Made by a program: the position numbers and the translations under genes. The notes beneath the pieces were generated by a model, which had not been told where the DNA came from, did not search any database, and worked only from the letters and a program-made list of their open reading frames with translations. This document shows positions 1 through 50,819 of a DNA stretch of 50,819 nucleotides, piece after piece. The stretch comes from a virus (taxonomy: Duplodnaviria; Caudoviricetes), in IMG/VR virus record IMGVR_UViG_3300037478_000628, positions 1 to 50,819 of that record; one strand, written 5' to 3'. The stretch's first letter is position 1. Every line of letters begins with the position of its first letter.

Positions 1-127
1 TCCACCTCCAACGCCACATCGGCGATCAGCTGCTGATGGGGCATCAGCGGCTTACCCAACCGGGTAGCCACCTCCGCCACCCGCGGCCCCAACGTGAACC
101 GGTCCGGGCTACGCGGCGTCCCATACA
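1..127. repeat. Terminal direct repeat, left copy (circular assembly overlap)
   Basis: 1-127 is identical to 50693-50819; it lies inside terL and 127 is a common assembler k-mer size. Confidence 0.95.
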
Positions 128-170
128 GCGGCACCCGGGAGGCAGCTCGCGGTGGCGCGGCAGTGGTCAC
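1..170 (-). CDS. terL: Terminase large subunit, 5' part (continues across the junction into 49282-50819)
   Basis: GTG at 170 gives MTTAAPPRAASRVPLYGTPRSPDRFTLGPRVAEVA, in frame with the 49282..50784 ORF. Confidence 0.85.
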   Translation of the reverse strand, partial: MTTAAPPRAASRVPLYGTPRSPDRFTLGPRVAEVATRLGKPLMPHQQLIADVALEV

Positions 171-197
171 ACGCTCACGGTAGACCAGCCGCCGGAA

Positions 198-1052
198 TCA
201 GCCGGCAGACTCCCGAACCGGCGAAGACATCCCACCCAGCAGCCCAGCCATCCCCGGATCCGGCCCGTCATCGGCCAGCAAAGCATCCAGAGACTCCCGG
301 TACTGCCGCCACAACGCCGCATTCGTCGGATCATCATCCAACACAGCCGCCATCGAACGGATCATCTGAACCCGCGCCGAATCGATCGGCTCCAACCGAC
401 CCAGCTCCCGCAGCTGGCCGAGGGTCACCTCAACCTCCGACGCGTTTCCCACCGAACTGACCGGCCGCGGCGGCAGCTCGCCACCCTCACCCGGCATCAC
501 GTAGTTGTTCATCTCACCGGCCGGCACCGACCTGAACAGCTCGTCAACCATGCCCAGCAGGAACCCGGCCACCTCCGGGTCGTCGGAGACCTCCAGATAT
601 TCCAGCCGGCGGTTCTCGTTCAAGTTCATCGACGTACGGACGGCCACGTTCCACGCGTCGTTGCTGATCACAGCGAACTTGGCGTGCAAAGCCGTCGACC
701 GGATCGCCTCCGGGCCGAACACCTTCACCAACGTGGCGCAGTAGTCCGGCTGCCGGGTCGCGAACGACCGGTCCACCACGAACCGCAGCGAGCGGATCCG
801 GCCATCCCGCAGGAACCGCTCCGCATGCAACAGGTCAGCTTTCGCCGCGGACCAGGTCGCCACCGCCACATCCGCCGGCCCGGTCCGATCCAAGATCGCC
901 GTCAGCGCATCCACCAGCGAGAACTGGCCGTGGGTCAGGCAGAACAGCTCGAACCCCGGCGCCAGATCGGCGAACACCCGACCCGCCGACTCGTGAGCCG
1001 CCACCATCGCCGCCCGCGGCCGCCGGGACCGCTGAATCACCGTCGCATCCAC
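198..1052 (-). CDS. Probable terminase small subunit with an N-terminal PLD-like (HKD-type) domain
   Basis: Directly upstream of terL. N-terminal ATWS...HAKFAV...TSMNLNEN motifs; C-terminal helical segment (MAAVLDDDPTNAALWRQYRESLDAL) resembles actinophage TerS. Confidence 0.6.
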   Translation of the reverse strand: MDATVIQRSRRPRAAMVAAHESAGRVFADLAPGFELFCLTHGQFSLVDALTAILDRTGPADVAVATWSAAKADLLHAERFLRDGRIRSLRFVVDRSFATRQPDYCATLVKVFGPEAIRSTALHAKFAVISNDAWNVAVRTSMNLNENRRLEYLEVSDDPEVAGFLLGMVDELFRSVPAGEMNNYVMPGEGGELPPRPVSSVGNASEVEVTLGQLRELGRLEPIDSARVQMIRSMAAVLDDDPTNAALWRQYRESLDALLADDGPDPGMAGLLGGMSSPVRESAG

Positions 1053-1087
1053 AGCCCAATCCTACCATTGATCATCCACAATAGCCA
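1053..1087 (-). promoter_or_regulatory. Leaderless SigA-type promoter for terS-terL
   Basis: Minus strand TGGCTA-17 nt-TAGGAT (with extended TGn), then 6 nt to the GTG at 1052. Confidence 0.6.
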
Positions 1088-1099
1088 CTCAGAACACAC

Positions 1100-1217
1100 T
1101 CAAACTCATGAATAGGACGATCCTGTGACCTGCAAAAACTAAAGCGAGAGAGGGAAAACAGTGACGACTGCGCGTCTTCCGGGTGTGCGCGCGCTCAAAA
1201 ATCGGACCCTCCCCCCT
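1100..1217. other. Putative cos / packaging-initiation region
   Basis: Non-coding, A/T-tract-containing gap between the HNH gene and terS, the usual cos position in HK97-like phages; exact cut site not identifiable. Confidence 0.45.
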
Positions 1218-1520
1218 TCACCAATCGCGTGACCTTGGCTGCACGGGGTGGCTGCGGCGGGCTTGGTTGCATAGTCGGCCGCAGGTGGGGCAGGGGTTGA
1301 GTTGCCGGCCGCGGGTGCCGTGGGCTGGTGCCAGGTTGGAGCGATGATTCACCCCGTCGTAGGTGCCAAACTGGGTGAGCCAGTCTTTGACCGGGATGAT
1401 GTGGTCGGCGGTGCGAGCCCCGTTGTGGCCACAGAGCCAGCACAGGTCAGATTCGGCGAGCATGTTGGCGACGGTGGTGCGGTAGCGGTGTCCGTTGCGG
1501 GGGTCACCTGGTCGGGACAT
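1218..1520 (-). CDS. HNH endonuclease (packaging-associated, HK97 gp74-like position)
   Basis: CWLCG...ADHIIP...NLAPAH...CPTC...CN motif; adjacent to terminase genes. Confidence 0.85.
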   Translation of the reverse strand: MSRPGDPRNGHRYRTTVANMLAESDLCWLCGHNGARTADHIIPVKDWLTQFGTYDGVNHRSNLAPAHGTRGRQLNPCPTCGRLCNQARRSHPVQPRSRDW

Positions 1521-1848
1521 CAGTCGTGGTGTCTTCGCTGTGTGGGTTGTCGTAGATAGCCCCGTCGCGGCGAAGCCATTCGCGGGACTCGTGTTCCTCG
1601 ATGCTGTATAGGGTGTGCTGTAACCAGTGGGCGAACGCCTCGGGGTCCTGTTCATCAAGCGGGAGGGGTATGGGGATGGTGACCCGGAGGGGAATGGTGT
1701 GCTCTGGGTTGTGGGTGTCGTGCACCCGGTAGGTCACTACAAGTCGGCACAGCGTAATAGCGCCGACGTCAGGGTCTATGCGCAGTGCCCAACCTGGCCG
1801 ATAGGTGAACCGTGCGAGTTGCGTACGTAGCCAGATCACCTGATTCAT
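1504..1848 (-). CDS. Hypothetical phage protein
   Basis: MNQVIWLRTQLARFTYRPGW...EEHESREWLRRDG; start overlaps the upstream stop. Confidence 0.7.
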   Translation of the reverse strand: MNQVIWLRTQLARFTYRPGWALRIDPDVGAITLCRLVVTYRVHDTHNPEHTIPLRVTIPIPLPLDEQDPEAFAHWLQHTLYSIEEHESREWLRRDGAIYDNPHSEDTTTDVPTR

Positions 1849-2081
1849 CAGTCGTCCTCCAGCATGGGTAGGCCGAGCCGGCGGGCCTCGGCACGGATGT
1901 GCTGCCGCTCCCGCTCCAGGGTGGCCTGGCGGTGGTGCCGGCGCTCGGCGCGGGTGGGGAGGGTGACCAGCCGGTAGGCGCCGAGCCCGGCGCCGTAGAC
2001 GACCGCAAGCGCGGCCGTCAGGGGAGCAAGGAGCGGGGCGAGCAGCAGCCACCCACCGGCGTACAGTAGCGGCTCAACCAT
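1848..2081 (-). CDS. Small membrane protein
   Basis: Hydrophobic N-terminus MVEPLLYAGGWLLLAPLLAPL; coupled overlaps. Confidence 0.6.
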   Translation of the reverse strand: MVEPLLYAGGWLLLAPLLAPLTAALAVVYGAGLGAYRLVTLPTRAERRHHRQATLERERQHIRAEARRLGLPMLEDD

Positions 2082-2322
2082 CTGACACCTCCCGCAGCGG
2101 GAATTCCCGTCCCAGCCCGACGAACCGGTAGGCCACCTCGGTCCCCTCGCTGGCCTCGTAGTCCAGCTCGTACCAGGACCGCTGGCCATCCCTCAGCAAC
2201 GTGCCTATGGTCTGGGGGTAGTCGCTGGGCGTGGTGTGGACCAGGTGGCGCACTTGGCCGTCCATGATCCCCCCGTGGTAGTAGTGGTGGCCGGGGTGCT
2301 GGGTGCATCGGTCAGCCGGCAT
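2074..2322 (-). CDS. Hypothetical protein
   Basis: 82-aa ORF tiling the operon. Confidence 0.55.
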   Translation of the reverse strand: MPADRCTQHPGHHYYHGGIMDGQVRHLVHTTPSDYPQTIGTLLRDGQRSWYELDYEASEGTEVAYRFVGLGREFPLREVSDG

Positions 2323-2533
2323 CGTCGGCCTCCCGTCTCGGTAGCCGGGGGTTGCGCACCCGGTCGGTGGTGATCCACCGCTCGGGCCGGTCGGCCGGCT
2401 CCGGGCGGGCGGCCTGAGCGAAGCAGCCGCAGCGGTGCATTCCGCCGTGGCCGGTCGGCCGCACGCATGTGTGCTCCCGCCACCCGCCGGCGTTGTGGGA
2501 GCTGGTCCACCAGTGCCCGCAGTGCTCAGCCAT
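2312..2533 (-). CDS. Cys/His-rich hypothetical protein
   Basis: MAEHCGHWW...HTC...GHGGMHRCGC; RBS-like GGAG upstream. Confidence 0.55.
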   Translation of the reverse strand: MAEHCGHWWTSSHNAGGWREHTCVRPTGHGGMHRCGCFAQAARPEPADRPERWITTDRVRNPRLPRREADDAG

Positions 2534-4418
2534 GCTCCGGCTCCTCTCCGCCGGCCGGGGCCGGCTCCGGGTTGCCGGGGACGGGGCGGCTGCCGGCACG
2601 GATCTCAGCGGCCCACTCGTGGAGCTGATCCCGGGTGGGCCACTCGTTGGTTCCGACCACCTCCCTGACCCACTGGCCGGCGGCCCAGTCGAGCGTGTCG
2701 GCGGCGGCGTGCCGGTCCCGGGCCTCCATGTCCCCGGCGGCCCGCTCCCACATCTCGGCGTCTCGGCGGGCGGTGGCCAGCTCGCCGCGCATCCGGGCCA
2801 TGGTCTCCAGGTCGGCCGCGGTCAGCCGCTCTAGCCGGTCCCGCTCGACGGTCACCTCGCGCAGTTCGCGACGGACATCGCCGGCGATACCCACTTGAGC
2901 GTCTCGCTCCGTCACGGCCGCAGCCAACTCGGCGGCCTGCTCGGCATGATCGGCAGCCCACCGGCGGTTCGCCTCCACCGCCTCAGCCAGCTCGGCGTCC
3001 CGGCGGGCCAGCTCGGCGGCCTCCCGGTCCCACCCAGCCCCGGCGGCGGCAACAGCCCCGCGGGCGGTGGCCAACTCGGCGCGGGCGGCGTCGAGCTCCT
3101 GGACCAGTCGGACCACCTCGGCCAGGCCGTGCAGCTCCTCCCACGGGGTGTGCAGCGCCGCGCCGGTCTGGGTCCGGTCCCAGCCGGGTCCGCCGGCCGG
3201 GGGTGGGTCGGCTGGTGGTGTGCCGGCCGGCTCCGGGGTGGGCTGGGTTGTGCCCGGGGCGGTCGCCTCGGCCTGGGTCACCACCGGTACGCCGGTGTGG
3301 TCGTTGGCGCGCGGATTGTGCACGTCTTCGGAATGCTGCTGGTCTATGTGGTGGGCATGGCGGGGCCAACCATGGTAGCCGTGGTCGTGCATGGCGTAGA
3401 AGTCGCGTGCCGGCTCCGGGCTGCCGGGGCTCGCCCCGCAATCGCAGGTACTACGACCGGGATGCTGACGGCCGTCGCACATCGGGTCGTGCCAGGAATT
3501 CCAAGCATCGCCCGTCTGCGACTGGCCATCAGAGCGTCGCGGTGCCGGCTCCGGGCTGCCGGGGACGGGGCGGGTACCGGCGCGGATCTGCGCCTCCAGG
3601 TCACGCACCAGATCTGCCGCCGGGTGGTGGCCGGTGGCGGCCAACCGGGCGCCGGCCATCTCCAGCGCGGCGGCGGCGGCGTCCCGGCGGGCGGTGGCCA
3701 GCTCGGCGCGGAGCCGCTCTACCTCGGCGGTCTGCTCCCGGTTGGCCCGGACAGCGGCGGCCAGCGCCTCCCGGTGGGTGCCGGCCAGTGGCACTAGGTC
3801 CGCGTCGGGCACGTCCTGGCCGGCGTCCAGGGCGACCCGCAGCCGCGCGAGCACCGGGGTGGGCTCGGCCTCGGTGGTGTCCGGCTCAGCCGCCTGAGCG
3901 GTGGCGGTGCGTTGCCCTGACGGCTCGTCCAGCTTCACCCCGGACGCCGCCACCCACGGCGGGGGTGGTGAGGTCACCCCGTGCGGGCCACGTTCGAAGG
4001 CGGCCAGCACGTCGGCGACCGGCTCGTCTGGCTCCGGGGTGTCGGCCGGCGGCGAGCAGGTGCCTGTGCCCTTGCAGTCCTCGCAGATCCGCGAGGGCAC
4101 CAGCGGGTGGGCGGCCGCACCGGTTCCTCGACAGTTCGGGCACGCGACGGGGTTGGTGTCGGCCCACGGGGTGAGCGTGCCGTCCTCGATCCGCTCGGCC
4201 AGGTGCTCCGCGCTCATCCAATTCTCGACACGGCGGTTCCGCATCGCGAACCACCGCAGCGCGGCGGTCCACTCCCGGCGGCGCCGAGCATGCTCGGCGA
4301 GGGCCAGCGCGGCGGCCCGGACGGGATCGGCCGCGGTTTGCCATGGGTCGCCGTCCAGCTGCGGCTCGGGCTGGTCCGGCGGCTTGCTTGGCGGTGGTGG
4401 TGGCTGGTGGGTGGTCAT
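2526..4418 (-). CDS. Large modular protein with coiled coils, a CxxCxGxG zinc finger and internal repeats
   Basis: CPNCRGTG...CEDCKGTG; AELATAR-like x3; IRAGxRPVPGxPEPAP x2; ATG overlaps the upstream stop. Confidence 0.7.
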   Translation of the reverse strand: MTTHQPPPPPSKPPDQPEPQLDGDPWQTAADPVRAAALALAEHARRRREWTAALRWFAMRNRRVENWMSAEHLAERIEDGTLTPWADTNPVACPNCRGTGAAAHPLVPSRICEDCKGTGTCSPPADTPEPDEPVADVLAAFERGPHGVTSPPPPWVAASGVKLDEPSGQRTATAQAAEPDTTEAEPTPVLARLRVALDAGQDVPDADLVPLAGTHREALAAAVRANREQTAEVERLRAELATARRDAAAAALEMAGARLAATGHHPAADLVRDLEAQIRAGTRPVPGSPEPAPRRSDGQSQTGDAWNSWHDPMCDGRQHPGRSTCDCGASPGSPEPARDFYAMHDHGYHGWPRHAHHIDQQHSEDVHNPRANDHTGVPVVTQAEATAPGTTQPTPEPAGTPPADPPPAGGPGWDRTQTGAALHTPWEELHGLAEVVRLVQELDAARAELATARGAVAAAGAGWDREAAELARRDAELAEAVEANRRWAADHAEQAAELAAAVTERDAQVGIAGDVRRELREVTVERDRLERLTAADLETMARMRGELATARRDAEMWERAAGDMEARDRHAAADTLDWAAGQWVREVVGTNEWPTRDQLHEWAAEIRAGSRPVPGNPEPAPAGGEEPEHG

Positions 4419-4642
4419 GACCCCGCCACCTCCCCGGGGTGGGTCCTGGAGCTGGCCGACCATGCTCGGGGTGGGTCCCAGAGCTGGCGGATCACGGCGC
4501 AGATGTCGGCTGCGGTCGGGATGTGGGCGCCGGCGTCCCACTGGACCTCGATCGACTCGGGGCCGGGTCCGAGTTGCCGGTACTCGACCCGGATGTTGAT
4601 GGATGGGGGCAGCCTCGGCGGCTGGTCGGTGTCGGTGGTCAT
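4415..4642 (-). CDS. Hypothetical protein
   Basis: AAAGGA RBS; ATGA overlap with the replication initiator stop. Confidence 0.6.
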   Translation of the reverse strand: MTTDTDQPPRLPPSINIRVEYRQLGPGPESIEVQWDAGAHIPTAADICAVIRQLWDPPRAWSASSRTHPGEVAGS

Positions 4643-5343
4643 GGTGGGTCCTTTCTGGCGAGCCGCTCGGAGCGGCAGGCCTGGCAGTGGCCGGCGAGCT
4701 GGTCGGGATGGTCGGGGCAGCGGGCGGCGGTGAGCCACCGGGCCCGACGTTCGGCCTCCCACGCCGCTAGGGCGAGCCGGGCGTCTTTGCACGGCCCGCA
4801 GTCGCGGGTTGTGCCGCGAGGGTGGCGTGGGCAGTGACGTGCCGGGGGTTCCCGGGGTTGGTTGTCCACAGGGGGGTCGCGGCCTGTGGATGGCATACCG
4901 CTAGCTAGGTCCCCTCCCTTAACCCCTTCTACTTCTACGTCTAACTCTCCCTGCGTGACGTCACGTGACGGATGTCCATTATCACGTGACGGTGTGGATT
5001 CGGCGGCTACCCGCTTCCGACGCCGATACTGACGAGCCCTCTCGCGATCCGTCGTACGCCGCGCCGCCAGGGCGTCTAGCTCGCCTTGCCAGTCAGACCA
5101 GCCGGCGATCTGGTATCCGCCGTCTACCTTGGTCCACAGGCCGGACGAGACTAGCGCTCTGACGAGCGTTGCGTACCGGCGTCTCCGAGCAAGTCTCGGC
5201 ACGCTCGACTCGGGGATGAACCCGCCCCGCTCTAGCTCACCGGCGCGCGCGAGGCCGCGGACGAAGATCAGTTCGGCCGCTTCCTCCAGTTTCTCCACGC
5301 GTTCGTCGGTGTAGTAGTCGGTGGCGAGCTTCACCCAATCCAC
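4639..5343 (-). CDS. Replication initiator (RepA / lambda O-like)
   Basis: WVKL..DYY.D...LV..GLW....GY.I..W.DWQ...DRERAR pattern and C-terminal CxxH...CxxC; internal iteron-like repeats. Confidence 0.75.
   Translation of the reverse strand: MDWVKLATDYYTDERVEKLEEAAELIFVRGLARAGELERGGFIPESSVPRLARRRRYATLVRALVSSGLWTKVDGGYQIAGWSDWQGELDALAARRTTDRERARQYRRRKRVAAESTPSRDNGHPSRDVTQGELDVEVEGVKGGDLASGMPSTGRDPPVDNQPREPPARHCPRHPRGTTRDCGPCKDARLALAAWEAERRARWLTAARCPDHPDQLAGHCQACRSERLARKDPP
4911..4992. promoter_or_regulatory. Putative replication origin (iterons within the initiator gene)
   Basis: TCACGTGACGG at 4961 and 4982 (21-bp spacing), partial copy at 4954, adjacent pyrimidine-rich tract 4911-4950. Confidence 0.45.
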
Positions 5344-5353
5344 CTGGCCCCTC

Positions 5354-5962
5354 TCATCGGTCGCTGGTTTCGTGGGTGAGCAGCCACGCCAACTCGGCGC
5401 ACTGCTCGGCGGTCAGGTGCTTGCGTAGGGTCCGCGCGGCGGCGGCCGGGTTGGGCTGGACGGTCAGGGTGCGCAGCCGGAAGCCGGCTTTGACCATGGC
5501 ACCGTGCGCGGTCAGGTTCCCGGCGAGAACTTCGGCGTGAAGCTCCGGCGCGTCGGAGCGGAGCTTGCGCAGCGCACGGTCCCGGGCGTTCCCCTGAGGC
5601 GCCTTGACTTGTACAATGTTATCGTCATGGTGGAGATGTGCGGGGTTCTGTAGTGCCCGATCGAGCAGATCCCTAGCCTTGGCGGCTTCCGCCTTGTCCG
5701 GGAACGCCTCAAGCACCCGCCGGATCAGGTCCACCGACGCACCGATCCCTTTCAGCGGCTTGGCCACCACGAACTCGGCGAACCGCTGGTGTATCACATG
5801 CTCGCCGCGTTGGGTGATGAACTCCCGCCACGACTCCTCGGCCAGCACGCGCTTCAACAGGCCGGGCACTGTTGACAACCCATGCTCGCCACTACGAAGC
5901 GCGGAGCCGAGCGCATCGACCAGATGGGCGTTGCCGCGCAGCGGATCCGCTGTCACCGTCAC
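5354..5962 (-). CDS. Conserved phage hypothetical protein, probably DNA-binding; partner of the HNH-helicase
   Basis: GNARDRALRKLR..APELHAEVLAG.L.AH.AM..AGFR motif; GTGA overlap with the helicase stop. Confidence 0.75.
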   Translation of the reverse strand: MTVTADPLRGNAHLVDALGSALRSGEHGLSTVPGLLKRVLAEESWREFITQRGEHVIHQRFAEFVVAKPLKGIGASVDLIRRVLEAFPDKAEAAKARDLLDRALQNPAHLHHDDNIVQVKAPQGNARDRALRKLRSDAPELHAEVLAGNLTAHGAMVKAGFRLRTLTVQPNPAAAARTLRKHLTAEQCAELAWLLTHETSDR

Positions 5963-7815
5963 GGCTGTGCCCTCACGATCCACTCCTCCACGAGCTGCTG
6001 TCGTTTCCGAAGGCTTTCCAGCGCCGCCTTCGGCACCGTGTCGGCGCAGCGCCTATTCAGCTCGGCATTGATGTGAGAGTGTGGCTGATCGACCAGCCTG
6101 GCCAAGTACCCGATACGGCGTTGCAGCGCCTTCCGCACCGCCGTCTTCTGGTCTGCGAGCGATGGCGCCGGAATCTCCACCGTTGTCCGCTGCACGGTGC
6201 GCTCCCCCGTCACCATCCGAAGAAAGCGCGCCGCCTGGGCGGGCGTCACGTTGCCTGGCAACCCGGCGAGCGTGGCGATCTCTTGCGCCCGCTGAAGCTC
6301 AGCGTCGGCGAACTGGTCACCAGACAGAATGGTGGTTAGGTGAACCGCCTCTGAGGCGTGCATCGGCACCGAGAAGTCGATCTGGAGTTGGGTCATCTCG
6401 CCACCACTCCGAACCTCCCGCTCCGCCCGCTCCTCCGCCTCCCGGAGCGCACGCGGGATTACCTGCTCAATCTCGGCGGCATACGCCAACAACGGCTCAA
6501 CGGACGGTATGAATAGGACGGCAGAGGTCACATCGTCAAGTGATCGGGTGCGCACGAATCGGCCTGCAGCCTGCCGGAAGTAGAGATCGGTGGCGGTTGT
6601 GGTGGCGTAAACGCCGACCACCAGCCGGGGGATGTCGACACCCTCCGAGACCATCCTCACGGCGACGATCCAACGCGAAGTGGAACCAGTGAAGGCCTCG
6701 ATATTGGCCGACGCCTCAGGAAGGTCGCTTATGGCTAACGTCGGCTGTTCCCCGGTCAGCTTTGCCAGCAGTCCGGCGTACCTGACTGCCTTCGGTTGGT
6801 CGTCTGCGATGACCAGCCCGCCAGCGTCCGGAACAAACTCACGCTGGCGGGTCAGCTCGTCGTTAGCTACCCGCAGCACGGATGCAATCCATGGACCATC
6901 CGGCATCAGGGCCGAGCTTAGTGCTCTCGCACGGGTCAACTCATCGACATCGGACAGCTTCAGCTTGGAGATCACCGAGGTGGCATCCAGCCATCGGGCC
7001 TCTCCGTCAAACGCCGGGAACTCGATCTGCCGTACGACGCCCTCGCGGTCGGCTAGAGCTTGCCCGTAGTCGTACGAGTAGTCGGCGACGAATCTGTGCC
7101 GCTTGTCATACCGGACGAAGGGGATCGCCTCACCGTCGGTGCGATACGGAGTGCCCGAGAGCAGGAGCCGCCGTGCTGCCGCGTCGAACGCCTCCCGGAG
7201 CGCGTTCCCCCAGGTCAGGCTGTCTCCGCCATGGTGTACCTCGTCAAGGATCACCAGCGTGCGTTTGACGGTGCTGAGCCGCCGGTACAGCTTTGGCTGG
7301 CTCGCTACCGATTGGTAGGTGACCACAACGCCATCAAAGTCCTTGGCCACCACGCCCACACCGTTGCTGAACTTGGGGTCGAGCTGAATGCCGAAGTCGT
7401 GGTGGGCTGCCTTCGCCCACTGGTTACGCATGTGCTTGGTAGGTACCACGACCACGACGAAAACTGCCTCGCCCCGCTCAATGCTCCGAGCAGCCGCCGC
7501 CAGCGCGAAGCGCGTCTTGCCTGAGCCTGGCGTCGCGACACACAGAAAGTCCTCGTTGTTGCTCAGGAACTTCTCCAGTGCCTCGCGCTGCCACTTCCTT
7601 AGCTCCCCAACCATCCTTGCCCCTTTCCTCTGGTTGCAGGGCGGACATAGTGCCTGTCCGTTGATCACGTCGGTGATGCCCCCGCGCGAATGGGGCTCCA
7701 CGTGATCGGCGTGCCAGTCAGGCTCCAGGTCGCAGCCACACTCTTGGCAGCGACCGTCCGCAGCAAGATAGAGCGCCGCTCGCTCGCTCGCATTGAACCG
7801 CCGCCGTTCGGTCAC
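5959..7815 (-). CDS. HNH nuclease-SF2 (DExH) helicase fusion
   Basis: CQECG...HADH...NGQALCPPCN; Walker A ATPGSGKT, DEVHH, SGT, MVSEGVD, QAAGRFVR. Confidence 0.9.
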   Translation of the reverse strand: MTERRRFNASERAALYLAADGRCQECGCDLEPDWHADHVEPHSRGGITDVINGQALCPPCNQRKGARMVGELRKWQREALEKFLSNNEDFLCVATPGSGKTRFALAAAARSIERGEAVFVVVVVPTKHMRNQWAKAAHHDFGIQLDPKFSNGVGVVAKDFDGVVVTYQSVASQPKLYRRLSTVKRTLVILDEVHHGGDSLTWGNALREAFDAAARRLLLSGTPYRTDGEAIPFVRYDKRHRFVADYSYDYGQALADREGVVRQIEFPAFDGEARWLDATSVISKLKLSDVDELTRARALSSALMPDGPWIASVLRVANDELTRQREFVPDAGGLVIADDQPKAVRYAGLLAKLTGEQPTLAISDLPEASANIEAFTGSTSRWIVAVRMVSEGVDIPRLVVGVYATTTATDLYFRQAAGRFVRTRSLDDVTSAVLFIPSVEPLLAYAAEIEQVIPRALREAEERAEREVRSGGEMTQLQIDFSVPMHASEAVHLTTILSGDQFADAELQRAQEIATLAGLPGNVTPAQAARFLRMVTGERTVQRTTVEIPAPSLADQKTAVRKALQRRIGYLARLVDQPHSHINAELNRRCADTVPKAALESLRKRQQLVEEWIVRAQP

Positions 7816-8048
7816 TCCCGCTCCCCCAACCTCCGCCGCTCCAGCTCCAGCATCTCCTCGGTGACCTCCACCCGCTGCCGCGGCTCGCCCCGCTCCCACG
7901 CGCACGCCGCGCACGCCGTCCGCCACAGGGTGACTGCCCGGCCGGTGGCGTAGCCGGTGACCACGTGCCCGCAGATGTGCGGGTAGGGCTCGGTGGTGGG
8001 CACGGGCCGGTCGAGTGCGCGGCTGGCGCCCAGCCACACCGCGCTCAT
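7812..8048 (-). CDS. Hypothetical protein
   Basis: 78 aa, CGH...CAAC; 4-bp overlaps at both ends. Confidence 0.6.
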   Translation of the reverse strand: MSAVWLGASRALDRPVPTTEPYPHICGHVVTGYATGRAVTLWRTACAACAWERGEPRQRVEVTEEMLELERRRLGERE

Positions 8049-8296
8049 GCCGCACCCCGCCGTGGCTTGCTGAACCTCTCAGCGGTCAGATCCCGCGGGT
8101 TGCCGTCGCGTTCGGCCGCCAGCTCGGCGGCGACCGCGGCCAGCTTGTCCAGCGGCCGGTCGTCGAGCTCGGCGGCGCGGTGGCAGTCGCACTCGCACCA
8201 CGACTTGTCACACGCCGCGGGCGAGCCGGGTGCGCAGAAGTGGAGGCACTCGCCGGACACGTTCTCGTCGTCGGTGAGGTACTCGATCTCAGCCAT
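8045..8296 (-). CDS. Cys-rich hypothetical protein
   Basis: C.H.C...C...CECDCH; GGAGG RBS. Confidence 0.6.
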   Translation of the reverse strand: MAEIEYLTDDENVSGECLHFCAPGSPAACDKSWCECDCHRAAELDDRPLDKLAAVAAELAAERDGNPRDLTAERFSKPRRGAA

Positions 8297-8660
8297 CGAA
8301 CCCTCCGGCGATCTGGTCGAGCAGGAATGGCACGGTCAACTGGGTACGCACGCCGCGCCGCTTGTGGCCCAGCAGCCGGTCGTACCTGATGCCCCGGCCG
8401 CGCAGTCCGTTGCTGGCCAGGATCGGGTAGGCGCTGACCCAGCTGGCCACGTCGAACAGCCGGTCCCACTCGGCCGGGGGCATGGTGCCGTCGGCCTTGC
8501 ACTGGATGAACAGGGCCTGTCCGGGTTTGAGTGCGACCAGGTCAACCTTGCTGTCGCCCTTGGAGCCGGCGGCGCGGATGACGGTGTAGCCGTTGTCGCG
8601 TAGGTCGGTGCGGACCTTCCGCTCGAACCGGGTGCCGGCCGCGTAGCTATGTGGTGGCAC
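8289..8660 (-). CDS. Holliday junction resolvase (Hjc-like PD-(D/E)XK nuclease)
   Basis: G..FER.V...L...GY.V.RAAGSKG...DLVA......FIQCK. Confidence 0.85.
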   Translation of the reverse strand: MPPHSYAAGTRFERKVRTDLRDNGYTVIRAAGSKGDSKVDLVALKPGQALFIQCKADGTMPPAEWDRLFDVASWVSAYPILASNGLRGRGIRYDRLLGHKRRGVRTQLTVPFLLDQIAGGFDG

Positions 8661-9528
8661 CGGTCACCCCGCTGCCGGGTTCGGCCGTGGCCGGCCAGTC
8701 CTCGGCGGCCGGCTCCTCGACCACCTCACCGTCGATCGGCTCCGGGTCGTCCGCCGGCAGCGGCGGAACGTCCCGCTCAGTGGCCAGCCGGTACGCCTCC
8801 GCGCTGGCCCGGGCGATCTCCCGCCGATACTCAGCCGAGGTCGGCACCCACTTACGCAGCCGGTGCGCGGCGGTCTTCAGCCACATCGCCGGCTCATCCG
8901 TGGTCCACGGTGAGGTTTCCGGCTTAGAGCGGAAGCTGGCCGACTTGGCCCGGGCGGCGTACACCTCCGGCCGGTCCAGCACCACCACCTTGGACACGGC
9001 ACCGTCGGTCATGATCCCGTAGGCGTAGACGCCGAGCAGCCCACCCCGGTCGGTGAACCACGCCACGCTGTGCCACGGCTGCCGCTGCGGACCCTCCCAG
9101 CGTGGTGGCCGCTGGTGGTCGAGCGCACCCGGGGTCCAGTCCCACCCGTCGGCCTCCCGGACCAGCTCGACCACCACGCTGGAGACGGCACCGGCGCGGT
9201 AGATCAGCTCCACCTCACCTTGGTAGCCGGGTACGCCCTGGACGATCGGCCGGCCCTTGTCCTTGTAGGGGACCAGGTAGTACTGCTCGGTGCCGGGCTC
9301 CAGCCCGAGCCGGGCGGCATCCAGCAGCGCGGCGAGCAGGCTGCCGGGGTTGGCGGTGGCGGCCTGCTCCAGGGTGGGGTTGCGGCGTAGCGCCCCCTGG
9401 GCCAGCCGGATCCATGTCTCCGGTTTGATGTGGCTGGGTAGGACCGTGGCGAAGTCCTTGCTGTACCGCTCGATGATGGCGGCGGGCCGGCGGTCCCGCT
9501 CGGCGATGGCCTGGCTTGTGGTGCTCAC
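8647..9528 (-). CDS. recT: RecT-family single-strand annealing protein
   Basis: SLLAALLDAARLGLEPG...YYLVPY...GYQG.VEL.YR.G...PW......MW.KT...RL.KWVP.S. Confidence 0.92.
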   Translation of the reverse strand: MSTTSQAIAERDRRPAAIIERYSKDFATVLPSHIKPETWIRLAQGALRRNPTLEQAATANPGSLLAALLDAARLGLEPGTEQYYLVPYKDKGRPIVQGVPGYQGEVELIYRAGAVSSVVVELVREADGWDWTPGALDHQRPPRWEGPQRQPWHSVAWFTDRGGLLGVYAYGIMTDGAVSKVVVLDRPEVYAARAKSASFRSKPETSPWTTDEPAMWLKTAAHRLRKWVPTSAEYRREIARASAEAYRLATERDVPPLPADDPEPIDGEVVEEPAAEDWPATAEPGSGVTGATT

Positions 9529-10424
9529 AGGGTGATCTCCTCGTATTCGGTGTTGGTGTGTTGGCGCTCGGCCCAGGGCGGTAGGCCCACGTAGCGGATC
9601 TCGGTCTCGGGAACGTGCCCGGGCCAGCGGCCAGCTGTTGTGCACGCCCGGTAGATGTCGATGGCCTGCCGGTTGCGCAGGTGTCCGATGTGTAGCGCGG
9701 TGTCGTCGGGCTGCATGACGCCGACCACGTACGGGGGTTCGGTTTCCTGGACGATTAGGAGGAACTGGGCCTCCGGGTCGGCCAGCTCAACGGCGGTGTT
9801 GCCTGTGATGTACCAGTCGGCCTGCATGGCGTAGCCGTAGTGCCACAGCGCCCGGCTGATGTGCTCGGGGTCGCCGCTTCGGGTGGTCTTGTAGTCGACC
9901 AGGTATGGCGGGCCGGCGGTGTCCGGCTGGGACACCGCGTCGATGCGGGCGCGGCGCATGATGCCGGTCTCTGGGTCACGCCAGAAGATCGACTGTTCGG
10001 GGACCATCCGCGTCGGGTCGAGCAGTTCGCCGGCGATCGGGTGGTCCCGCAGCGCGGCGACCATGGCGACCAGGTCGGTGTAGTCGGCGGCCAGCAGCGG
10101 CACCTCACCGGCGGCGTGTGCCTCTGTCCGGGCCTGGCGGGCGGCCTTGGTGCGCCAGTCGTCGGCGTCCACCACGCGGATGGTGGGGCCGACTCCGAGG
10201 GCGAGCCGGTGGGCGCCGTGGCCGCGGTCGTACTCCGGCTTCGGCGTGGGTGGGTGCTCCCGCTGCCAGGCGTACCGGGCGGGGCATGAAGGTGGGAGCA
10301 GCAGCCGGGCGCCGGAGACGGACAGGCTTCCACCGGGCACCAGGTCGGCGTGGTAGTCCGCATCCGTCATCTCGTACACGCCAGGCTCGGTGATCTCCCA
10401 GGGTCCGGCATGGATGGCGGTCAC
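9525..10424 (-). CDS. recE: RecE-like 5'-3' exonuclease (PD-(D/E)XK)
   Basis: DYHAD...SLSVSG...CPA...EQSIFW.D....RARID...DYKTT...Y.MQA.WY; directly upstream of recT. Confidence 0.88.
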   Translation of the reverse strand: MTAIHAGPWEITEPGVYEMTDADYHADLVPGGSLSVSGARLLLPPSCPARYAWQREHPPTPKPEYDRGHGAHRLALGVGPTIRVVDADDWRTKAARQARTEAHAAGEVPLLAADYTDLVAMVAALRDHPIAGELLDPTRMVPEQSIFWRDPETGIMRRARIDAVSQPDTAGPPYLVDYKTTRSGDPEHISRALWHYGYAMQADWYITGNTAVELADPEAQFLLIVQETEPPYVVGVMQPDDTALHIGHLRNRQAIDIYRACTTAGRWPGHVPETEIRYVGLPPWAERQHTNTEYEEITL

Positions 10425-11035
10425 GCCAGCACCTCCGCACGCTCCAGCTGGGCGGTCAGGTCGGCAACCTGCCGCTCGGACATCCGGCAGATGCCGGTGC
10501 GGAGCCGGAACGGCAGCACCCGCCACAGTGACCCGCGCGGCTGGCTGTCGTCGATCTCCAGGATGCCGTCCGGGTCGAGGGTCACCACCGACACGTGGTC
10601 GATCGCCGAGATCCGCCGGCCGCCCATCACGTAGTCGGTGTAGGAGATGGTCGACGGCAGCCCCGCGTGCAGGTCGGAGTAGGCGGAGTCGAGCGCCCGC
10701 CGACCGCCGGCGCAGTGCTCCACTATCCACGTCCGCTGTCCCAGCGTCCGGTGGGACCGGGGGATCAGCACGTCGTCGGTGTCCCGGTCGACCAGCACCG
10801 TGCCGGGTGCGACCCGGGTGATCGCGTTGAGCAGGTCGCGGGCGGCGGTGCGGTCCAGGTCGGTGCCGAGCCGGGCGCGTATCAGGTCGAGCAGGATCAC
10901 CAGCGCCAGGGCTGCCGCGGTCATCGCGGCCTGCCCCGGGCTCCCGTCCCACGCCAGCAGCGCGGCGAATACGGCCAGCACCAGGTACTGGGCCACCGTG
11001 CCGGGTCGGCTGCGGGCGAAGCGGATGGCCCTCAT
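10421..11035 (-). CDS. Membrane protein with two N-terminal TM segments
   Basis: Two hydrophobic stretches; GGAGG RBS. Confidence 0.65.
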   Translation of the reverse strand: MRAIRFARSRPGTVAQYLVLAVFAALLAWDGSPGQAAMTAAALALVILLDLIRARLGTDLDRTAARDLLNAITRVAPGTVLVDRDTDDVLIPRSHRTLGQRTWIVEHCAGGRRALDSAYSDLHAGLPSTISYTDYVMGGRRISAIDHVSVVTLDPDGILEIDDSQPRGSLWRVLPFRLRTGICRMSERQVADLTAQLERAEVLA

Positions 11036-11478
11036 GCGAGCACCTCCATGGTGGGTGTCCGGTCGGTGCCGGCCAGCCAGCCCAGCCGCCGCCGGACGGC
11101 CACCGGCAGCGGCTCCTGGCCCCAGCTGCCGGCGATCCACCGGGCCACGGCCACGCTCAGCTCATGCCGCCCGAGCGCCACCGTGCGCCAGTAGGCGGTC
11201 CGCTGGGTGAGCCCGTCGGCCAGGCAGTTGCGGCCTTCCAGGCCGGTGCGGCAGCGGGTGATGCCGCAGTGTGGGCAGCTCCATCCGGCTGGGCGGGCGG
11301 GTGCGGTGCGCCATGGTGGTCCGGCGGGGGTCAGCTCGCCGGCGGCTGGTAGCTGTTCGGCGCGGGCGAGCAGCGCCTGGTCTTCGGCGTCGAGGCGGCG
11401 GCGGCCGACGATGCCGGACCACCACCACAGGCCGGTGAAGGCGCCGGCGATGAGCAGCAAGAGCACGATACGGATCAT
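11032..11478 (-). CDS. Membrane-anchored protein with a CxxC motif
   Basis: MIRIVLLLLIAGAFTGLWWW...CPHCG. Confidence 0.65.
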   Translation of the reverse strand: MIRIVLLLLIAGAFTGLWWWSGIVGRRRLDAEDQALLARAEQLPAAGELTPAGPPWRTAPARPAGWSCPHCGITRCRTGLEGRNCLADGLTQRTAYWRTVALGRHELSVAVARWIAGSWGQEPLPVAVRRRLGWLAGTDRTPTMEVLA

Positions 11479-11966
11479 GAGCGTGTCCTCTCTGGTTGGT
11501 CGGCTGCGAGCGTCTCGGCGAGCCGGCACAGCGGGTCGACCGGCTCACCCCGCAGCCGGTGGCGGCGCGCCCCGGCCGGGGTGCCGCATGGCCCGGCCGG
11601 TGGCCGGTCGCGTAGCGCCGCGCGTTGGCAGTCGCGGCCGCAGTACCGCTGGCTGCGGTGGGGGGCGAACAGCACCCCGCACTGCTGGCAGGTGGCCAGC
11701 GCGCGGCCGGTCCGCTCGGCCGGGGTGCGGCCGCCCCACACACCCCAGCGCTGCCCGGTGTCGACCGCCCACCGCAGGCAGGCGCCCTCTACGGGGCAGC
11801 GGCGGCAGATGGCCACGGCGGGCCGCACGTCGCGGTGGCGGCCGGAGGCGCCGCGTTCGGCTGCGATCGGAAAAAACGTCTCCGGGTCGACGTCCCGGCA
11901 GGCGGCAAACGTGCGCCAGTCCGGGTCGCGGGGGGTGTGGGGGGTGTGCAGCTCAGGCAGACGCAT
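11475..11966 (-). CDS. whiB: WhiB-family transcription factor with C-terminal zinc-binding extensions
   Basis: W...AAC...DPETFFP...CRRCPV...C...GVWGG.T..ER, then CQQCG...YCGRDC and PCGT...RH...C. Confidence 0.92.
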   Translation of the reverse strand: MRLPELHTPHTPRDPDWRTFAACRDVDPETFFPIAAERGASGRHRDVRPAVAICRRCPVEGACLRWAVDTGQRWGVWGGRTPAERTGRALATCQQCGVLFAPHRSQRYCGRDCQRAALRDRPPAGPCGTPAGARRHRLRGEPVDPLCRLAETLAADQPERTRS

Positions 11967-12198
11967 CGGACACCTCCCCGGTCACCGTCGGCCGGGGCCG
12001 GCCGGCGTACGAACCCATGCTCACCGGCGGCGGCTCGAACCGCTGGCTGGTCACGAATCCGACCGCGGCCGGGCTGTCCGGCTCGGCCCCGGCGGTGGAC
12101 TCCCACAGCTCGGTCGCGGTCTTCGCGAGGTGGGCCAACTCGCCCTGATGGTCGACCACCACATGCCGACCGCCGGCGTTGATCTCTACCCGACTCAC
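11953..12198 (-). CDS. Hypothetical protein
   Basis: 81-aa ORF, coupled overlaps. Confidence 0.6.
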   Translation of the reverse strand: MSRVEINAGGRHVVVDHQGELAHLAKTATELWESTAGAEPDSPAAVGFVTSQRFEPPPVSMGSYAGRPRPTVTGEVSDASA

Positions 12199-12737
12199 GG
12201 CCGGCCCCCGATCTCGCGGGCGATGGTGGCGGCGTGCCGATAGGCCGCACCGCGTGTCCGGTAGCTCTGGTTGGCTGCCAGCTCGATCGCCTGCGCGATC
12301 TCCTCGGCCACCTCCTCGCGCACGGCGGGGTGGATCGCCCGCTCGGCCGCCTCGTTCGCCTCGCCGATGACGTGCACGGCCAGCGTGTTCGGTTTGCTGA
12401 TCCGGCCATCGGTCAGCTCGGCGTACACCTTGGCCACCTCGCCCATGACCATCCAGTAGTCGTTCAGCTCGGCTCGCACTAGGTCAGCGTCGAGGTGGCC
12501 ATCCGGGGCCACGAGGTCATCCCAGAACCCGACGAAGGTGTCGCGGGGCTGGTGAGGCGGGCGCCAGCCGGCGGCGATGAGCGCCTCCAGCACCGCCCGG
12601 GCGAACCCGGCGAACTCGTCCAGGTCGCACGGCAGACCTTCCTCGGACCAGCTACAGCCACCACCCGAGCAGGCGTAGCCGTGGACGGCCCTCGCCACCA
12701 GCTCCACGTCGGCGTCGGTGTACAGCGGCTCAGCCAT
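12195..12737 (-). CDS. Hypothetical protein
   Basis: MAEPLYTDADVELVARA...EL.DY......V..VY.ELT.GRISKPNT; GGAGG RBS. Confidence 0.7.
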   Translation of the reverse strand: MAEPLYTDADVELVARAVHGYACSGGGCSWSEEGLPCDLDEFAGFARAVLEALIAAGWRPPHQPRDTFVGFWDDLVAPDGHLDADLVRAELNDYWMVMGEVAKVYAELTDGRISKPNTLAVHVIGEANEAAERAIHPAVREEVAEEIAQAIELAANQSYRTRGAAYRHAATIAREIGGRP

Positions 12738-12981
12738 GGCGCCATCCCTCCAAATCGTCCTGGCTTCGGCGGGTGGCGAGCGGGCTGTCGGCGGCCAGCC
12801 GCAGCGCCCGGCAGATCTCTCCGTGGGCGGTCGCCTGCCGCCGGGTCCACGCCCGCTCGGAGAGCACCGTCCGGCCGCCACGCACGAGTGACCACTCCCA
12901 GCTACGGCGCCACCAGGTGAGGCGCCCCCAGCGGATCCGGTCCACATGCAGGGTCAGCCCCCGCCAGCTGTCGATGATCAT
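12730..12981 (-). CDS. Trp/Arg-rich hypothetical protein
   Basis: GGAGG RBS, ATGA overlap. Confidence 0.55.
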   Translation of the reverse strand: MIIDSWRGLTLHVDRIRWGRLTWWRRSWEWSLVRGGRTVLSERAWTRRQATAHGEICRALRLAADSPLATRRSQDDLEGWRHG

Positions 12982-13322
12982 GGGCCGGCCTCCCTGGTGC
13001 CGTTGGCGGCGATCTCCCGGTCCAGCAGGGCGAGCTCGGCTGCGGCCCGGGCGTGCCGCTGCGCGAGCGTCTCCGCCGGCATGCCGCACATCAGGTGGAG
13101 GGTGACGGCCCCGCCGGCGAGGGTGCCGGTGGCGACGTGGATGTCCACCCCGTGGCCGTGTGAGCGGATGCCGGTGGGGATGCCGGCGGCGCGGGCCGCC
13201 GCGTCCACGAGCTCGGGGTGGCCGGCCAGGTAGTGGAGGGTGATGCTGGCCGCGTCGGGCCGGTACAGGTCCAGCAGCCGGCCGAGGATGAGGCCGGTGG
13301 TGGCGATCAGCTGGCCGCTCAT
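12978..13322 (-). CDS. Hypothetical protein
   Basis: 114-aa ORF, 4-bp overlaps. Confidence 0.6.
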   Translation of the reverse strand: MSGQLIATTGLILGRLLDLYRPDAASITLHYLAGHPELVDAAARAAGIPTGIRSHGHGVDIHVATGTLAGGAVTLHLMCGMPAETLAQRHARAAAELALLDREIAANGTREAGP

Positions 13323-13570
13323 CGGACGGCCTTGGTGAGCCGGACGTGGGCTTGGGTGATGCGCAGCAGCCGCATCATGTCGCTCATACCGTCGACTGTG
13401 AGAGCGGCGTCGACGGTGGCGGCGAACATCTCGTAGTGGACGAGCGGGTCGCGGCTGCCCGGCTCCTGTCCGGGCTGTGGGTTACGCGCGGGTCCGACCT
13501 CCGGCGGTGGTAGCTTGGCCGGTCCGGGGGACTGGCCGCCTCGGGTGCTAGGCTCGGTCTGGCTGTTCAT
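13319..13570 (-). CDS. Hypothetical protein
   Basis: AAAGGAG RBS before the ATG at 13570. Confidence 0.6.
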   Translation of the reverse strand: MNSQTEPSTRGGQSPGPAKLPPPEVGPARNPQPGQEPGSRDPLVHYEMFAATVDAALTVDGMSDMMRLLRITQAHVRLTKAVR

Positions 13571-14066
13571 GGCAGCTCCTTTCGGTGATGTGCTGGCCCC
13601 GCCCTCGGGCGGGGCTGGTGTGTGTCTGGTGGCGGCCGTCAGCGGCTGCGGCAGCGGCCGCCACCAGAGAGCCGCCCCGCCCGGGCTGGGCTGTGACCCG
13701 GGCGGGGGTCAGGTTGGCGAGTGGCGGGTCTAGGTAGCGCCACTCGATCCGGGTCACCTCAGTGGCCGGCTCGCACCGCATCGACTCGCAGAAGAACTCG
13801 ATGAACTGCCGGCGTTGCCACGGCTCGAACCCTTCGCGCGCCACGTCAGTGGGCGCAATCCTGCTCAGTGGTTCTCGGCGGACCGAGGTCACCTCCACCT
13901 CGGCCAGCCGCACCAGCGGCTCACCCGGGCGGCGGCCTTGCACCTTGCGGCACAGCGTCAACCGGTCGCCAGGCGTGATGAATCGCCAGCCGAGCCGACG
14001 GGTGACCGTCTTTCGCCGGTCGCGGACGGCCTGCTCGCTGAGTTTTACCGACATCAGCCTTGGCAC
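13548..14066 (-). CDS. ASCH-domain protein
   Basis: MS......V....KTVTRRLGW....PGD...EV.SVRREPL..I...DVAREGF...F.EFF...VTRIEW. Confidence 0.85.
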   Translation of the reverse strand: MPRLMSVKLSEQAVRDRRKTVTRRLGWRFITPGDRLTLCRKVQGRRPGEPLVRLAEVEVTSVRREPLSRIAPTDVAREGFEPWQRRQFIEFFCESMRCEPATEVTRIEWRYLDPPLANLTPARVTAQPGRGGSLVAAAAAAADGRHQTHTSPARGRGQHITERSCHEQPDRA

Positions 14067-14152
14067 GACTCACGCTCCATCCGGCGTTCGGCATACCGCT
14101 GCTGGGCCATCGGTCGCGGCTCTGCGGACATCCTCGACGGACATGAGCCAGC

Positions 14153-14605
14153 TCATGCCACACCTCGCACGGGGGCCCGGCCGGGCCGGTAGACCACCCG
14201 GCCGCGGCGGGCGGGCAGCTGGGTGCCGCCGCTGCGGTGCCGGCCGGCGGCGGGCGTCCGGGGGAAGGGGGAGCCCACCACCGGCCGGCCGGCCCACCCG
14301 GTCGACACCCGGGTGGGAGTGTGAGCGGCGCCCGCCCCCGCACCCCAACCGGGGGCGGGCGCCGCAACCCCGGCTGCGACCACGACACCTGACGCGGGAG
14401 CCTGGGGGGCCACCCGGCGGCCCGGCAAGGCCCGGACCGGGTGGGGTCTGATCAGAAGCTGGGTGACGATAAAGCCGGCGCCGAGTAGCGGGATGGGGCC
14501 GGCGACCAGCAGCAGCCACAGCCCGACGGTGGTGCCGGCGACGGCGCCGCCGATGGCCAGGGTGCTGGGGTGGGTGGCCCACACGGCCAGGTGACGGCGG
14601 ATCAT
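14153..14605 (-). CDS. Membrane protein
   Basis: Two TM-like segments at the N-terminus, low-complexity tail. Confidence 0.5.
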   Translation of the reverse strand: MIRRHLAVWATHPSTLAIGGAVAGTTVGLWLLLVAGPIPLLGAGFIVTQLLIRPHPVRALPGRRVAPQAPASGVVVAAGVAAPAPGWGAGAGAAHTPTRVSTGWAGRPVVGSPFPRTPAAGRHRSGGTQLPARRGRVVYRPGRAPVRGVA

Positions 14606-14820
14606 GGCGCACCACCGTGAGGGCAGTAGGCGGATGACTCGGGGCGAACACGGTCGCCCTCCAGCCAACAACGCTCACACATCGGCCCCCACGCTTGAGG
14701 GACCGGCGCGTACAGGCTGGGACACGAGTTGTTGTCGTCCCGCTTCAGGCTCATGATTCCGAGGACGCGGCAGATAGAGCCCGGCTGGGTTGCGGCGACA
14801 CGCGTGATGGCCATGGTCAC
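14602..14820 (-). CDS. Cys-containing hypothetical protein
   Basis: C...C...CERC...CPH; tiles the operon. Confidence 0.45.
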   Translation of the reverse strand: MTMAITRVAATQPGSICRVLGIMSLKRDDNNSCPSLYAPVPQAWGPMCERCWLEGDRVRPESSAYCPHGGAP

Positions 14821-14930
14821 CACCCCGCCACGTGGATGATGACCAGCGCCACCGCCAAGAACGCGCCGCACCACAGGGTCAGCACGGCCCAGCCGCGCAG
14901 ATGCCGGGCCGTAGTCGGGTCCGGGCGCAT
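14817..14930 (-). CDS. Small single-TM peptide (37 aa)
   Basis: MRPDPTTARHLRGWAVLTLWCGAFLAVALVIIHVAGW; overlaps both neighbours. Confidence 0.45.
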   Translation of the reverse strand: MRPDPTTARHLRGWAVLTLWCGAFLAVALVIIHVAGW

Positions 14931-15226
14931 CACGCCTCACCACCCGGGGTGGCGCGGCGGGTGGCGATCAGCTCCCGCCACGCGGCGGTCAGCTCATCGA
15001 AGTCTTCGCCGATGCCCGGCAGGTTGAACCCCAGCCGGACCGCATCGACCCGGCTCAGGCTGTGCCGCCGCAGGAAGTCCGCGTACACCCCAGCTAGCTG
15101 CCCGCCGATGCAGCGGGTGCAGTTTTGGAGGTCGAGCCGGTCCCGGTCGACCCGCTGCCGCCACCCGGGCTCGTGCTCGTCCAACCAGGCGATGCCAGCG
15201 TTGACCCGCTCGGCGATGCTGCTCAT
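14930..15226 (-). CDS. Conserved actinophage hypothetical protein
   Basis: ERV.AG.AWLDE..PGW...VD...LD.....CI.GQL.G.Y...L..AW. Confidence 0.75.
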   Translation of the reverse strand: MSSIAERVNAGIAWLDEHEPGWRQRVDRDRLDLQNCTRCIGGQLAGVYADFLRRHSLSRVDAVRLGFNLPGIGEDFDELTAAWRELIATRRATPGGEA

Positions 15227-15465
15227 GGCGTGTCCTCTCCGGTGGTGGCCGGGTCTATGCCGACGATGACGGTGACGGTGGCCAGCCCGCCGCCGGCGTG
15301 CAGCGGATGCCCGTCGGGGTCGCGGCGGGCGCGGGTGACCTGTAGCCAGCCGCCGTCGCGGTCGACGCGGATGGTGAGGTCGAGCAGGTCGGCGGGGTCG
15401 ACGCCCCACGTGGTGAGGGCGGTGGTGAGGGCGGTGTGGGGGATGGCAACCGGGTCGGTGCTCAT
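15223..15465 (-). CDS. Hypothetical protein
   Basis: AAGGAG RBS; ATGA overlap. Confidence 0.6.
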   Translation of the reverse strand: MSTDPVAIPHTALTTALTTWGVDPADLLDLTIRVDRDGGWLQVTRARRDPDGHPLHAGGGLATVTVIVGIDPATTGEDTP

Positions 15466-15776
15466 CGCTTCTCCTTGTTGGTGGGGTGGTTGAGCCGGCG
15501 GATCAGTTCGGCCGCCGGTGTCAGATGGTCCGAGAACCCGGTGGTTTCGTGCGCGCCGAGTCGGTCGGGGCGGGGGTCGTGCCGGTCGGGCTGCTCGCCG
15601 GCGCGGTGCCGCAGCAGCAGCCACGGCAGCAGCAGCAACGTCAGCGCGCAGCCGGCGCGCCTGGTGCTGCGCCTGGCGGCGCGGCGGACGGCGGCCCTCT
15701 GGGCGCGGGTCAGCCGGCCGGAGCGGACGTGCTCGCGGCCGCCCTCATACCCGTTGAGGTACTCGCGGCGGCTCAC
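15462..15776 (-). CDS. Basic hypothetical protein with a hydrophobic segment
   Basis: GTGA overlap; ALTLLLLPWLLL. Confidence 0.5.
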   Translation of the reverse strand: MSRREYLNGYEGGREHVRSGRLTRAQRAAVRRAARRSTRRAGCALTLLLLPWLLLRHRAGEQPDRHDPRPDRLGAHETTGFSDHLTPAAELIRRLNHPTNKEKR

Positions 15777-16791
15777 TCGGTCACCGCCGGCTGCTCCGAG
15801 CCGGGGCACCAACTGTGAGCCACCTCTGGCCGGTTATGGCCCGGCAGCATGGTGCCCTCAGCGGCCAGCAGCAGCAGCCGGTGACATTGGGGGCAGCGGG
15901 CGGCGGGGGCGCCGAGCAGCCGGGCGACCTTCGCCACCGCCGCGTCGCGGGCGCTGACCGACGGACGCCGACGGACGTTCACCGGGCACCGGTCCCGCAG
16001 TAGCGGCACACGTGGTGCCCCCGGTGGTCCATGTTCAGCCCGCAGCGGTGCTGCCGGTAGGTGTCATCGGTCCGGGTGGGCTGGTCGGATGGCCAGGTCT
16101 TCTCGCAGGTGTCTTTGATGGAGCTGAGCTGGTCGGGGAGTGGCATCACTCGGTCACCTCCGTGGGCCCGCCGATGTCCCCGGCCGTCTCCCAGCCGGAG
16201 TAGGGGAAGCAGCGTCGGCACAGCTCCGCCCGGCGGGCCGCACCGGCCAGCCGCAGCGGCTCGTGGCCGGTGTCGATGCCAGTGGCTGAGCACAGGCCGC
16301 GCCAGCCGGTGAACCGCGCGCCGAACTCGTTGGTCCACCGTCGGACTTCGGTGACGGCGTGGACGGGGTAGCCGGCTACCGGCGTGGAAGCGCTCACCGG
16401 GTCACCGCCGCGTACTCCCGCCGCCGCAGCCAGATCACCAGCAGCGCCAGCTTCCCGGAGCAGATGCACTCCAGCCCGAACCGGACGGTCAGCAGCGCCA
16501 GCCGCCCGTTGGGGGTGCTGCACAGCCAGGCGTAGTCGGGGTGCCGCGCTTTGGCGGGCCCGCCGTGGTGTCCCCAGTAGATGAGGTCCCAGGTGATGTC
16601 GGCGAGCGCGACCGCCTGCCGGATCATGATCCCACCACCTGCGGTGGCCGCAGCATGTGGGCGGGTGTGTCCGGGTCCATGCAGTAGCAGCCGCAGCCGG
16701 GCTCCTCACACGGCCAGTGGCTGTCCAGGGTCTCGCGGCAGTCCCAGCATGTGACGGTGTCGCCGGTGAGCGGCTGCGGGTCGCGGATCAT
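15773..16791 (-). CDS. Run of five tightly coupled microproteins (15773-15982, 15979-16146, 16146-16397, 16394-16627, 16624-16791), mostly Cys/His-rich
   Basis: Each start overlaps the previous stop by 1 or 4 bp; CPQC...H...C, C...H.C...H.GHH.C..C, C...CRRC, CWDC...C...CGYC. Confidence 0.55.
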
Positions 16792-17273
16792 CGCACACCG
16801 TCCGCCTGCTCTTGCCGTCCTTCGCGCCGGATCGCCACCATCGCCTGGGTCAGCTCAGCCGCACCCTCGTTGACGGCGCGCACCCTCTCCTCGAAGCTGA
16901 GCCACGCCTTGGTGACCTGACGGGTGCCCGGGTCCATCTGCCGCAGCCGTGACCGCATGAACTCCTGGTGGGTCTCTTTGGTGGCCCGCGTCCCAGCCTC
17001 GATCCGGGCTAGGTGGATGGCCGGGTCGAGAACGGTTACCGGGTCGGTGGTGACGATGTACGTCTGCCCGTTCGCCGGGCAGGCCACCGGAAGGAACAGC
17101 CCCGCGGCCTCGGCCAGCCCGCGCGCCCGCCGGATCGCCCGCCGGGTCTTGTCGGAGTCGTGTAGCCGCAGCGCCGCCAGCAGCTCCGGCAGCCGGTAAG
17201 GCTTGTTCAGGTTGGTACGCAGGAACGAGAAGATCTGCTCGGCCCGATCCTCTACAGTGACCCGGCGACTCAT
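16788..17273 (-). CDS. Winged-helix-like protein with C-terminal coiled coil
   Basis: RAEQIFSFL......Y.LPEL.AAL.L.....RRAIRRAR; coupled to the upstream gene. Confidence 0.7.
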   Translation of the reverse strand: MSRRVTVEDRAEQIFSFLRTNLNKPYRLPELLAALRLHDSDKTRRAIRRARGLAEAAGLFLPVACPANGQTYIVTTDPVTVLDPAIHLARIEAGTRATKETHQEFMRSRLRQMDPGTRQVTKAWLSFEERVRAVNEGAAELTQAMVAIRREGRQEQADGVR

Positions 17274-17938
17274 GACTGGCCTCCGTTCAGCAGGTCGGCC
17301 AGCTCCTCATCCCACGAACCGGACTGGACCCCGGCCTTGGCCAGGTCCAACACGCTGATGATCCGGTCGATGAGGGGGACCAGCGCCTCCTGTTCCGGCA
17401 CGGTCCAGGTGGTGCTGCTGGCGAGGTTGGCGAACTCGTTGACCTTCCGCTGCACGGCCCGGGCCGCCAGCAAGGTTTCGGACAGCCGGTCGGCCTTCGA
17501 CCGGTCGCGCGGTGCCGGCTTGGCGGTGGCGGCCCACCGCTCATCGAGCGCCTCGGAGGCAGCAGCAGCGGCTACCGGATCGGCCTTGACCGCCTCGCGG
17601 ACGATCTGGGCCTTCCGCTCCGGGGGCATGTTGCGGATGGCTGATGCAGCTTCTGCCTGATACCGCGAGCCGTGCTCTTCGACCGCGGCGGCGCGGCCAT
17701 GAACAACGTCGTAGGCCTCGGCGAACGAGTGCTGGTCCGGGTCGGCACCGAAGCGCTCCCAGATTTGGTAGAGACGCACGGCAGTGGAGTTGTGGATACC
17801 GATATCCTTGGCCCACTGGCGCCGCGATTTGCCGGCCTGGACCTGCTCCCAGGTCAGCTCGGCGAGCCGCCACTGGTCGTCCTCGGACCGCTTCACCAGC
17901 GTCCGGGCCTCGGTGACCGCCTCGGTGTACGTGGTCAT
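17270..17938 (-). CDS. HTH-containing alpha-helical protein
   Basis: QWRLAE...SRRQWAKDIGIHNSTAVRLY HTH; GGAAGG RBS. Confidence 0.75.
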   Translation of the reverse strand: MTTYTEAVTEARTLVKRSEDDQWRLAELTWEQVQAGKSRRQWAKDIGIHNSTAVRLYQIWERFGADPDQHSFAEAYDVVHGRAAAVEEHGSRYQAEAASAIRNMPPERKAQIVREAVKADPVAAAAASEALDERWAATAKPAPRDRSKADRLSETLLAARAVQRKVNEFANLASSTTWTVPEQEALVPLIDRIISVLDLAKAGVQSGSWDEELADLLNGGQS

Positions 17939-18126
17939 GCTGCCTTCCTTTCCGGGCAGCAGTCGGAGCCGCACGGCTCCGGCTTCCCGCTGCCGTCGGT
18001 GAGTGACTTGGAACGCTGGGCCTGGGTCAGGTCGCAGTAGGGGCACCAGCCGGGACCGGGTGCCCAGCAGAAGAGCTGTCCGCAGCGCGAGCAGGTCTGC
18101 ACCGAGCGGTGCTCGATGCCCCTCAT
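17935..18126 (-). CDS. Small zinc-ribbon protein
   Basis: CSRCG...CPYC; 4-bp overlaps. Confidence 0.5.
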   Translation of the reverse strand: MRGIEHRSVQTCSRCGQLFCWAPGPGWCPYCDLTQAQRSKSLTDGSGKPEPCGSDCCPERKAA

Positions 18127-18356
18127 CGCGCGCTCCCGGTTGGCTCCGCGGGGAGCAGGTCGGCCATCGGCACGCCGAGCGCCCGCGCGACCAGCTCAAG
18201 GTCATCGGCGCTGAACGGCGAGGGCGGGTCCGCGCGGAGGTGCCGGTGAACCCAGTTGTGCGAGACGCCAAGTTGGCGGGCGAACTCACGGTCCGACAGG
18301 CCATCGGTCGCGAGCCTGGCGACAACGGCCTGTCGAATGCTGACGTCTGCGGTCAT
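18123..18356 (-). CDS. Cro-like Xre HTH regulator
   Basis: LSDREFARQLGVSHNWVHRHL...DDLELVARALGV; divergent from the repressor. Confidence 0.85.
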   Translation of the reverse strand: MTADVSIRQAVVARLATDGLSDREFARQLGVSHNWVHRHLRADPPSPFSADDLELVARALGVPMADLLPAEPTGSAR

Positions 18357-18493
18357 GACGAGAAGCGTGTCACCGATTCGGTGACGCTGCAAGCTGTCAC
18401 GGCAGCAGAAGCGCAGATCCGTCCGTTCGGTTGACACGGACGTCATACCATCGGGTGTGGCCATCGGCACGGAAACCGTGCCACCATCACGTC
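18357..18493. promoter_or_regulatory. Lysis-lysogeny switch: divergent leaderless promoters, each with a 17-bp palindromic operator
   Basis: GTCACCGattCGGTGAC (18369-18385) and GGCACGGaaaCCGTGCC (18466-18482); TTGCAG-17-CACGCT-7-ATG leftward; TGGCCA-18-CACCAT-6-ATG rightward. Confidence 0.7.
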
Positions 18494-18871
18494 ATGTCCA
18501 CCGATGAGTCGCTAAGTGACTACGTCGCCGCGGAGATCCGGGCGATGATCGCCCGCAAGCGCACGAGTGGGCGCGGACTGGCGGAGCGTCTGGGTGTCTC
18601 CAGGTCGTGGGTGAGCTACCGGCTCACCGGCAACACGGAGATCACCCTCACCGACCTCGAACGCATCGCCGCCGCCCTGAACGTCCAGGTTGCGGAGCTT
18701 CTCCCACCGCGGGGAGACGTCATGATGGGGCGATCTTCCCCCGCCACCCGACCGGCCACCAGGGCGCTCCCCCATCCGGCCGACCCCAGAAGTGCACGCA
18801 CCCCATCCCGCCGCCGGGCCGAGCGCCATCCACCGCGGCCGGCATGGACCCACACCCCAGCGACAGCATGA
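18494..18871 (+). CDS. Immunity repressor (Xre HTH) with a low-complexity C-terminal tail
   Basis: VAAEIRA..AR...SGR.LAERLGVSRSWVS.RL.G......DLERIA.AL.V. Confidence 0.85.
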   Translation: MSTDESLSDYVAAEIRAMIARKRTSGRGLAERLGVSRSWVSYRLTGNTEITLTDLERIAAALNVQVAELLPPRGDVMMGRSSPATRPATRALPHPADPRSARTPSRRRAERHPPRPAWTHTPATA

Positions 18872-19872
18872 GCAGCACCGGTCACCCTGAGATGATGACC
18901 TTCCCGCCCACCCCGGTCGTGCTGCCCCGGTCGTTCAGCTCCAGCCCCAACGCCACCACCACCACGCTCGGCCGGCCCGTCACCCCGGTCCGGCCACGCT
19001 CGAAGGCGGCCACCACCTCACCCACCGGCTCGTCATCCTCGAAGAAGTCATCCACAACCGCCATGGTCGCAGATCCGGCCCCCGGCGACCTTCACCACCT
19101 CGGCGCCTGGCTGAGCCACCTGGAGCTCGCCGGCCACCCGGCCACCACCGTCGCCACCTACCGGTCGGTGCTGCGCAGCGCCGCCCGGGAGCTGCCGCAC
19201 GGGCTGTGCGCCGAACCCCAGGAGATCGTCGCCTGGCTGGCCACACACCGGGCGGCGAACACCAGAGCCGGCTACGCCACCGCACTGCGCGCCTTCTACC
19301 GCTGGTGCCTGGCCGATGGGCGGATCACGGTCGACCCGACCGCCGGGCTGCCGGCGCCCCGGCAGCGACGCGGCGTACCCCGGCCGGTGACCGATGCCGA
19401 GCTCGCCGCGCTGCTCGGGCGGGCGCGGCAGCCGGTGGCGACCTGGTGTACGTTGGCCGCGTATGCCGGGTTGCGCTGCGTTGAAGTGGCAAGACTCAGG
19501 CCTGAGGACATCACCCCGGAGGTGCTGTATGTGACCGGCAAGGGCGACAAGCCGAGGGCGGTACCCACTCATCCGCTGGTGTGGGCCGCCGCCGCTGGGC
19601 TACCGCCCGGGCCGGTGGCCGGTGGCCGCACCCCGGCAACCGTCTCCCACCGGGTCTCCGCCGAGGCGCGGCGGCTGGGCCTGCCCGGGGTGACCGCCCA
19701 CCGGCTCCGCCACTGGTGCCTCACCCAGGTTCAGCGCGGCGGGGACCTGAGGGTCACCCAGGAGATCGCCGGGCACTCCTCGCCGGCGACCACCGCGGTC
19801 TACACGCAGGTGTCGGACGCGGCGAAGCGGGCGGCGGTGCTCGGGTTACCCCAGCCGACGCTCAGCCGCTAG
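18868..19872 (+). CDS. int: Tyrosine recombinase/integrase lacking an arm-binding domain (start 18868 or 19063)
   Basis: Catalytic R (GLRCVE), K (GKGDK), HRLRH, GHSS, Y (AVYT); core-binding segment T..TY...L. Confidence 0.9.
   Translation: MSSTGHPEMMTFPPTPVVLPRSFSSSPNATTTTLGRPVTPVRPRSKAATTSPTGSSSSKKSSTTAMVADPAPGDLHHLGAWLSHLELAGHPATTVATYRSVLRSAARELPHGLCAEPQEIVAWLATHRAANTRAGYATALRAFYRWCLADGRITVDPTAGLPAPRQRRGVPRPVTDAELAALLGRARQPVATWCTLAAYAGLRCVEVARLRPEDITPEVLYVTGKGDKPRAVPTHPLVWAAAAGLPPGPVAGGRTPATVSHRVSAEARRLGLPGVTAHRLRHWCLTQVQRGGDLRVTQEIAGHSSPATTAVYTQVSDAAKRAAVLGLPQPTLSR
18882..19064 (-). CDS. Small acidic protein antisense to the integrase 5' region
   Basis: DDFFEDDEPVGEVVAAFERGRTGVT; the same motif recurs in the 2526-4418 protein. 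Confidence 0.5.
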   Translation of the reverse strand: MAVVDDFFEDDEPVGEVVAAFERGRTGVTGRPSVVVVALGLELNDRGSTTGVGGKVIISG

Positions 19873-19881
19873 TCTGCCGAC

Positions 19882-20034
19882 ATGGTTGACTGGCTGATCC
19901 ACTGGTCGGGCCGCGTCGCCTGCCGGCTGCTGCGACGCCACAACGTGAGTTGCCGTGGTCGAGCTGATCATGTGCGACCCGACGGGACCGTGATCGGGGC
20001 GGGCAGCCTACCGGTCACTCAGCCACGGCCTTGA
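19882..20034 (+). CDS. Small hypothetical protein (50 aa)
   Basis: MVDWLIHWSGRVACRLLRRHNVSCRG; follows int. Confidence 0.35.
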   Translation: MVDWLIHWSGRVACRLLRRHNVSCRGRADHVRPDGTVIGAGSLPVTQPRP

Positions 20035-20185
20035 GCCACCGGTTGGGCGCGAAGATCGCTACCACCTTCTGGGCCTCGTCGCGGACATACAGATGGGCCT
20101 CGACGACCTCAACCTTGATGCCCGACTCGAAGTGGTCCTGACCTCGGTCGTGCCAGACGTAGACGCCCTTCACCTCATCAGCCAT
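20015..20185 (-). CDS. Small beta-rich hypothetical protein (56 aa), leaderless
   Basis: HLYV.D....VAIFAP..W; TACGCT 7 nt upstream of the ATG. Confidence 0.65.
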   Translation of the reverse strand: MADEVKGVYVWHDRGQDHFESGIKVEVVEAHLYVRDEAQKVVAIFAPNRWLKAVAE

Positions 20186-20231
20186 GGCGCCTAGCGTAGA
20201 CCTGGCCCCTGCCCACTCGGGTTGCTCCAAC

Positions 20232-20501
20232 TCACCGGCGCCAGCGTGGCCGGGAAGGTTCCGCCGGCAGCTCATCAGCCACCACCAACCGCGGCAGCCG
20301 ATCCGGCGGCAGATGCCCCCGGGTCGCCACCACCCCCAGCTCCCGCTGACCGGACGCGCACAGCGCCACCAACTCCGACCAGGACGAGGTGTAGGACAGC
20401 GGCCGCCAGCCGCAGCTGAGCGTCCAGTCCGTGAGCTGGCCGAGCCAGCGGAGCATCTCGGCACCGTGAGGGATGTACAGCACAGCACGTAGGGATGGCA
20501 T
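20232..20501 (-). CDS. Hypothetical protein resembling a degenerate resolvase N-terminal fold
   Basis: RAVLY...GW...W..LV.....G...GVVA...HLPPDR.PR; AGGAG RBS. Confidence 0.55.
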   Translation of the reverse strand: MPSLRAVLYIPHGAEMLRWLGQLTDWTLSCGWRPLSYTSSWSELVALCASGQRELGVVATRGHLPPDRLPRLVVADELPAEPSRPRWRR

Positions 20502-20687
20502 TCGGGGCGGGTCTCCTCACTCCCGCCAAGGACGAGGGGTTGCCCGCTCAACGATCCGAGAGCGGCTCGGGTTGCTGTGAGCCGGCTCACGACGGCGAGC
20601 CGCCATCACGGTGACGGGATGATGCCGCCTATCACTCACCCGGCTGGGGTCGCCTGTCCGGCCGGTGGTGGCGGGCCGGCGCCGGGG

Positions 20688-20921
20688 TTACGGTCGCGCC
20701 GGGGGTGTGGGGTCGGGCGCCGGTCCCCCGCGGGCCGGCGCCTCCCGGTCATACAGCTCCAGGATCACAATGCCGTCGTCACCGGCGCCCTCCGTCCCGC
20801 CGGCGACCCCACTCTTGACGAAGGCCCGGACGTGGACCAGCCACGGGTAGTCCGACGGGACGAAGGTATGGACGCCTGGCGGGTAGGTGATGATCTCGCG
20901 TGGGATGGGCTCGCCCGTCAC
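20688..20921 (-). CDS. Hypothetical protein
   Basis: GTGA overlap with the upstream gene. Confidence 0.45.
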   Translation of the reverse strand: MTGEPIPREIITYPPGVHTFVPSDYPWLVHVRAFVKSGVAGGTEGAGDDGIVILELYDREAPARGGPAPDPTPPARP

Positions 20922-21286
20922 GGCTTCCACTCCTCCCGGTAGTCCGGGTGGCCGGCGTAGGGCAGGGCGAGCAGGCGCAGGGTATGAGCGTGGAATGCCA
21001 TCTGACCGCGCCGCCAGCCATCGTCAAACGTGCCGTGGGCCTTCGGCGGCGCGTACTCCAGGATGAGCCGCTTGGCCGCCACCTCGGCCAGCACCCGCGC
21101 CGGGTCATGCCGGGCGACGTGGTCCAGATCCCGCAGCCATCCGACCGCGACGCTGACTCCGGTCGGTGCACTGAACACCAGAGTTTCGCGCGGTTCGCCT
21201 TGCAGCTCCCACGGCCCGGGCACCGCCCGCTGTGCCGCTGCCTCGTCCTCGGCCAGCCTGGCGAGCAAAAACTCCACCAGCGTCAC
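20918..21286 (-). CDS. DUF6221-like protein
   Basis: LVEFL.ARL.EDE..A...HVARHDPARVLAEV.AKR.I...LRLLALPYA.HPDY.EEW.P. Confidence 0.85.
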   Translation of the reverse strand: MTLVEFLLARLAEDEAAAQRAVPGPWELQGEPRETLVFSAPTGVSVAVGWLRDLDHVARHDPARVLAEVAAKRLILEYAPPKAHGTFDDGWRRGQMAFHAHTLRLLALPYAGHPDYREEWKP

Positions 21287-21516
21287 CGCCCGGCCTCCTT
21301 CCCCCAGTTGGCGCCCTCGTCCTGGCACACCCCCGGCTCCGGATGAGCATCGTCGTAAAGGAACGCGACGCTGAGCCCCATCACGAACACGGCGAAGACC
21401 AACACGATCCCGCACACGAACTGATAGGCCCGCCAAAAACCGGTCTGGCCGGCGCCCAGCCGGGAGCCAAGCCCCAGACCCGTGAGCAGCAGCAGAGCGA
21501 TGATCAGCCAGTCCAT
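21283..21516 (-). CDS. Two-TM membrane protein
   Basis: Two hydrophobic segments; GGAGG RBS. Confidence 0.65.
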   Translation of the reverse strand: MDWLIIALLLLTGLGLGSRLGAGQTGFWRAYQFVCGIVLVFAVFVMGLSVAFLYDDAHPEPGVCQDEGANWGKEAGR

Positions 21517-21750
21517 CAGCTACCCGCCTCCCCAGAACGCCAAAACCGCTACGACGATCAGCGTGTTGCCGACCACGACGATCAGGGCACTACCGGGTTG
21601 CATCGGCTCCCGCGGCTTGCCAACGCTGAGGACGGCCCCTGCCGCATTGACCGCCAGCAAGGCGACCAGTAGCCACTTCACGAGTTCAGCCATCGCTATC
21701 CCCCGTCGCCGACCGTCGTCGTCCGGCCTCCTTCCGCCAGTTGGCGCCCT
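21290..21750. repeat. 28-bp direct repeat pair (21290-21317 and 21723-21750)
   Basis: CCGGCCTCCTTCC(C/G)CCAGTTGGCGCCCT, 27/28 identical. Confidence 0.85.
21520..21693 (-). CDS. Two-TM membrane protein
   Basis: WLLVALLAVNAAGAVLSVGKPREP...ALIVVVGNTLIVVAVLAFW. Confidence 0.65.
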   Translation of the reverse strand: MAELVKWLLVALLAVNAAGAVLSVGKPREPMQPGSALIVVVGNTLIVVAVLAFWGGG

Positions 21751-21946
21751 TCCCCGGCCGCGACCGGAGCGCCTCATCCAGCCGCGCCTGAAGGTACAGC
21801 TTCTTCCGCCCGTCCAACCACGCGTCCGGCGCCAGCTTGAGCCGGGAGATCGCCGAGGTGATGGTGTGCGGGGCGAGGCCGTAGCGGGCGGCGGCCTGCT
21901 CCACGGTGAGCGCCAGCCGCCCGTCGAGCGTGATCCGGATCTTCAC
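21686..21946 (-). CDS. Excisionase/MerR-like HTH DNA-binding protein
   Basis: LTVEQAAARYGLAPHTITSAISR...LY....LD.....RPGKG. Confidence 0.65.
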   Translation of the reverse strand: MKIRITLDGRLALTVEQAAARYGLAPHTITSAISRLKLAPDAWLDGRKKLYLQARLDEALRSRPGKGANWRKEAGRRRSATGDSDG

Positions 21947-22182
21947 AGGACCACCCACCAGACGAGCAACGGCGCTACCGGTATCCCGATGATGCCCAGC
22001 AGCATTCCGAGCATCGCGACCACCGCCCGGTTGTCATACCGGTTCTGGGCCTTCTGGTCGCCAACCCTCTTTGCCTCCACGGCACTGATCCGGGCGGCCA
22101 CGGCCCAGCCGAAGCAGGCGACGGCTAGTAGTGCTGCTGCCATGGCCGACTGGGTAAGCAGCGCCCATTGCTGTCCGGTCAC
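21943..22182 (-). CDS. Two-TM membrane protein
   Basis: Two hydrophobic segments; AGGAGG RBS. Confidence 0.6.
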   Translation of the reverse strand: MTGQQWALLTQSAMAAALLAVACFGWAVAARISAVEAKRVGDQKAQNRYDNRAVVAMLGMLLGIIGIPVAPLLVWWVVL

Positions 22183-22382
22183 GTCCCCTCCTGTCCGGTG
22201 CCGACCCGCAGCACCCCAGCACCAGCGGCTAGACGCTGGTCGATTTCCTCATTGAGGTACGGGTGCTCGCGGTGGATGCCGGTCGCGTACCACCAATCCT
22301 GGCTTCCCTTGATCCATGCGAGCCCGATCTCGGCCACCACGCTGCCCTCGGGCAGCTCGGCGGCGGTTGCTGTGTCGCTCAT
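22179..22382 (-). CDS. Hypothetical protein, leaderless
   Basis: LPEGSVV...AWIK....W..TG; TATGGT 6 nt upstream of the ATG. Confidence 0.6.
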   Translation of the reverse strand: MSDTATAAELPEGSVVAEIGLAWIKGSQDWWYATGIHREHPYLNEEIDQRLAAGAGVLRVGTGQEGT

Positions 22383-22468
22383 GTTCCCACCATACACCCG
22401 GTGGCAGTCTCAACGTCGTACTCGCAGCCATAGCACGTCATCCGTTCGGGTGAACTTCCCCCAGGGAC

Positions 22469-22497
22469 TTGTGTTTGGGACCGTAGCGCTGCATACT
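22469..22497 (+). promoter_or_regulatory. SigA-type promoter for the plus-strand operon
   Basis: TTGTGT-17 nt-CATACT followed by an A-rich initiation region. Confidence 0.65.
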
Positions 22498-22528
22498 AGA
22501 GATACAAAGACATAGAGGTTCCAGGCCA

Positions 22529-22772
22529 TGCTCGGGCTGGCTGCGGGAGGCAAATCCGACGGCTCCCCCCGAAGCACCAGGACCCACCACCTGCGGTTAC
22601 GCGGCCGGCCGGGAGGCCAGGCTACGAGAGAGGCACCCGGGAGGGTGCCGAGCACACCGGATCACCGGTCACCCGCTGACGGGCGGGGCGCGCCGAGTCC
22701 CCCAAGGTCTGACGGGGCCACCGGGGGGCGGGAGCCGACACCGGCCGGCCACGTAACCGCAGGACCCACCAC
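22529..22772 (+). ncRNA. Candidate structured RNA / long 5' leader
   Basis: 23-bp closing stem (22590-22612 with 22741-22763, one mismatch) enclosing four hairpins; flanking 13-bp direct repeat; upstream stem 22529-22576. Confidence 0.55.
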
Positions 22773-22803
22773 ACTGACAGACCTACCACCGAAGGAGCCC
22801 ACC

Positions 22804-23505
22804 ATGAGCACCACACGGCATTTCCGCTACGCGCAGCAGGCCGACGGCACGATCATCATGCACACCCGCGACCACAACGACCACTGGCAGGTCTGCTGCA
22901 AGTTCGTTGAGACCGGCGAGGATGGTGGGCGGACCGCATTCCCCGGCCCGTCGCTGCGGGAGCTGACCACCGGCGCCGACGCGGTCGGGGACGCAGACGC
23001 GGACCTTGTCGCCTACCGACACATGGTCGCCTGGCAGGATGCGTGCGCCCAGTGGGGCCGGGAGCACCTGGGCGAGCGGCTGCCGCTACACCTGCTTGAG
23101 GAGTCCACCATCCCCACCGACACGAAGGAGCACACCATGAGCACCACCACCGACACCACCACCGCGCTGGCCCTGGCCGACGCGTACGACCGGCACGCAG
23201 AGGCCGGCACCCACCCCGCCCTGCCGGCCGCCATGGCCGAGCTGGGGCTGACCGACGCCACCGCAGCGACCAAGCTGCTGACCCGCGGCGCCGCGTTGCA
23301 GTGGGCTCGCGATTGGGGCCTGGACATGCTGGCGCAGCTGGCGCTGGTGCTCCCCCTGGACGCGGTTCGGGCCAACCGGCCGGCCGCCTACAGCCGGATC
23401 ACGCAGGCGCATGTGGACGAGTGGGCGCCGGAGGTGGCCGCCGCCAGCGAGACGACGGTGGCCGCGTTGCAGGAGATGCTCGCCTACGTCACCCGCACCG
23501 CTTGA
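22804..23505 (+). CDS. Hypothetical protein with an in-frame second start at 23137
   Basis: GAAGGAGC(C/A)CACCATGAGCACCAC occurs at both starts (22804 and 23137). Confidence 0.7.
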   Translation: MSTTRHFRYAQQADGTIIMHTRDHNDHWQVCCKFVETGEDGGRTAFPGPSLRELTTGADAVGDADADLVAYRHMVAWQDACAQWGREHLGERLPLHLLEESTIPTDTKEHTMSTTTDTTTALALADAYDRHAEAGTHPALPAAMAELGLTDATAATKLLTRGAALQWARDWGLDMLAQLALVLPLDAVRANRPAAYSRITQAHVDEWAPEVAAASETTVAALQEMLAYVTRTA

Positions 23506-23556
23506 CCCTGGACGCCACCGCCACCGTCGTCACCACTACCACCGAAGGGACCGATC

Positions 23557-23850
23557 GTGAAGACCTACCAGATCGACGCGAGCGGCAGTAGCCGCTTCAC
23601 CAAGATCGTCGGCGAGCTGAGGAAGCTGGCCGCCCGGCACGGCGACATCGCCACCTACGACCCCGACAACCGGCTGTGGACCGTCCGAGTGGACGACGGC
23701 GACTTCCAGGCATCCGGCGCCGTGGACTTCGCCCGGTCCGCCGGAGCGACGGTCACCGAGGCTGACACCCCGGACATGGACGGCCTGCGCGCTGAGCGGG
23801 CTCGGCTGGTCGCGCGACTCACCGAGATCGACCGCCTTCTCAGCGCCTGA
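23557..23850 (+). CDS. Hypothetical protein with a C-terminal coiled coil
   Basis: GAAGGGA RBS; YDP....W.V; LRAERARLVARLTEIDRLL. Confidence 0.75.
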   Translation: MKTYQIDASGSSRFTKIVGELRKLAARHGDIATYDPDNRLWTVRVDDGDFQASGAVDFARSAGATVTEADTPDMDGLRAERARLVARLTEIDRLLSA

Positions 23851-23934
23851 CGCTGCCCGGTCCTCACCCGCTCCGGCGGGCGGGGGCCGAGTGGCGGAAC
23901 AGACCCGCCACCCGACCAGAGAGCAGAGTAGATC

Positions 23935-24213
23935 ATGGCGACTCACATCGCGCTCGGGTTCGTCCGCGGCGCCAACAAGGTCTGGGTCCAGGTCGACTAT
24001 GACCCGGACTCGGAGTACCGGACCAGGTGGGCCTACTACACCGGCGGCACGATGGTGCGCGAGGAGTCCGGGGTCTACGGGGACCTGGACGCCATCAGCA
24101 AGCAGATGGTCGCGGCCGACTACCGGCCGGTGCCGGTGCCCTGGTACAGCGACCCGCCGCCGCCGGCCGAGCTGCTGGGCCAGCCGGTCGAGCTACGCGA
24201 GCGCGCTGCCTGA
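23935..24213 (+). CDS. Hypothetical protein
   Basis: 92-aa ORF with strong GC3 bias, followed by a terminator. Confidence 0.7.
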   Translation: MATHIALGFVRGANKVWVQVDYDPDSEYRTRWAYYTGGTMVREESGVYGDLDAISKQMVAADYRPVPVPWYSDPPPPAELLGQPVELRERAA

Positions 24214-24228
24214 CCCCGGGCACGACGA

Positions 24229-24264
24229 GGGAGCCCTCCCGGGCTGTCACCCGGGAGGGCTCCC
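24229..24264. terminator. Hairpin terminator between convergent operons
   Basis: GGGAGCCCTCCCGGG-ctgtca-CCCGGGAGGGCTCCC, perfect 15-bp stem. Confidence 0.8.
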
Positions 24265-24348
24265 ATTCACTTCGCCGCGCACCCTGCAGGGTGCAACGGA
24301 ACGGCCGTTGAGTTGTAGGTCAGGCCTGAACCGCCAACGAACGTTGCG

Positions 24349-24564
24349 TCAGGGCTGGAAGTCGCCCTTGTCGGCGTTCGGCGGCTTCGGGTCCTCGGAC
24401 TCGTTGCCGTGGCCAGCCTTGTTGACGCACACCCATCCGCCGTCGGACGGGTTGACCGCGGCCTCCTGGCCGGGTGGGCAGGTGATCGGGTCGGCCTGTG
24501 CCGGGCTTGCCGCGGCACCGACGCCGGCGGCGACCAGCGCCACGATGATGAGCAGCTTACGCAT
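24349..24564 (-). CDS. Small secreted protein (Sec signal peptide, two Cys)
   Basis: MRKLLIIVALVAAGVGAAASPAQA/DPITCPPG...WVC; GAGGAG RBS. Confidence 0.75.
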   Translation of the reverse strand: MRKLLIIVALVAAGVGAAASPAQADPITCPPGQEAAVNPSDGGWVCVNKAGHGNESEDPKPPNADKGDFQP

Positions 24565-24588
24565 GATGTCTCCTCTGTTCAGGTCCCA

Positions 24589-24822
24589 TTATCTCGCGGC
24601 CCGCCGACGCTTGCGCCGGTAGGCCAGCCAAAAGTGAATCGGAACCCACAGGACGAGCGCGCCGATCAGCGCGGCGGTCAGCTCACCGGGGACGTGCCGC
24701 ACGATCAGCGTGGTCCACGGCTCGGTGTCGGTGCTGCTGTCGCAGGCGGCTAGGACCTCCATGCCGATGACCAGCCCGGTGAGGCCTAGGAACGCGATCC
24801 GCCAGCGGGTGGCCGGGCTCAT
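24589..24822 (-). CDS. Two-TM membrane protein (lysis region)
   Basis: Two hydrophobic helices, basic C-terminus. Confidence 0.65.
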   Translation of the reverse strand: MSPATRWRIAFLGLTGLVIGMEVLAACDSSTDTEPWTTLIVRHVPGELTAALIGALVLWVPIHFWLAYRRKRRRAAR

Positions 24823-24959
24823 AACAGCGCCACCAGGAGCAGGATGCACAGCGCCAGGCTGATCATCAGGATGCCGGGTCCGAAGTCAGGCCCCGGGTCA
24901 CGGATCGTCTCGGTCGTGATCCAGTCCTTGTCGCGTGGCGGCTCCTTCGGCACGCTCAC
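24819..24959 (-). CDS. Small C-terminally anchored membrane protein
   Basis: GGAGG RBS; ILMISLALCILLLVALL. Confidence 0.5.
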   Translation of the reverse strand: MSVPKEPPRDKDWITTETIRDPGPDFGPGILMISLALCILLLVALL

Positions 24960-25609
24960 CGCGGCGCCTCCCGCTCCAGCCTGGCCGCCCGGTCCGCCAT
25001 GCCCCGCAGCTCGGCCGCGGTGAGCGTGGGCAGTGGCGCCTCGTTGGCCGGCGCCAGGTAGCGCAACTTCTTGATCCGGTGTTTCCGCACGGTGTTCTCT
25101 TCGCGCGTGACGGGCTCCAGATGATCCGGGTTCACACATGACTTATTCCGGCAAAGATGATCCAGGGTCAGCCCGTCAGGGATCTTGCAGATCAACATCT
25201 CGTACGCCACGCGGTGGGCGGGCCTCATTGATCGATCAATCCCGAACATTCCGTAACCGTCACGGTTACAATACCCCAGCCATCCCCAGCAGAAACCCTG
25301 ATCTTCTACCTTGGACCAGAACCGCTTCTCATGATCCCCTTTGATGCATGAGCCGGGATCAGATGGGTCGCCATTACGCCTATACCGTGAGATGTGCGTG
25401 CTGCACCAGCCGTGGCCATGAACGAACGCCGAACATCCACCGATCTTGCAGACGTTGCGCTTAGCCCAGACGCGACTGCCGGGATAGCTGATGGTGGCAG
25501 GCCCGGGATCGCCCACCCTCTGCCACCGTTGATAGTGAGACCTGCACCAACCACGAGTGCAGTTGGGTCGTTCGCATCCGTCGATCGAGCACCGTCGGCT
25601 AGTCTCCAT
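24956..25609 (-). CDS. HNH homing endonuclease with two N-terminal zinc-finger repeats
   Basis: C...GC......GWC..H..R..R.GDP x2; RFWSKV...CW.W...GYG.F...AHR.AY...DHLC.N..CVNPDHLE. Confidence 0.9.
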   Translation of the reverse strand: METSRRCSIDGCERPNCTRGWCRSHYQRWQRVGDPGPATISYPGSRVWAKRNVCKIGGCSAFVHGHGWCSTHISRYRRNGDPSDPGSCIKGDHEKRFWSKVEDQGFCWGWLGYCNRDGYGMFGIDRSMRPAHRVAYEMLICKIPDGLTLDHLCRNKSCVNPDHLEPVTREENTVRKHRIKKLRYLAPANEAPLPTLTAAELRGMADRAARLEREAPR

Positions 25610-25737
25610 TACCAGGCCCCTTCTCGCGTCCTTCGAGTTGTGGGTCTGAGGCCCGCCCGGCGGCTGTACGCTGGGCGGCCTCGCCAACTAGTCCATTCTA
25701 CTCAGTCGCGGGGCCAGCGTTGGCCGGCCCCAGGTAG
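25042..25737. mobile_element. HNH cassette flanked by 20-bp direct repeats, inserted in the holin 3' end
   Basis: CGTTGGCCGGC(G/C)CCAGGTAG at 25042-25061 and 25718-25737; visibly lower GC inside. Confidence 0.65.
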
Positions 25738-25880
25738 GTCGCGGTGGACGCCGCGACCAGCACGATCAGCCCGGCCACCTCCGGCTCCAGCTCCACCCCG
25801 GCCATCCGTGCGACCGCGACCACCGCGGTGGCGGTCAGCCCGCCCAGGACCGCCGCGATCAGCTTCCGTACCCGTCCCAT
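25698..25880 (-). CDS. Holin (two TM)
   Basis: RKLIAAVLGG...VAGLIVLVAA..TY..P.N; in the lysis cassette. Confidence 0.7.
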   Translation of the reverse strand: MGRVRKLIAAVLGGLTATAVVAVARMAGVELEPEVAGLIVLVAASTATYLGPANAGPATE

Positions 25881-25896
25881 GTCATCGCCCTCTCGC

Positions 25897-26253
25897 TCAG
25901 CCGCATCGTAGGCTCGGCGGCTCCGGCACCGGATGAGCCACCAGCGCATCCCGGTACGCATCGCTCGCGGCCAGGTAGGAGGCCAGCGCCATCGCGAACT
26001 GCTCCTCATCCTGGCTGGCCACCGCCCGCACCAGCCGGTCCAACGCGTCCGTGCGGTCCGCCGACAGGTCACCCAGCACGGTGGTACGGGCCATGCTGGC
26101 GTCCCCCCACGCCTGCGTGCACTCGATGATCCGCACCTGCTCCCGGGCCAGCCCCTCCACCCGCAGGAACCCGGGGACGAACACGAACGCCAGCATCAGC
26201 AGCATGACCGTGTACGGGCGACCGCTCAGCCAGCGGACAATCCGGAGGATCAC
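25897..26253 (-). CDS. Membrane-anchored lysis-region protein
   Basis: N-terminal TM, helical ectodomain, Cys near the middle and at the end (PVPEPP..C). Confidence 0.65.
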   Translation of the reverse strand: MILRIVRWLSGRPYTVMLLMLAFVFVPGFLRVEGLAREQVRIIECTQAWGDASMARTTVLGDLSADRTDALDRLVRAVASQDEEQFAMALASYLAASDAYRDALVAHPVPEPPSLRCG

Positions 26254-26257
26254 GGCA

Positions 26258-26344
26258 TCAGCTCGCCAGCCACAGCATGACCGAGACCACCGCCGCCGCG
26301 GTCAGGTAGATGACCGTGATCGGGTACCGCCTAGTCAGTGCCAT
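26258..26344 (-). CDS. Single-TM micropeptide (28 aa)
   Basis: MALTRRYPITVIYLTAAAVVSVMLWLAS; AGGAGG upstream. Confidence 0.45.
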   Translation of the reverse strand: MALTRRYPITVIYLTAAAVVSVMLWLAS

Positions 26345-26543
26345 TGCGTCGCCTCCTCGCCTCATCGACCCGCATGACCACGGGGCTGAGCAGGATCGCG
26401 CCGAGGAAGCTGAGCACCGCGGCGCGTGCCCCCCCCAGTGTGACCTCCCACATGGTCAGCGCGAGCGCCACGCTCACCACGGCGGTGTCCCGGACCGGCC
26501 GGCTCACCCATCGGCCCTGCGCGCCGTTGGCATTCGGGCTCAT
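26331..26543 (-). CDS. Two-TM holin-like protein
   Basis: Directly after the endolysin; two hydrophobic helices. Confidence 0.65.
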   Translation of the reverse strand: MSPNANGAQGRWVSRPVRDTAVVSVALALTMWEVTLGGARAAVLSFLGAILLSPVVMRVDEARRRRNGTD

Positions 26544-26550
26544 CTCCGGG

Positions 26551-27453
26551 TCATGCCGTCTTGGTCACGATGCCGGCGAACGTCACTTCGGTCGGGGTTG
26601 GACCCGCCGGCCCGGCCGGGCCGGGCTCGCCCCGATCACCCTTGGCGCCCGGCTTCCCATCGGCGCCCGGCGGTCCGGGTGGCCCCGGCGGGCCGGCCCT
26701 GCCGGCGAACACCTCACCCTGGATGGCCACCGCCATCCAGGCCGTGATGCTGTTGGACCCGCCGAGCTCGTGGTCGGCGCGGAACCGGTCGCCGGCCGCC
26801 TTCGTCGCCGGACCGTACACCCCGTCGGCCGCCCCCGGGTCGTAGCCGGCCAGCTTCAACATCCGCTGCCAGTACTCGACCGTTGGTCCCTGATCACCCA
26901 GCTCCGGGAGCATGTCCCCTCCTGTCGTCTGCCCTAGCAGCACATCCCCCACCAGCCGCATCGCCCCGGCGTCGGCCACCTGCCGCCGGTCCAAAGTGGC
27001 ATGGAGATGCCACAAATGCGACGCATCGGATGTGGCAGCCCGGTTGAGGATGTTGTTGAACCCGTCGACCCGCTGGTCGCCGTTGAGGTTGCCGTACCAC
27101 TCCCGCACCACTTCGAGGGTGCCGGCGCGGACCGCCCGGTCCAACCGGGAGCAGACCTCGACCATCCGCGCGGTGCTGCCCGGGTTGAAGTCCAGCCCGC
27201 AGATGCAGCGCGCCTCGGCCGCGGTCAGCCCGGGCTGCACGGTGTAGCTGCGGCTGGTGGCGTACCGGCTGTTCAGGATCCACTCCTGGGAGCGGTGCGC
27301 ACCAGAGAGGTGGAGGTTGTCGCCCTTGGTGCCGGCCGCGTTCAGCGGCCGCCCGTAGGCGCGGCACAGCCGCTCACCGAGCGCCCGCAGCGGGTCGGGG
27401 GTGATCTCCCGCCCCCACCACGTCTCGGTCTGCAACTCGGCGTACGTCGGCAT
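26551..27453 (-). CDS. Endolysin: zinc-peptidase-like domain, peptidoglycan-binding domain, collagen-like tail
   Basis: G.KGD..H..G.H...D...SH.WH.H; L..GD.G..V...Q..L...GY..G..DG.YGP.T; 12 Gly-X-Y triplets. Confidence 0.8.
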   Translation of the reverse strand: MPTYAELQTETWWGREITPDPLRALGERLCRAYGRPLNAAGTKGDNLHLSGAHRSQEWILNSRYATSRSYTVQPGLTAAEARCICGLDFNPGSTARMVEVCSRLDRAVRAGTLEVVREWYGNLNGDQRVDGFNNILNRAATSDASHLWHLHATLDRRQVADAGAMRLVGDVLLGQTTGGDMLPELGDQGPTVEYWQRMLKLAGYDPGAADGVYGPATKAAGDRFRADHELGGSNSITAWMAVAIQGEVFAGRAGPPGPPGPPGADGKPGAKGDRGEPGPAGPAGPTPTEVTFAGIVTKTA

Positions 27454-27615
27454 CGTTCACCCCCTCAGCCTCAGCCTTTCGGGCAGACTCTGAGTCGGGC
27501 ATCCGACACTCAACATGACCAGGTCACCCACATAACCCATAATAGGTTGTAAGACGGCCCCGGGCGGCGTTCCAGCGCCAACACCGGGGCCTAGATCCCT
27601 GATAGGAGGGACCCT

Positions 27616-27945
27616 GTGAAGCACGCTACCGCAGCCCTGGTCACCATGACCCGAGTGCGACCCGTCACCAATCCGATGAAAGACGACACGATCACTCGGC
27701 TGGTCACCATCGCGGTACTCACGATACTGGCGGTAGCGGCAGCATTAGTAGCTGCGCTACCAACACTGCTTCCGCCGATCGGGCTGGCGCTGAGCGCAGA
27801 TACCCTACCGGCAGGTTGCGCGGCGGTCCTGGCCGCTGCCGGTTTTGTGCTGACCCCGTACCTGCTTCCAGCGCGCCGCCATCGATCAAGCTCGTTGCAC
27901 CACGATCGTCCGGTCCGTGAAGTCGCACGTGGTGCCGGGGAATAG
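27616..27945 (+). CDS. Moron-like two-TM membrane protein, opposite strand to the late operon
   Basis: AGGAGG RBS, AT-rich promoter-like region 27530-27550, leader hairpin 27556-27591, two hydrophobic segments. Confidence 0.6.
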   Translation: MKHATAALVTMTRVRPVTNPMKDDTITRLVTIAVLTILAVAAALVAALPTLLPPIGLALSADTLPAGCAAVLAAAGFVLTPYLLPARRHRSSSLHHDRPVREVARGAGE

Positions 27946-28701
27946 CCGGGCATACTGAGCGGTGAACACCGTGTCTCCGGGATTGAGCCCGTCAAGAGCG
28001 AACGTCGTTCCAAACCGGCCACCAACCTCGATCACATCCGTAGTGCCCGGGGCGCTGGCGAACTGCCCCAGAATCGCCGTCGACCTATCGCTGGACCCGG
28101 CTGCGGTGTTGGCCCCGGACAACGATACCGACATCCGACCACCGGCTCTGGCAACACCGGGCTCCGCAGCAGCCTCGGTGCCGATTATCGAGGTCGATAA
28201 ATGCACAATCACCTTGCCTGTGTTGCCAACGGAAACCGTTCGTGTCGGCCCGCCGGGCAGTGTGTCAAAACCGGCGGTGTCAGCGCGAGTTTCGGTGCCA
28301 AGAGCGGTCGCACTGAAAATGTTCTCGGCAGCGATCTCCGAGCTGATCTGCTTGGCGAAGCTGTTCTGGAGCGCCTGCAACACCTTGGCCGCGTTCTCGG
28401 CGCCTGGCCGGAACACCCGGCTGCGGATCCAGTACGAGCCGAACCCGCGGCGCCGGTGACCGTCGGGTGGGTGCCAGGAGTGGACCAGCACCGTCTCACC
28501 CGGCGTCCAGCTGAACGCGTCGATCGCCGACTCGACCGGCAGATCCGACAGCACGTCCCCGTCCAGGTCCACACTGCCGGTCAACGTGGACGGATCCCAG
28601 GTTAGCAGCGTGCACATGTGCAGCCCCAGGCCGAGCCCCGCCGGCTCAGCCGCCCCGGCGATCTTTCTGGCCAGCTCGACACTCAGCCGGTCATCGTCCA
28701 T
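27886..28701 (-). CDS. Minor tail protein
   Basis: Last tail gene; N-terminal L.TWD..T..G.V......LP...PG..V module and beta-rich C-terminus. Confidence 0.75.
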   Translation of the reverse strand: MDDDRLSVELARKIAGAAEPAGLGLGLHMCTLLTWDPSTLTGSVDLDGDVLSDLPVESAIDAFSWTPGETVLVHSWHPPDGHRRRGFGSYWIRSRVFRPGAENAAKVLQALQNSFAKQISSEIAAENIFSATALGTETRADTAGFDTLPGGPTRTVSVGNTGKVIVHLSTSIIGTEAAAEPGVARAGGRMSVSLSGANTAAGSSDRSTAILGQFASAPGTTDVIEVGGRFGTTFALDGLNPGDTVFTAQYARLFPGTTCDFTDRTIVVQRA

Positions 28702-31097
28702 CACAGGCTCCCTATCGCCGCCAGCAACCGGGTCCGGGCGGTGCCGGCCATCGGCTGCCGGGACAGCGGCACCCGCACCCGCCGCATGATCACCACGTCC
28801 CGGTTGCCATCCCGGTAGGTGGCGCGGGCCGGTTGCCACGGCCGCAGTGTGGGGTTGGTGATCGCGCTGAACTCCACCTCGTGGGGGGCGCCGAGGCTGC
28901 GGCGGAGCAGGGCGATCGCGGCGGTGTCGGCCTGCGGCTGGTTGAAGATCAGCGGCGACTCGTGGCGGCGCACCACCTGCCCGAAGTCGCCGAAGAAGTA
29001 GGTAGGACTCTGTGGGTTGTTGTCGATCGCGACCGAACGGACCCGGGACAGGTCGTCGGCGGCCTGCCCGACCACCACCCAGCCGTTGACCACATCCTGC
29101 CGGCTGACCCGACGGGCGGCGGAGACCAGCACCCCGTCCCGGCCGGAGCGGACCTCCCACACCGGGTTGTCCTCATCCGGGGCCGCCTCGAACCGCAGCA
29201 CCCCGGTGTCGTCCCAGTACATCAGTTTCCCGGTGCTGACCGCGATGTCCCGCAGCGCCTCGTACCGGGACTCCTCCACCACCAGCACCCGGCCTAGCGG
29301 GGTCAGGTCCGAGCTGTCGTCCCACGCGATCACCGCATCGGGGTAGATGTCGGTGACCAAGTCCTCGACGATGGTGCCGACCGCCCGGGTGGCCGGGTAC
29401 AGCCGCCGGGACAGCAGGTTGCCCTCGATCAGCGCGGCCATCCGGTCCTTGCCGGCCAGGGCGATCCCGCCGTACGGGGCCTCACCCTGGTCGTCGTCCT
29501 CGATCCGGTAGTAGCCCAACGGGGTCCACAGGACACCGGCGCCGCCCAGGTCCAGCCCGTAGCGCACGAAGACCTCGGCGCCGCGGACCGGCGACAGAAG
29601 ATCGGTGGCGAACCGGGGGTACGTGCTTCGCCCGGTGGCATCCGAGATCCCCAGCGTGTCCAGGGACAGGGTGGCGCGGACCTCGGCGGTGCCGTCGTAG
29701 ACCACATCCCCACCCAGGATGGGAATCTCCTCCCCGTCAGGGTCATCCCCGGTCGGATGGCCGGTGACTACCCGGGCCTCCAGCAGCGGCCGGTGGGAGC
29801 CGGCCAACGTGCGCCGCAGCGCTCCGGAGGCGACCGCGACCGTGGTGGACAGGATGAAACCGGACTGGTGGCTGACCAGCTCAGTGGTGCCGCGCCAGCC
29901 GGTCAGCCGCACGCTGACGCTGCCCCCTAGGTCGGTCACCGTCAAAGTGCCGTACTGGTCGCGGCCATCGAAGCTGCCGTGGGAGTAGCTACCGCCGCCA
30001 CCCAACCCCGGCGTGGCGTCGATCGCCGCGCATTGCAGCACCGGGAAGCCGCCGGGGGAGTTGGTGCCGTCGTCGAGTGCCACACCGTGGTAGTCGGCGG
30101 ACAGCAGCCACACCCGCCCGGCGAACCCATGGTCGCCGAACAGTTGCACCAGCTCGGCCTGCTCGGTGGTGAAGCTGGCCCAAGAGTCGGTAGCAGTGCC
30201 CAGCCACTGCTGCGGCATCAGCCAGATCACGTACCGGATCTCCGTGGAGGACGCTGCTGTTGTCAGCAGCCCCTCCATCCACGCCTTCTGGGTCGCGCCC
30301 AGCATCGTCTTCGACGCGGTGTCCGGGTCGCTGTTGGGGCTGCGGTTGTACCGCACATCGGCGCCGATCAGCAGCCCCCGGCCGATCTGTGCCGCCTGGT
30401 TGATGCCGTCAGTGCCGGCCAGCGGATAGTGCGGCATCCGCTCCCCATACACGGTCAGCCCGTTGGCCTTGTTGGCATAGGTTCCGTCGCTGTTGTTCGC
30501 GGCGAAGTCGTGATCATCCCACAGGAGGACACCGGACACGTCCCGCAGCAGCGCCGCCTGCCTGGGCTGTAGCAGGTTGTCATCCCAGAACGTCCGCCGG
30601 TTCGCCAACGTATCGGTCAGCGTCACACCCCAGTCGGGGTATCCCCAGTCGCCCAGGTTAACCGCCAGCGGCCAGCCGCCGGCGAGCGCGGCCTGCCGGA
30701 TGGTGTCAAACGCGACATGGTCTGACACCAGGTTGTCGCCCAAGCTGGTGCCGCTGCCGGGGGTGACCGGGGACAGGCCCGCATCACCGTAGGCCGCAAT
30801 GGTGAAGCTGGCCGGCAACCCAGCTGTCGGTAGCGTTCGGAACCGGCCGGTCTCGGACGTGTCGATGGTGCCGTTGTCCTCGACCCACCAGAACCACGGG
30901 GTGCCCGCGGTAAGGCCGGTGATGCTCACCTTCGCGACGCCCTGGGCGTCGACCGCCTGGCTGCTGGTGAACGCCGGCCCGGCCATGCCCGGGTTGTCGG
31001 CCACCGCCACCCGCACCGGCCCGCCGCCGTTCACCTTGCACGCGAACGTCGCACCGGCCGGGCCGGTGTTCCCTACGATCATCCACACGACGGCCAC
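28701..31097 (-). CDS. Tail hub protein (DUF5047-like) with an N-terminal PhoD-type metallophosphoesterase
   Basis: G.FRTLP, NLGDWGYPD, WDDHDFAAN, DVRYNRS, TMLG.TQK.W, LSADYH; then GSH......V, I.GG.V..D....VR, PLG.YRI, G.DRM. Confidence 0.85.
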   Translation of the reverse strand: MAVVWMIVGNTGPAGATFACKVNGGGPVRVAVADNPGMAGPAFTSSQAVDAQGVAKVSITGLTAGTPWFWWVEDNGTIDTSETGRFRTLPTAGLPASFTIAAYGDAGLSPVTPGSGTSLGDNLVSDHVAFDTIRQAALAGGWPLAVNLGDWGYPDWGVTLTDTLANRRTFWDDNLLQPRQAALLRDVSGVLLWDDHDFAANNSDGTYANKANGLTVYGERMPHYPLAGTDGINQAAQIGRGLLIGADVRYNRSPNSDPDTASKTMLGATQKAWMEGLLTTAASSTEIRYVIWLMPQQWLGTATDSWASFTTEQAELVQLFGDHGFAGRVWLLSADYHGVALDDGTNSPGGFPVLQCAAIDATPGLGGGGSYSHGSFDGRDQYGTLTVTDLGGSVSVRLTGWRGTTELVSHQSGFILSTTVAVASGALRRTLAGSHRPLLEARVVTGHPTGDDPDGEEIPILGGDVVYDGTAEVRATLSLDTLGISDATGRSTYPRFATDLLSPVRGAEVFVRYGLDLGGAGVLWTPLGYYRIEDDDQGEAPYGGIALAGKDRMAALIEGNLLSRRLYPATRAVGTIVEDLVTDIYPDAVIAWDDSSDLTPLGRVLVVEESRYEALRDIAVSTGKLMYWDDTGVLRFEAAPDEDNPVWEVRSGRDGVLVSAARRVSRQDVVNGWVVVGQAADDLSRVRSVAIDNNPQSPTYFFGDFGQVVRRHESPLIFNQPQADTAAIALLRRSLGAPHEVEFSAITNPTLRPWQPARATYRDGNRDVVIMRRVRVPLSRQPMAGTARTRLLAAIGSL

Positions 31098-31777
31098 TAG
31101 GCCAGGTAGCCTTCCAGCCACCAGCGGACGGTGGCAAAGTCGGTGGTGCCAGCCACCACGGTCACGCTGGACACGACAACGTCGCCGAGGTACTTGCCCC
31201 AGCCGAATTCGGCCCGGTGGGTGGTGTCGCCGCCGGTGGCGACCTGTGTGCTGTAAGCACGGAACGACGGGTTCATGGAGCCGTCCGTGGGTTCGATGTC
31301 CACAACGACCTTGTTCGACTCCACGGACGACCACTCCGCGACCTTGACCGCGGTGGTCGCCCCGTTGTACTCGGGGAAGTCCTGCGCGCCGGCGGCGTCC
31401 CAGGCCAAAAACCCGCGGACGTAATTCGCCCCGGTGTCGCCGTTGATCCGCAGATTCACCTGCCCTTGGCCAGTGAGGTCACCGACCAGTGTCAGGCGCA
31501 GCCGCTCGTATCCTGCCGGCACGGCGACCGTGAAGCCGCCGGCGCCGGCCGTGTCGCTGGCGATTTCCCGCCACCGGGTGGCGGCGACCGCCGCCTCCAC
31601 CACGGTCAGCCGGTCATTCAGGTCCCCGATCATGACGGCGACGATGTTGTTCACGTCGGCGTCGACCTGCTCGGCCAGGATCGGCGAGGTGCCCGCCGCC
31701 CCGCCGGTCAGCGTCCGGCCCGGCTCCGGATCCGAGGGCTGCTCGAATTCGTAGCCCCGGTTCGCAGTTTGGGGCAT
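31097..31777 (-). CDS. Minor tail protein / fibre
   Basis: MP.TAN.GY..........LAE.VD N-terminus and LR.NGD.G.NY beta domain. Confidence 0.75.
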   Translation of the reverse strand: MPQTANRGYEFEQPSDPEPGRTLTGGAAGTSPILAEQVDADVNNIVAVMIGDLNDRLTVVEAAVAATRWREIASDTAGAGGFTVAVPAGYERLRLTLVGDLTGQGQVNLRINGDTGANYVRGFLAWDAAGAQDFPEYNGATTAVKVAEWSSVESNKVVVDIEPTDGSMNPSFRAYSTQVATGGDTTHRAEFGWGKYLGDVVVSSVTVVAGTTDFATVRWWLEGYLA

Positions 31778-32349
31778 CACAGCACCACCAGATCCTCGGG
31801 GGAACCGATGGTGGCCCACAGCTCCCGAAAAGAGTCGTGGGCGGCCCACACAGCCTCCCACGAGCCGTACAACCGGCGTACCGTCTCCCAGGTCAGCGTG
31901 CCGCCGACCACATCCGGGCCAGGCTGGGCGACCTCCACCAGCGGCAGCACGAACCGGTACCACGGGTCGACCGCGGCCACCGGCAGCTTCCGGTCCACCC
32001 GGTGTGAAGTAACCGTCCCGACCATCACGTACATCGACCCGGGCAGGATCGGCCGGGTGGTGGGTACGTGGAGGAAGAACACCTCACCCACGAGCAAGGA
32101 TAGGTCCAGCTTGGCCCGCGCGTCGGTGGTCTTGGTGAGCAGCGACAGGGTGTACTGACGAGAGCCGCGCAGGTCCAGCACGCCGACCGGGGGAGTGCGG
32201 CCGTGCACCGGCAGCAGCTCGGCCCTAGCCTCCCGCTCCACCGGCTGCACGTCATCCAGGGTGACGGCCTGGTTCAGAAACGGGTAGCGGACCGACTTCA
32301 GCCACACCTGCCCGCCCAGGCTGGGTGTGGTGGACGCGGTCTCGGACAT
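31777..32349 (-). CDS. Distal-tail (Dit)-like protein, C-terminal module
   Basis: VWLKSV..PFLN...R.AR......GR..PV...D.R...LPL.EV..P...TW......Y.SW. Confidence 0.7.
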   Translation of the reverse strand: MSETASTTPSLGGQVWLKSVRYPFLNQAVTLDDVQPVEREARAELLPVHGRTPPVGVLDLRGSRQYTLSLLTKTTDARAKLDLSLLVGEVFFLHVPTTRPILPGSMYVMVGTVTSHRVDRKLPVAAVDPWYRFVLPLVEVAQPGPDVVGGTLTWETVRRLYGSWEAVWAAHDSFRELWATIGSPEDLVVL

Positions 32350-33251
32350 CAGGTCACGTCCGCGAAGTAGTGCTCAATGATGGCGCAGCCCGGCGCCCCG
32401 GCCCCGCCGGCGCGGGCCGCCTGGGATGCGGCGTTCCGGGCACCCGACCCGCCGCCGCCGAACCCGCCGGCCGGGGCCGACCCGGCAGTGCTGAAGGAGT
32501 GCGGCGTGCGGGCACCCGGCCCGAACATGCCACCGGCGCCGCGTCCGCCGAAACCCGCCAGGCCGCCACGGACAAATCCGTAGTGGCCGATCTCCCCCGG
32601 GATGATCAGGTCCGCCCCGGTGGTTGTCAGTCCACTGGAGCCGCCCGTGTTCTGGGCGTTGCCGGAGGTGGCCGGCCCACCCGAGCCACCCGAGCCGCCA
32701 GACACCGACAGGTCTGTGCCGACCGTCCGGGTGAGGCTGACCGCCCCACCAGCGCCGCCGGCGTTCGCCCCGGCCGTCCCGGCGGCACCGGCCGCGCCGA
32801 TGGTCACCGTCTCCTCATCATCCAGGTCTGCGGCCGGAATCCATGCGACCACAATGGTGCCGGCCGCACCACCACCCGCCTCCGCGTTCTCCCCGGCCGT
32901 GGTTGCGGCACAACCACCCCCACCGCAGCCGGGCTGCACCAGGACCGCCTTTACCGCGACCAGCCCCGCCGGCTTGACCCACTGCCCGGTAACCGTGATC
33001 AGCATGATGTTGTCCTCCGTCGATGCTTGGGTGACCCGCCAGTGGTTGAGCACGTCCGCGCCGAACTCGCCATCCCACAGCTGCCCGGCCCCGGCCACGA
33101 GCGGTAGCGATATCCCGCCCCGCACGATCGACGCGAGCTGAAACCCGGAGGTCAGCGACCGCTCCACCCGCACCGCCCCGTTCGGGAACCCGGAGATCGC
33201 GATCAACTGCCGGGACAGGGCCGCGTCGAAGGTGGACAGGCTCACGGTCAC
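32349..33251 (-). CDS. Minor tail protein: Dit-like N-terminal module plus Gly-rich domain
   Basis: VERS......VRGG...D.EF....N.WRV, then W.KPAG...V....GGGG glycine-rich domain; follows the tape measure gene. Confidence 0.75.
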   Translation of the reverse strand: MTVSLSTFDAALSRQLIAISGFPNGAVRVERSLTSGFQLASIVRGGISLPLVAGAGQLWDGEFGADVLNHWRVTQASTEDNIMLITVTGQWVKPAGLVAVKAVLVQPGCGGGGCAATTAGENAEAGGGAAGTIVVAWIPAADLDDEETVTIGAAGAAGTAGANAGGAGGAVSLTRTVGTDLSVSGGSGGSGGPATSGNAQNTGGSSGLTTTGADLIIPGEIGHYGFVRGGLAGFGGRGAGGMFGPGARTPHSFSTAGSAPAGGFGGGGSGARNAASQAARAGGAGAPGCAIIEHYFADVT

Positions 33252-35206
33252 GGAGCAGCCCCCACACCCTGCCCGAACGCCCGCAGCATCCCTCGGTCAC
33301 GGCGCTCGAACTTCAACTCGAAGACCCGCTGGATCCCCTCACCCAGATCTATGGTGGCGGTGGCGACGAACTCGCCCGGACCGCCGGCTGGGGCGAGCGC
33401 GGCCATCTGCTCGGGGGTGAACACCCCCTCGCGTGCCTTGGCCACGATCAGCTGCTCACCGATGCCGGGGATGATCCCGCCACCGTGGAACCGGCCGATG
33501 TCCGGCGTCGACAAGGTCATACCACCGAACTTCTGACCCAGGATCGTCACCGCCGGGAGGGTGAAGCTGAGGCCATTCCACCGGTCGATCACCCAGTTGA
33601 TCGCGGCCCGGAAGGCGTCCTTGATCCCGTTCCACATGCCGGAGGCGGCCGACCGGATCCGGCCGGGTAGACCCTTCACGAAGCCCACCACCGTATTGAA
33701 GTTGGCGACGATCCGGTCCTTCACGCCGACGACCCAGCCGACCACCGCCGCCAGCAGCCCCCGCCAGAAGCCGAAGTACAGCCGGATCCCATCCCACACC
33801 TTCCCCGCGGCGCCCACGATGAACCCGAACACGGCCTGGATACCCGGCCACAGCGTCCCGCTGATCCAGCGCCACACCGCCTTCACCGGGTCGCCGATGT
33901 GGTCCCAGATGTGATGCCACAGCCGCTGGAACCAGTCGGTCTTGGTGGCCACGAACACGATCGCGGCGACCATCGCAGCGACCGCCACGATGATGATCCC
34001 GATCGGGTTGGCCGTCAGCGCCAGGTTCAGCAGCCACTGCATGGCGGTCCACACCGCGGTGGCGGTCTTCACCAGTTGCAGGCTCATCAGGTACTTGCCG
34101 AGGAACGCGAGCATCCCACCGGCGGCCTGGACCGCCATCGCCGCCGCGTGCAGCTTCGTGATCACGATCAGCGCACCGATGGTGATCAGCAGCCCTTTGA
34201 GCAGCCCCTGGTGGTCGCGGAAGAACCGGACGGTGCCGGCGATCGCCGGTATCACCGTGCCGGTGATGATGGTGGCCAGGGTGGTGAACACCGCCCGGAG
34301 CCGGGGTAGCCAGGTGGCGGCCAGCTCCCGCACCCGTGGTACCACTTCGGTCGAGAACCAGCCACCGAGCCGCTGCAACGCGGGGATGATCTTGTCGTTG
34401 ATCGCTGGGATGATGTGCTCCTGAAGCGCCTTGGACGCCTTGTCCATCGTGGCCAGGATCACCGGCTCAAGCGGCTCCAGCGCGTGGGAGATCAGCGTCT
34501 TGAACCGCTGCCACGGGGTGGCCGCCGCGGCTGCCGCACCACCGAACTCGGTGGCCAGCTCCTTCAGGATGATCTTCTGGGCGCCCATGATGTCACCGGA
34601 CTCGACCAGGGCCTTGATCTGTTCCTTCTGTGAGGCGGTGAACGACACACCGACCCGCTGCAACGCGGAGATGCCTTTGATCGGGTCGTTGAGGGCCTTC
34701 CCGACCTGGATCGCCTGCTTCTTCATGTCGGTGCCGAGCGCGGCTGACATGTCGGTGACGGTCTGGGTGGCCTGGTTGAAGATGTCGTTGCCCTTGCCCA
34801 CCTCGTTGCGGATCCGGGTGAAGGTGAGCAGCATGTTGGAGCCGGACTGGATCGCCGCGTCGTCGATGCCGCTCTTGCGGGAGATGGCGTGGGCCAGCTT
34901 GGTGACTTCCTTGGCGGTGACGTTCGCGGCGCCGCCGGTGGTCTTGAGGACCTGGGTGGTGAGCCGGTCGATCCGTGCCCCCTCGGCCGCGGCTTTGGCG
35001 AAGTCGCCGACCGCGGTGGTGATCTTCCCGAAGGCGGCGGTGATCACCTGGGCGCCGAGAATCCCCTTGACGATGGTGGTGAACCCGCCGCCGAAAGCCT
35101 TGCCGGACTGCTGACCGGCCTTCCTGGCCCCGGGTTCGGCGTCCTTCCCGAAGCGGGCGGTGTCCGGCCGCACCCGGATGAACGCCTCACCAATGCGCCT
35201 AGCCAC
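33248..35206 (-). CDS. Tape measure protein
   Basis: IGEAFIRV.PD start, A.QVGKALNDP.KG..AL.RVG, ANPIG, Trp/Phe periodic repeats. Confidence 0.93.
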   Translation of the reverse strand: MARRIGEAFIRVRPDTARFGKDAEPGARKAGQQSGKAFGGGFTTIVKGILGAQVITAAFGKITTAVGDFAKAAAEGARIDRLTTQVLKTTGGAANVTAKEVTKLAHAISRKSGIDDAAIQSGSNMLLTFTRIRNEVGKGNDIFNQATQTVTDMSAALGTDMKKQAIQVGKALNDPIKGISALQRVGVSFTASQKEQIKALVESGDIMGAQKIILKELATEFGGAAAAAATPWQRFKTLISHALEPLEPVILATMDKASKALQEHIIPAINDKIIPALQRLGGWFSTEVVPRVRELAATWLPRLRAVFTTLATIITGTVIPAIAGTVRFFRDHQGLLKGLLITIGALIVITKLHAAAMAVQAAGGMLAFLGKYLMSLQLVKTATAVWTAMQWLLNLALTANPIGIIIVAVAAMVAAIVFVATKTDWFQRLWHHIWDHIGDPVKAVWRWISGTLWPGIQAVFGFIVGAAGKVWDGIRLYFGFWRGLLAAVVGWVVGVKDRIVANFNTVVGFVKGLPGRIRSAASGMWNGIKDAFRAAINWVIDRWNGLSFTLPAVTILGQKFGGMTLSTPDIGRFHGGGIIPGIGEQLIVAKAREGVFTPEQMAALAPAGGPGEFVATATIDLGEGIQRVFELKFERRDRGMLRAFGQGVGAAP

Positions 35207-35561
35207 CGACCATCTCACCCCCGACCGCCTCGGTCATCTCCGCCACCCGCACCGCCCGATCCGAACCGGACACCGTACGCTGGAGCACCGTGTCCAAGGG
35301 AGCCGGGTCCTCCGCGCCCAGCAGCTTCAGCACCCCCCGCCGCCACATCCACTCATCGGCCAGCACATACAGCACGCTCAGCCCCTGGGCAGCGGGGAGA
35401 GCCATCAGCTGGCCGCCCGGTCCACCGCCGCCCGCAGCTCCGCCTCCCGCTCCGGGGTCAGCACCTCCTCCCGCCAGCTGCCATCGGCAGAGTGAACCCT
35501 CCACGTACGGCCAGTGCTGGTTGGCCCATCGGCAGAGTCCGAGGGCCGCCGGGTAGGGCGC
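35199..35561 (-). CDS. Tail assembly chaperone, frameshifted C-terminal extension
   Basis: Open -1 frame (PYPAALGLCRWANQHWPYVEG...) from GCGCCCTAC to the tape measure start. Confidence 0.6.
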   Translation of the reverse strand, partial: APYPAALGLCRWANQHWPYVEGSLCRWQLAGGGADPGAGGGAAGGGGPGGQLMALPAAQGLSVLYVLADEWMWRRGVLKLLGAEDPAPLDTVLQRTVSGSDRAVRVAEMTEAVGGEMVGG

Positions 35562-35848
35562 TCCGACACCGCCTCGATCACGTCGGCGACGATCTGGAGT
35601 AGCGTGTCCGGGTCGGTGCCATGATCTCGGCAGTGTGCCCGGAACCGGTCGTAGTCCTGGCCGAGCAGGCTGCGGAAGAACTGGCCCAGCGCGGCGGCAC
35701 CCTCCACCGAGGCCGCGTCGGTGTCGGCGACCTGGGCCAGCTCGCACAGCTCCAGCAGCTTCACCCCGCCGGTGGCGACGAACTCGATCCCGTCCAGGTC
35801 GAAGCCGACCGGCTCGGTGGGTTTGGAGGTGTAGGAGCGGCGGCCCAT
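35405..35848 (-). CDS. Tail assembly chaperone
   Basis: Between major tail and tape measure; PV.F.LDG..F...DY.RF...L..IV..VIE....RPT. Confidence 0.8.
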   Translation of the reverse strand: MGRRSYTSKPTEPVGFDLDGIEFVATGGVKLLELCELAQVADTDAASVEGAAALGQFFRSLLGQDYDRFRAHCRDHGTDPDTLLQIVADVIEAVSERPTRRPSDSADGPTSTGRTWRVHSADGSWREEVLTPEREAELRAAVDRAAS

Positions 35849-36387
35849 CATGCCCTCGCCGGTGAAGCGAAGATGGTCCTGAACGGCCCGACCCCGGCTG
35901 GCTTCTCACAGTTCAGCTCGAACGGGAAGCCGGCCTTGTCCGCGCCCTTACGCCGGGCGGTCTCCACCGTGCCGGAGGACAGGCACTGGCGGAAGATCCA
36001 CCGCTCCTGGGCGTCGTCGGACTCCCACCCGTACATCTTCCGCGTCTCGGTGCCGAACGCGGGCGGATCGAAGGTGACGAACCCGGAGCCGGTGGTGATC
36101 GTCCCGCCATTCAACGCACGCTTCAGGTTGGTGGCGGTGATCTCCGCCAGGACGAACCGGACCATGATGACACGGCCGGTGGGCGAATAGCGGATCGGGT
36201 CCAGCTCCTCGGCCACCTCCACCGGTTCCACGTTCAGCTGGTATGACCAGTCGCTGCCCTCGAAGGTGTAGCCCAGGTCCACCCAGGCGGCGACCCATCC
36301 GGTGATCAGGTCGGTCGGCTCGGTCGAGCCGAGGTCGGCGATCTTCAGCTTCCCCGGACCCAGGCTGATCGCATTCGGATTGCCCAT
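35848..36387 (-). CDS. Major tail protein
   Basis: I.LGPG.L.IA..G..EP...W.DLGYT..G...E.DPI...F.LAE.T..N...F..E. Confidence 0.88.
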   Translation of the reverse strand: MGNPNAISLGPGKLKIADLGSTEPTDLITGWVAAWVDLGYTFEGSDWSYQLNVEPVEVAEELDPIRYSPTGRVIMVRFVLAEITATNLKRALNGGTITTGSGFVTFDPPAFGTETRKMYGWESDDAQERWIFRQCLSSGTVETARRKGADKAGFPFELNCEKPAGVGPFRTIFASPARA

Positions 36388-36396
36388 TCCATCCTC

Positions 36397-36699
36397 CTAG
36401 ATGAACACGTAGCTGTTGAGCAGGTCACGGGCGAACCGCTGAGCCGGCTGACGGTCGGTGCCGTACTCCGGGAAGATCAGATAGAAGTGGTCGGCATCCC
36501 AGCCCACATCCTGGGCGCCGGCCGCGCGGGAGTCCCGGGCCTCGATCGTGGCCGCGGCCTGTCCGGAGTCCCTCGGGGCGGCCGCCGCCAGCTCCTGGGC
36601 CATGTCCTCGGCGGCCCGCTCGATGTGGGCCACCACCTGGGGGTCGGTCTTCAACCCGCGTAGGGCGGCCCGGTCCCACACGATCCGCACGTCAGCCAT
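36397..36699 (-). CDS. HK97 gp10-like tail completion protein
   Basis: AP.DSG....I...VG....FY..F.EYGT..QPAQ.F. Confidence 0.8.
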   Translation of the reverse strand: MADVRIVWDRAALRGLKTDPQVVAHIERAAEDMAQELAAAAPRDSGQAAATIEARDSRAAGAQDVGWDADHFYLIFPEYGTDRQPAQRFARDLLNSYVFI

Positions 36700-36865
36700 C
36701 GACCCGCCTCACCTTCGACTGCCATCCGTAGGCCTCGACATGCTCCGGCCGGACCCGGTCACCCGGGCTGTGCGCGCGCACCCCGGCCACGAACAGCGGC
36801 TCAAGCGCCTCGTACACCCCAACCAGCGGGGCGGGCGGGGCGTCGACCGGCTTCTTGGCGGGCAT
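36692..36865 (-). CDS. Small virion-associated hypothetical protein
   Basis: Y.A.EPLF..GVRAH.PGD.V..EHV..YGW; GGGAG RBS. Confidence 0.6.
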   Translation of the reverse strand: MPAKKPVDAPPAPLVGVYEALEPLFVAGVRAHSPGDRVRPEHVEAYGWQSKVRRVDG

Positions 36866-36874
36866 CGGGACTCC

Positions 36875-37213
36875 CTATGGCAACCGGAGGACGGCGATGG
36901 ACAGGTTCGTCTCGGCGTCGTAGGTCATCGCCACCAGCCCGTCAGCGGCGGCGAAGATGTCAGCCGGGAACGGGCCGATCATCTTGTCGCCGGTGGTGGC
37001 CGGGATGGTGGCGGTCATGTCGGCCACGTCGAACTCGGCCAGCTTCCCGGCGGTGGCGAAGGTGATGATCCGCGGGGACGCGTTGGTGTTCTTCGCATGC
37101 ACGAACACACCGGCACCGGGGGAGAACTTGTCCCCACCGGCCGCGGCCACGTTGTAGGTGGGTGTCACACCGGACCCGGTGCGGACCACCTGCTGGGTTA
37201 CTAGCGTCGCCAT
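36875..37213 (-). CDS. Virion structural protein (beta-sandwich)
   Basis: A.AGGD.F.......KN...TIPA..G...IGPF...F...V..TY. Confidence 0.75.
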   Translation of the reverse strand: MATLVTQQVVRTGSGVTPTYNVAAAGGDKFSPGAGVFVHAKNTNASPRIITFATAGKLAEFDVADMTATIPATTGDKMIGPFPADIFAAADGLVAMTYDAETNLSIAVLRLP

Positions 37214-37223
37214 GACCTCTCCC

Positions 37224-37688
37224 TCACTGAACCCACGAATCGACACCGATCCGGTACGACAAGATGCTTACCGCCTGGTCATCCACGGGGGAGTAGTCCC
37301 CTTGCCCGGACACCACCCGGGCCACGCTGCTACCACCGGCCAGGTTCGGCTCGGCCAGCAGCAGCCGCCCAACCTCCGCCCCGACCGCCTCGGCCAGCTC
37401 GTCCGTGTCGGCGATGCCACCCTCACCGGGTGGGGACTGGGCCACCCGGATATGCACCGTCACCGTGGCCGCCTCCTTGGCCAGCCGGTCATGAGGCCCG
37501 GACTGCACGGCCTCCTCCTCCGGCTGGTCGAACAGCACCCCGCCGCCGTACACGCACACCAGCTCCGCCGTGGCACCCGGCCACGCGTAGGCCACCTGAA
37601 CCCCCGACAGCGGATTGCCGGGCTCGGCCGCCCGCTGCTGAAGCCGCGCGATGATCGCCCGCTTCGCCGCGTACACGTTGGTGGTCAT
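37224..37688 (-). CDS. Tail terminator-like protein
   Basis: AK.AI...L...L.GVQV.Y.WP...E...V.V.I.V; position in the head-tail module. Confidence 0.7.
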   Translation of the reverse strand: MTTNVYAAKRAIIARLQQRAAEPGNPLSGVQVAYAWPGATAELVCVYGGGVLFDQPEEEAVQSGPHDRLAKEAATVTVHIRVAQSPPGEGGIADTDELAEAVGAEVGRLLLAEPNLAGGSSVARVVSGQGDYSPVDDQAVSILSYRIGVDSWVQ

Positions 37689-38554
37689 TAGGCGATCCAC
37701 ACCCTCTCGAACCCGGCGCGGTGGTATGCCGCGTCAACCTCCGAGTAGCCGGTGGACCGCTTCCCGGCGGTCGTCAGCCGGTACACCCCACCCTCCGCGA
37801 CCGTGAACGACACCGCCCGGTCGGGGATCTGGGTACGGGTCTCGGACAGCTTCGAACGCAGCCGCAGGACCGCCGCGTCCCGCACCGTCACCGGCGGCAT
37901 GTCCAGACCATGCTCGTACTCGACGATGACGTTACGGTGACCGTCCGGCCACGTCGCCCGGTCATCGCGGATCAGCACCCCCTCCGGCTGGGCGGCGATC
38001 TCCGCCACCTCGGCCACCCCCAGCGCGGTGAACACCCCACCGGCCCGGTCCGCGTAGCTGGCCGCCCGGACCGCCCGCAGCTCCACATCCGGGACGCACA
38101 ACTCCGGGGTGCCGGTGCCGTCGAGTAGCCGCCGCTTGAACCGGGGCACGAACGCCACCCCGGCGATGTCCTCCGCCTCCACCTCCACCGAGGTGCGCTT
38201 CACGGCGAGGGTGCCGGTGTCGTAGCTGGCGGCCAGCCGCAACTCGGACCGGGCCTCCGCCAGGCCGAACAGGAACCCGCCGACAATCTCCACCACATCC
38301 CGCACGACGACGGTGGCGCCGCCAACCAGCCCCGACCAGTCCACCGTCAACGTGTCCACCAGCGGCTGCTCGGCGAGCTCGAAGTCGTATACCCCGGAGC
38401 CGATGCTGGCGGCCGCGCCGGAGGTGACCAGGGTCCCGTCGAGCCGCTTCACCGTGACGGTCACCGCCCCGGCGGCGTCGGTGGGGGTCTCCCCCGAGTA
38501 GAACGTGTGGGAGAGGGTGACCCGGCTGGTGACGAGGACACGGAGCAGGCTCAT
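37688..38554 (-). CDS. Head-to-tail adaptor with an N-terminal Ig-like domain
   Basis: TVTV...DG...G.Y N-domain; E..AG.AFVPR...DG.G...N..VEY.HG...P..VR.A...TG..EVDA. Confidence 0.75.
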   Translation of the reverse strand: MSLLRVLVTSRVTLSHTFYSGETPTDAAGAVTVTVKRLDGTLVTSGAAASIGSGVYDFELAEQPLVDTLTVDWSGLVGGATVVVRDVVEIVGGFLFGLAEARSELRLAASYDTGTLAVKRTSVEVEAEDIAGVAFVPRFKRRLLDGTGTPELCVPDVELRAVRAASYADRAGGVFTALGVAEVAEIAAQPEGVLIRDDRATWPDGHRNVIVEYEHGLDMPPVTVRDAAVLRLRSKLSETRTQIPDRAVSFTVAEGGVYRLTTAGKRSTGYSEVDAAYHRAGFERVWIA

Positions 38555-39129
38555 GGCGCGCCGCCCATGGTGATGGCACCCCAGCCGTAGACGGGCTGGT
38601 CAGCCGAGCGGATCTCGCTGACCCAGTCCGGCGGCAGCCCTCGGACCTTCTCCGGCCAGAACTTCCACACCTCACACCGGATGTCCCCGGCGCTGTAGAT
38701 GTCGTGCAGCAGCACCAGACCACCGGGGCGGACCAGCATGGCATACATGTCCCAGTCGGCCCACACCCCCCCGTACAGGTGATCCCCGTCGAGCACCAGC
38801 ACGTCCAGCGGCCGGCCGGCGAGCTGCCCGGTCAGCCACTTCAGCGTCGCCGGATCGTGTGAGTCGCCGATGTACACGGTCGCCCCGTGGGTGTCGAGTG
38901 GCTGACCGGATCCGCCGCTCGCGTACGAGTTGTCGGCCAGGGTGATGCCGTACACCTGAGGGCACACCTGCCGCCACGCCCACAACGTCCCGCCCCGGTC
39001 GCAGCCGATCTCCACCAGCACCTTCGGCTGAGCGGCGGCCACCAGCTTCACCGCGGCGGCCAGCTCGTCCTGCTTCTGGGAGGCGCGGTGCTCGTGGCAG
39101 GCCACCCGGGCGATCTCATCCGGGGTCAC
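38551..39129 (-). CDS. Class I SAM-dependent methyltransferase (Methyltransf_24-like)
   Basis: VEIGCDRGG, GDSH, LDGDH.Y..V..D, PGGLV.LHD. Confidence 0.88.
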   Translation of the reverse strand: MTPDEIARVACHEHRASQKQDELAAAVKLVAAAQPKVLVEIGCDRGGTLWAWRQVCPQVYGITLADNSYASGGSGQPLDTHGATVYIGDSHDPATLKWLTGQLAGRPLDVLVLDGDHLYGGVWADWDMYAMLVRPGGLVLLHDIYSAGDIRCEVWKFWPEKVRGLPPDWVSEIRSADQPVYGWGAITMGGAP

Positions 39130-39338
39130 GGTGTCACCACCGGCCGCGGCCGGTAGACGGCCATCTGTTCGGCAGGCACAATGACCACGTCCACATCGGG
39201 CAGCTGTTCGCGTAGCTTGGCCTTCATCGCTTCGTAGTGAGCTTGGGTGAGTGGCGGCAGCACCCGGATGATGAGGGTGTCACCAGGCTGAATGGTCAGC
39301 GCTTCCGCCACATCAGGAAGCGGCTCGGCGGCGGTCAC
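39126..39338 (-). CDS. Small hypothetical protein
   Basis: L.IQPGD.LIIRV; 4-bp overlaps at both ends. Confidence 0.55.
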   Translation of the reverse strand: MTAAEPLPDVAEALTIQPGDTLIIRVLPPLTQAHYEAMKAKLREQLPDVDVVIVPAEQMAVYRPRPVVTP

Positions 39339-41254
39339 GATGTCACCGGCCGGCAGATCAGGTAGTCGGCCTTGACAGGCTCGGTCAGCGGACCGTCCGG
39401 GCTCCAGTGGGTCTCGTAGGTGAACGCCACCTCCCAGCCGTAGCCCAGCTCGGTCAGCAGCGTCTCCAGGTCGGCCCGCTCGTAGTAGCCGCAGTAGTCG
39501 TGACACTCCACGAACAGCACCGGCCGGTGCCGGGCCAGCAGCCCGGCCATCCCCCGCAGCGCGTGAAGGTCCGCGCCCTCGACGTCCAGCTTCACCAGAT
39601 CCAGCCGATCCAGGTCCTGAAGGACCGGGGTGATGTCCAGCCGCTTCCCCGGGACCGCACCACCGACCTGACCCGTCTCGGGCACGGTCCGGGTGGACCC
39701 TCCCGACTCCTTCCCGTGCGGATCCTGAAGGCTCAGCCAGGCGTGCTCATCCCACGCGGCGAACTCCAGCACGGTCACGTTCCCGATGTCGTTGAGCGCC
39801 AGGTTCCGGCGCAGCCCCGACACGGCCGCCGGGTTCGGCTCCACCGCAAACACCTCGGACGCTTTGCCGGCCAGCCGCAGCGCGTAATGCCCCACGTGAG
39901 CACCAACATCCAGCAGCACCCCACCATCCGGCAGCAGCCGCTCCACAATCCCCAGCAACTCCGACTCATGCTCGCCCAGGCCCAGGTAGTCCTCGGAACC
40001 CTTGCCCCGGTCCAACCACAGCAGCCCGTCAGCCTCCCGAACCCGCACCTGCGGACGCCCCGGCGCCCGCGCCGCATCATCACCACGACGAGTCAGCGCA
40101 TCGGCCAGCTGCTTCAAAGCCGGCTCCCAATGCTCGGCCAGCACCCGGTCGGCGTCATACTCCTGGGCGAACGCCCACGCCTGCGCGCGCATCTCCTCGC
40201 CGCGGGCCTGCTCGTACGCCTCCTCGTAAGCGGCCACGATCGAGGCGATGAACGGCCGCCGCGCCCAGGCGCTCTGAGAGTCGTGCCACATCGGCTCCCC
40301 GGGGACCTTCCACCCGGTGCCCACCAGCTCCGGCATGCTGGTCGTATCCGACACCACCACCGGCGTGCCACACGCCTGCGCCTCGACGATCGGCACCCCG
40401 AAGCCTTCCCCCCACGAGCAGTTGGTGAGCACGTCCGCGGCCCGGTAGATGTCGGCGATCGTCGACGCGGGTACCCCCACCTTGTAGGCGTACTGGTCGG
40501 TGAACCAGTACGAGCTGTCGGGAAAGTCGCTGAGCAGGTGGCGGATGTCCACCCCGTACGGTGAGGTCACATCGGTGTGGATCGCCAGCACCGCATCCGG
40601 ATGCTTCCGGTGCAACTCACCGAAGGCCAGGATCTGCTCGTAGAACGCCTTCCGCGCCCCGTCCTTACCCACGTTCGCGGCCACCATCGCCACCACGAAC
40701 GCATCCTCCGGAAGCCCCACCCGTTGTCGGGCCTCCACCTTGTCACCCGGGCAGAACACGCTGGTGTCGATCCCGTGGGGCACGTACAGCGGCTTGAACC
40801 CGGCCTCGGTCAACGCCCGCTCCCCGAACCGGGACATGGCGATCGGGATCGCCCCCATCACCTCGAACCAGGAGGCCACCGCCGGCGGCACGTGCTCATG
40901 GTCGACCGGCACCCACGAGGCCACGTTCATCTCGGCCAGCAACGGCGCGTTGAACGTCCACACATCCCCGAGGGTGATGATCAGCCCCTGGTCGGCCACC
41001 GTCCGGAAGCTTTTGCCGGGTCCGCCTCCGAAGTGGTCCACCGCGTGGGGCACGATAACGTCCCCGCCGTATGACTTGGCGTAGGCGGGGTAGCAGGTGA
41101 TGCCCTGCCAGTTGAGCTTGGCGCCCATCAGCCCGTAGTAGGCGGAGATGGCCAGGTCGTGTCCCAACGCTTTGATCCGTGGGGCGAAGGTGGCGGTCTG
41201 CTGCCCGTAACCCGAACCAACCCAGGGGGCTACCGAATGCCACAGGAGCTTCAT
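39335..41254 (-). CDS. GT4 (GT-B) glycosyltransferase fused to an FkbM-family methyltransferase
   Basis: SGYG.Q, PHGIDT..F, RK, EGFGVPIVEAQACG (EX7E); then LDVGAHVG, VEPNP, KLDVEGA. Confidence 0.9.
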   Translation of the reverse strand: MKLLWHSVAPWVGSGYGQQTATFAPRIKALGHDLAISAYYGLMGAKLNWQGITCYPAYAKSYGGDVIVPHAVDHFGGGPGKSFRTVADQGLIITLGDVWTFNAPLLAEMNVASWVPVDHEHVPPAVASWFEVMGAIPIAMSRFGERALTEAGFKPLYVPHGIDTSVFCPGDKVEARQRVGLPEDAFVVAMVAANVGKDGARKAFYEQILAFGELHRKHPDAVLAIHTDVTSPYGVDIRHLLSDFPDSSYWFTDQYAYKVGVPASTIADIYRAADVLTNCSWGEGFGVPIVEAQACGTPVVVSDTTSMPELVGTGWKVPGEPMWHDSQSAWARRPFIASIVAAYEEAYEQARGEEMRAQAWAFAQEYDADRVLAEHWEPALKQLADALTRRGDDAARAPGRPQVRVREADGLLWLDRGKGSEDYLGLGEHESELLGIVERLLPDGGVLLDVGAHVGHYALRLAGKASEVFAVEPNPAAVSGLRRNLALNDIGNVTVLEFAAWDEHAWLSLQDPHGKESGGSTRTVPETGQVGGAVPGKRLDITPVLQDLDRLDLVKLDVEGADLHALRGMAGLLARHRPVLFVECHDYCGYYERADLETLLTELGYGWEVAFTYETHWSPDGPLTEPVKADYLICRPVTS

Positions 41255-41631
41255 CCGGTCACCTCACTGGCGACCGCGATCTCCTGCCGGAGCCGGTCGG
41301 CACCCCACCGCCGGTCCACCCTCACTCCCAGGTCCTGGGCGATGCGACGCAGCGCGTCCAGGTCATCCCCGGGGACGATCCGGGCGTCCTTCACCTCGAC
41401 CGGTTCGGCGATCTTGTCGACCGTCTCCCGGTCAGACTCCTCCTCGGACTCCTCCTCCGGCTCGGGGTCCTCGGCCAGAATCTCCACCTGACCAACCCGG
41501 GCCAGGTACCGCATGTGGGCGACCGCGTCATGGTCGGCGTCGTCAACCACGCTGACGGTGCCCTCACCAGCGGCGTACGTACGGCCGTCCGCCCACCGGC
41601 TATTCACCTGAGTGATGGTCCTGATCCTCAT
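41251..41631 (-). CDS. Capsid-adjacent hypothetical protein with a C-terminal helix-extension-helix motif
   Basis: LDALR..A..LGV.VD.RW...RL..EI; acidic linker. Confidence 0.7.
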   Translation of the reverse strand: MRIRTITQVNSRWADGRTYAAGEGTVSVVDDADHDAVAHMRYLARVGQVEILAEDPEPEEESEEESDRETVDKIAEPVEVKDARIVPGDDLDALRRIAQDLGVRVDRRWGADRLRQEIAVASEVTG

Positions 41632-41644
41632 GCTGCTTCCTTCC

Positions 41645-41710
41645 GTGTCTCCCTTGCGGACGGTTTAGTCCGGCCCCGCCGGCACGTCGGGGAGACAAGC
41701 CGGCGGGGCC
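41645..41710 (-). terminator. Post-capsid hairpin with a potential loop pseudoknot
   Basis: 12-bp stem 41672-41683/41699-41710; loop TGTCTCCC is complementary to downstream GGGAGACA. Confidence 0.6.
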
Positions 41711-41716
41711 GAACGA

Positions 41717-43000
41717 CTAGAGCAGGTACTTCGCGAACGCGGCCGGGCGCATCACATCGCCGCCGACCCGCATGCGGAACAGAAACGCGACCAGCCCGAG
41801 CTCGGCGTACCGCTCGTCGAGCCGCTGGACGGTGATCCGCTGACGGTCCGCGATCACGTAACCCAGGTTCGGGTCGCCGAAGATGACCGACGGGTCGACC
41901 GCTGCGGCACTGGCGCCCATGCTGGGGAGCCCTTCGAGGTTGTAGAACCTCTTACCGAACAGCGTGTCCGGCTCACCCGCGCGCACGCTGGGCTGCCACA
42001 GGTAGTTGCTGGTCGAGTCCTTCAGCAGCGCGATCGCCTCGGCCGCGTCGTTGCCCGCGTAGTAGGCCCCGTCGCGGCGGAACCGGGACGGCACCCGGTA
42101 CTGGAGCTGCTTGAGCCCGTCACCGGTCGGGGCGGCGTTGGAGCCGGTCACCGCCTGGGTGATCTGGTTCGCGGCGGAGGTCGCCCGAGCCGCCAGACCC
42201 CACGGCTTGGACACCCCGTTACCGGCGGCGAATGCATCGTCCTCCATCTCGGCGACCTTCTGACCCACGATGTCCTGGATCAGCGCAACCAGGTTGGCGT
42301 CGGTGTCGGCCAGCTCATCCACACCGATCCGCGACATGGCGGTCAGGTCATGCACCGACACCTCATCCACCGGCGTGTTCGGCACCACGTTCGCGTCCAC
42401 GGTGGTGGCGGTCAGTTCAAGCTGACCCCACCCGGCGGTCGCACCGGTCAGCGACCGCATGTCCACCTTGTTGGACGTGGTAGGCCGGACCAGCGGCCCG
42501 GAGCCGCGGAACACACCCAGGTGAGGCAGGGTCTTGAAGATGGGGCCCGCGATGTCGTGGGGGATGATCACGTTTCCGGTGGCGTCCTCGATCAGCGCCG
42601 CCTTCTCCGCCGCGTCGATTGCGTCGACCCACGGCTGGCCCTTGGTCCCCTCACGCATGGCCTTGGCGAACAGCTCGACCCGGCGCCGCTTCATCGCATC
42701 CTCGTAGCCGGAGCCGACTACCCCGTCCTTACCGGCCTGACCCGCGGCGACCGCCGCCTCGGCGGCCAGCGCCGACGGGATACGGTCGGGCTCCCGCCCC
42801 CAGGACTCCATTGAGTCCTGCTCCTTCTCCAACGCAGCCAGGCCCTTCAGCCGGGTGGCCTCGGTGAGCAGGGTGGACATCTTGGCCGCGTCCTCGGCCG
42901 GAATCTTCGTCGGGTCCGGCCACCGGTCCCGGATGGTCCGGGCCAGGCTGATGCACTGCAAAGCCTTGTCCTGCAAAGCCTTCTGGGTGACTTGAGACAT
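41717..43000 (-). CDS. Major capsid protein, HK97 fold, with N-terminal delta domain
   Basis: G..IP...ELL-like DELAD...ED.AF..GNG..KP.G...LKD....YLW.P...GD....Y...DR...R.GG.V..P.AF. Confidence 0.95.
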   Translation of the reverse strand: MSQVTQKALQDKALQCISLARTIRDRWPDPTKIPAEDAAKMSTLLTEATRLKGLAALEKEQDSMESWGREPDRIPSALAAEAAVAAGQAGKDGVVGSGYEDAMKRRRVELFAKAMREGTKGQPWVDAIDAAEKAALIEDATGNVIIPHDIAGPIFKTLPHLGVFRGSGPLVRPTTSNKVDMRSLTGATAGWGQLELTATTVDANVVPNTPVDEVSVHDLTAMSRIGVDELADTDANLVALIQDIVGQKVAEMEDDAFAAGNGVSKPWGLAARATSAANQITQAVTGSNAAPTGDGLKQLQYRVPSRFRRDGAYYAGNDAAEAIALLKDSTSNYLWQPSVRAGEPDTLFGKRFYNLEGLPSMGASAAAVDPSVIFGDPNLGYVIADRQRITVQRLDERYAELGLVAFLFRMRVGGDVMRPAAFAKYLL

Positions 43001-43007
43001 GCCTTTC

Positions 43008-43871
43008 TCACTCCTTGCCGAGTTCGGCCGCCAGCGCGTCCAGTTGGTGGCTGACGGTTGTGGCCTCTGTGTGTGCCAGAAGCTCGGCGAGTGAGTCGGT
43101 CGGCTCGCCGCCGGGTGGGCTGCTGCCCGGCCCGGACTGACCGATGATTGCTAGAGCGTACTTCGATGCGTCGTCGGGGTCCGGCGCTGAGGCCGGACCC
43201 GTCCCACCGTCCTTGTTGGGCTCCGTCGTGCCGGCCGGAGCGTTACCGGGGCGGTACTGCATGACCACCAGCTGATCCACGGCGTTCTTACGGACCTGTG
43301 GGCTGCCGATCGACAGCGCGGCCCGCATGTCCGTGACCCACGCCTCAGGCAGGCCGGGAGTCTTGTCGTCCACCTTGGCGGTCAACACAAGCGAGCTGTC
43401 ATTGGCGGGAATGGGGGTCAACCCAACGAACCTGAGGCCTACCTCCCGCAGGATCCGGACCGACTTCCCGGCCACAGTCTCGAAGCTCTTGGCGAAGATC
43501 GGACCCCAGATCGACAGCCCGTTCAGGTGGCCATCACGGGCCAGCGTCCGGGCGTCCTGAGCTTTGGCTACGTCCGCGAACCGGAAAGTGGTCTTCAACC
43601 CGTATGCGGTGTCCTCCACCTTGGCCAGAGACCCGATCACACCCTCGGCGCTGTTCTGGTGATCCAATGTCAGCGGAATGACCCGCTTCGACGAACGCCA
43701 CTCAGTCAGCGTCTTGCGAAACGCACCCGGCATCACAACGTCATCCTGTTGATCGATCACGTTATAGACCGACGCCCATCCGGTCAGGCTGCCAGGGTCG
43801 TCGGCCTTGGAGACATCCCACTGGATCGGGACCACACCGCCGATGCCGATCCTCAGCCACTCACCATCCAC
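43008..43871 (-). CDS. Prohead protease (HK97 family)
   Basis: GWASVYN..D...D...PGAF...DH....IG...GL...GLSI...L..V.L..IPAN. Confidence 0.9.
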   Translation of the reverse strand: MDGEWLRIGIGGVVPIQWDVSKADDPGSLTGWASVYNVIDQQDDVVMPGAFRKTLTEWRSSKRVIPLTLDHQNSAEGVIGSLAKVEDTAYGLKTTFRFADVAKAQDARTLARDGHLNGLSIWGPIFAKSFETVAGKSVRILREVGLRFVGLTPIPANDSSLVLTAKVDDKTPGLPEAWVTDMRAALSIGSPQVRKNAVDQLVVMQYRPGNAPAGTTEPNKDGGTGPASAPDPDDASKYALAIIGQSGPGSSPPGGEPTDSLAELLAHTEATTVSHQLDALAAELGKE

Positions 43872-45318
43872 GGTCCGATCCCTCCCGGGCCTGCAACGCC
43901 GCGACCTCGTCCCGGCTCAGCTCAACCCCGTACTCGGCGGCCAGCAGCACCGCACTGGCCTCGATCTCCTCCGGCGCCGGCAACGCCTGCCCCACCTCCT
44001 GAGGCACCACCCCCGAGGGGGTGAGGAACACGTCCCCACCCGGCACCGCCGCCAGGCCGACCATTTGCCGGAAGTCGTTGCGGGTGATCCCACCCCGCGC
44101 CAGCGCCTCGGTGCCCCGCTGCCACAGCGCCCCGGCGGCCTCCTTCAGGGCGAGCACCCCGGAGTTGTCCCACGCGCTCATCACCCGCCGCCGGCCGACA
44201 CCGGCGAACCTGGGCAGCAAACGGGACCGGACCGGCTCGATGAAGCGGCGCTGCTCGCTGAACATCGCCTCTTCCCAGAAGCTGAGCCGCGCCTCCCGGT
44301 AGTCCTTGTACGCGTTGTGGGTCAGCCCAAGTTTCGTACCTATTAAAATAGGTTCCACGCCGAAGGCCATGCAGATCCTGGACTCGGACACCTCCCGCAG
44401 GTCCGGAAACTCCAGATCCGTCAGGTTGTACACCATCTGGTGAATCTTCATGCCCTTTTGCAGGAACGCCGGATCGCCCTTCCGGTTGCCGCCGAACGCC
44501 TCCCGCCACTTCGCCTTCAGCCGCCTGTGCAGCGCGTCGGTGATCTCCTGCTCGGTCTCCACCACCACACTGGGCATCGCGTGGTTACGGAGCATCGTGT
44601 CCACGAAATCGGTGGCCGCGTTGTCGAGGGTGGTGGCCCGGGCCGCCGGCCGCAGCGGCGGCTGACCAAAATACCGGGAGGCCGGGTTCAGCGGGTTCGG
44701 ATTCGGATACCGGATCCGGATCATGAACTCCTCGGCCTTGCGCGCCCGGGGGGAGCCAGCGTCGGGGATCGGCACCATCAGCTCCGGCCGGTCCGGGTTC
44801 GGCCGGTACACCCACACGTAGTCGGCCGGGTCCCGCGGGTTGGGCAGTACCCCGACCAGGTCTGGCCGTAGCGGCCATACCTGGGATGGCAGCCCGTCGC
44901 GGCCGTTGACGACCAGCCAGAAGCAGGTGCCGGCCAGGTCCTTGTACGTGACGGATAGCTCGAAAAATTCGAATTCATCGGTCACCGGGTTCGGTGTCTC
45001 GAACAGGCGGCGTAGCCGGTGGTCGTCGATCGCCGGGCCGTTTCCAGCCGGGGTTGGTGAGGCGCCCCACGGGTAGACCCGGATCACCGACTGGGGAAGC
45101 GACTCCGCCCGGTACCGGATACACGCGTACACCAGCTCGTTGCGGCCGTACCCGGCGGTGGCGTAGTTGGCGAAGGAGCCGTCCTGTTCGAGCATGCCGG
45201 CCAGGTTCGGCCCGCCGGCGCCGGTGCCCGACGGCAGGGACATGAACCCTTGCCGACCGTCGACCACGGCCAGCTGTTTGCTGGCCGGTAGCGGCTTGGG
45301 TCCGGTCAGCCAACCCAC
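43861..45318 (-). CDS. Portal protein (HK97 family)
   Basis: VYACI, PNP....F, G..F, LRPD.V, N.A.P, D.EF...R......I...FGV.P, GIT.N..R...GL....GGD. Confidence 0.93.
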   Translation of the reverse strand: MGWLTGPKPLPASKQLAVVDGRQGFMSLPSGTGAGGPNLAGMLEQDGSFANYATAGYGRNELVYACIRYRAESLPQSVIRVYPWGASPTPAGNGPAIDDHRLRRLFETPNPVTDEFEFFELSVTYKDLAGTCFWLVVNGRDGLPSQVWPLRPDLVGVLPNPRDPADYVWVYRPNPDRPELMVPIPDAGSPRARKAEEFMIRIRYPNPNPLNPASRYFGQPPLRPAARATTLDNAATDFVDTMLRNHAMPSVVVETEQEITDALHRRLKAKWREAFGGNRKGDPAFLQKGMKIHQMVYNLTDLEFPDLREVSESRICMAFGVEPILIGTKLGLTHNAYKDYREARLSFWEEAMFSEQRRFIEPVRSRLLPRFAGVGRRRVMSAWDNSGVLALKEAAGALWQRGTEALARGGITRNDFRQMVGLAAVPGGDVFLTPSGVVPQEVGQALPAPEEIEASAVLLAAEYGVELSRDEVAALQAREGSDRGW

Positions 45319-45328
45319 AGCGGGCGCC

Positions 45329-45691
45329 TCACGCGTTCCAGCCGCTGAACAGCGACCCGGCGCCGAGGATCAGCCCGGCGGAGATAAGCGCGAAGCCCAG
45401 CCCGAAGCTGAGGCCGACACCGACCGGGATGAGCACCCCCGCGGCGGGGGCGGTGGCAAGTGCGGCCGCCCGGCGGCTGTGGGTGGTGACCCACCGCCGG
45501 CTGGAGCCGGCGGTGGCGCGTAGCTGGGTGCCGGCCCGCCGCGTCCAGGCGGCTACGAGGGTGGGGGTGGGGAGCACCCAGAGTACGGCGGCGGCGGCCA
45601 GCAGCGCCCAGCCGGGGCCGGCGAGGAGGCCGATGCCGGCCACGGCGCATCCGCCGACCAGCACCGCCCGCGCTCCGGCGACACGCTCCAC
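45329..45691 (-). CDS. Membrane protein preceding portal, leaderless
   Basis: Up to four hydrophobic segments; TACCAT 6 nt upstream of the GTG. Confidence 0.65.
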   Translation of the reverse strand: MERVAGARAVLVGGCAVAGIGLLAGPGWALLAAAAVLWVLPTPTLVAAWTRRAGTQLRATAGSSRRWVTTHSRRAAALATAPAAGVLIPVGVGLSFGLGFALISAGLILGAGSLFSGWNA

Positions 45692-45770
45692 GACGGCATG
45701 GTAACACCGGTACCTTCGAATCGAAGGCACACAGCAGCTCAAACCTACGATTATGTGGCACGATGGGGCC
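45692..45770. promoter_or_regulatory. Divergent leaderless promoters with a shared palindrome
   Basis: Minus TGtTACCAT-6-GTG; plus TGgCACGAT-6-GTG; CCTTCGAaTCGAAGG at 45713-45727. Confidence 0.6.
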
Positions 45771-45887
45771 GTGAGCGACACAACCTCCACCCCGGAACCG
45801 GAGCCACCGGCTCAGGTGACCGCGGAGATCAACCTGTCGTTGGCCACCGGCCAGCCCATCCCCGAGCCGGACCCCGAGGAGGAGTAG
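45771..45887 (+). CDS. 38-aa acidic peptide with one copy of the fibre repeat
   Basis: MSDTTSTPEPEPPAQVTAEINLSLATGQPIPEPDPEEE; its 3' end supplies the RBS of the next gene. Confidence 0.5.
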   Translation: MSDTTSTPEPEPPAQVTAEINLSLATGQPIPEPDPEEE

Positions 45888-45890
45888 CCG

Positions 45891-46229
45891 ATGTCCGATC
45901 CGACACTGCGTAACGCGGCCGCCGACGGCGCCGCCGTCAACCTGGAAGCCGCGTTCTTCTCGATCCATAACGGGGCGACCTCTGGCGACCAGGTGTCCAA
46001 CCAGCGGCTGGCGCCGGCCTACACCACCGCCGCCGGCAGCGTGGCCGCCCTCACCAGCACGCTCAGCTTCACCGGCACCGGCTCGTCCGCCGTTTCCCAC
46101 CTGGGCGTCTGGACGACCATCGGCCCGACTGGTGGCACCTTCCGGTTCGCGGTCGCCCTGGCCGGCGACAGCACGTTCAACGCGGCCGGGGACCTCGACC
46201 TCACCGCCGCACCGATCACCGTCAGCTAG
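45891..46229 (+). CDS. Virion structural protein (fibre/decoration-associated)
   Basis: SIH.G...R....Y...L.F......VSH.GVW.....GGTF....L.GD..FN..G. Confidence 0.75.
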   Translation: MSDPTLRNAAADGAAVNLEAAFFSIHNGATSGDQVSNQRLAPAYTTAAGSVAALTSTLSFTGTGSSAVSHLGVWTTIGPTGGTFRFAVALAGDSTFNAAGDLDLTAAPITVS

Positions 46230-46237
46230 GAGGAGCC

Positions 46238-46534
46238 ATGGCCGTAGGGTTCGCCGCATTCAACACCAAGGACTCGATCAACCAGAACGCCGGGCGGATG
46301 GCGGTGGGACTGCGCGACGCGTTCGAGAAGATAGAGCAGTTCAGTACCTGGTTCGCCGGGGTCGGAGCGGCCGGTCTGGAGACCACGTACGGGTTCACCG
46401 CCGGCGACGCTGCCATCATCGGCTCGGCAGTGACCGACTTCGAGCAGCTGAGGCAGATCTACCTGGGCGCCCAGGCGCTGGCCAGCGCCAAGAACTTCCG
46501 CACCTTCTCCGACGACCTTGAGGGCCTGCGCTAG
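46238..46534 (+). CDS. Small helical hypothetical protein
   Basis: AGGAG RBS; K..IN..AG.....LR...L...YGF...DA....SA..D...L..IY.G. Confidence 0.75.
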   Translation: MAVGFAAFNTKDSINQNAGRMAVGLRDAFEKIEQFSTWFAGVGAAGLETTYGFTAGDAAIIGSAVTDFEQLRQIYLGAQALASAKNFRTFSDDLEGLR

Positions 46535-46561
46535 CCGCACCGAGCCTGAGGTGGTGCCGCG

Positions 46562-49273
46562 ATGACGATCGTCCGTTCGCTCGACGCCGCCAGCGACATC
46601 GTCTTCACCACCGGCACCGGCGGCCTGAACACCATCACCCACGGCACCGTGGCGGTGCTGTTCAAGCCGCTGGCGCTGTACGACAATGCGGCGCGGACCC
46701 TGTTCCGGCTGCACGACTCGGCCGGGCTGGACCTCGGCGGCGTCGGCCTCAACGCAGCCAACGAAGTCGTGTGGTCCGACGGGACCACCGAGTCAGCCGG
46801 ACCGGTCACCACCGCCGGCGACTGGCACGCGCTGGTCGCCCGCAAGGCCACCGGCAGCGCCACCCCCCGATTCAGTGTGCTAAATGTCACCACCGGCATC
46901 CCGGCGCACGCCGACGGGGACGCGGCGGTCGGGGACTGGACCGCCCCGACCGGCGGCAGTATCCGAATGGCCACCGAGGGCACGGTCGGCCCCGGCTCCT
47001 ACGTGGCCGCGATGGGCGCGTGGGCTAACGCGCTGGCCTGGACCGCCGACTCGTTCGGTGACGACGACATCGAGGCGGCGCTCCTGGAGGAGCACCTCGA
47101 CAACTGGCTGGCCGCCGCACCGTCGGCCGCGTGGGGATTCGGCCAGCCCTCGGACCACAACGTTGAGGATGTCACCGGTGGCCGGGCCGACCAGATCACC
47201 TTCGGTGGCGGCGGCTCGGTCTCGGCCACCGACCTCGGCTTCCAGTACGAGGACATCGGCCTCGACGTCTTCAGCAAGAATTTCTACCGCACCACCCAGG
47301 ACGAACCGGGTGGCGGTGGGATCGTCCGGGACCTGTCGGAGACCCAGGGCACCCCGACCACCCTGACCTCAGCCAGCATCTCCGGCGGGTTCACCGAGGT
47401 CTTCCGCTTCCACCGGGTGGTCGGCACCGCGGTCGGCAGCAACACGATCTCCACCCAGTTCCAGGTCACCGCGGTCAGCGCGGCCACGCTCAGCTACCGG
47501 TGGCGGGTCCAGCGCTGGAACTCATCCGGGGTGCTCCAGGCCAGCGCGAGCTACAGCTCCGAGCAGAACACCGTCGGGATCAAGGTCCAGACCTTCGAGC
47601 TGGCCACCACCTGGGCGGCTGGGGACATCCTGGCCGTCTCGGTCGAGCTGCGGAAGGCCGGCGGCGGCGGCGGCCGAACCATCACCGTCGCGGTCAACGA
47701 CCCCGACGCGTGGGCCGAGTACGAGGTCGCGGTCTTCTCCCCCACCCAAGTCACCGCCAACATCCCGCTGACCGTCGCGGTCGCCCCCACCGCCGCCACC
47801 GAGCACGCGGTCACCGCCGACATCCCGCTGACCGTGGCGCTGGCCGGCACCGCCCAGGCGCCCAGCGATACCGGGCTGGTCTCCGGCACCGTTTCCGCCA
47901 ACCCGGTCACCCTGTCCTGCGCCGTCGGTGAGCGGCTGATCTGCATCGCGTTCTCCCGCGGCGGCGGCACCGGCTTCGCGGTCACCCCCAACGCCGGCGG
48001 CGCGTCTTGGGTCAACCGGGTGGCCGAGGCCACCTTGCCGGCCAACGACCTGGCCCGCCGCTCGCTCGGGGTGGCCGAGTTGGTCCCCACCTCGACGATC
48101 ACCGACGGGCTGTTCACCGCCGCCTGGTCCGCCGACCCGACCGACGCGATCTGGCTGCGCGTCGAGGAAGGTGGGGCGTTCGGGTTCGCCGACGCCGCCG
48201 TGGCCGACTCCGACACCGGCTCCGTCACGTCCTTGGCCACCGGCGACACCGCCTCGATCCCGGCCGGTGATCTGCTGCTGCTGGCCGCCGCGGCGATCCG
48301 CGACGGCGGCGCGGCCGGCATCGGCTGGGCCACCACCGACGTGAACCCGGGGCTGGTCGGCGGCGGTAACCTGCTGCTGGACGCCTACGCCGGCAAGGGG
48401 GCGGGCGGCAACGCCGGCGCCGGCGGCTACCTGATCCTGGACGGGCAGGGCGCCGGTGTCCGGGCGGACACGGTCAGCCTGCCCGGCGGGGACGCCGGTA
48501 AGCGGATCACCGCCGCGCTGGTCGTCTGGTCCACCGGCGTCACCGCCGCCGCCCAGGTCACCGCCAACATCCCCCTGTCGATCGTGGTCGCCGGCACAAC
48601 CGAGGCCGAGCACCAGGTGACCGCCGGGGTCGAGCTCGCGGTGGCACTGGCCGGCACCGCCACCGCTCAGCACCAGGCCACCGCCGAAGTGGACCTGACG
48701 GTCGCGCTGGCCGGGACTGTAGCCGCCGACCACACCGTGACCGCGGCCGTGCCGCTGACCCTCGCCCTGGCGCCGGTGGTCGACGCGCCGGACGTGGGCG
48801 CCCCGGCCCAGGTCATCGCCGGCATCCCCCTCACGGTGACCGTGGCCGGCGCCGCCCAGGCCGACCACCAGGTCACCGCCGCCGTGCCGCTGACCCTGAC
48901 CACCGCCGGCACCGTCCACGCCGAGCACCAGGCCACCACCACGGTCCCGCTCACAATCACCGTCGCGCCGGTGGTGGACGCGCCCGTGCCCGGCGCACCC
49001 AACCAGGTCACCACCACCATCCCGCTCGGCCTGACCCTGGCCGGAACCACCGCCACCGGCTACCAGGCCACCGCCGGCATCCCACTCACCCTGACGCTCG
49101 CCCCGGTCGGGCACAACGATCGCGCGGTCACCGCTGCGATCACCCTTGCTCTGGCGCTGTCGGGTGTGGTCGCCTTCCCGCCCCCGCCCTACCAGCCGAT
49201 CCGCACCAGCCTCGACGGAACCACCTACGCCACCGGAATCGACGGACGAACCCGAACCGTCACCATCGAATAG
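46562..49273 (+). CDS. Large fibre/adhesin-like virion protein: LamG/ConA-like N-domain, beta domains, ~20-aa Thr/Ala repeats
   Basis: G.WH.LV beta-sandwich signature; 12 copies of (H/Q)xVTAxIPLTxxxAG-like repeat. Confidence 0.75.
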   Translation: MTIVRSLDAASDIVFTTGTGGLNTITHGTVAVLFKPLALYDNAARTLFRLHDSAGLDLGGVGLNAANEVVWSDGTTESAGPVTTAGDWHALVARKATGSATPRFSVLNVTTGIPAHADGDAAVGDWTAPTGGSIRMATEGTVGPGSYVAAMGAWANALAWTADSFGDDDIEAALLEEHLDNWLAAAPSAAWGFGQPSDHNVEDVTGGRADQITFGGGGSVSATDLGFQYEDIGLDVFSKNFYRTTQDEPGGGGIVRDLSETQGTPTTLTSASISGGFTEVFRFHRVVGTAVGSNTISTQFQVTAVSAATLSYRWRVQRWNSSGVLQASASYSSEQNTVGIKVQTFELATTWAAGDILAVSVELRKAGGGGGRTITVAVNDPDAWAEYEVAVFSPTQVTANIPLTVAVAPTAATEHAVTADIPLTVALAGTAQAPSDTGLVSGTVSANPVTLSCAVGERLICIAFSRGGGTGFAVTPNAGGASWVNRVAEATLPANDLARRSLGVAELVPTSTITDGLFTAAWSADPTDAIWLRVEEGGAFGFADAAVADSDTGSVTSLATGDTASIPAGDLLLLAAAAIRDGGAAGIGWATTDVNPGLVGGGNLLLDAYAGKGAGGNAGAGGYLILDGQGAGVRADTVSLPGGDAGKRITAALVVWSTGVTAAAQVTANIPLSIVVAGTTEAEHQVTAGVELAVALAGTATAQHQATAEVDLTVALAGTVAADHTVTAAVPLTLALAPVVDAPDVGAPAQVIAGIPLTVTVAGAAQADHQVTAAVPLTLTTAGTVHAEHQATTTVPLTITVAPVVDAPVPGAPNQVTTTIPLGLTLAGTTATGYQATAGIPLTLTLAPVGHNDRAVTAAITLALALSGVVAFPPPPYQPIRTSLDGTTYATGIDGRTRTVTIE

Positions 49274-49281
49274 CCCCAGGG

Positions 49282-50819
49282 TCACACGAAAATGTCCGGC
49301 TCCGGTGTAACCTCCGAGCCCTTCACCACCAACCCCAGCAACGCCAACGTCACCGTGTACAACGGCCCCAACTCCGACGAGGAGCCCTTCTTCACGAACA
49401 CGAACGACCCCGCGCCCAAATCCAGACGCCGGGCCTGACCCACCGCCCGGTCCAACACCTGCTGACCCAGATGATGCAACCGCAGCCCGTCATCGAAATC
49501 CCGGCCCGGCCGCACCTCACCCGTCGCGTCGAAGAACCGGCCACACGCCCCCGCGATATCCGGCTGCGCCGGGGTGAGCACATCGATCCCCCGGTTCTTC
49601 AACGGCTGGATCAACGACGCAGCCGGCCTACGCGGGTCAACCACCACCGTCCACGGCTGGTGACCGGCGACCATCTCCACCGCCCGCCGCTCGATCCACT
49701 CCACACCGACCGCACCGATCGGCACCCGACCACCCGGCTCGGCGATCTCCACGTGATACTGGCCGTCGGCCCGGTAGCCGGCCAACCCAATCCAGCCCCG
49801 GTCCCGCTCCTCATTCATCTCAACCGCCAACGCCGGCCGGCCGGCGTTGCAACTCGCCGGGTCGTACCGTTCATCCCAGGTCAACTGAGACACCAGCGTC
49901 CACTGCGGCGTCGACTCCACCGGCTCCCACCCCAAATACTCGGCACAGAAGTCGACCAGGTCCATCGCGTCGAAGTCCTCCGCCACCACCCGCTCGGCCA
50001 CCGTCCGCCCCAACCCCGGCATCGACGCATACCAGGTCGCCGGATCCGCCGGATCAGTCCCGGCCTCCGCCGGCGGTGCGGTGAAGTCGAAGAACGCCAT
50101 CCCGTGCCGCACCCCGGCGGCGACCCGCTGCCGGCCCAGCTGACGCTTCGCCCGCAAATACGGCCACTGATCCGGCCTGGCCCTAGATAACCCGGGGATC
50201 ATGCTCAGAATCCACAGCTGCCGCCAGTCCCGTGTCATCATCGCCGGCCGCATCCCCAGCTCCGTCCGCGCGTTCGGCCGCGACCACGCCTCATCGATCA
50301 CACCCAGATCCAGCGTGTCACCCGTACCGGACGTGCGCCCCGTTGTGCTGCCGGGCGACCACATCGACTTGTTGCGCCAAACCATCGCCTCCTGGTTCAG
50401 CCGCAGCCGGTAGGAGAACTCGCGCCGGAACGGTGAGCCGTTCAACCGCTCCAAATGGATGTCACGCCACTTCTGCCTGGCCGAATCGGCCGTCTGAGCG
50501 GTGTACAGCACCCGCTGAGGCCCCGGAACCGGAACCGTCAACCCCAGCTCATCACGCACCCACCGGGTCAACGCGTCATCGAACCCGACACACCGGTGAG
50601 TCATCACCGGCAACATAAGCTCCGTCTTACCTGTGGCCTGACGCGGCCCGATCACCACCACCTCGGAGAACGCCAGCAGACCCGTCTCGCCGTCCACCTC
50701 CAACGCCACATCGGCGATCAGCTGCTGATGGGGCATCAGCGGCTTACCCAACCGGGTAGCCACCTCCGCCACCCGCGGCCCCAACGTGAACCGGTCCGGG
50801 CTACGCGGCGTCCCATACA
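49282..50819 (-). CDS. terL: Terminase large subunit (5' end continues at 128-170)
   Basis: LMPHQ, GPRQATGKT (Walker A), YTAQ, VIDEAW (Walker B), EYLG.W. Confidence 0.93.
   Translation of the reverse strand, partial: YGTPRSPDRFTLGPRVAEVATRLGKPLMPHQQLIADVALEVDGETGLLAFSEVVVIGPRQATGKTELMLPVMTHRCVGFDDALTRWVRDELGLTVPVPGPQRVLYTAQTADSARQKWRDIHLERLNGSPFRREFSYRLRLNQEAMVWRNKSMWSPGSTTGRTSGTGDTLDLGVIDEAWSRPNARTELGMRPAMMTRDWRQLWILSMIPGLSRARPDQWPYLRAKRQLGRQRVAAGVRHGMAFFDFTAPPAEAGTDPADPATWYASMPGLGRTVAERVVAEDFDAMDLVDFCAEYLGWEPVESTPQWTLVSQLTWDERYDPASCNAGRPALAVEMNEERDRGWIGLAGYRADGQYHVEIAEPGGRVPIGAVGVEWIERRAVEMVAGHQPWTVVVDPRRPAASLIQPLKNRGIDVLTPAQPDIAGACGRFFDATGEVRPGRDFDDGLRLHHLGQQVLDRAVGQARRLDLGAGSFVFVKKGSSSELGPLYTVTLALLGLVVKGSEVTPEPDIFV
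50693..50819. repeat. Terminal direct repeat, right copy
   Basis: Identical to 1-127. Confidence 0.95.

What the first reader, a model, noticed from the sequence alone, without database searches (positions are those of the whole stretch)
22498..22803. Undescribed multibranch RNA with repeated GACG-loop hairpins behind a strong promoter
Seen: about 300 nt separate the promoter from the first strong RBS. A 23-bp stem (22590-22612/22741-22763) encloses four hairpins: GGCACCC-GGGA-GGGTGCC (GNRA loop, 22632-22649), ACCGG-ATCA-CCGGT (22656-22669), CCCGCT-GACG-GGCGGG (22672-22687) and GGTCT-GACG-GGGCC (22706-22719). Two share the identical CTGACGGG cap, and a third CGACGG lies in the upstream stem domain (22529-22576). 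The GNRA loop and G-U pairs favour the plus strand. I do not recognise it as a known riboswitch, ribozyme or tRNA. Inference: a protein-binding scaffold or decoy RNA, an antitermination element for the downstream operon, or an RNase III-released small RNA. Caveat: high GC inflates chance pairing of the short stems, though not of the 23-bp stem.
Basis: partly seen in the sequence, partly recalled or inferred. Interest (0 to 1): 0.78.

Follow-up and report, generated by a model that had tools for sequence, protein, structure and literature searches.

The report
Truncated structured leader RNA of actinophage
This stretch is one phage's shortened copy of a conserved, heavily folded non-coding RNA that sits between a promoter and a swappable set of small genes in a group of uncultured high-GC phages; it is real and uncatalogued, but what it does is still a guess.

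Summary
Every hairpin is at the stated coordinates. The 23-bp stem (one C·A mismatch) is the only long, near-perfect distant inverted repeat in this 50.8-kb phage genome. The stretch is non-coding and matches no Rfam family. 14 IMG/VR phage contigs carry a homologous leader behind a promoter-like site (seen in the 13 with upstream sequence), ahead of differing first genes. The full leader is modular: a small junction ("domain 0"), a long hairpin ("domain A"), then the finding's "domain B".

Domain B is 92-94% conserved. It therefore shows no covariation above shuffles, but its stems change only by transitions. Domain A covaries clearly. The "repeated GACG loop" is not conserved: hairpin 3's loop is reverse-complemented in 6 of 9 copies. 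Thermodynamics cannot pick the strand; promoter position and a GNRA loop favour plus.

Best reading: a leader RNA whose long helices are RNase III-type processing stalks. The nearest actinophage parallel is the stable Pleft non-coding RNA of mycobacteriophage L5/D29. No expression data exist. This scan found the family before on other DNA (e1-3485187).

The parts
22469..22497 (+). Promoter-like site: TTGTGT (22469-22474), 17-nt spacer, CATACT (22492-22497)
   Evidence: Read. A TTGnnn-16/17-(T/C)AnnnT motif lies at the same relative place in the window and in the 13 relatives that have upstream sequence; the spacers differ. It matches only 7 of 12 consensus positions, and the consensus scan found no promoter. 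Inferred, not shown.
22498..22526 (+). A-rich 5' end of the leader, up to the deletion junction
   Evidence: Aligns with the 5' leader of L014 and L020. A 110-nt gap relative to L014 begins after 22526.
22527..22581 (+). Remnant of domain A: its 3' half only, including the 3' arm of A's closing stem (22560-22581).
   Evidence: Aligns with the 3' half of domain A of the relatives. The 5' partner arm is absent from the window.
22578..22590 (+). First copy of the 13-nt direct repeat CAGGACCCACCAC (end of A's stem plus linker)
   Evidence: family D1. The second copy is at 22760-22772.
22590..22763 (+). Domain B: 23-bp closing helix (22590-22612 with 22741-22763) enclosing hairpins H1 22632-22649 (GNRA loop), H2 22656-22669, H3 22672-22687, and H4 22706-22719 nested in helix 22697-22703/22723-22729
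   Evidence: Present at 91-97% pairwise identity in 8 other phage contigs.
22760..22772 (+). Second copy of the 13-nt direct repeat
   Evidence: family D1.
22764..22803 (+). C/A-rich unstructured linker with the RBS GAAGGAG (22791-22797)
   Evidence: 22764-22830 folds at only -5.9 kcal/mol, z -0.12. The RBS is not sequestered.
22804..23505 (+). First gene of the variable small-gene cassette, with an in-frame second RBS and ATG at 23137
   Evidence: GC3 is 0.89-0.93. No Pfam or PHROG hit. Relatives have other first genes.

Best explanation
The stretch is this temperate actinophage's copy of a conserved, modular, non-coding leader RNA.

The RNA is transcribed rightwards from the promoter-like site at 22469-22497 into a short, highly variable cassette of small genes (22804-24213). 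The window's copy has lost 110 nt, so only the 3' half of A and an intact B remain.

Proposed mechanism (inferred, not shown). The ~18-25-bp near-perfect closing helices act as processing stalks for host RNase III, in the way that rRNA and the early leaders of T7 and lambda N are cut. Cleavage would release the folded domain(s) as discrete stable RNA. It would also separate them from the downstream mRNA, whose C/A-rich linker and RBS are left unstructured and open for translation. The leader therefore works as a generic expression and processing module for whichever genes sit behind it, not as a gene-specific switch.
For: **Not coding.** Flat GC by codon position, a non-conserved ATG, and 1-nt indels among relatives.

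**Conserved.** 14 IMG/VR contigs carry a homologous leader. A promoter-like site precedes it in the 13 that have upstream sequence. The first genes differ. Leader type is linked neither to spacer/operator type nor to the first gene, which argues for a generic role.

**Sequence constraint on domain B.** Mean pairwise identity is 94.2%, against 87.9% for the nearest conserved coding gene (10 pairs among 5 phages).

**Structural constraint on domain B.** 11 of 114 paired columns vary, all by transitions. 17 of 63 unpaired columns vary, including 6 transversion and 5 indel columns (Fisher p 0.0009). The H1 loop stays GNRA: GGGA in 8 copies, GGAA in 1.

**The sister domain covaries.** In domain A, 11 of 39 pairs change on both sides. 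0 of 500 shuffles reach the observed values on three measures, and slid controls give 0-1 such pairs.

**Same design, different sequence.** Type II phages have an unrelated 24-bp closing stem, and type III an 18-bp one.

**Compatible with processing.** The closing helices are long enough for RNase III. The RBS region is unstructured.

**Precedent.**
- RNase III cuts lambda (including the N-gene leader), T7 and T3 transcripts (PMC5371410, introduction passages and reference list seen).
- In mycobacteriophages L5, D29 and StarStuff, a ~500-nt non-coding region lies between the repressor-controlled early promoter Pleft and the first gene. It is the most abundant, stable transcript and is processed to smaller species (PMC5712189, abstract and passages seen).
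Against: - **No expression data.** No run listed as RNA holds the stretch, so the transcript, its ends and any cleavage are all unshown.
- **No covariation in domain B.** 47 of 57 pairs never vary, and 283 of 500 shuffles reach the observed score.
- **A·C mismatches on the + strand.** The long stem of B carries them at 3 positions, in 1 to 5 of the 9 copies each. On the - strand these would be G·U. The - strand folds as well as the + strand.
- **Upstream modules may be dispensable.** The window's phage lacks domain 0 and half of A, so either they are dispensable or this copy is impaired.
- **Interior conservation is unexplained.** A simple RNase III site would not need a 128-nt interior this well conserved, loops and linkers included.
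- **Weak promoter match.** The window's promoter fits the consensus poorly.
- **Host unknown.** The phage encodes no RNase III. A host enzyme is assumed; the Pfam model does ring in the Corynebacterium glutamicum control genome.
Confidence: 0.4

Rival explanations
1. Trans-acting stable non-coding RNA. The folded domain(s) are themselves the product, for example a sponge or decoy for a host RNA-binding protein or defence factor, or a host-directed regulator like the toxic, abundant Pleft RNA of L5/D29. The cassette genes merely share its promoter.
For: The leader is the conserved part and the genes behind it vary. The interior loops and linkers of domain B are conserved in sequence, 94.2% against 87.9% for a neighbouring gene. 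Alternative modules are swapped between phages, as expected under an arms race. The L5, D29 and StarStuff precedent exists (PMC5712189, passages seen), and the L5 region also folds far better than shuffles (z -5.23).
Against: No partner, target or transcript is known. No significant antisense target for the leader exists in the phage genome: the best opposite-strand match is 17 nt at 94%, E 0.19. The 'repeated GACG loop' binding motif is not conserved. There is no sequence similarity to the L5 RNA.
Confidence: 0.2
2. Transcription-level control element. The leader either modifies RNA polymerase for processive antitermination (like HK022 put RNA), or acts as an attenuator that stops most transcripts before the cassette, as seen downstream of L5 Pleft.
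For: It lies directly behind the promoter and upstream of a cassette with strong internal hairpins (23848-23937, z -3.54) and a 15-bp terminal hairpin at 24229-24264. In L5, transcript levels fall by more than 90% after the non-coding region without a canonical terminator (PMC5712189, passage seen).
Against: No U-tract follows either long helix, and the terminator scan lists nothing in the leader. Domain 0, the most put-like two-hairpin part, is missing from the window. The HK022 put comparison is recalled, not tested.
Confidence: 0.15
3. DNA-level element. Domain B is a miniature inverted-repeat insertion (23-bp terminal inverted repeats with a 13-nt duplicated target), or another recombination or cruciform site, rather than an RNA.
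For: A 13-nt direct repeat flanks the inverted repeat in the window and in L014. A different 10-nt repeat flanks it in L007 exactly, and in L020 with one mismatch. Stems tolerate both kinds of transition mismatch, as a strand-neutral DNA hairpin would. The H3 loop has flipped orientation more than once, which is a DNA-level event.
Against: There is no second copy in this genome and none in 5 related phage records, 3 of them complete. No homologue turned up among the 120 metagenome loci or 10 genome loci that share 17- to 21-mers. No empty-site variant was seen. 4 of 9 copies have no flanking repeat, and the repeat sequence differs between phages, which a single insertion does not explain. Both domains A and B end in CAGG followed by a linker, so the repeat is also explained by two like modules in tandem. 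The GNRA loop and the invariant U·G pair are RNA-type features.
Confidence: 0.08
4. The functional fold is on the minus strand, for example a processing or 3'-end structure for read-through of the leftward late operon.
For: Three positions of B's long stem (and one of A's) are A·C on + but G·U on - in many copies. The - strand MFE is equal or lower in 7 of 9 copies.
Against: No promoter-like element is conserved to the right of the element. The sequence there differs between phages, and a strong hairpin at 24229-24264 lies between it and the leftward late genes. G·U on + (A·C on -) occurs at 6 variable pairs and 2 invariant pairs in B. By my hand tally of helix-internal positions across all modules, + is favoured 12 to 5 (binomial p 0.07). 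The GNRA loop reads UCCC on the - strand.
Confidence: 0.05

Closest known systems
Pleft non-coding RNA of Cluster A mycobacteriophages L5, D29 and StarStuff (PMC5712189; abstract and passages seen)
   Same: Both are in temperate actinophages. In both, several hundred nucleotides with no credible ORF lie directly between a promoter and the first small gene. The L5 RNA is abundant, stable and processed to smaller species. The L5 region also folds far better than shuffles (z -5.23). The function is unknown in both.
   Different: There is no sequence similarity: blastn of 22384-22803 found nothing in 50,697 phage records, a collection that includes L5. L5's Pleft heads the main early operon, whereas here the promoter heads a 1-5 gene cassette. 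I saw no 23-bp closing helices in the L5 fold. Expression, stability and toxicity are untested here.
RNase III-processed early leaders of coliphages: lambda N-gene leader, T7 and T3 early RNAs (PMC5371410, introduction passage and reference list seen; details of the sites recalled)
   Same: A long double-stranded helix lies in the untranslated leader between an early promoter and the first gene. The helix length is compatible with RNase III.
   Different: Those sites are single irregular hairpins. Here the helix closes a conserved 128-nt multi-hairpin interior, and leaders carry one or two such domains. Cleavage is not shown, and the host is an unknown actinobacterium.
rRNA processing stalks (leader-trailer helices cut by RNase III; established knowledge, recalled)
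   Same: A long helix formed by flanking sequences encloses a folded RNA that is released as a stable product.
   Different: Scale and content differ: about 130 nt enclosed here. No evidence that the enclosed RNA is stable or functional.
HK022 put antiterminator RNA (recalled; no model available in these tools)
   Same: A cis-acting folded RNA just downstream of a phage early promoter.
   Different: put is about 70 nt with two hairpins. The part of this family most like that (domain 0) is deleted in the window. No test was possible.
Miniature inverted-repeat transposable elements (MITEs)
   Same: Terminal inverted repeats of 23 bp with a flanking direct repeat in the window.
   Different: Single copy per genome, always at one locus. 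The flanking repeat is absent or different in other phages. No empty site was found.

Membership tests
Any Rfam 15 family (riboswitch, ribozyme, sRNA, tRNA-like) | Covariance-model match at or near the family's gathering score | tested here: not met
   0 matches at gathering on the whole window. 0 matches at E<=10 on 22380-22830. ARAGORN finds no tRNA or tmRNA here.
Riboswitch (generic) | Aptamer closed by a short switchable P1, coupled to an expression platform (terminator or RBS-sequestering helix) | tested here: not met
   The closing helix is 23 bp. The RBS region is unstructured, -5.9 kcal/mol and z -0.12. No U-tract terminator lies in the leader.
RNase III processing site | About two turns (~20 bp) or more of near-perfect double-stranded RNA | tested here: met
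   23 bp at 96% in the window. About 22 bp in domain A, 24 bp in type II and 18 bp in type III relatives.
RNase III processing site | Staggered cleavage in the helix, dependent on rnc | not testable with these tools
   No RNA data; no RNA holder listed. The host is unknown.
MITE / small mobile insertion | Terminal inverted repeats | tested here: met
   pair I1.
MITE / small mobile insertion | Target-site duplication of constant length flanking every copy | tested here: inconclusive
   A 13-nt repeat flanks the element in the window and L014. A different 10-nt repeat flanks it in L007, and in L020 with 1 mismatch. L022 has a partial repeat. L005, L010, L021 and L017 have none.
MITE / small mobile insertion | Multiple copies at different loci, and empty sites | tested here: not met
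   The only other hits in the own genome are the arms themselves and a 21-nt RBS repeat. 0 of 5 related records hold another copy. All 9 copies lie at the same locus.
Protein-coding gene from the 22528 ATG | Codon-position GC periodicity, a conserved start, and frame-preserving indels | tested here: not met
   GC by position is 0.72/0.74/0.74. The ATG is present in 4 of 8 relatives. 1-nt indels occur at alignment columns 41, 80, 122-123 and 138.
L5/D29-type Pleft non-coding RNA | Non-coding region directly between a regulated early promoter and the first gene | tested here: met
   The architecture is seen in the window and 13 relatives. A perfect palindrome with arms of at least 6 bp overlaps the promoter spacer in 3 of these relatives. 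Regulation itself is inferred.
L5/D29-type Pleft non-coding RNA | Sequence homology to the L5/D29 RNA | tested here: not met
   No blastn match in the phage collection, which holds L5.
L5/D29-type Pleft non-coding RNA | High abundance, stability and processing of the RNA | not testable with these tools
   No RNA data.

The most novel reading that the evidence does not exclude
The long helices are excision stalks, and the released ~130-170-nt domains are stand-alone phage RNAs that act in trans on the host, for example by titrating a host RNA-binding or defence protein. Alternative domains (type I, II and III) would be swapped between phages as interchangeable RNA 'payloads'. That would make this a modular, RNA-based counterpart of the protein-coding moron cassettes behind it, and a tractable relative of the unexplained toxic Pleft RNA of mycobacteriophages.
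Probability: 0.15. Interest if true: 0.75.

Novelty: new variant of a known kind. Interest (0 to 1): 0.5.

Why it matters
Long, stable, non-coding RNAs made from early promoters of actinophages are known from L5 and D29, but what they do is unexplained. This family gives a second, unrelated example with a clear modular anatomy, natural domain swaps and a natural deletion variant (this window). That makes questions about processing, stability and trans effects directly testable with reporter and rnc-mutant experiments. It is also an uncatalogued candidate for Rfam. If the domains prove to be no more than processing signals, the finding is an ordinary though new leader element.

Tried and rejected
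**Expression.** The look-up of sequencing runs listed 5 DNA runs from sediment metagenomes and no RNA holder, so read laying was not used and nothing can be said about expression.

**More homologues.**
It returned 120 loci, and blastn found 0 homologues among them.
- Two genome-contig scans gave 0 loci and 10 loci. The 10 share only the 21-mer.
- A blastn-type search of 401 genomes of the family that contains one of those chance hits gave one 61-nt match at 80% identity, taken as chance.
- A further viral scan added no new contig.
- The host and any prophage copies therefore remain unknown.

**Cultured relatives.** None were found by DNA search. TerL is at most 25.6% identical to TerL of isolated actinophages.

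**Antisense target idea (P4 CI / P1 C4-like).** blastn-short of the leader against the genome gave only chance-level matches, so I dropped it.

**Riboswitch, tRNA-like, ribozyme.** Rejected.

**attP.** No host match and no tRNA-like core; not pursued.

**Origin of replication or packaging site.** Not supported by the anatomy; not tested.

**Phage-encoded RNase III.** None.

**Cassette proteins.** No Pfam or PHROG family. The Atlas gave only sub-threshold leads: Imm5_like/YdhT_N at scores <=0.81, and a WGR-like fold at TM 0.57 on a low-confidence model.

**Literature.** Searches for a published description of this RNA found none. Supplements were not consulted.

Full report
**What the window is.** The window is a complete virus record of 50,819 bp with direct terminal repeats and 69.7% G+C.
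- Most genes lie on the minus strand.
- It encodes a tyrosine integrase (within 18607-19872, +), an HTH/excisionase-like protein (21686-21958, -), an HNH endonuclease (24956-25687, -) and a large terminase (49282-50784, -). The terminase is at most 25.6% identical to those of isolated actinophages.
- It is therefore a temperate actinophage with no cultured close relative.
- The finding lies in the 421-bp gap between a leftward gene starting at 22382 and a short rightward island of small genes, 22804-24213.

- Every hairpin is at the stated coordinates.
- The 23-nt arms are 96% complementary; the single mismatch is C·A on the + strand.
- The 306 nt fold at -149.9 kcal/mol, z -3.96, with 0 of 100 shuffles as good.
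- Genome-wide, this is the only near-perfect inverted repeat with distant arms.
- The stretch is non-coding on every frame. GC by codon position is flat at 0.72/0.74/0.74, then jumps to 0.68/0.48/0.89 at 22804.
- No Rfam family matches, even at E<=10.

**It belongs to a family.**
- Scans of IMG/VR with short patterns from the stem, from the 3' multiloop, from the upstream gene's protein, and from a 5' motif seen in the first relatives recovered 14 other phage contigs with a homologous leader.
- The window and the 13 relatives that have upstream sequence all carry a TTGnnn-16/17-(T/C)AnnnT motif at the same place. The spacers differ, and in 3 relatives the spacer holds a perfect palindrome with arms of at least 6 bp.
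- Downstream, the first gene differs from phage to phage. The island holds 1-5 small genes. Where the fetched sequence reaches the end of the island, it abuts a convergent small secreted-protein gene in most phages, followed by further small minus-strand genes that look like the lysis genes; these are unannotated and the lysis assignment is my reading.
- Leader type is linked neither to the promoter spacer nor to the first gene.

**The full leader is modular.**
- Domain 0 is a small junction of two hairpins. In 12 sequences it has 13 pairs, 2 with changes on both sides.
- Domain A is a rod-like hairpin closed by a ~22-bp helix. In 8 type I sequences, 11 of 39 pairs change on both sides while staying paired. 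0 of 500 shuffles reach the observed percentage paired, number of double-changed pairs or covariation score, and slid controls give 0-1 such pairs. The tool warns that related sequences can exceed shuffles without structure, but the slid controls keep relatedness.
It occurs in 9 contigs, the window included.
- Three other phages (type II) have in its place an unrelated sequence closed by a perfect 24-bp stem. Three more (type III) have one different domain with an 18-bp stem.
- None of 5 type II/III records, 3 of them complete, holds type I domain B elsewhere.

**The window's copy is truncated.** Against its closest relative L014 it lacks 110 nt after 22526. Whether the deletion is neutral, impairing or an assembly artefact cannot be told.

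**Evidence for and against the fold of domain B.**
- Covariation is uninformative. Of 57 pairs, 47 never vary, 97.5% of cells are paired, and 283 of 500 shuffles reach the observed covariation score.
- Only one pair (alignment columns 15/173) shows A-U and G-C, each in 2 copies, with A·C in the other 5.
- The pattern of change is non-random all the same. 11 of 114 paired columns vary, all by transitions. 17 of 63 unpaired columns vary, including 6 transversion and 5 indel columns (Fisher p 0.0009). Six of those unpaired columns are a single loop-inversion event; without them the contrast remains, by my reading of the same output.
- Domain B is also more conserved than the nearest conserved coding gene: mean pairwise identity 94.2% against 87.9%, 10 pairs among the 5 phages where my pattern found that gene out of 7 tried.

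**The 'GACG loop' motif is not conserved.** The H3 loop reads TGACGG in the window, L007 and L022, but its exact reverse complement in the other 6 copies. The distribution does not follow the other substitutions, which implies repeated flips or recombination. The third CGACGG, in A's remnant, is CGATCGG in 5 relatives. In the flipped copies the H3 loop is complementary to the H4 loop, so a kissing contact is possible there but not in the window. This is unexplained.

**Which strand folds.**
- Energy does not decide: domain B gives -113.8 kcal/mol on both strands, z -5.04 and -5.23.
- Single-sided changes keep G·U on + at 6 pairs and leave A·C on + (G·U on -) at 4 pairs. Two further U·G pairs are invariant on +.
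- My hand tally of helix-internal positions over all modules gives 12 favouring + and 5 favouring - (p 0.07).
- The + strand is favoured mainly by the promoter-like site, conserved in position ahead of every copy that has upstream sequence. It is also favoured by the lack of any conserved sequence to the right of the element, and by the H1 loop staying GNRA (GGGA or GGAA).

**What it is not.**
- It is not a riboswitch-type switch: the closing helix is 23 bp, and the RBS region 22764-22830 is unstructured.
The flanking repeat differs between phages or is absent. Both A and B end in CAGG followed by a similar linker, which explains the repeat as two like modules in tandem. That the two linkers match within a phage in about half the copies remains unexplained.

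**Mechanism.** Nothing about function was shown.
- I commit to a generic leader whose long helices are processing stalks for host RNase III. Cleavage would release the folded domain(s) and leave an open, C/A-rich translation start. This fits the helix lengths, the modularity and the independence from the downstream genes.
- It follows established phage practice in lambda, T7 and T3 (PMC5371410, passages seen).
- The closest actinophage parallel is the ~500-nt stable, abundant, processed and toxic non-coding RNA made from Pleft in L5, D29 and StarStuff, whose role is also unknown (PMC5712189, abstract and passages seen). The L5 region folds at z -5.23 but shares no sequence with this family.
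- The strong conservation of B's interior suggests it does more than mark a cleavage site, which keeps the trans-acting RNA reading alive.

**Earlier notes of this scan.** A follow-up agent working on another genome (e1-3485187) described the same family as a modular structured leader and reached the same comparison with the lambda and T7 leaders. Two first-reader notes (e1-6335357, e1-6330034) describe relatives. I reached the family independently through before seeing them. Their agreement is not independent evidence.

**Verdict.** This is a real, conserved, uncatalogued structured leader RNA family. The window holds a 5'-truncated copy. Function is unproven, and interest is moderate.

Noticed in passing
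window 22526/22527: A 110-nt deletion relative to the closest relative (L014) removes domain 0 and the 5' half of domain A of the leader. It is a natural deletion variant, or possibly an assembly artefact.
   Followed up: partly
window 22672-22687 and the same hairpin in L005, L007, L010, L014, L017, L020, L021, L022: The 6-nt loop of hairpin 3 is exactly reverse-complemented in 6 of 9 copies, in a pattern that does not follow the other substitutions (recurrent flips or recombination). In the flipped form it is complementary to the loop of hairpin 4.
   Followed up: partly
window 22578-22590 and 22760-22772; L007, L014, L020: The linker after domain A matches the linker after domain B within a phage, but the linker differs between phages (ACCCACCAC in some, ACAGCA in others). 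No explanation accounts for this co-variation of the two linkers.
   Followed up: partly
window 22790-22814 and 23123-23147; L005, L007, L008, L010: A ~25-45-nt RBS-plus-start module (CGAAGGAGC.CACCATGAGCACCAC) recurs before several genes of the cassette. In the window it lies in frame inside 22804-23505, giving either a nested start or an N-terminal extension. In L022 and L023 the homologue of 23137-23505 is the first gene. The module may be a recombination junction for swapping cassettes.
   Followed up: partly
window 22804-24349; relatives: The island behind the leader is a hypervariable slot of 1-5 small genes, some membrane-anchored. It lies between the leader and a conserved convergent 71-aa secreted-protein gene (24349-24564) plus putative lysis genes. 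The position resembles the prophage-expressed variable regions of some mycobacteriophages (that comparison is recalled).
   Followed up: partly
window 24229-24264: A perfect 15-bp GC-rich hairpin lies between the convergent ends of the island and the leftward late genes (z -3.93). It is a likely two-way terminator.
   Followed up: partly
window 23848-23937: Two strong hairpins without a U-tract lie between the third and fourth island genes (z -3.54, 0 of 200 shuffles as good).
   Followed up: partly
window 13431-13511 and 31216-31311: ARAGORN calls a tRNA-Arg(CCT) and a 96-nt tRNA-Tyr(GTA) on the + strand, inside regions where my GC3 screen places minus-strand genes. They are probably false positives.
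   Followed up: no
window 23137-23505 and 23935-24213: Sub-threshold Atlas leads only. The 122-aa protein sits near phage clusters carrying Imm5_like/YdhT_N (scores <=0.81). The 92-aa protein has a WGR-like fold at TM 0.57 on a low-confidence model.
   Followed up: no
L184 (mycobacteriophage L5, 51083-51672, bottom strand): The published Pleft non-coding region of L5 folds at z -5.23 (0 of 100 shuffles as good), so it is also strongly structured.
   Followed up: partly
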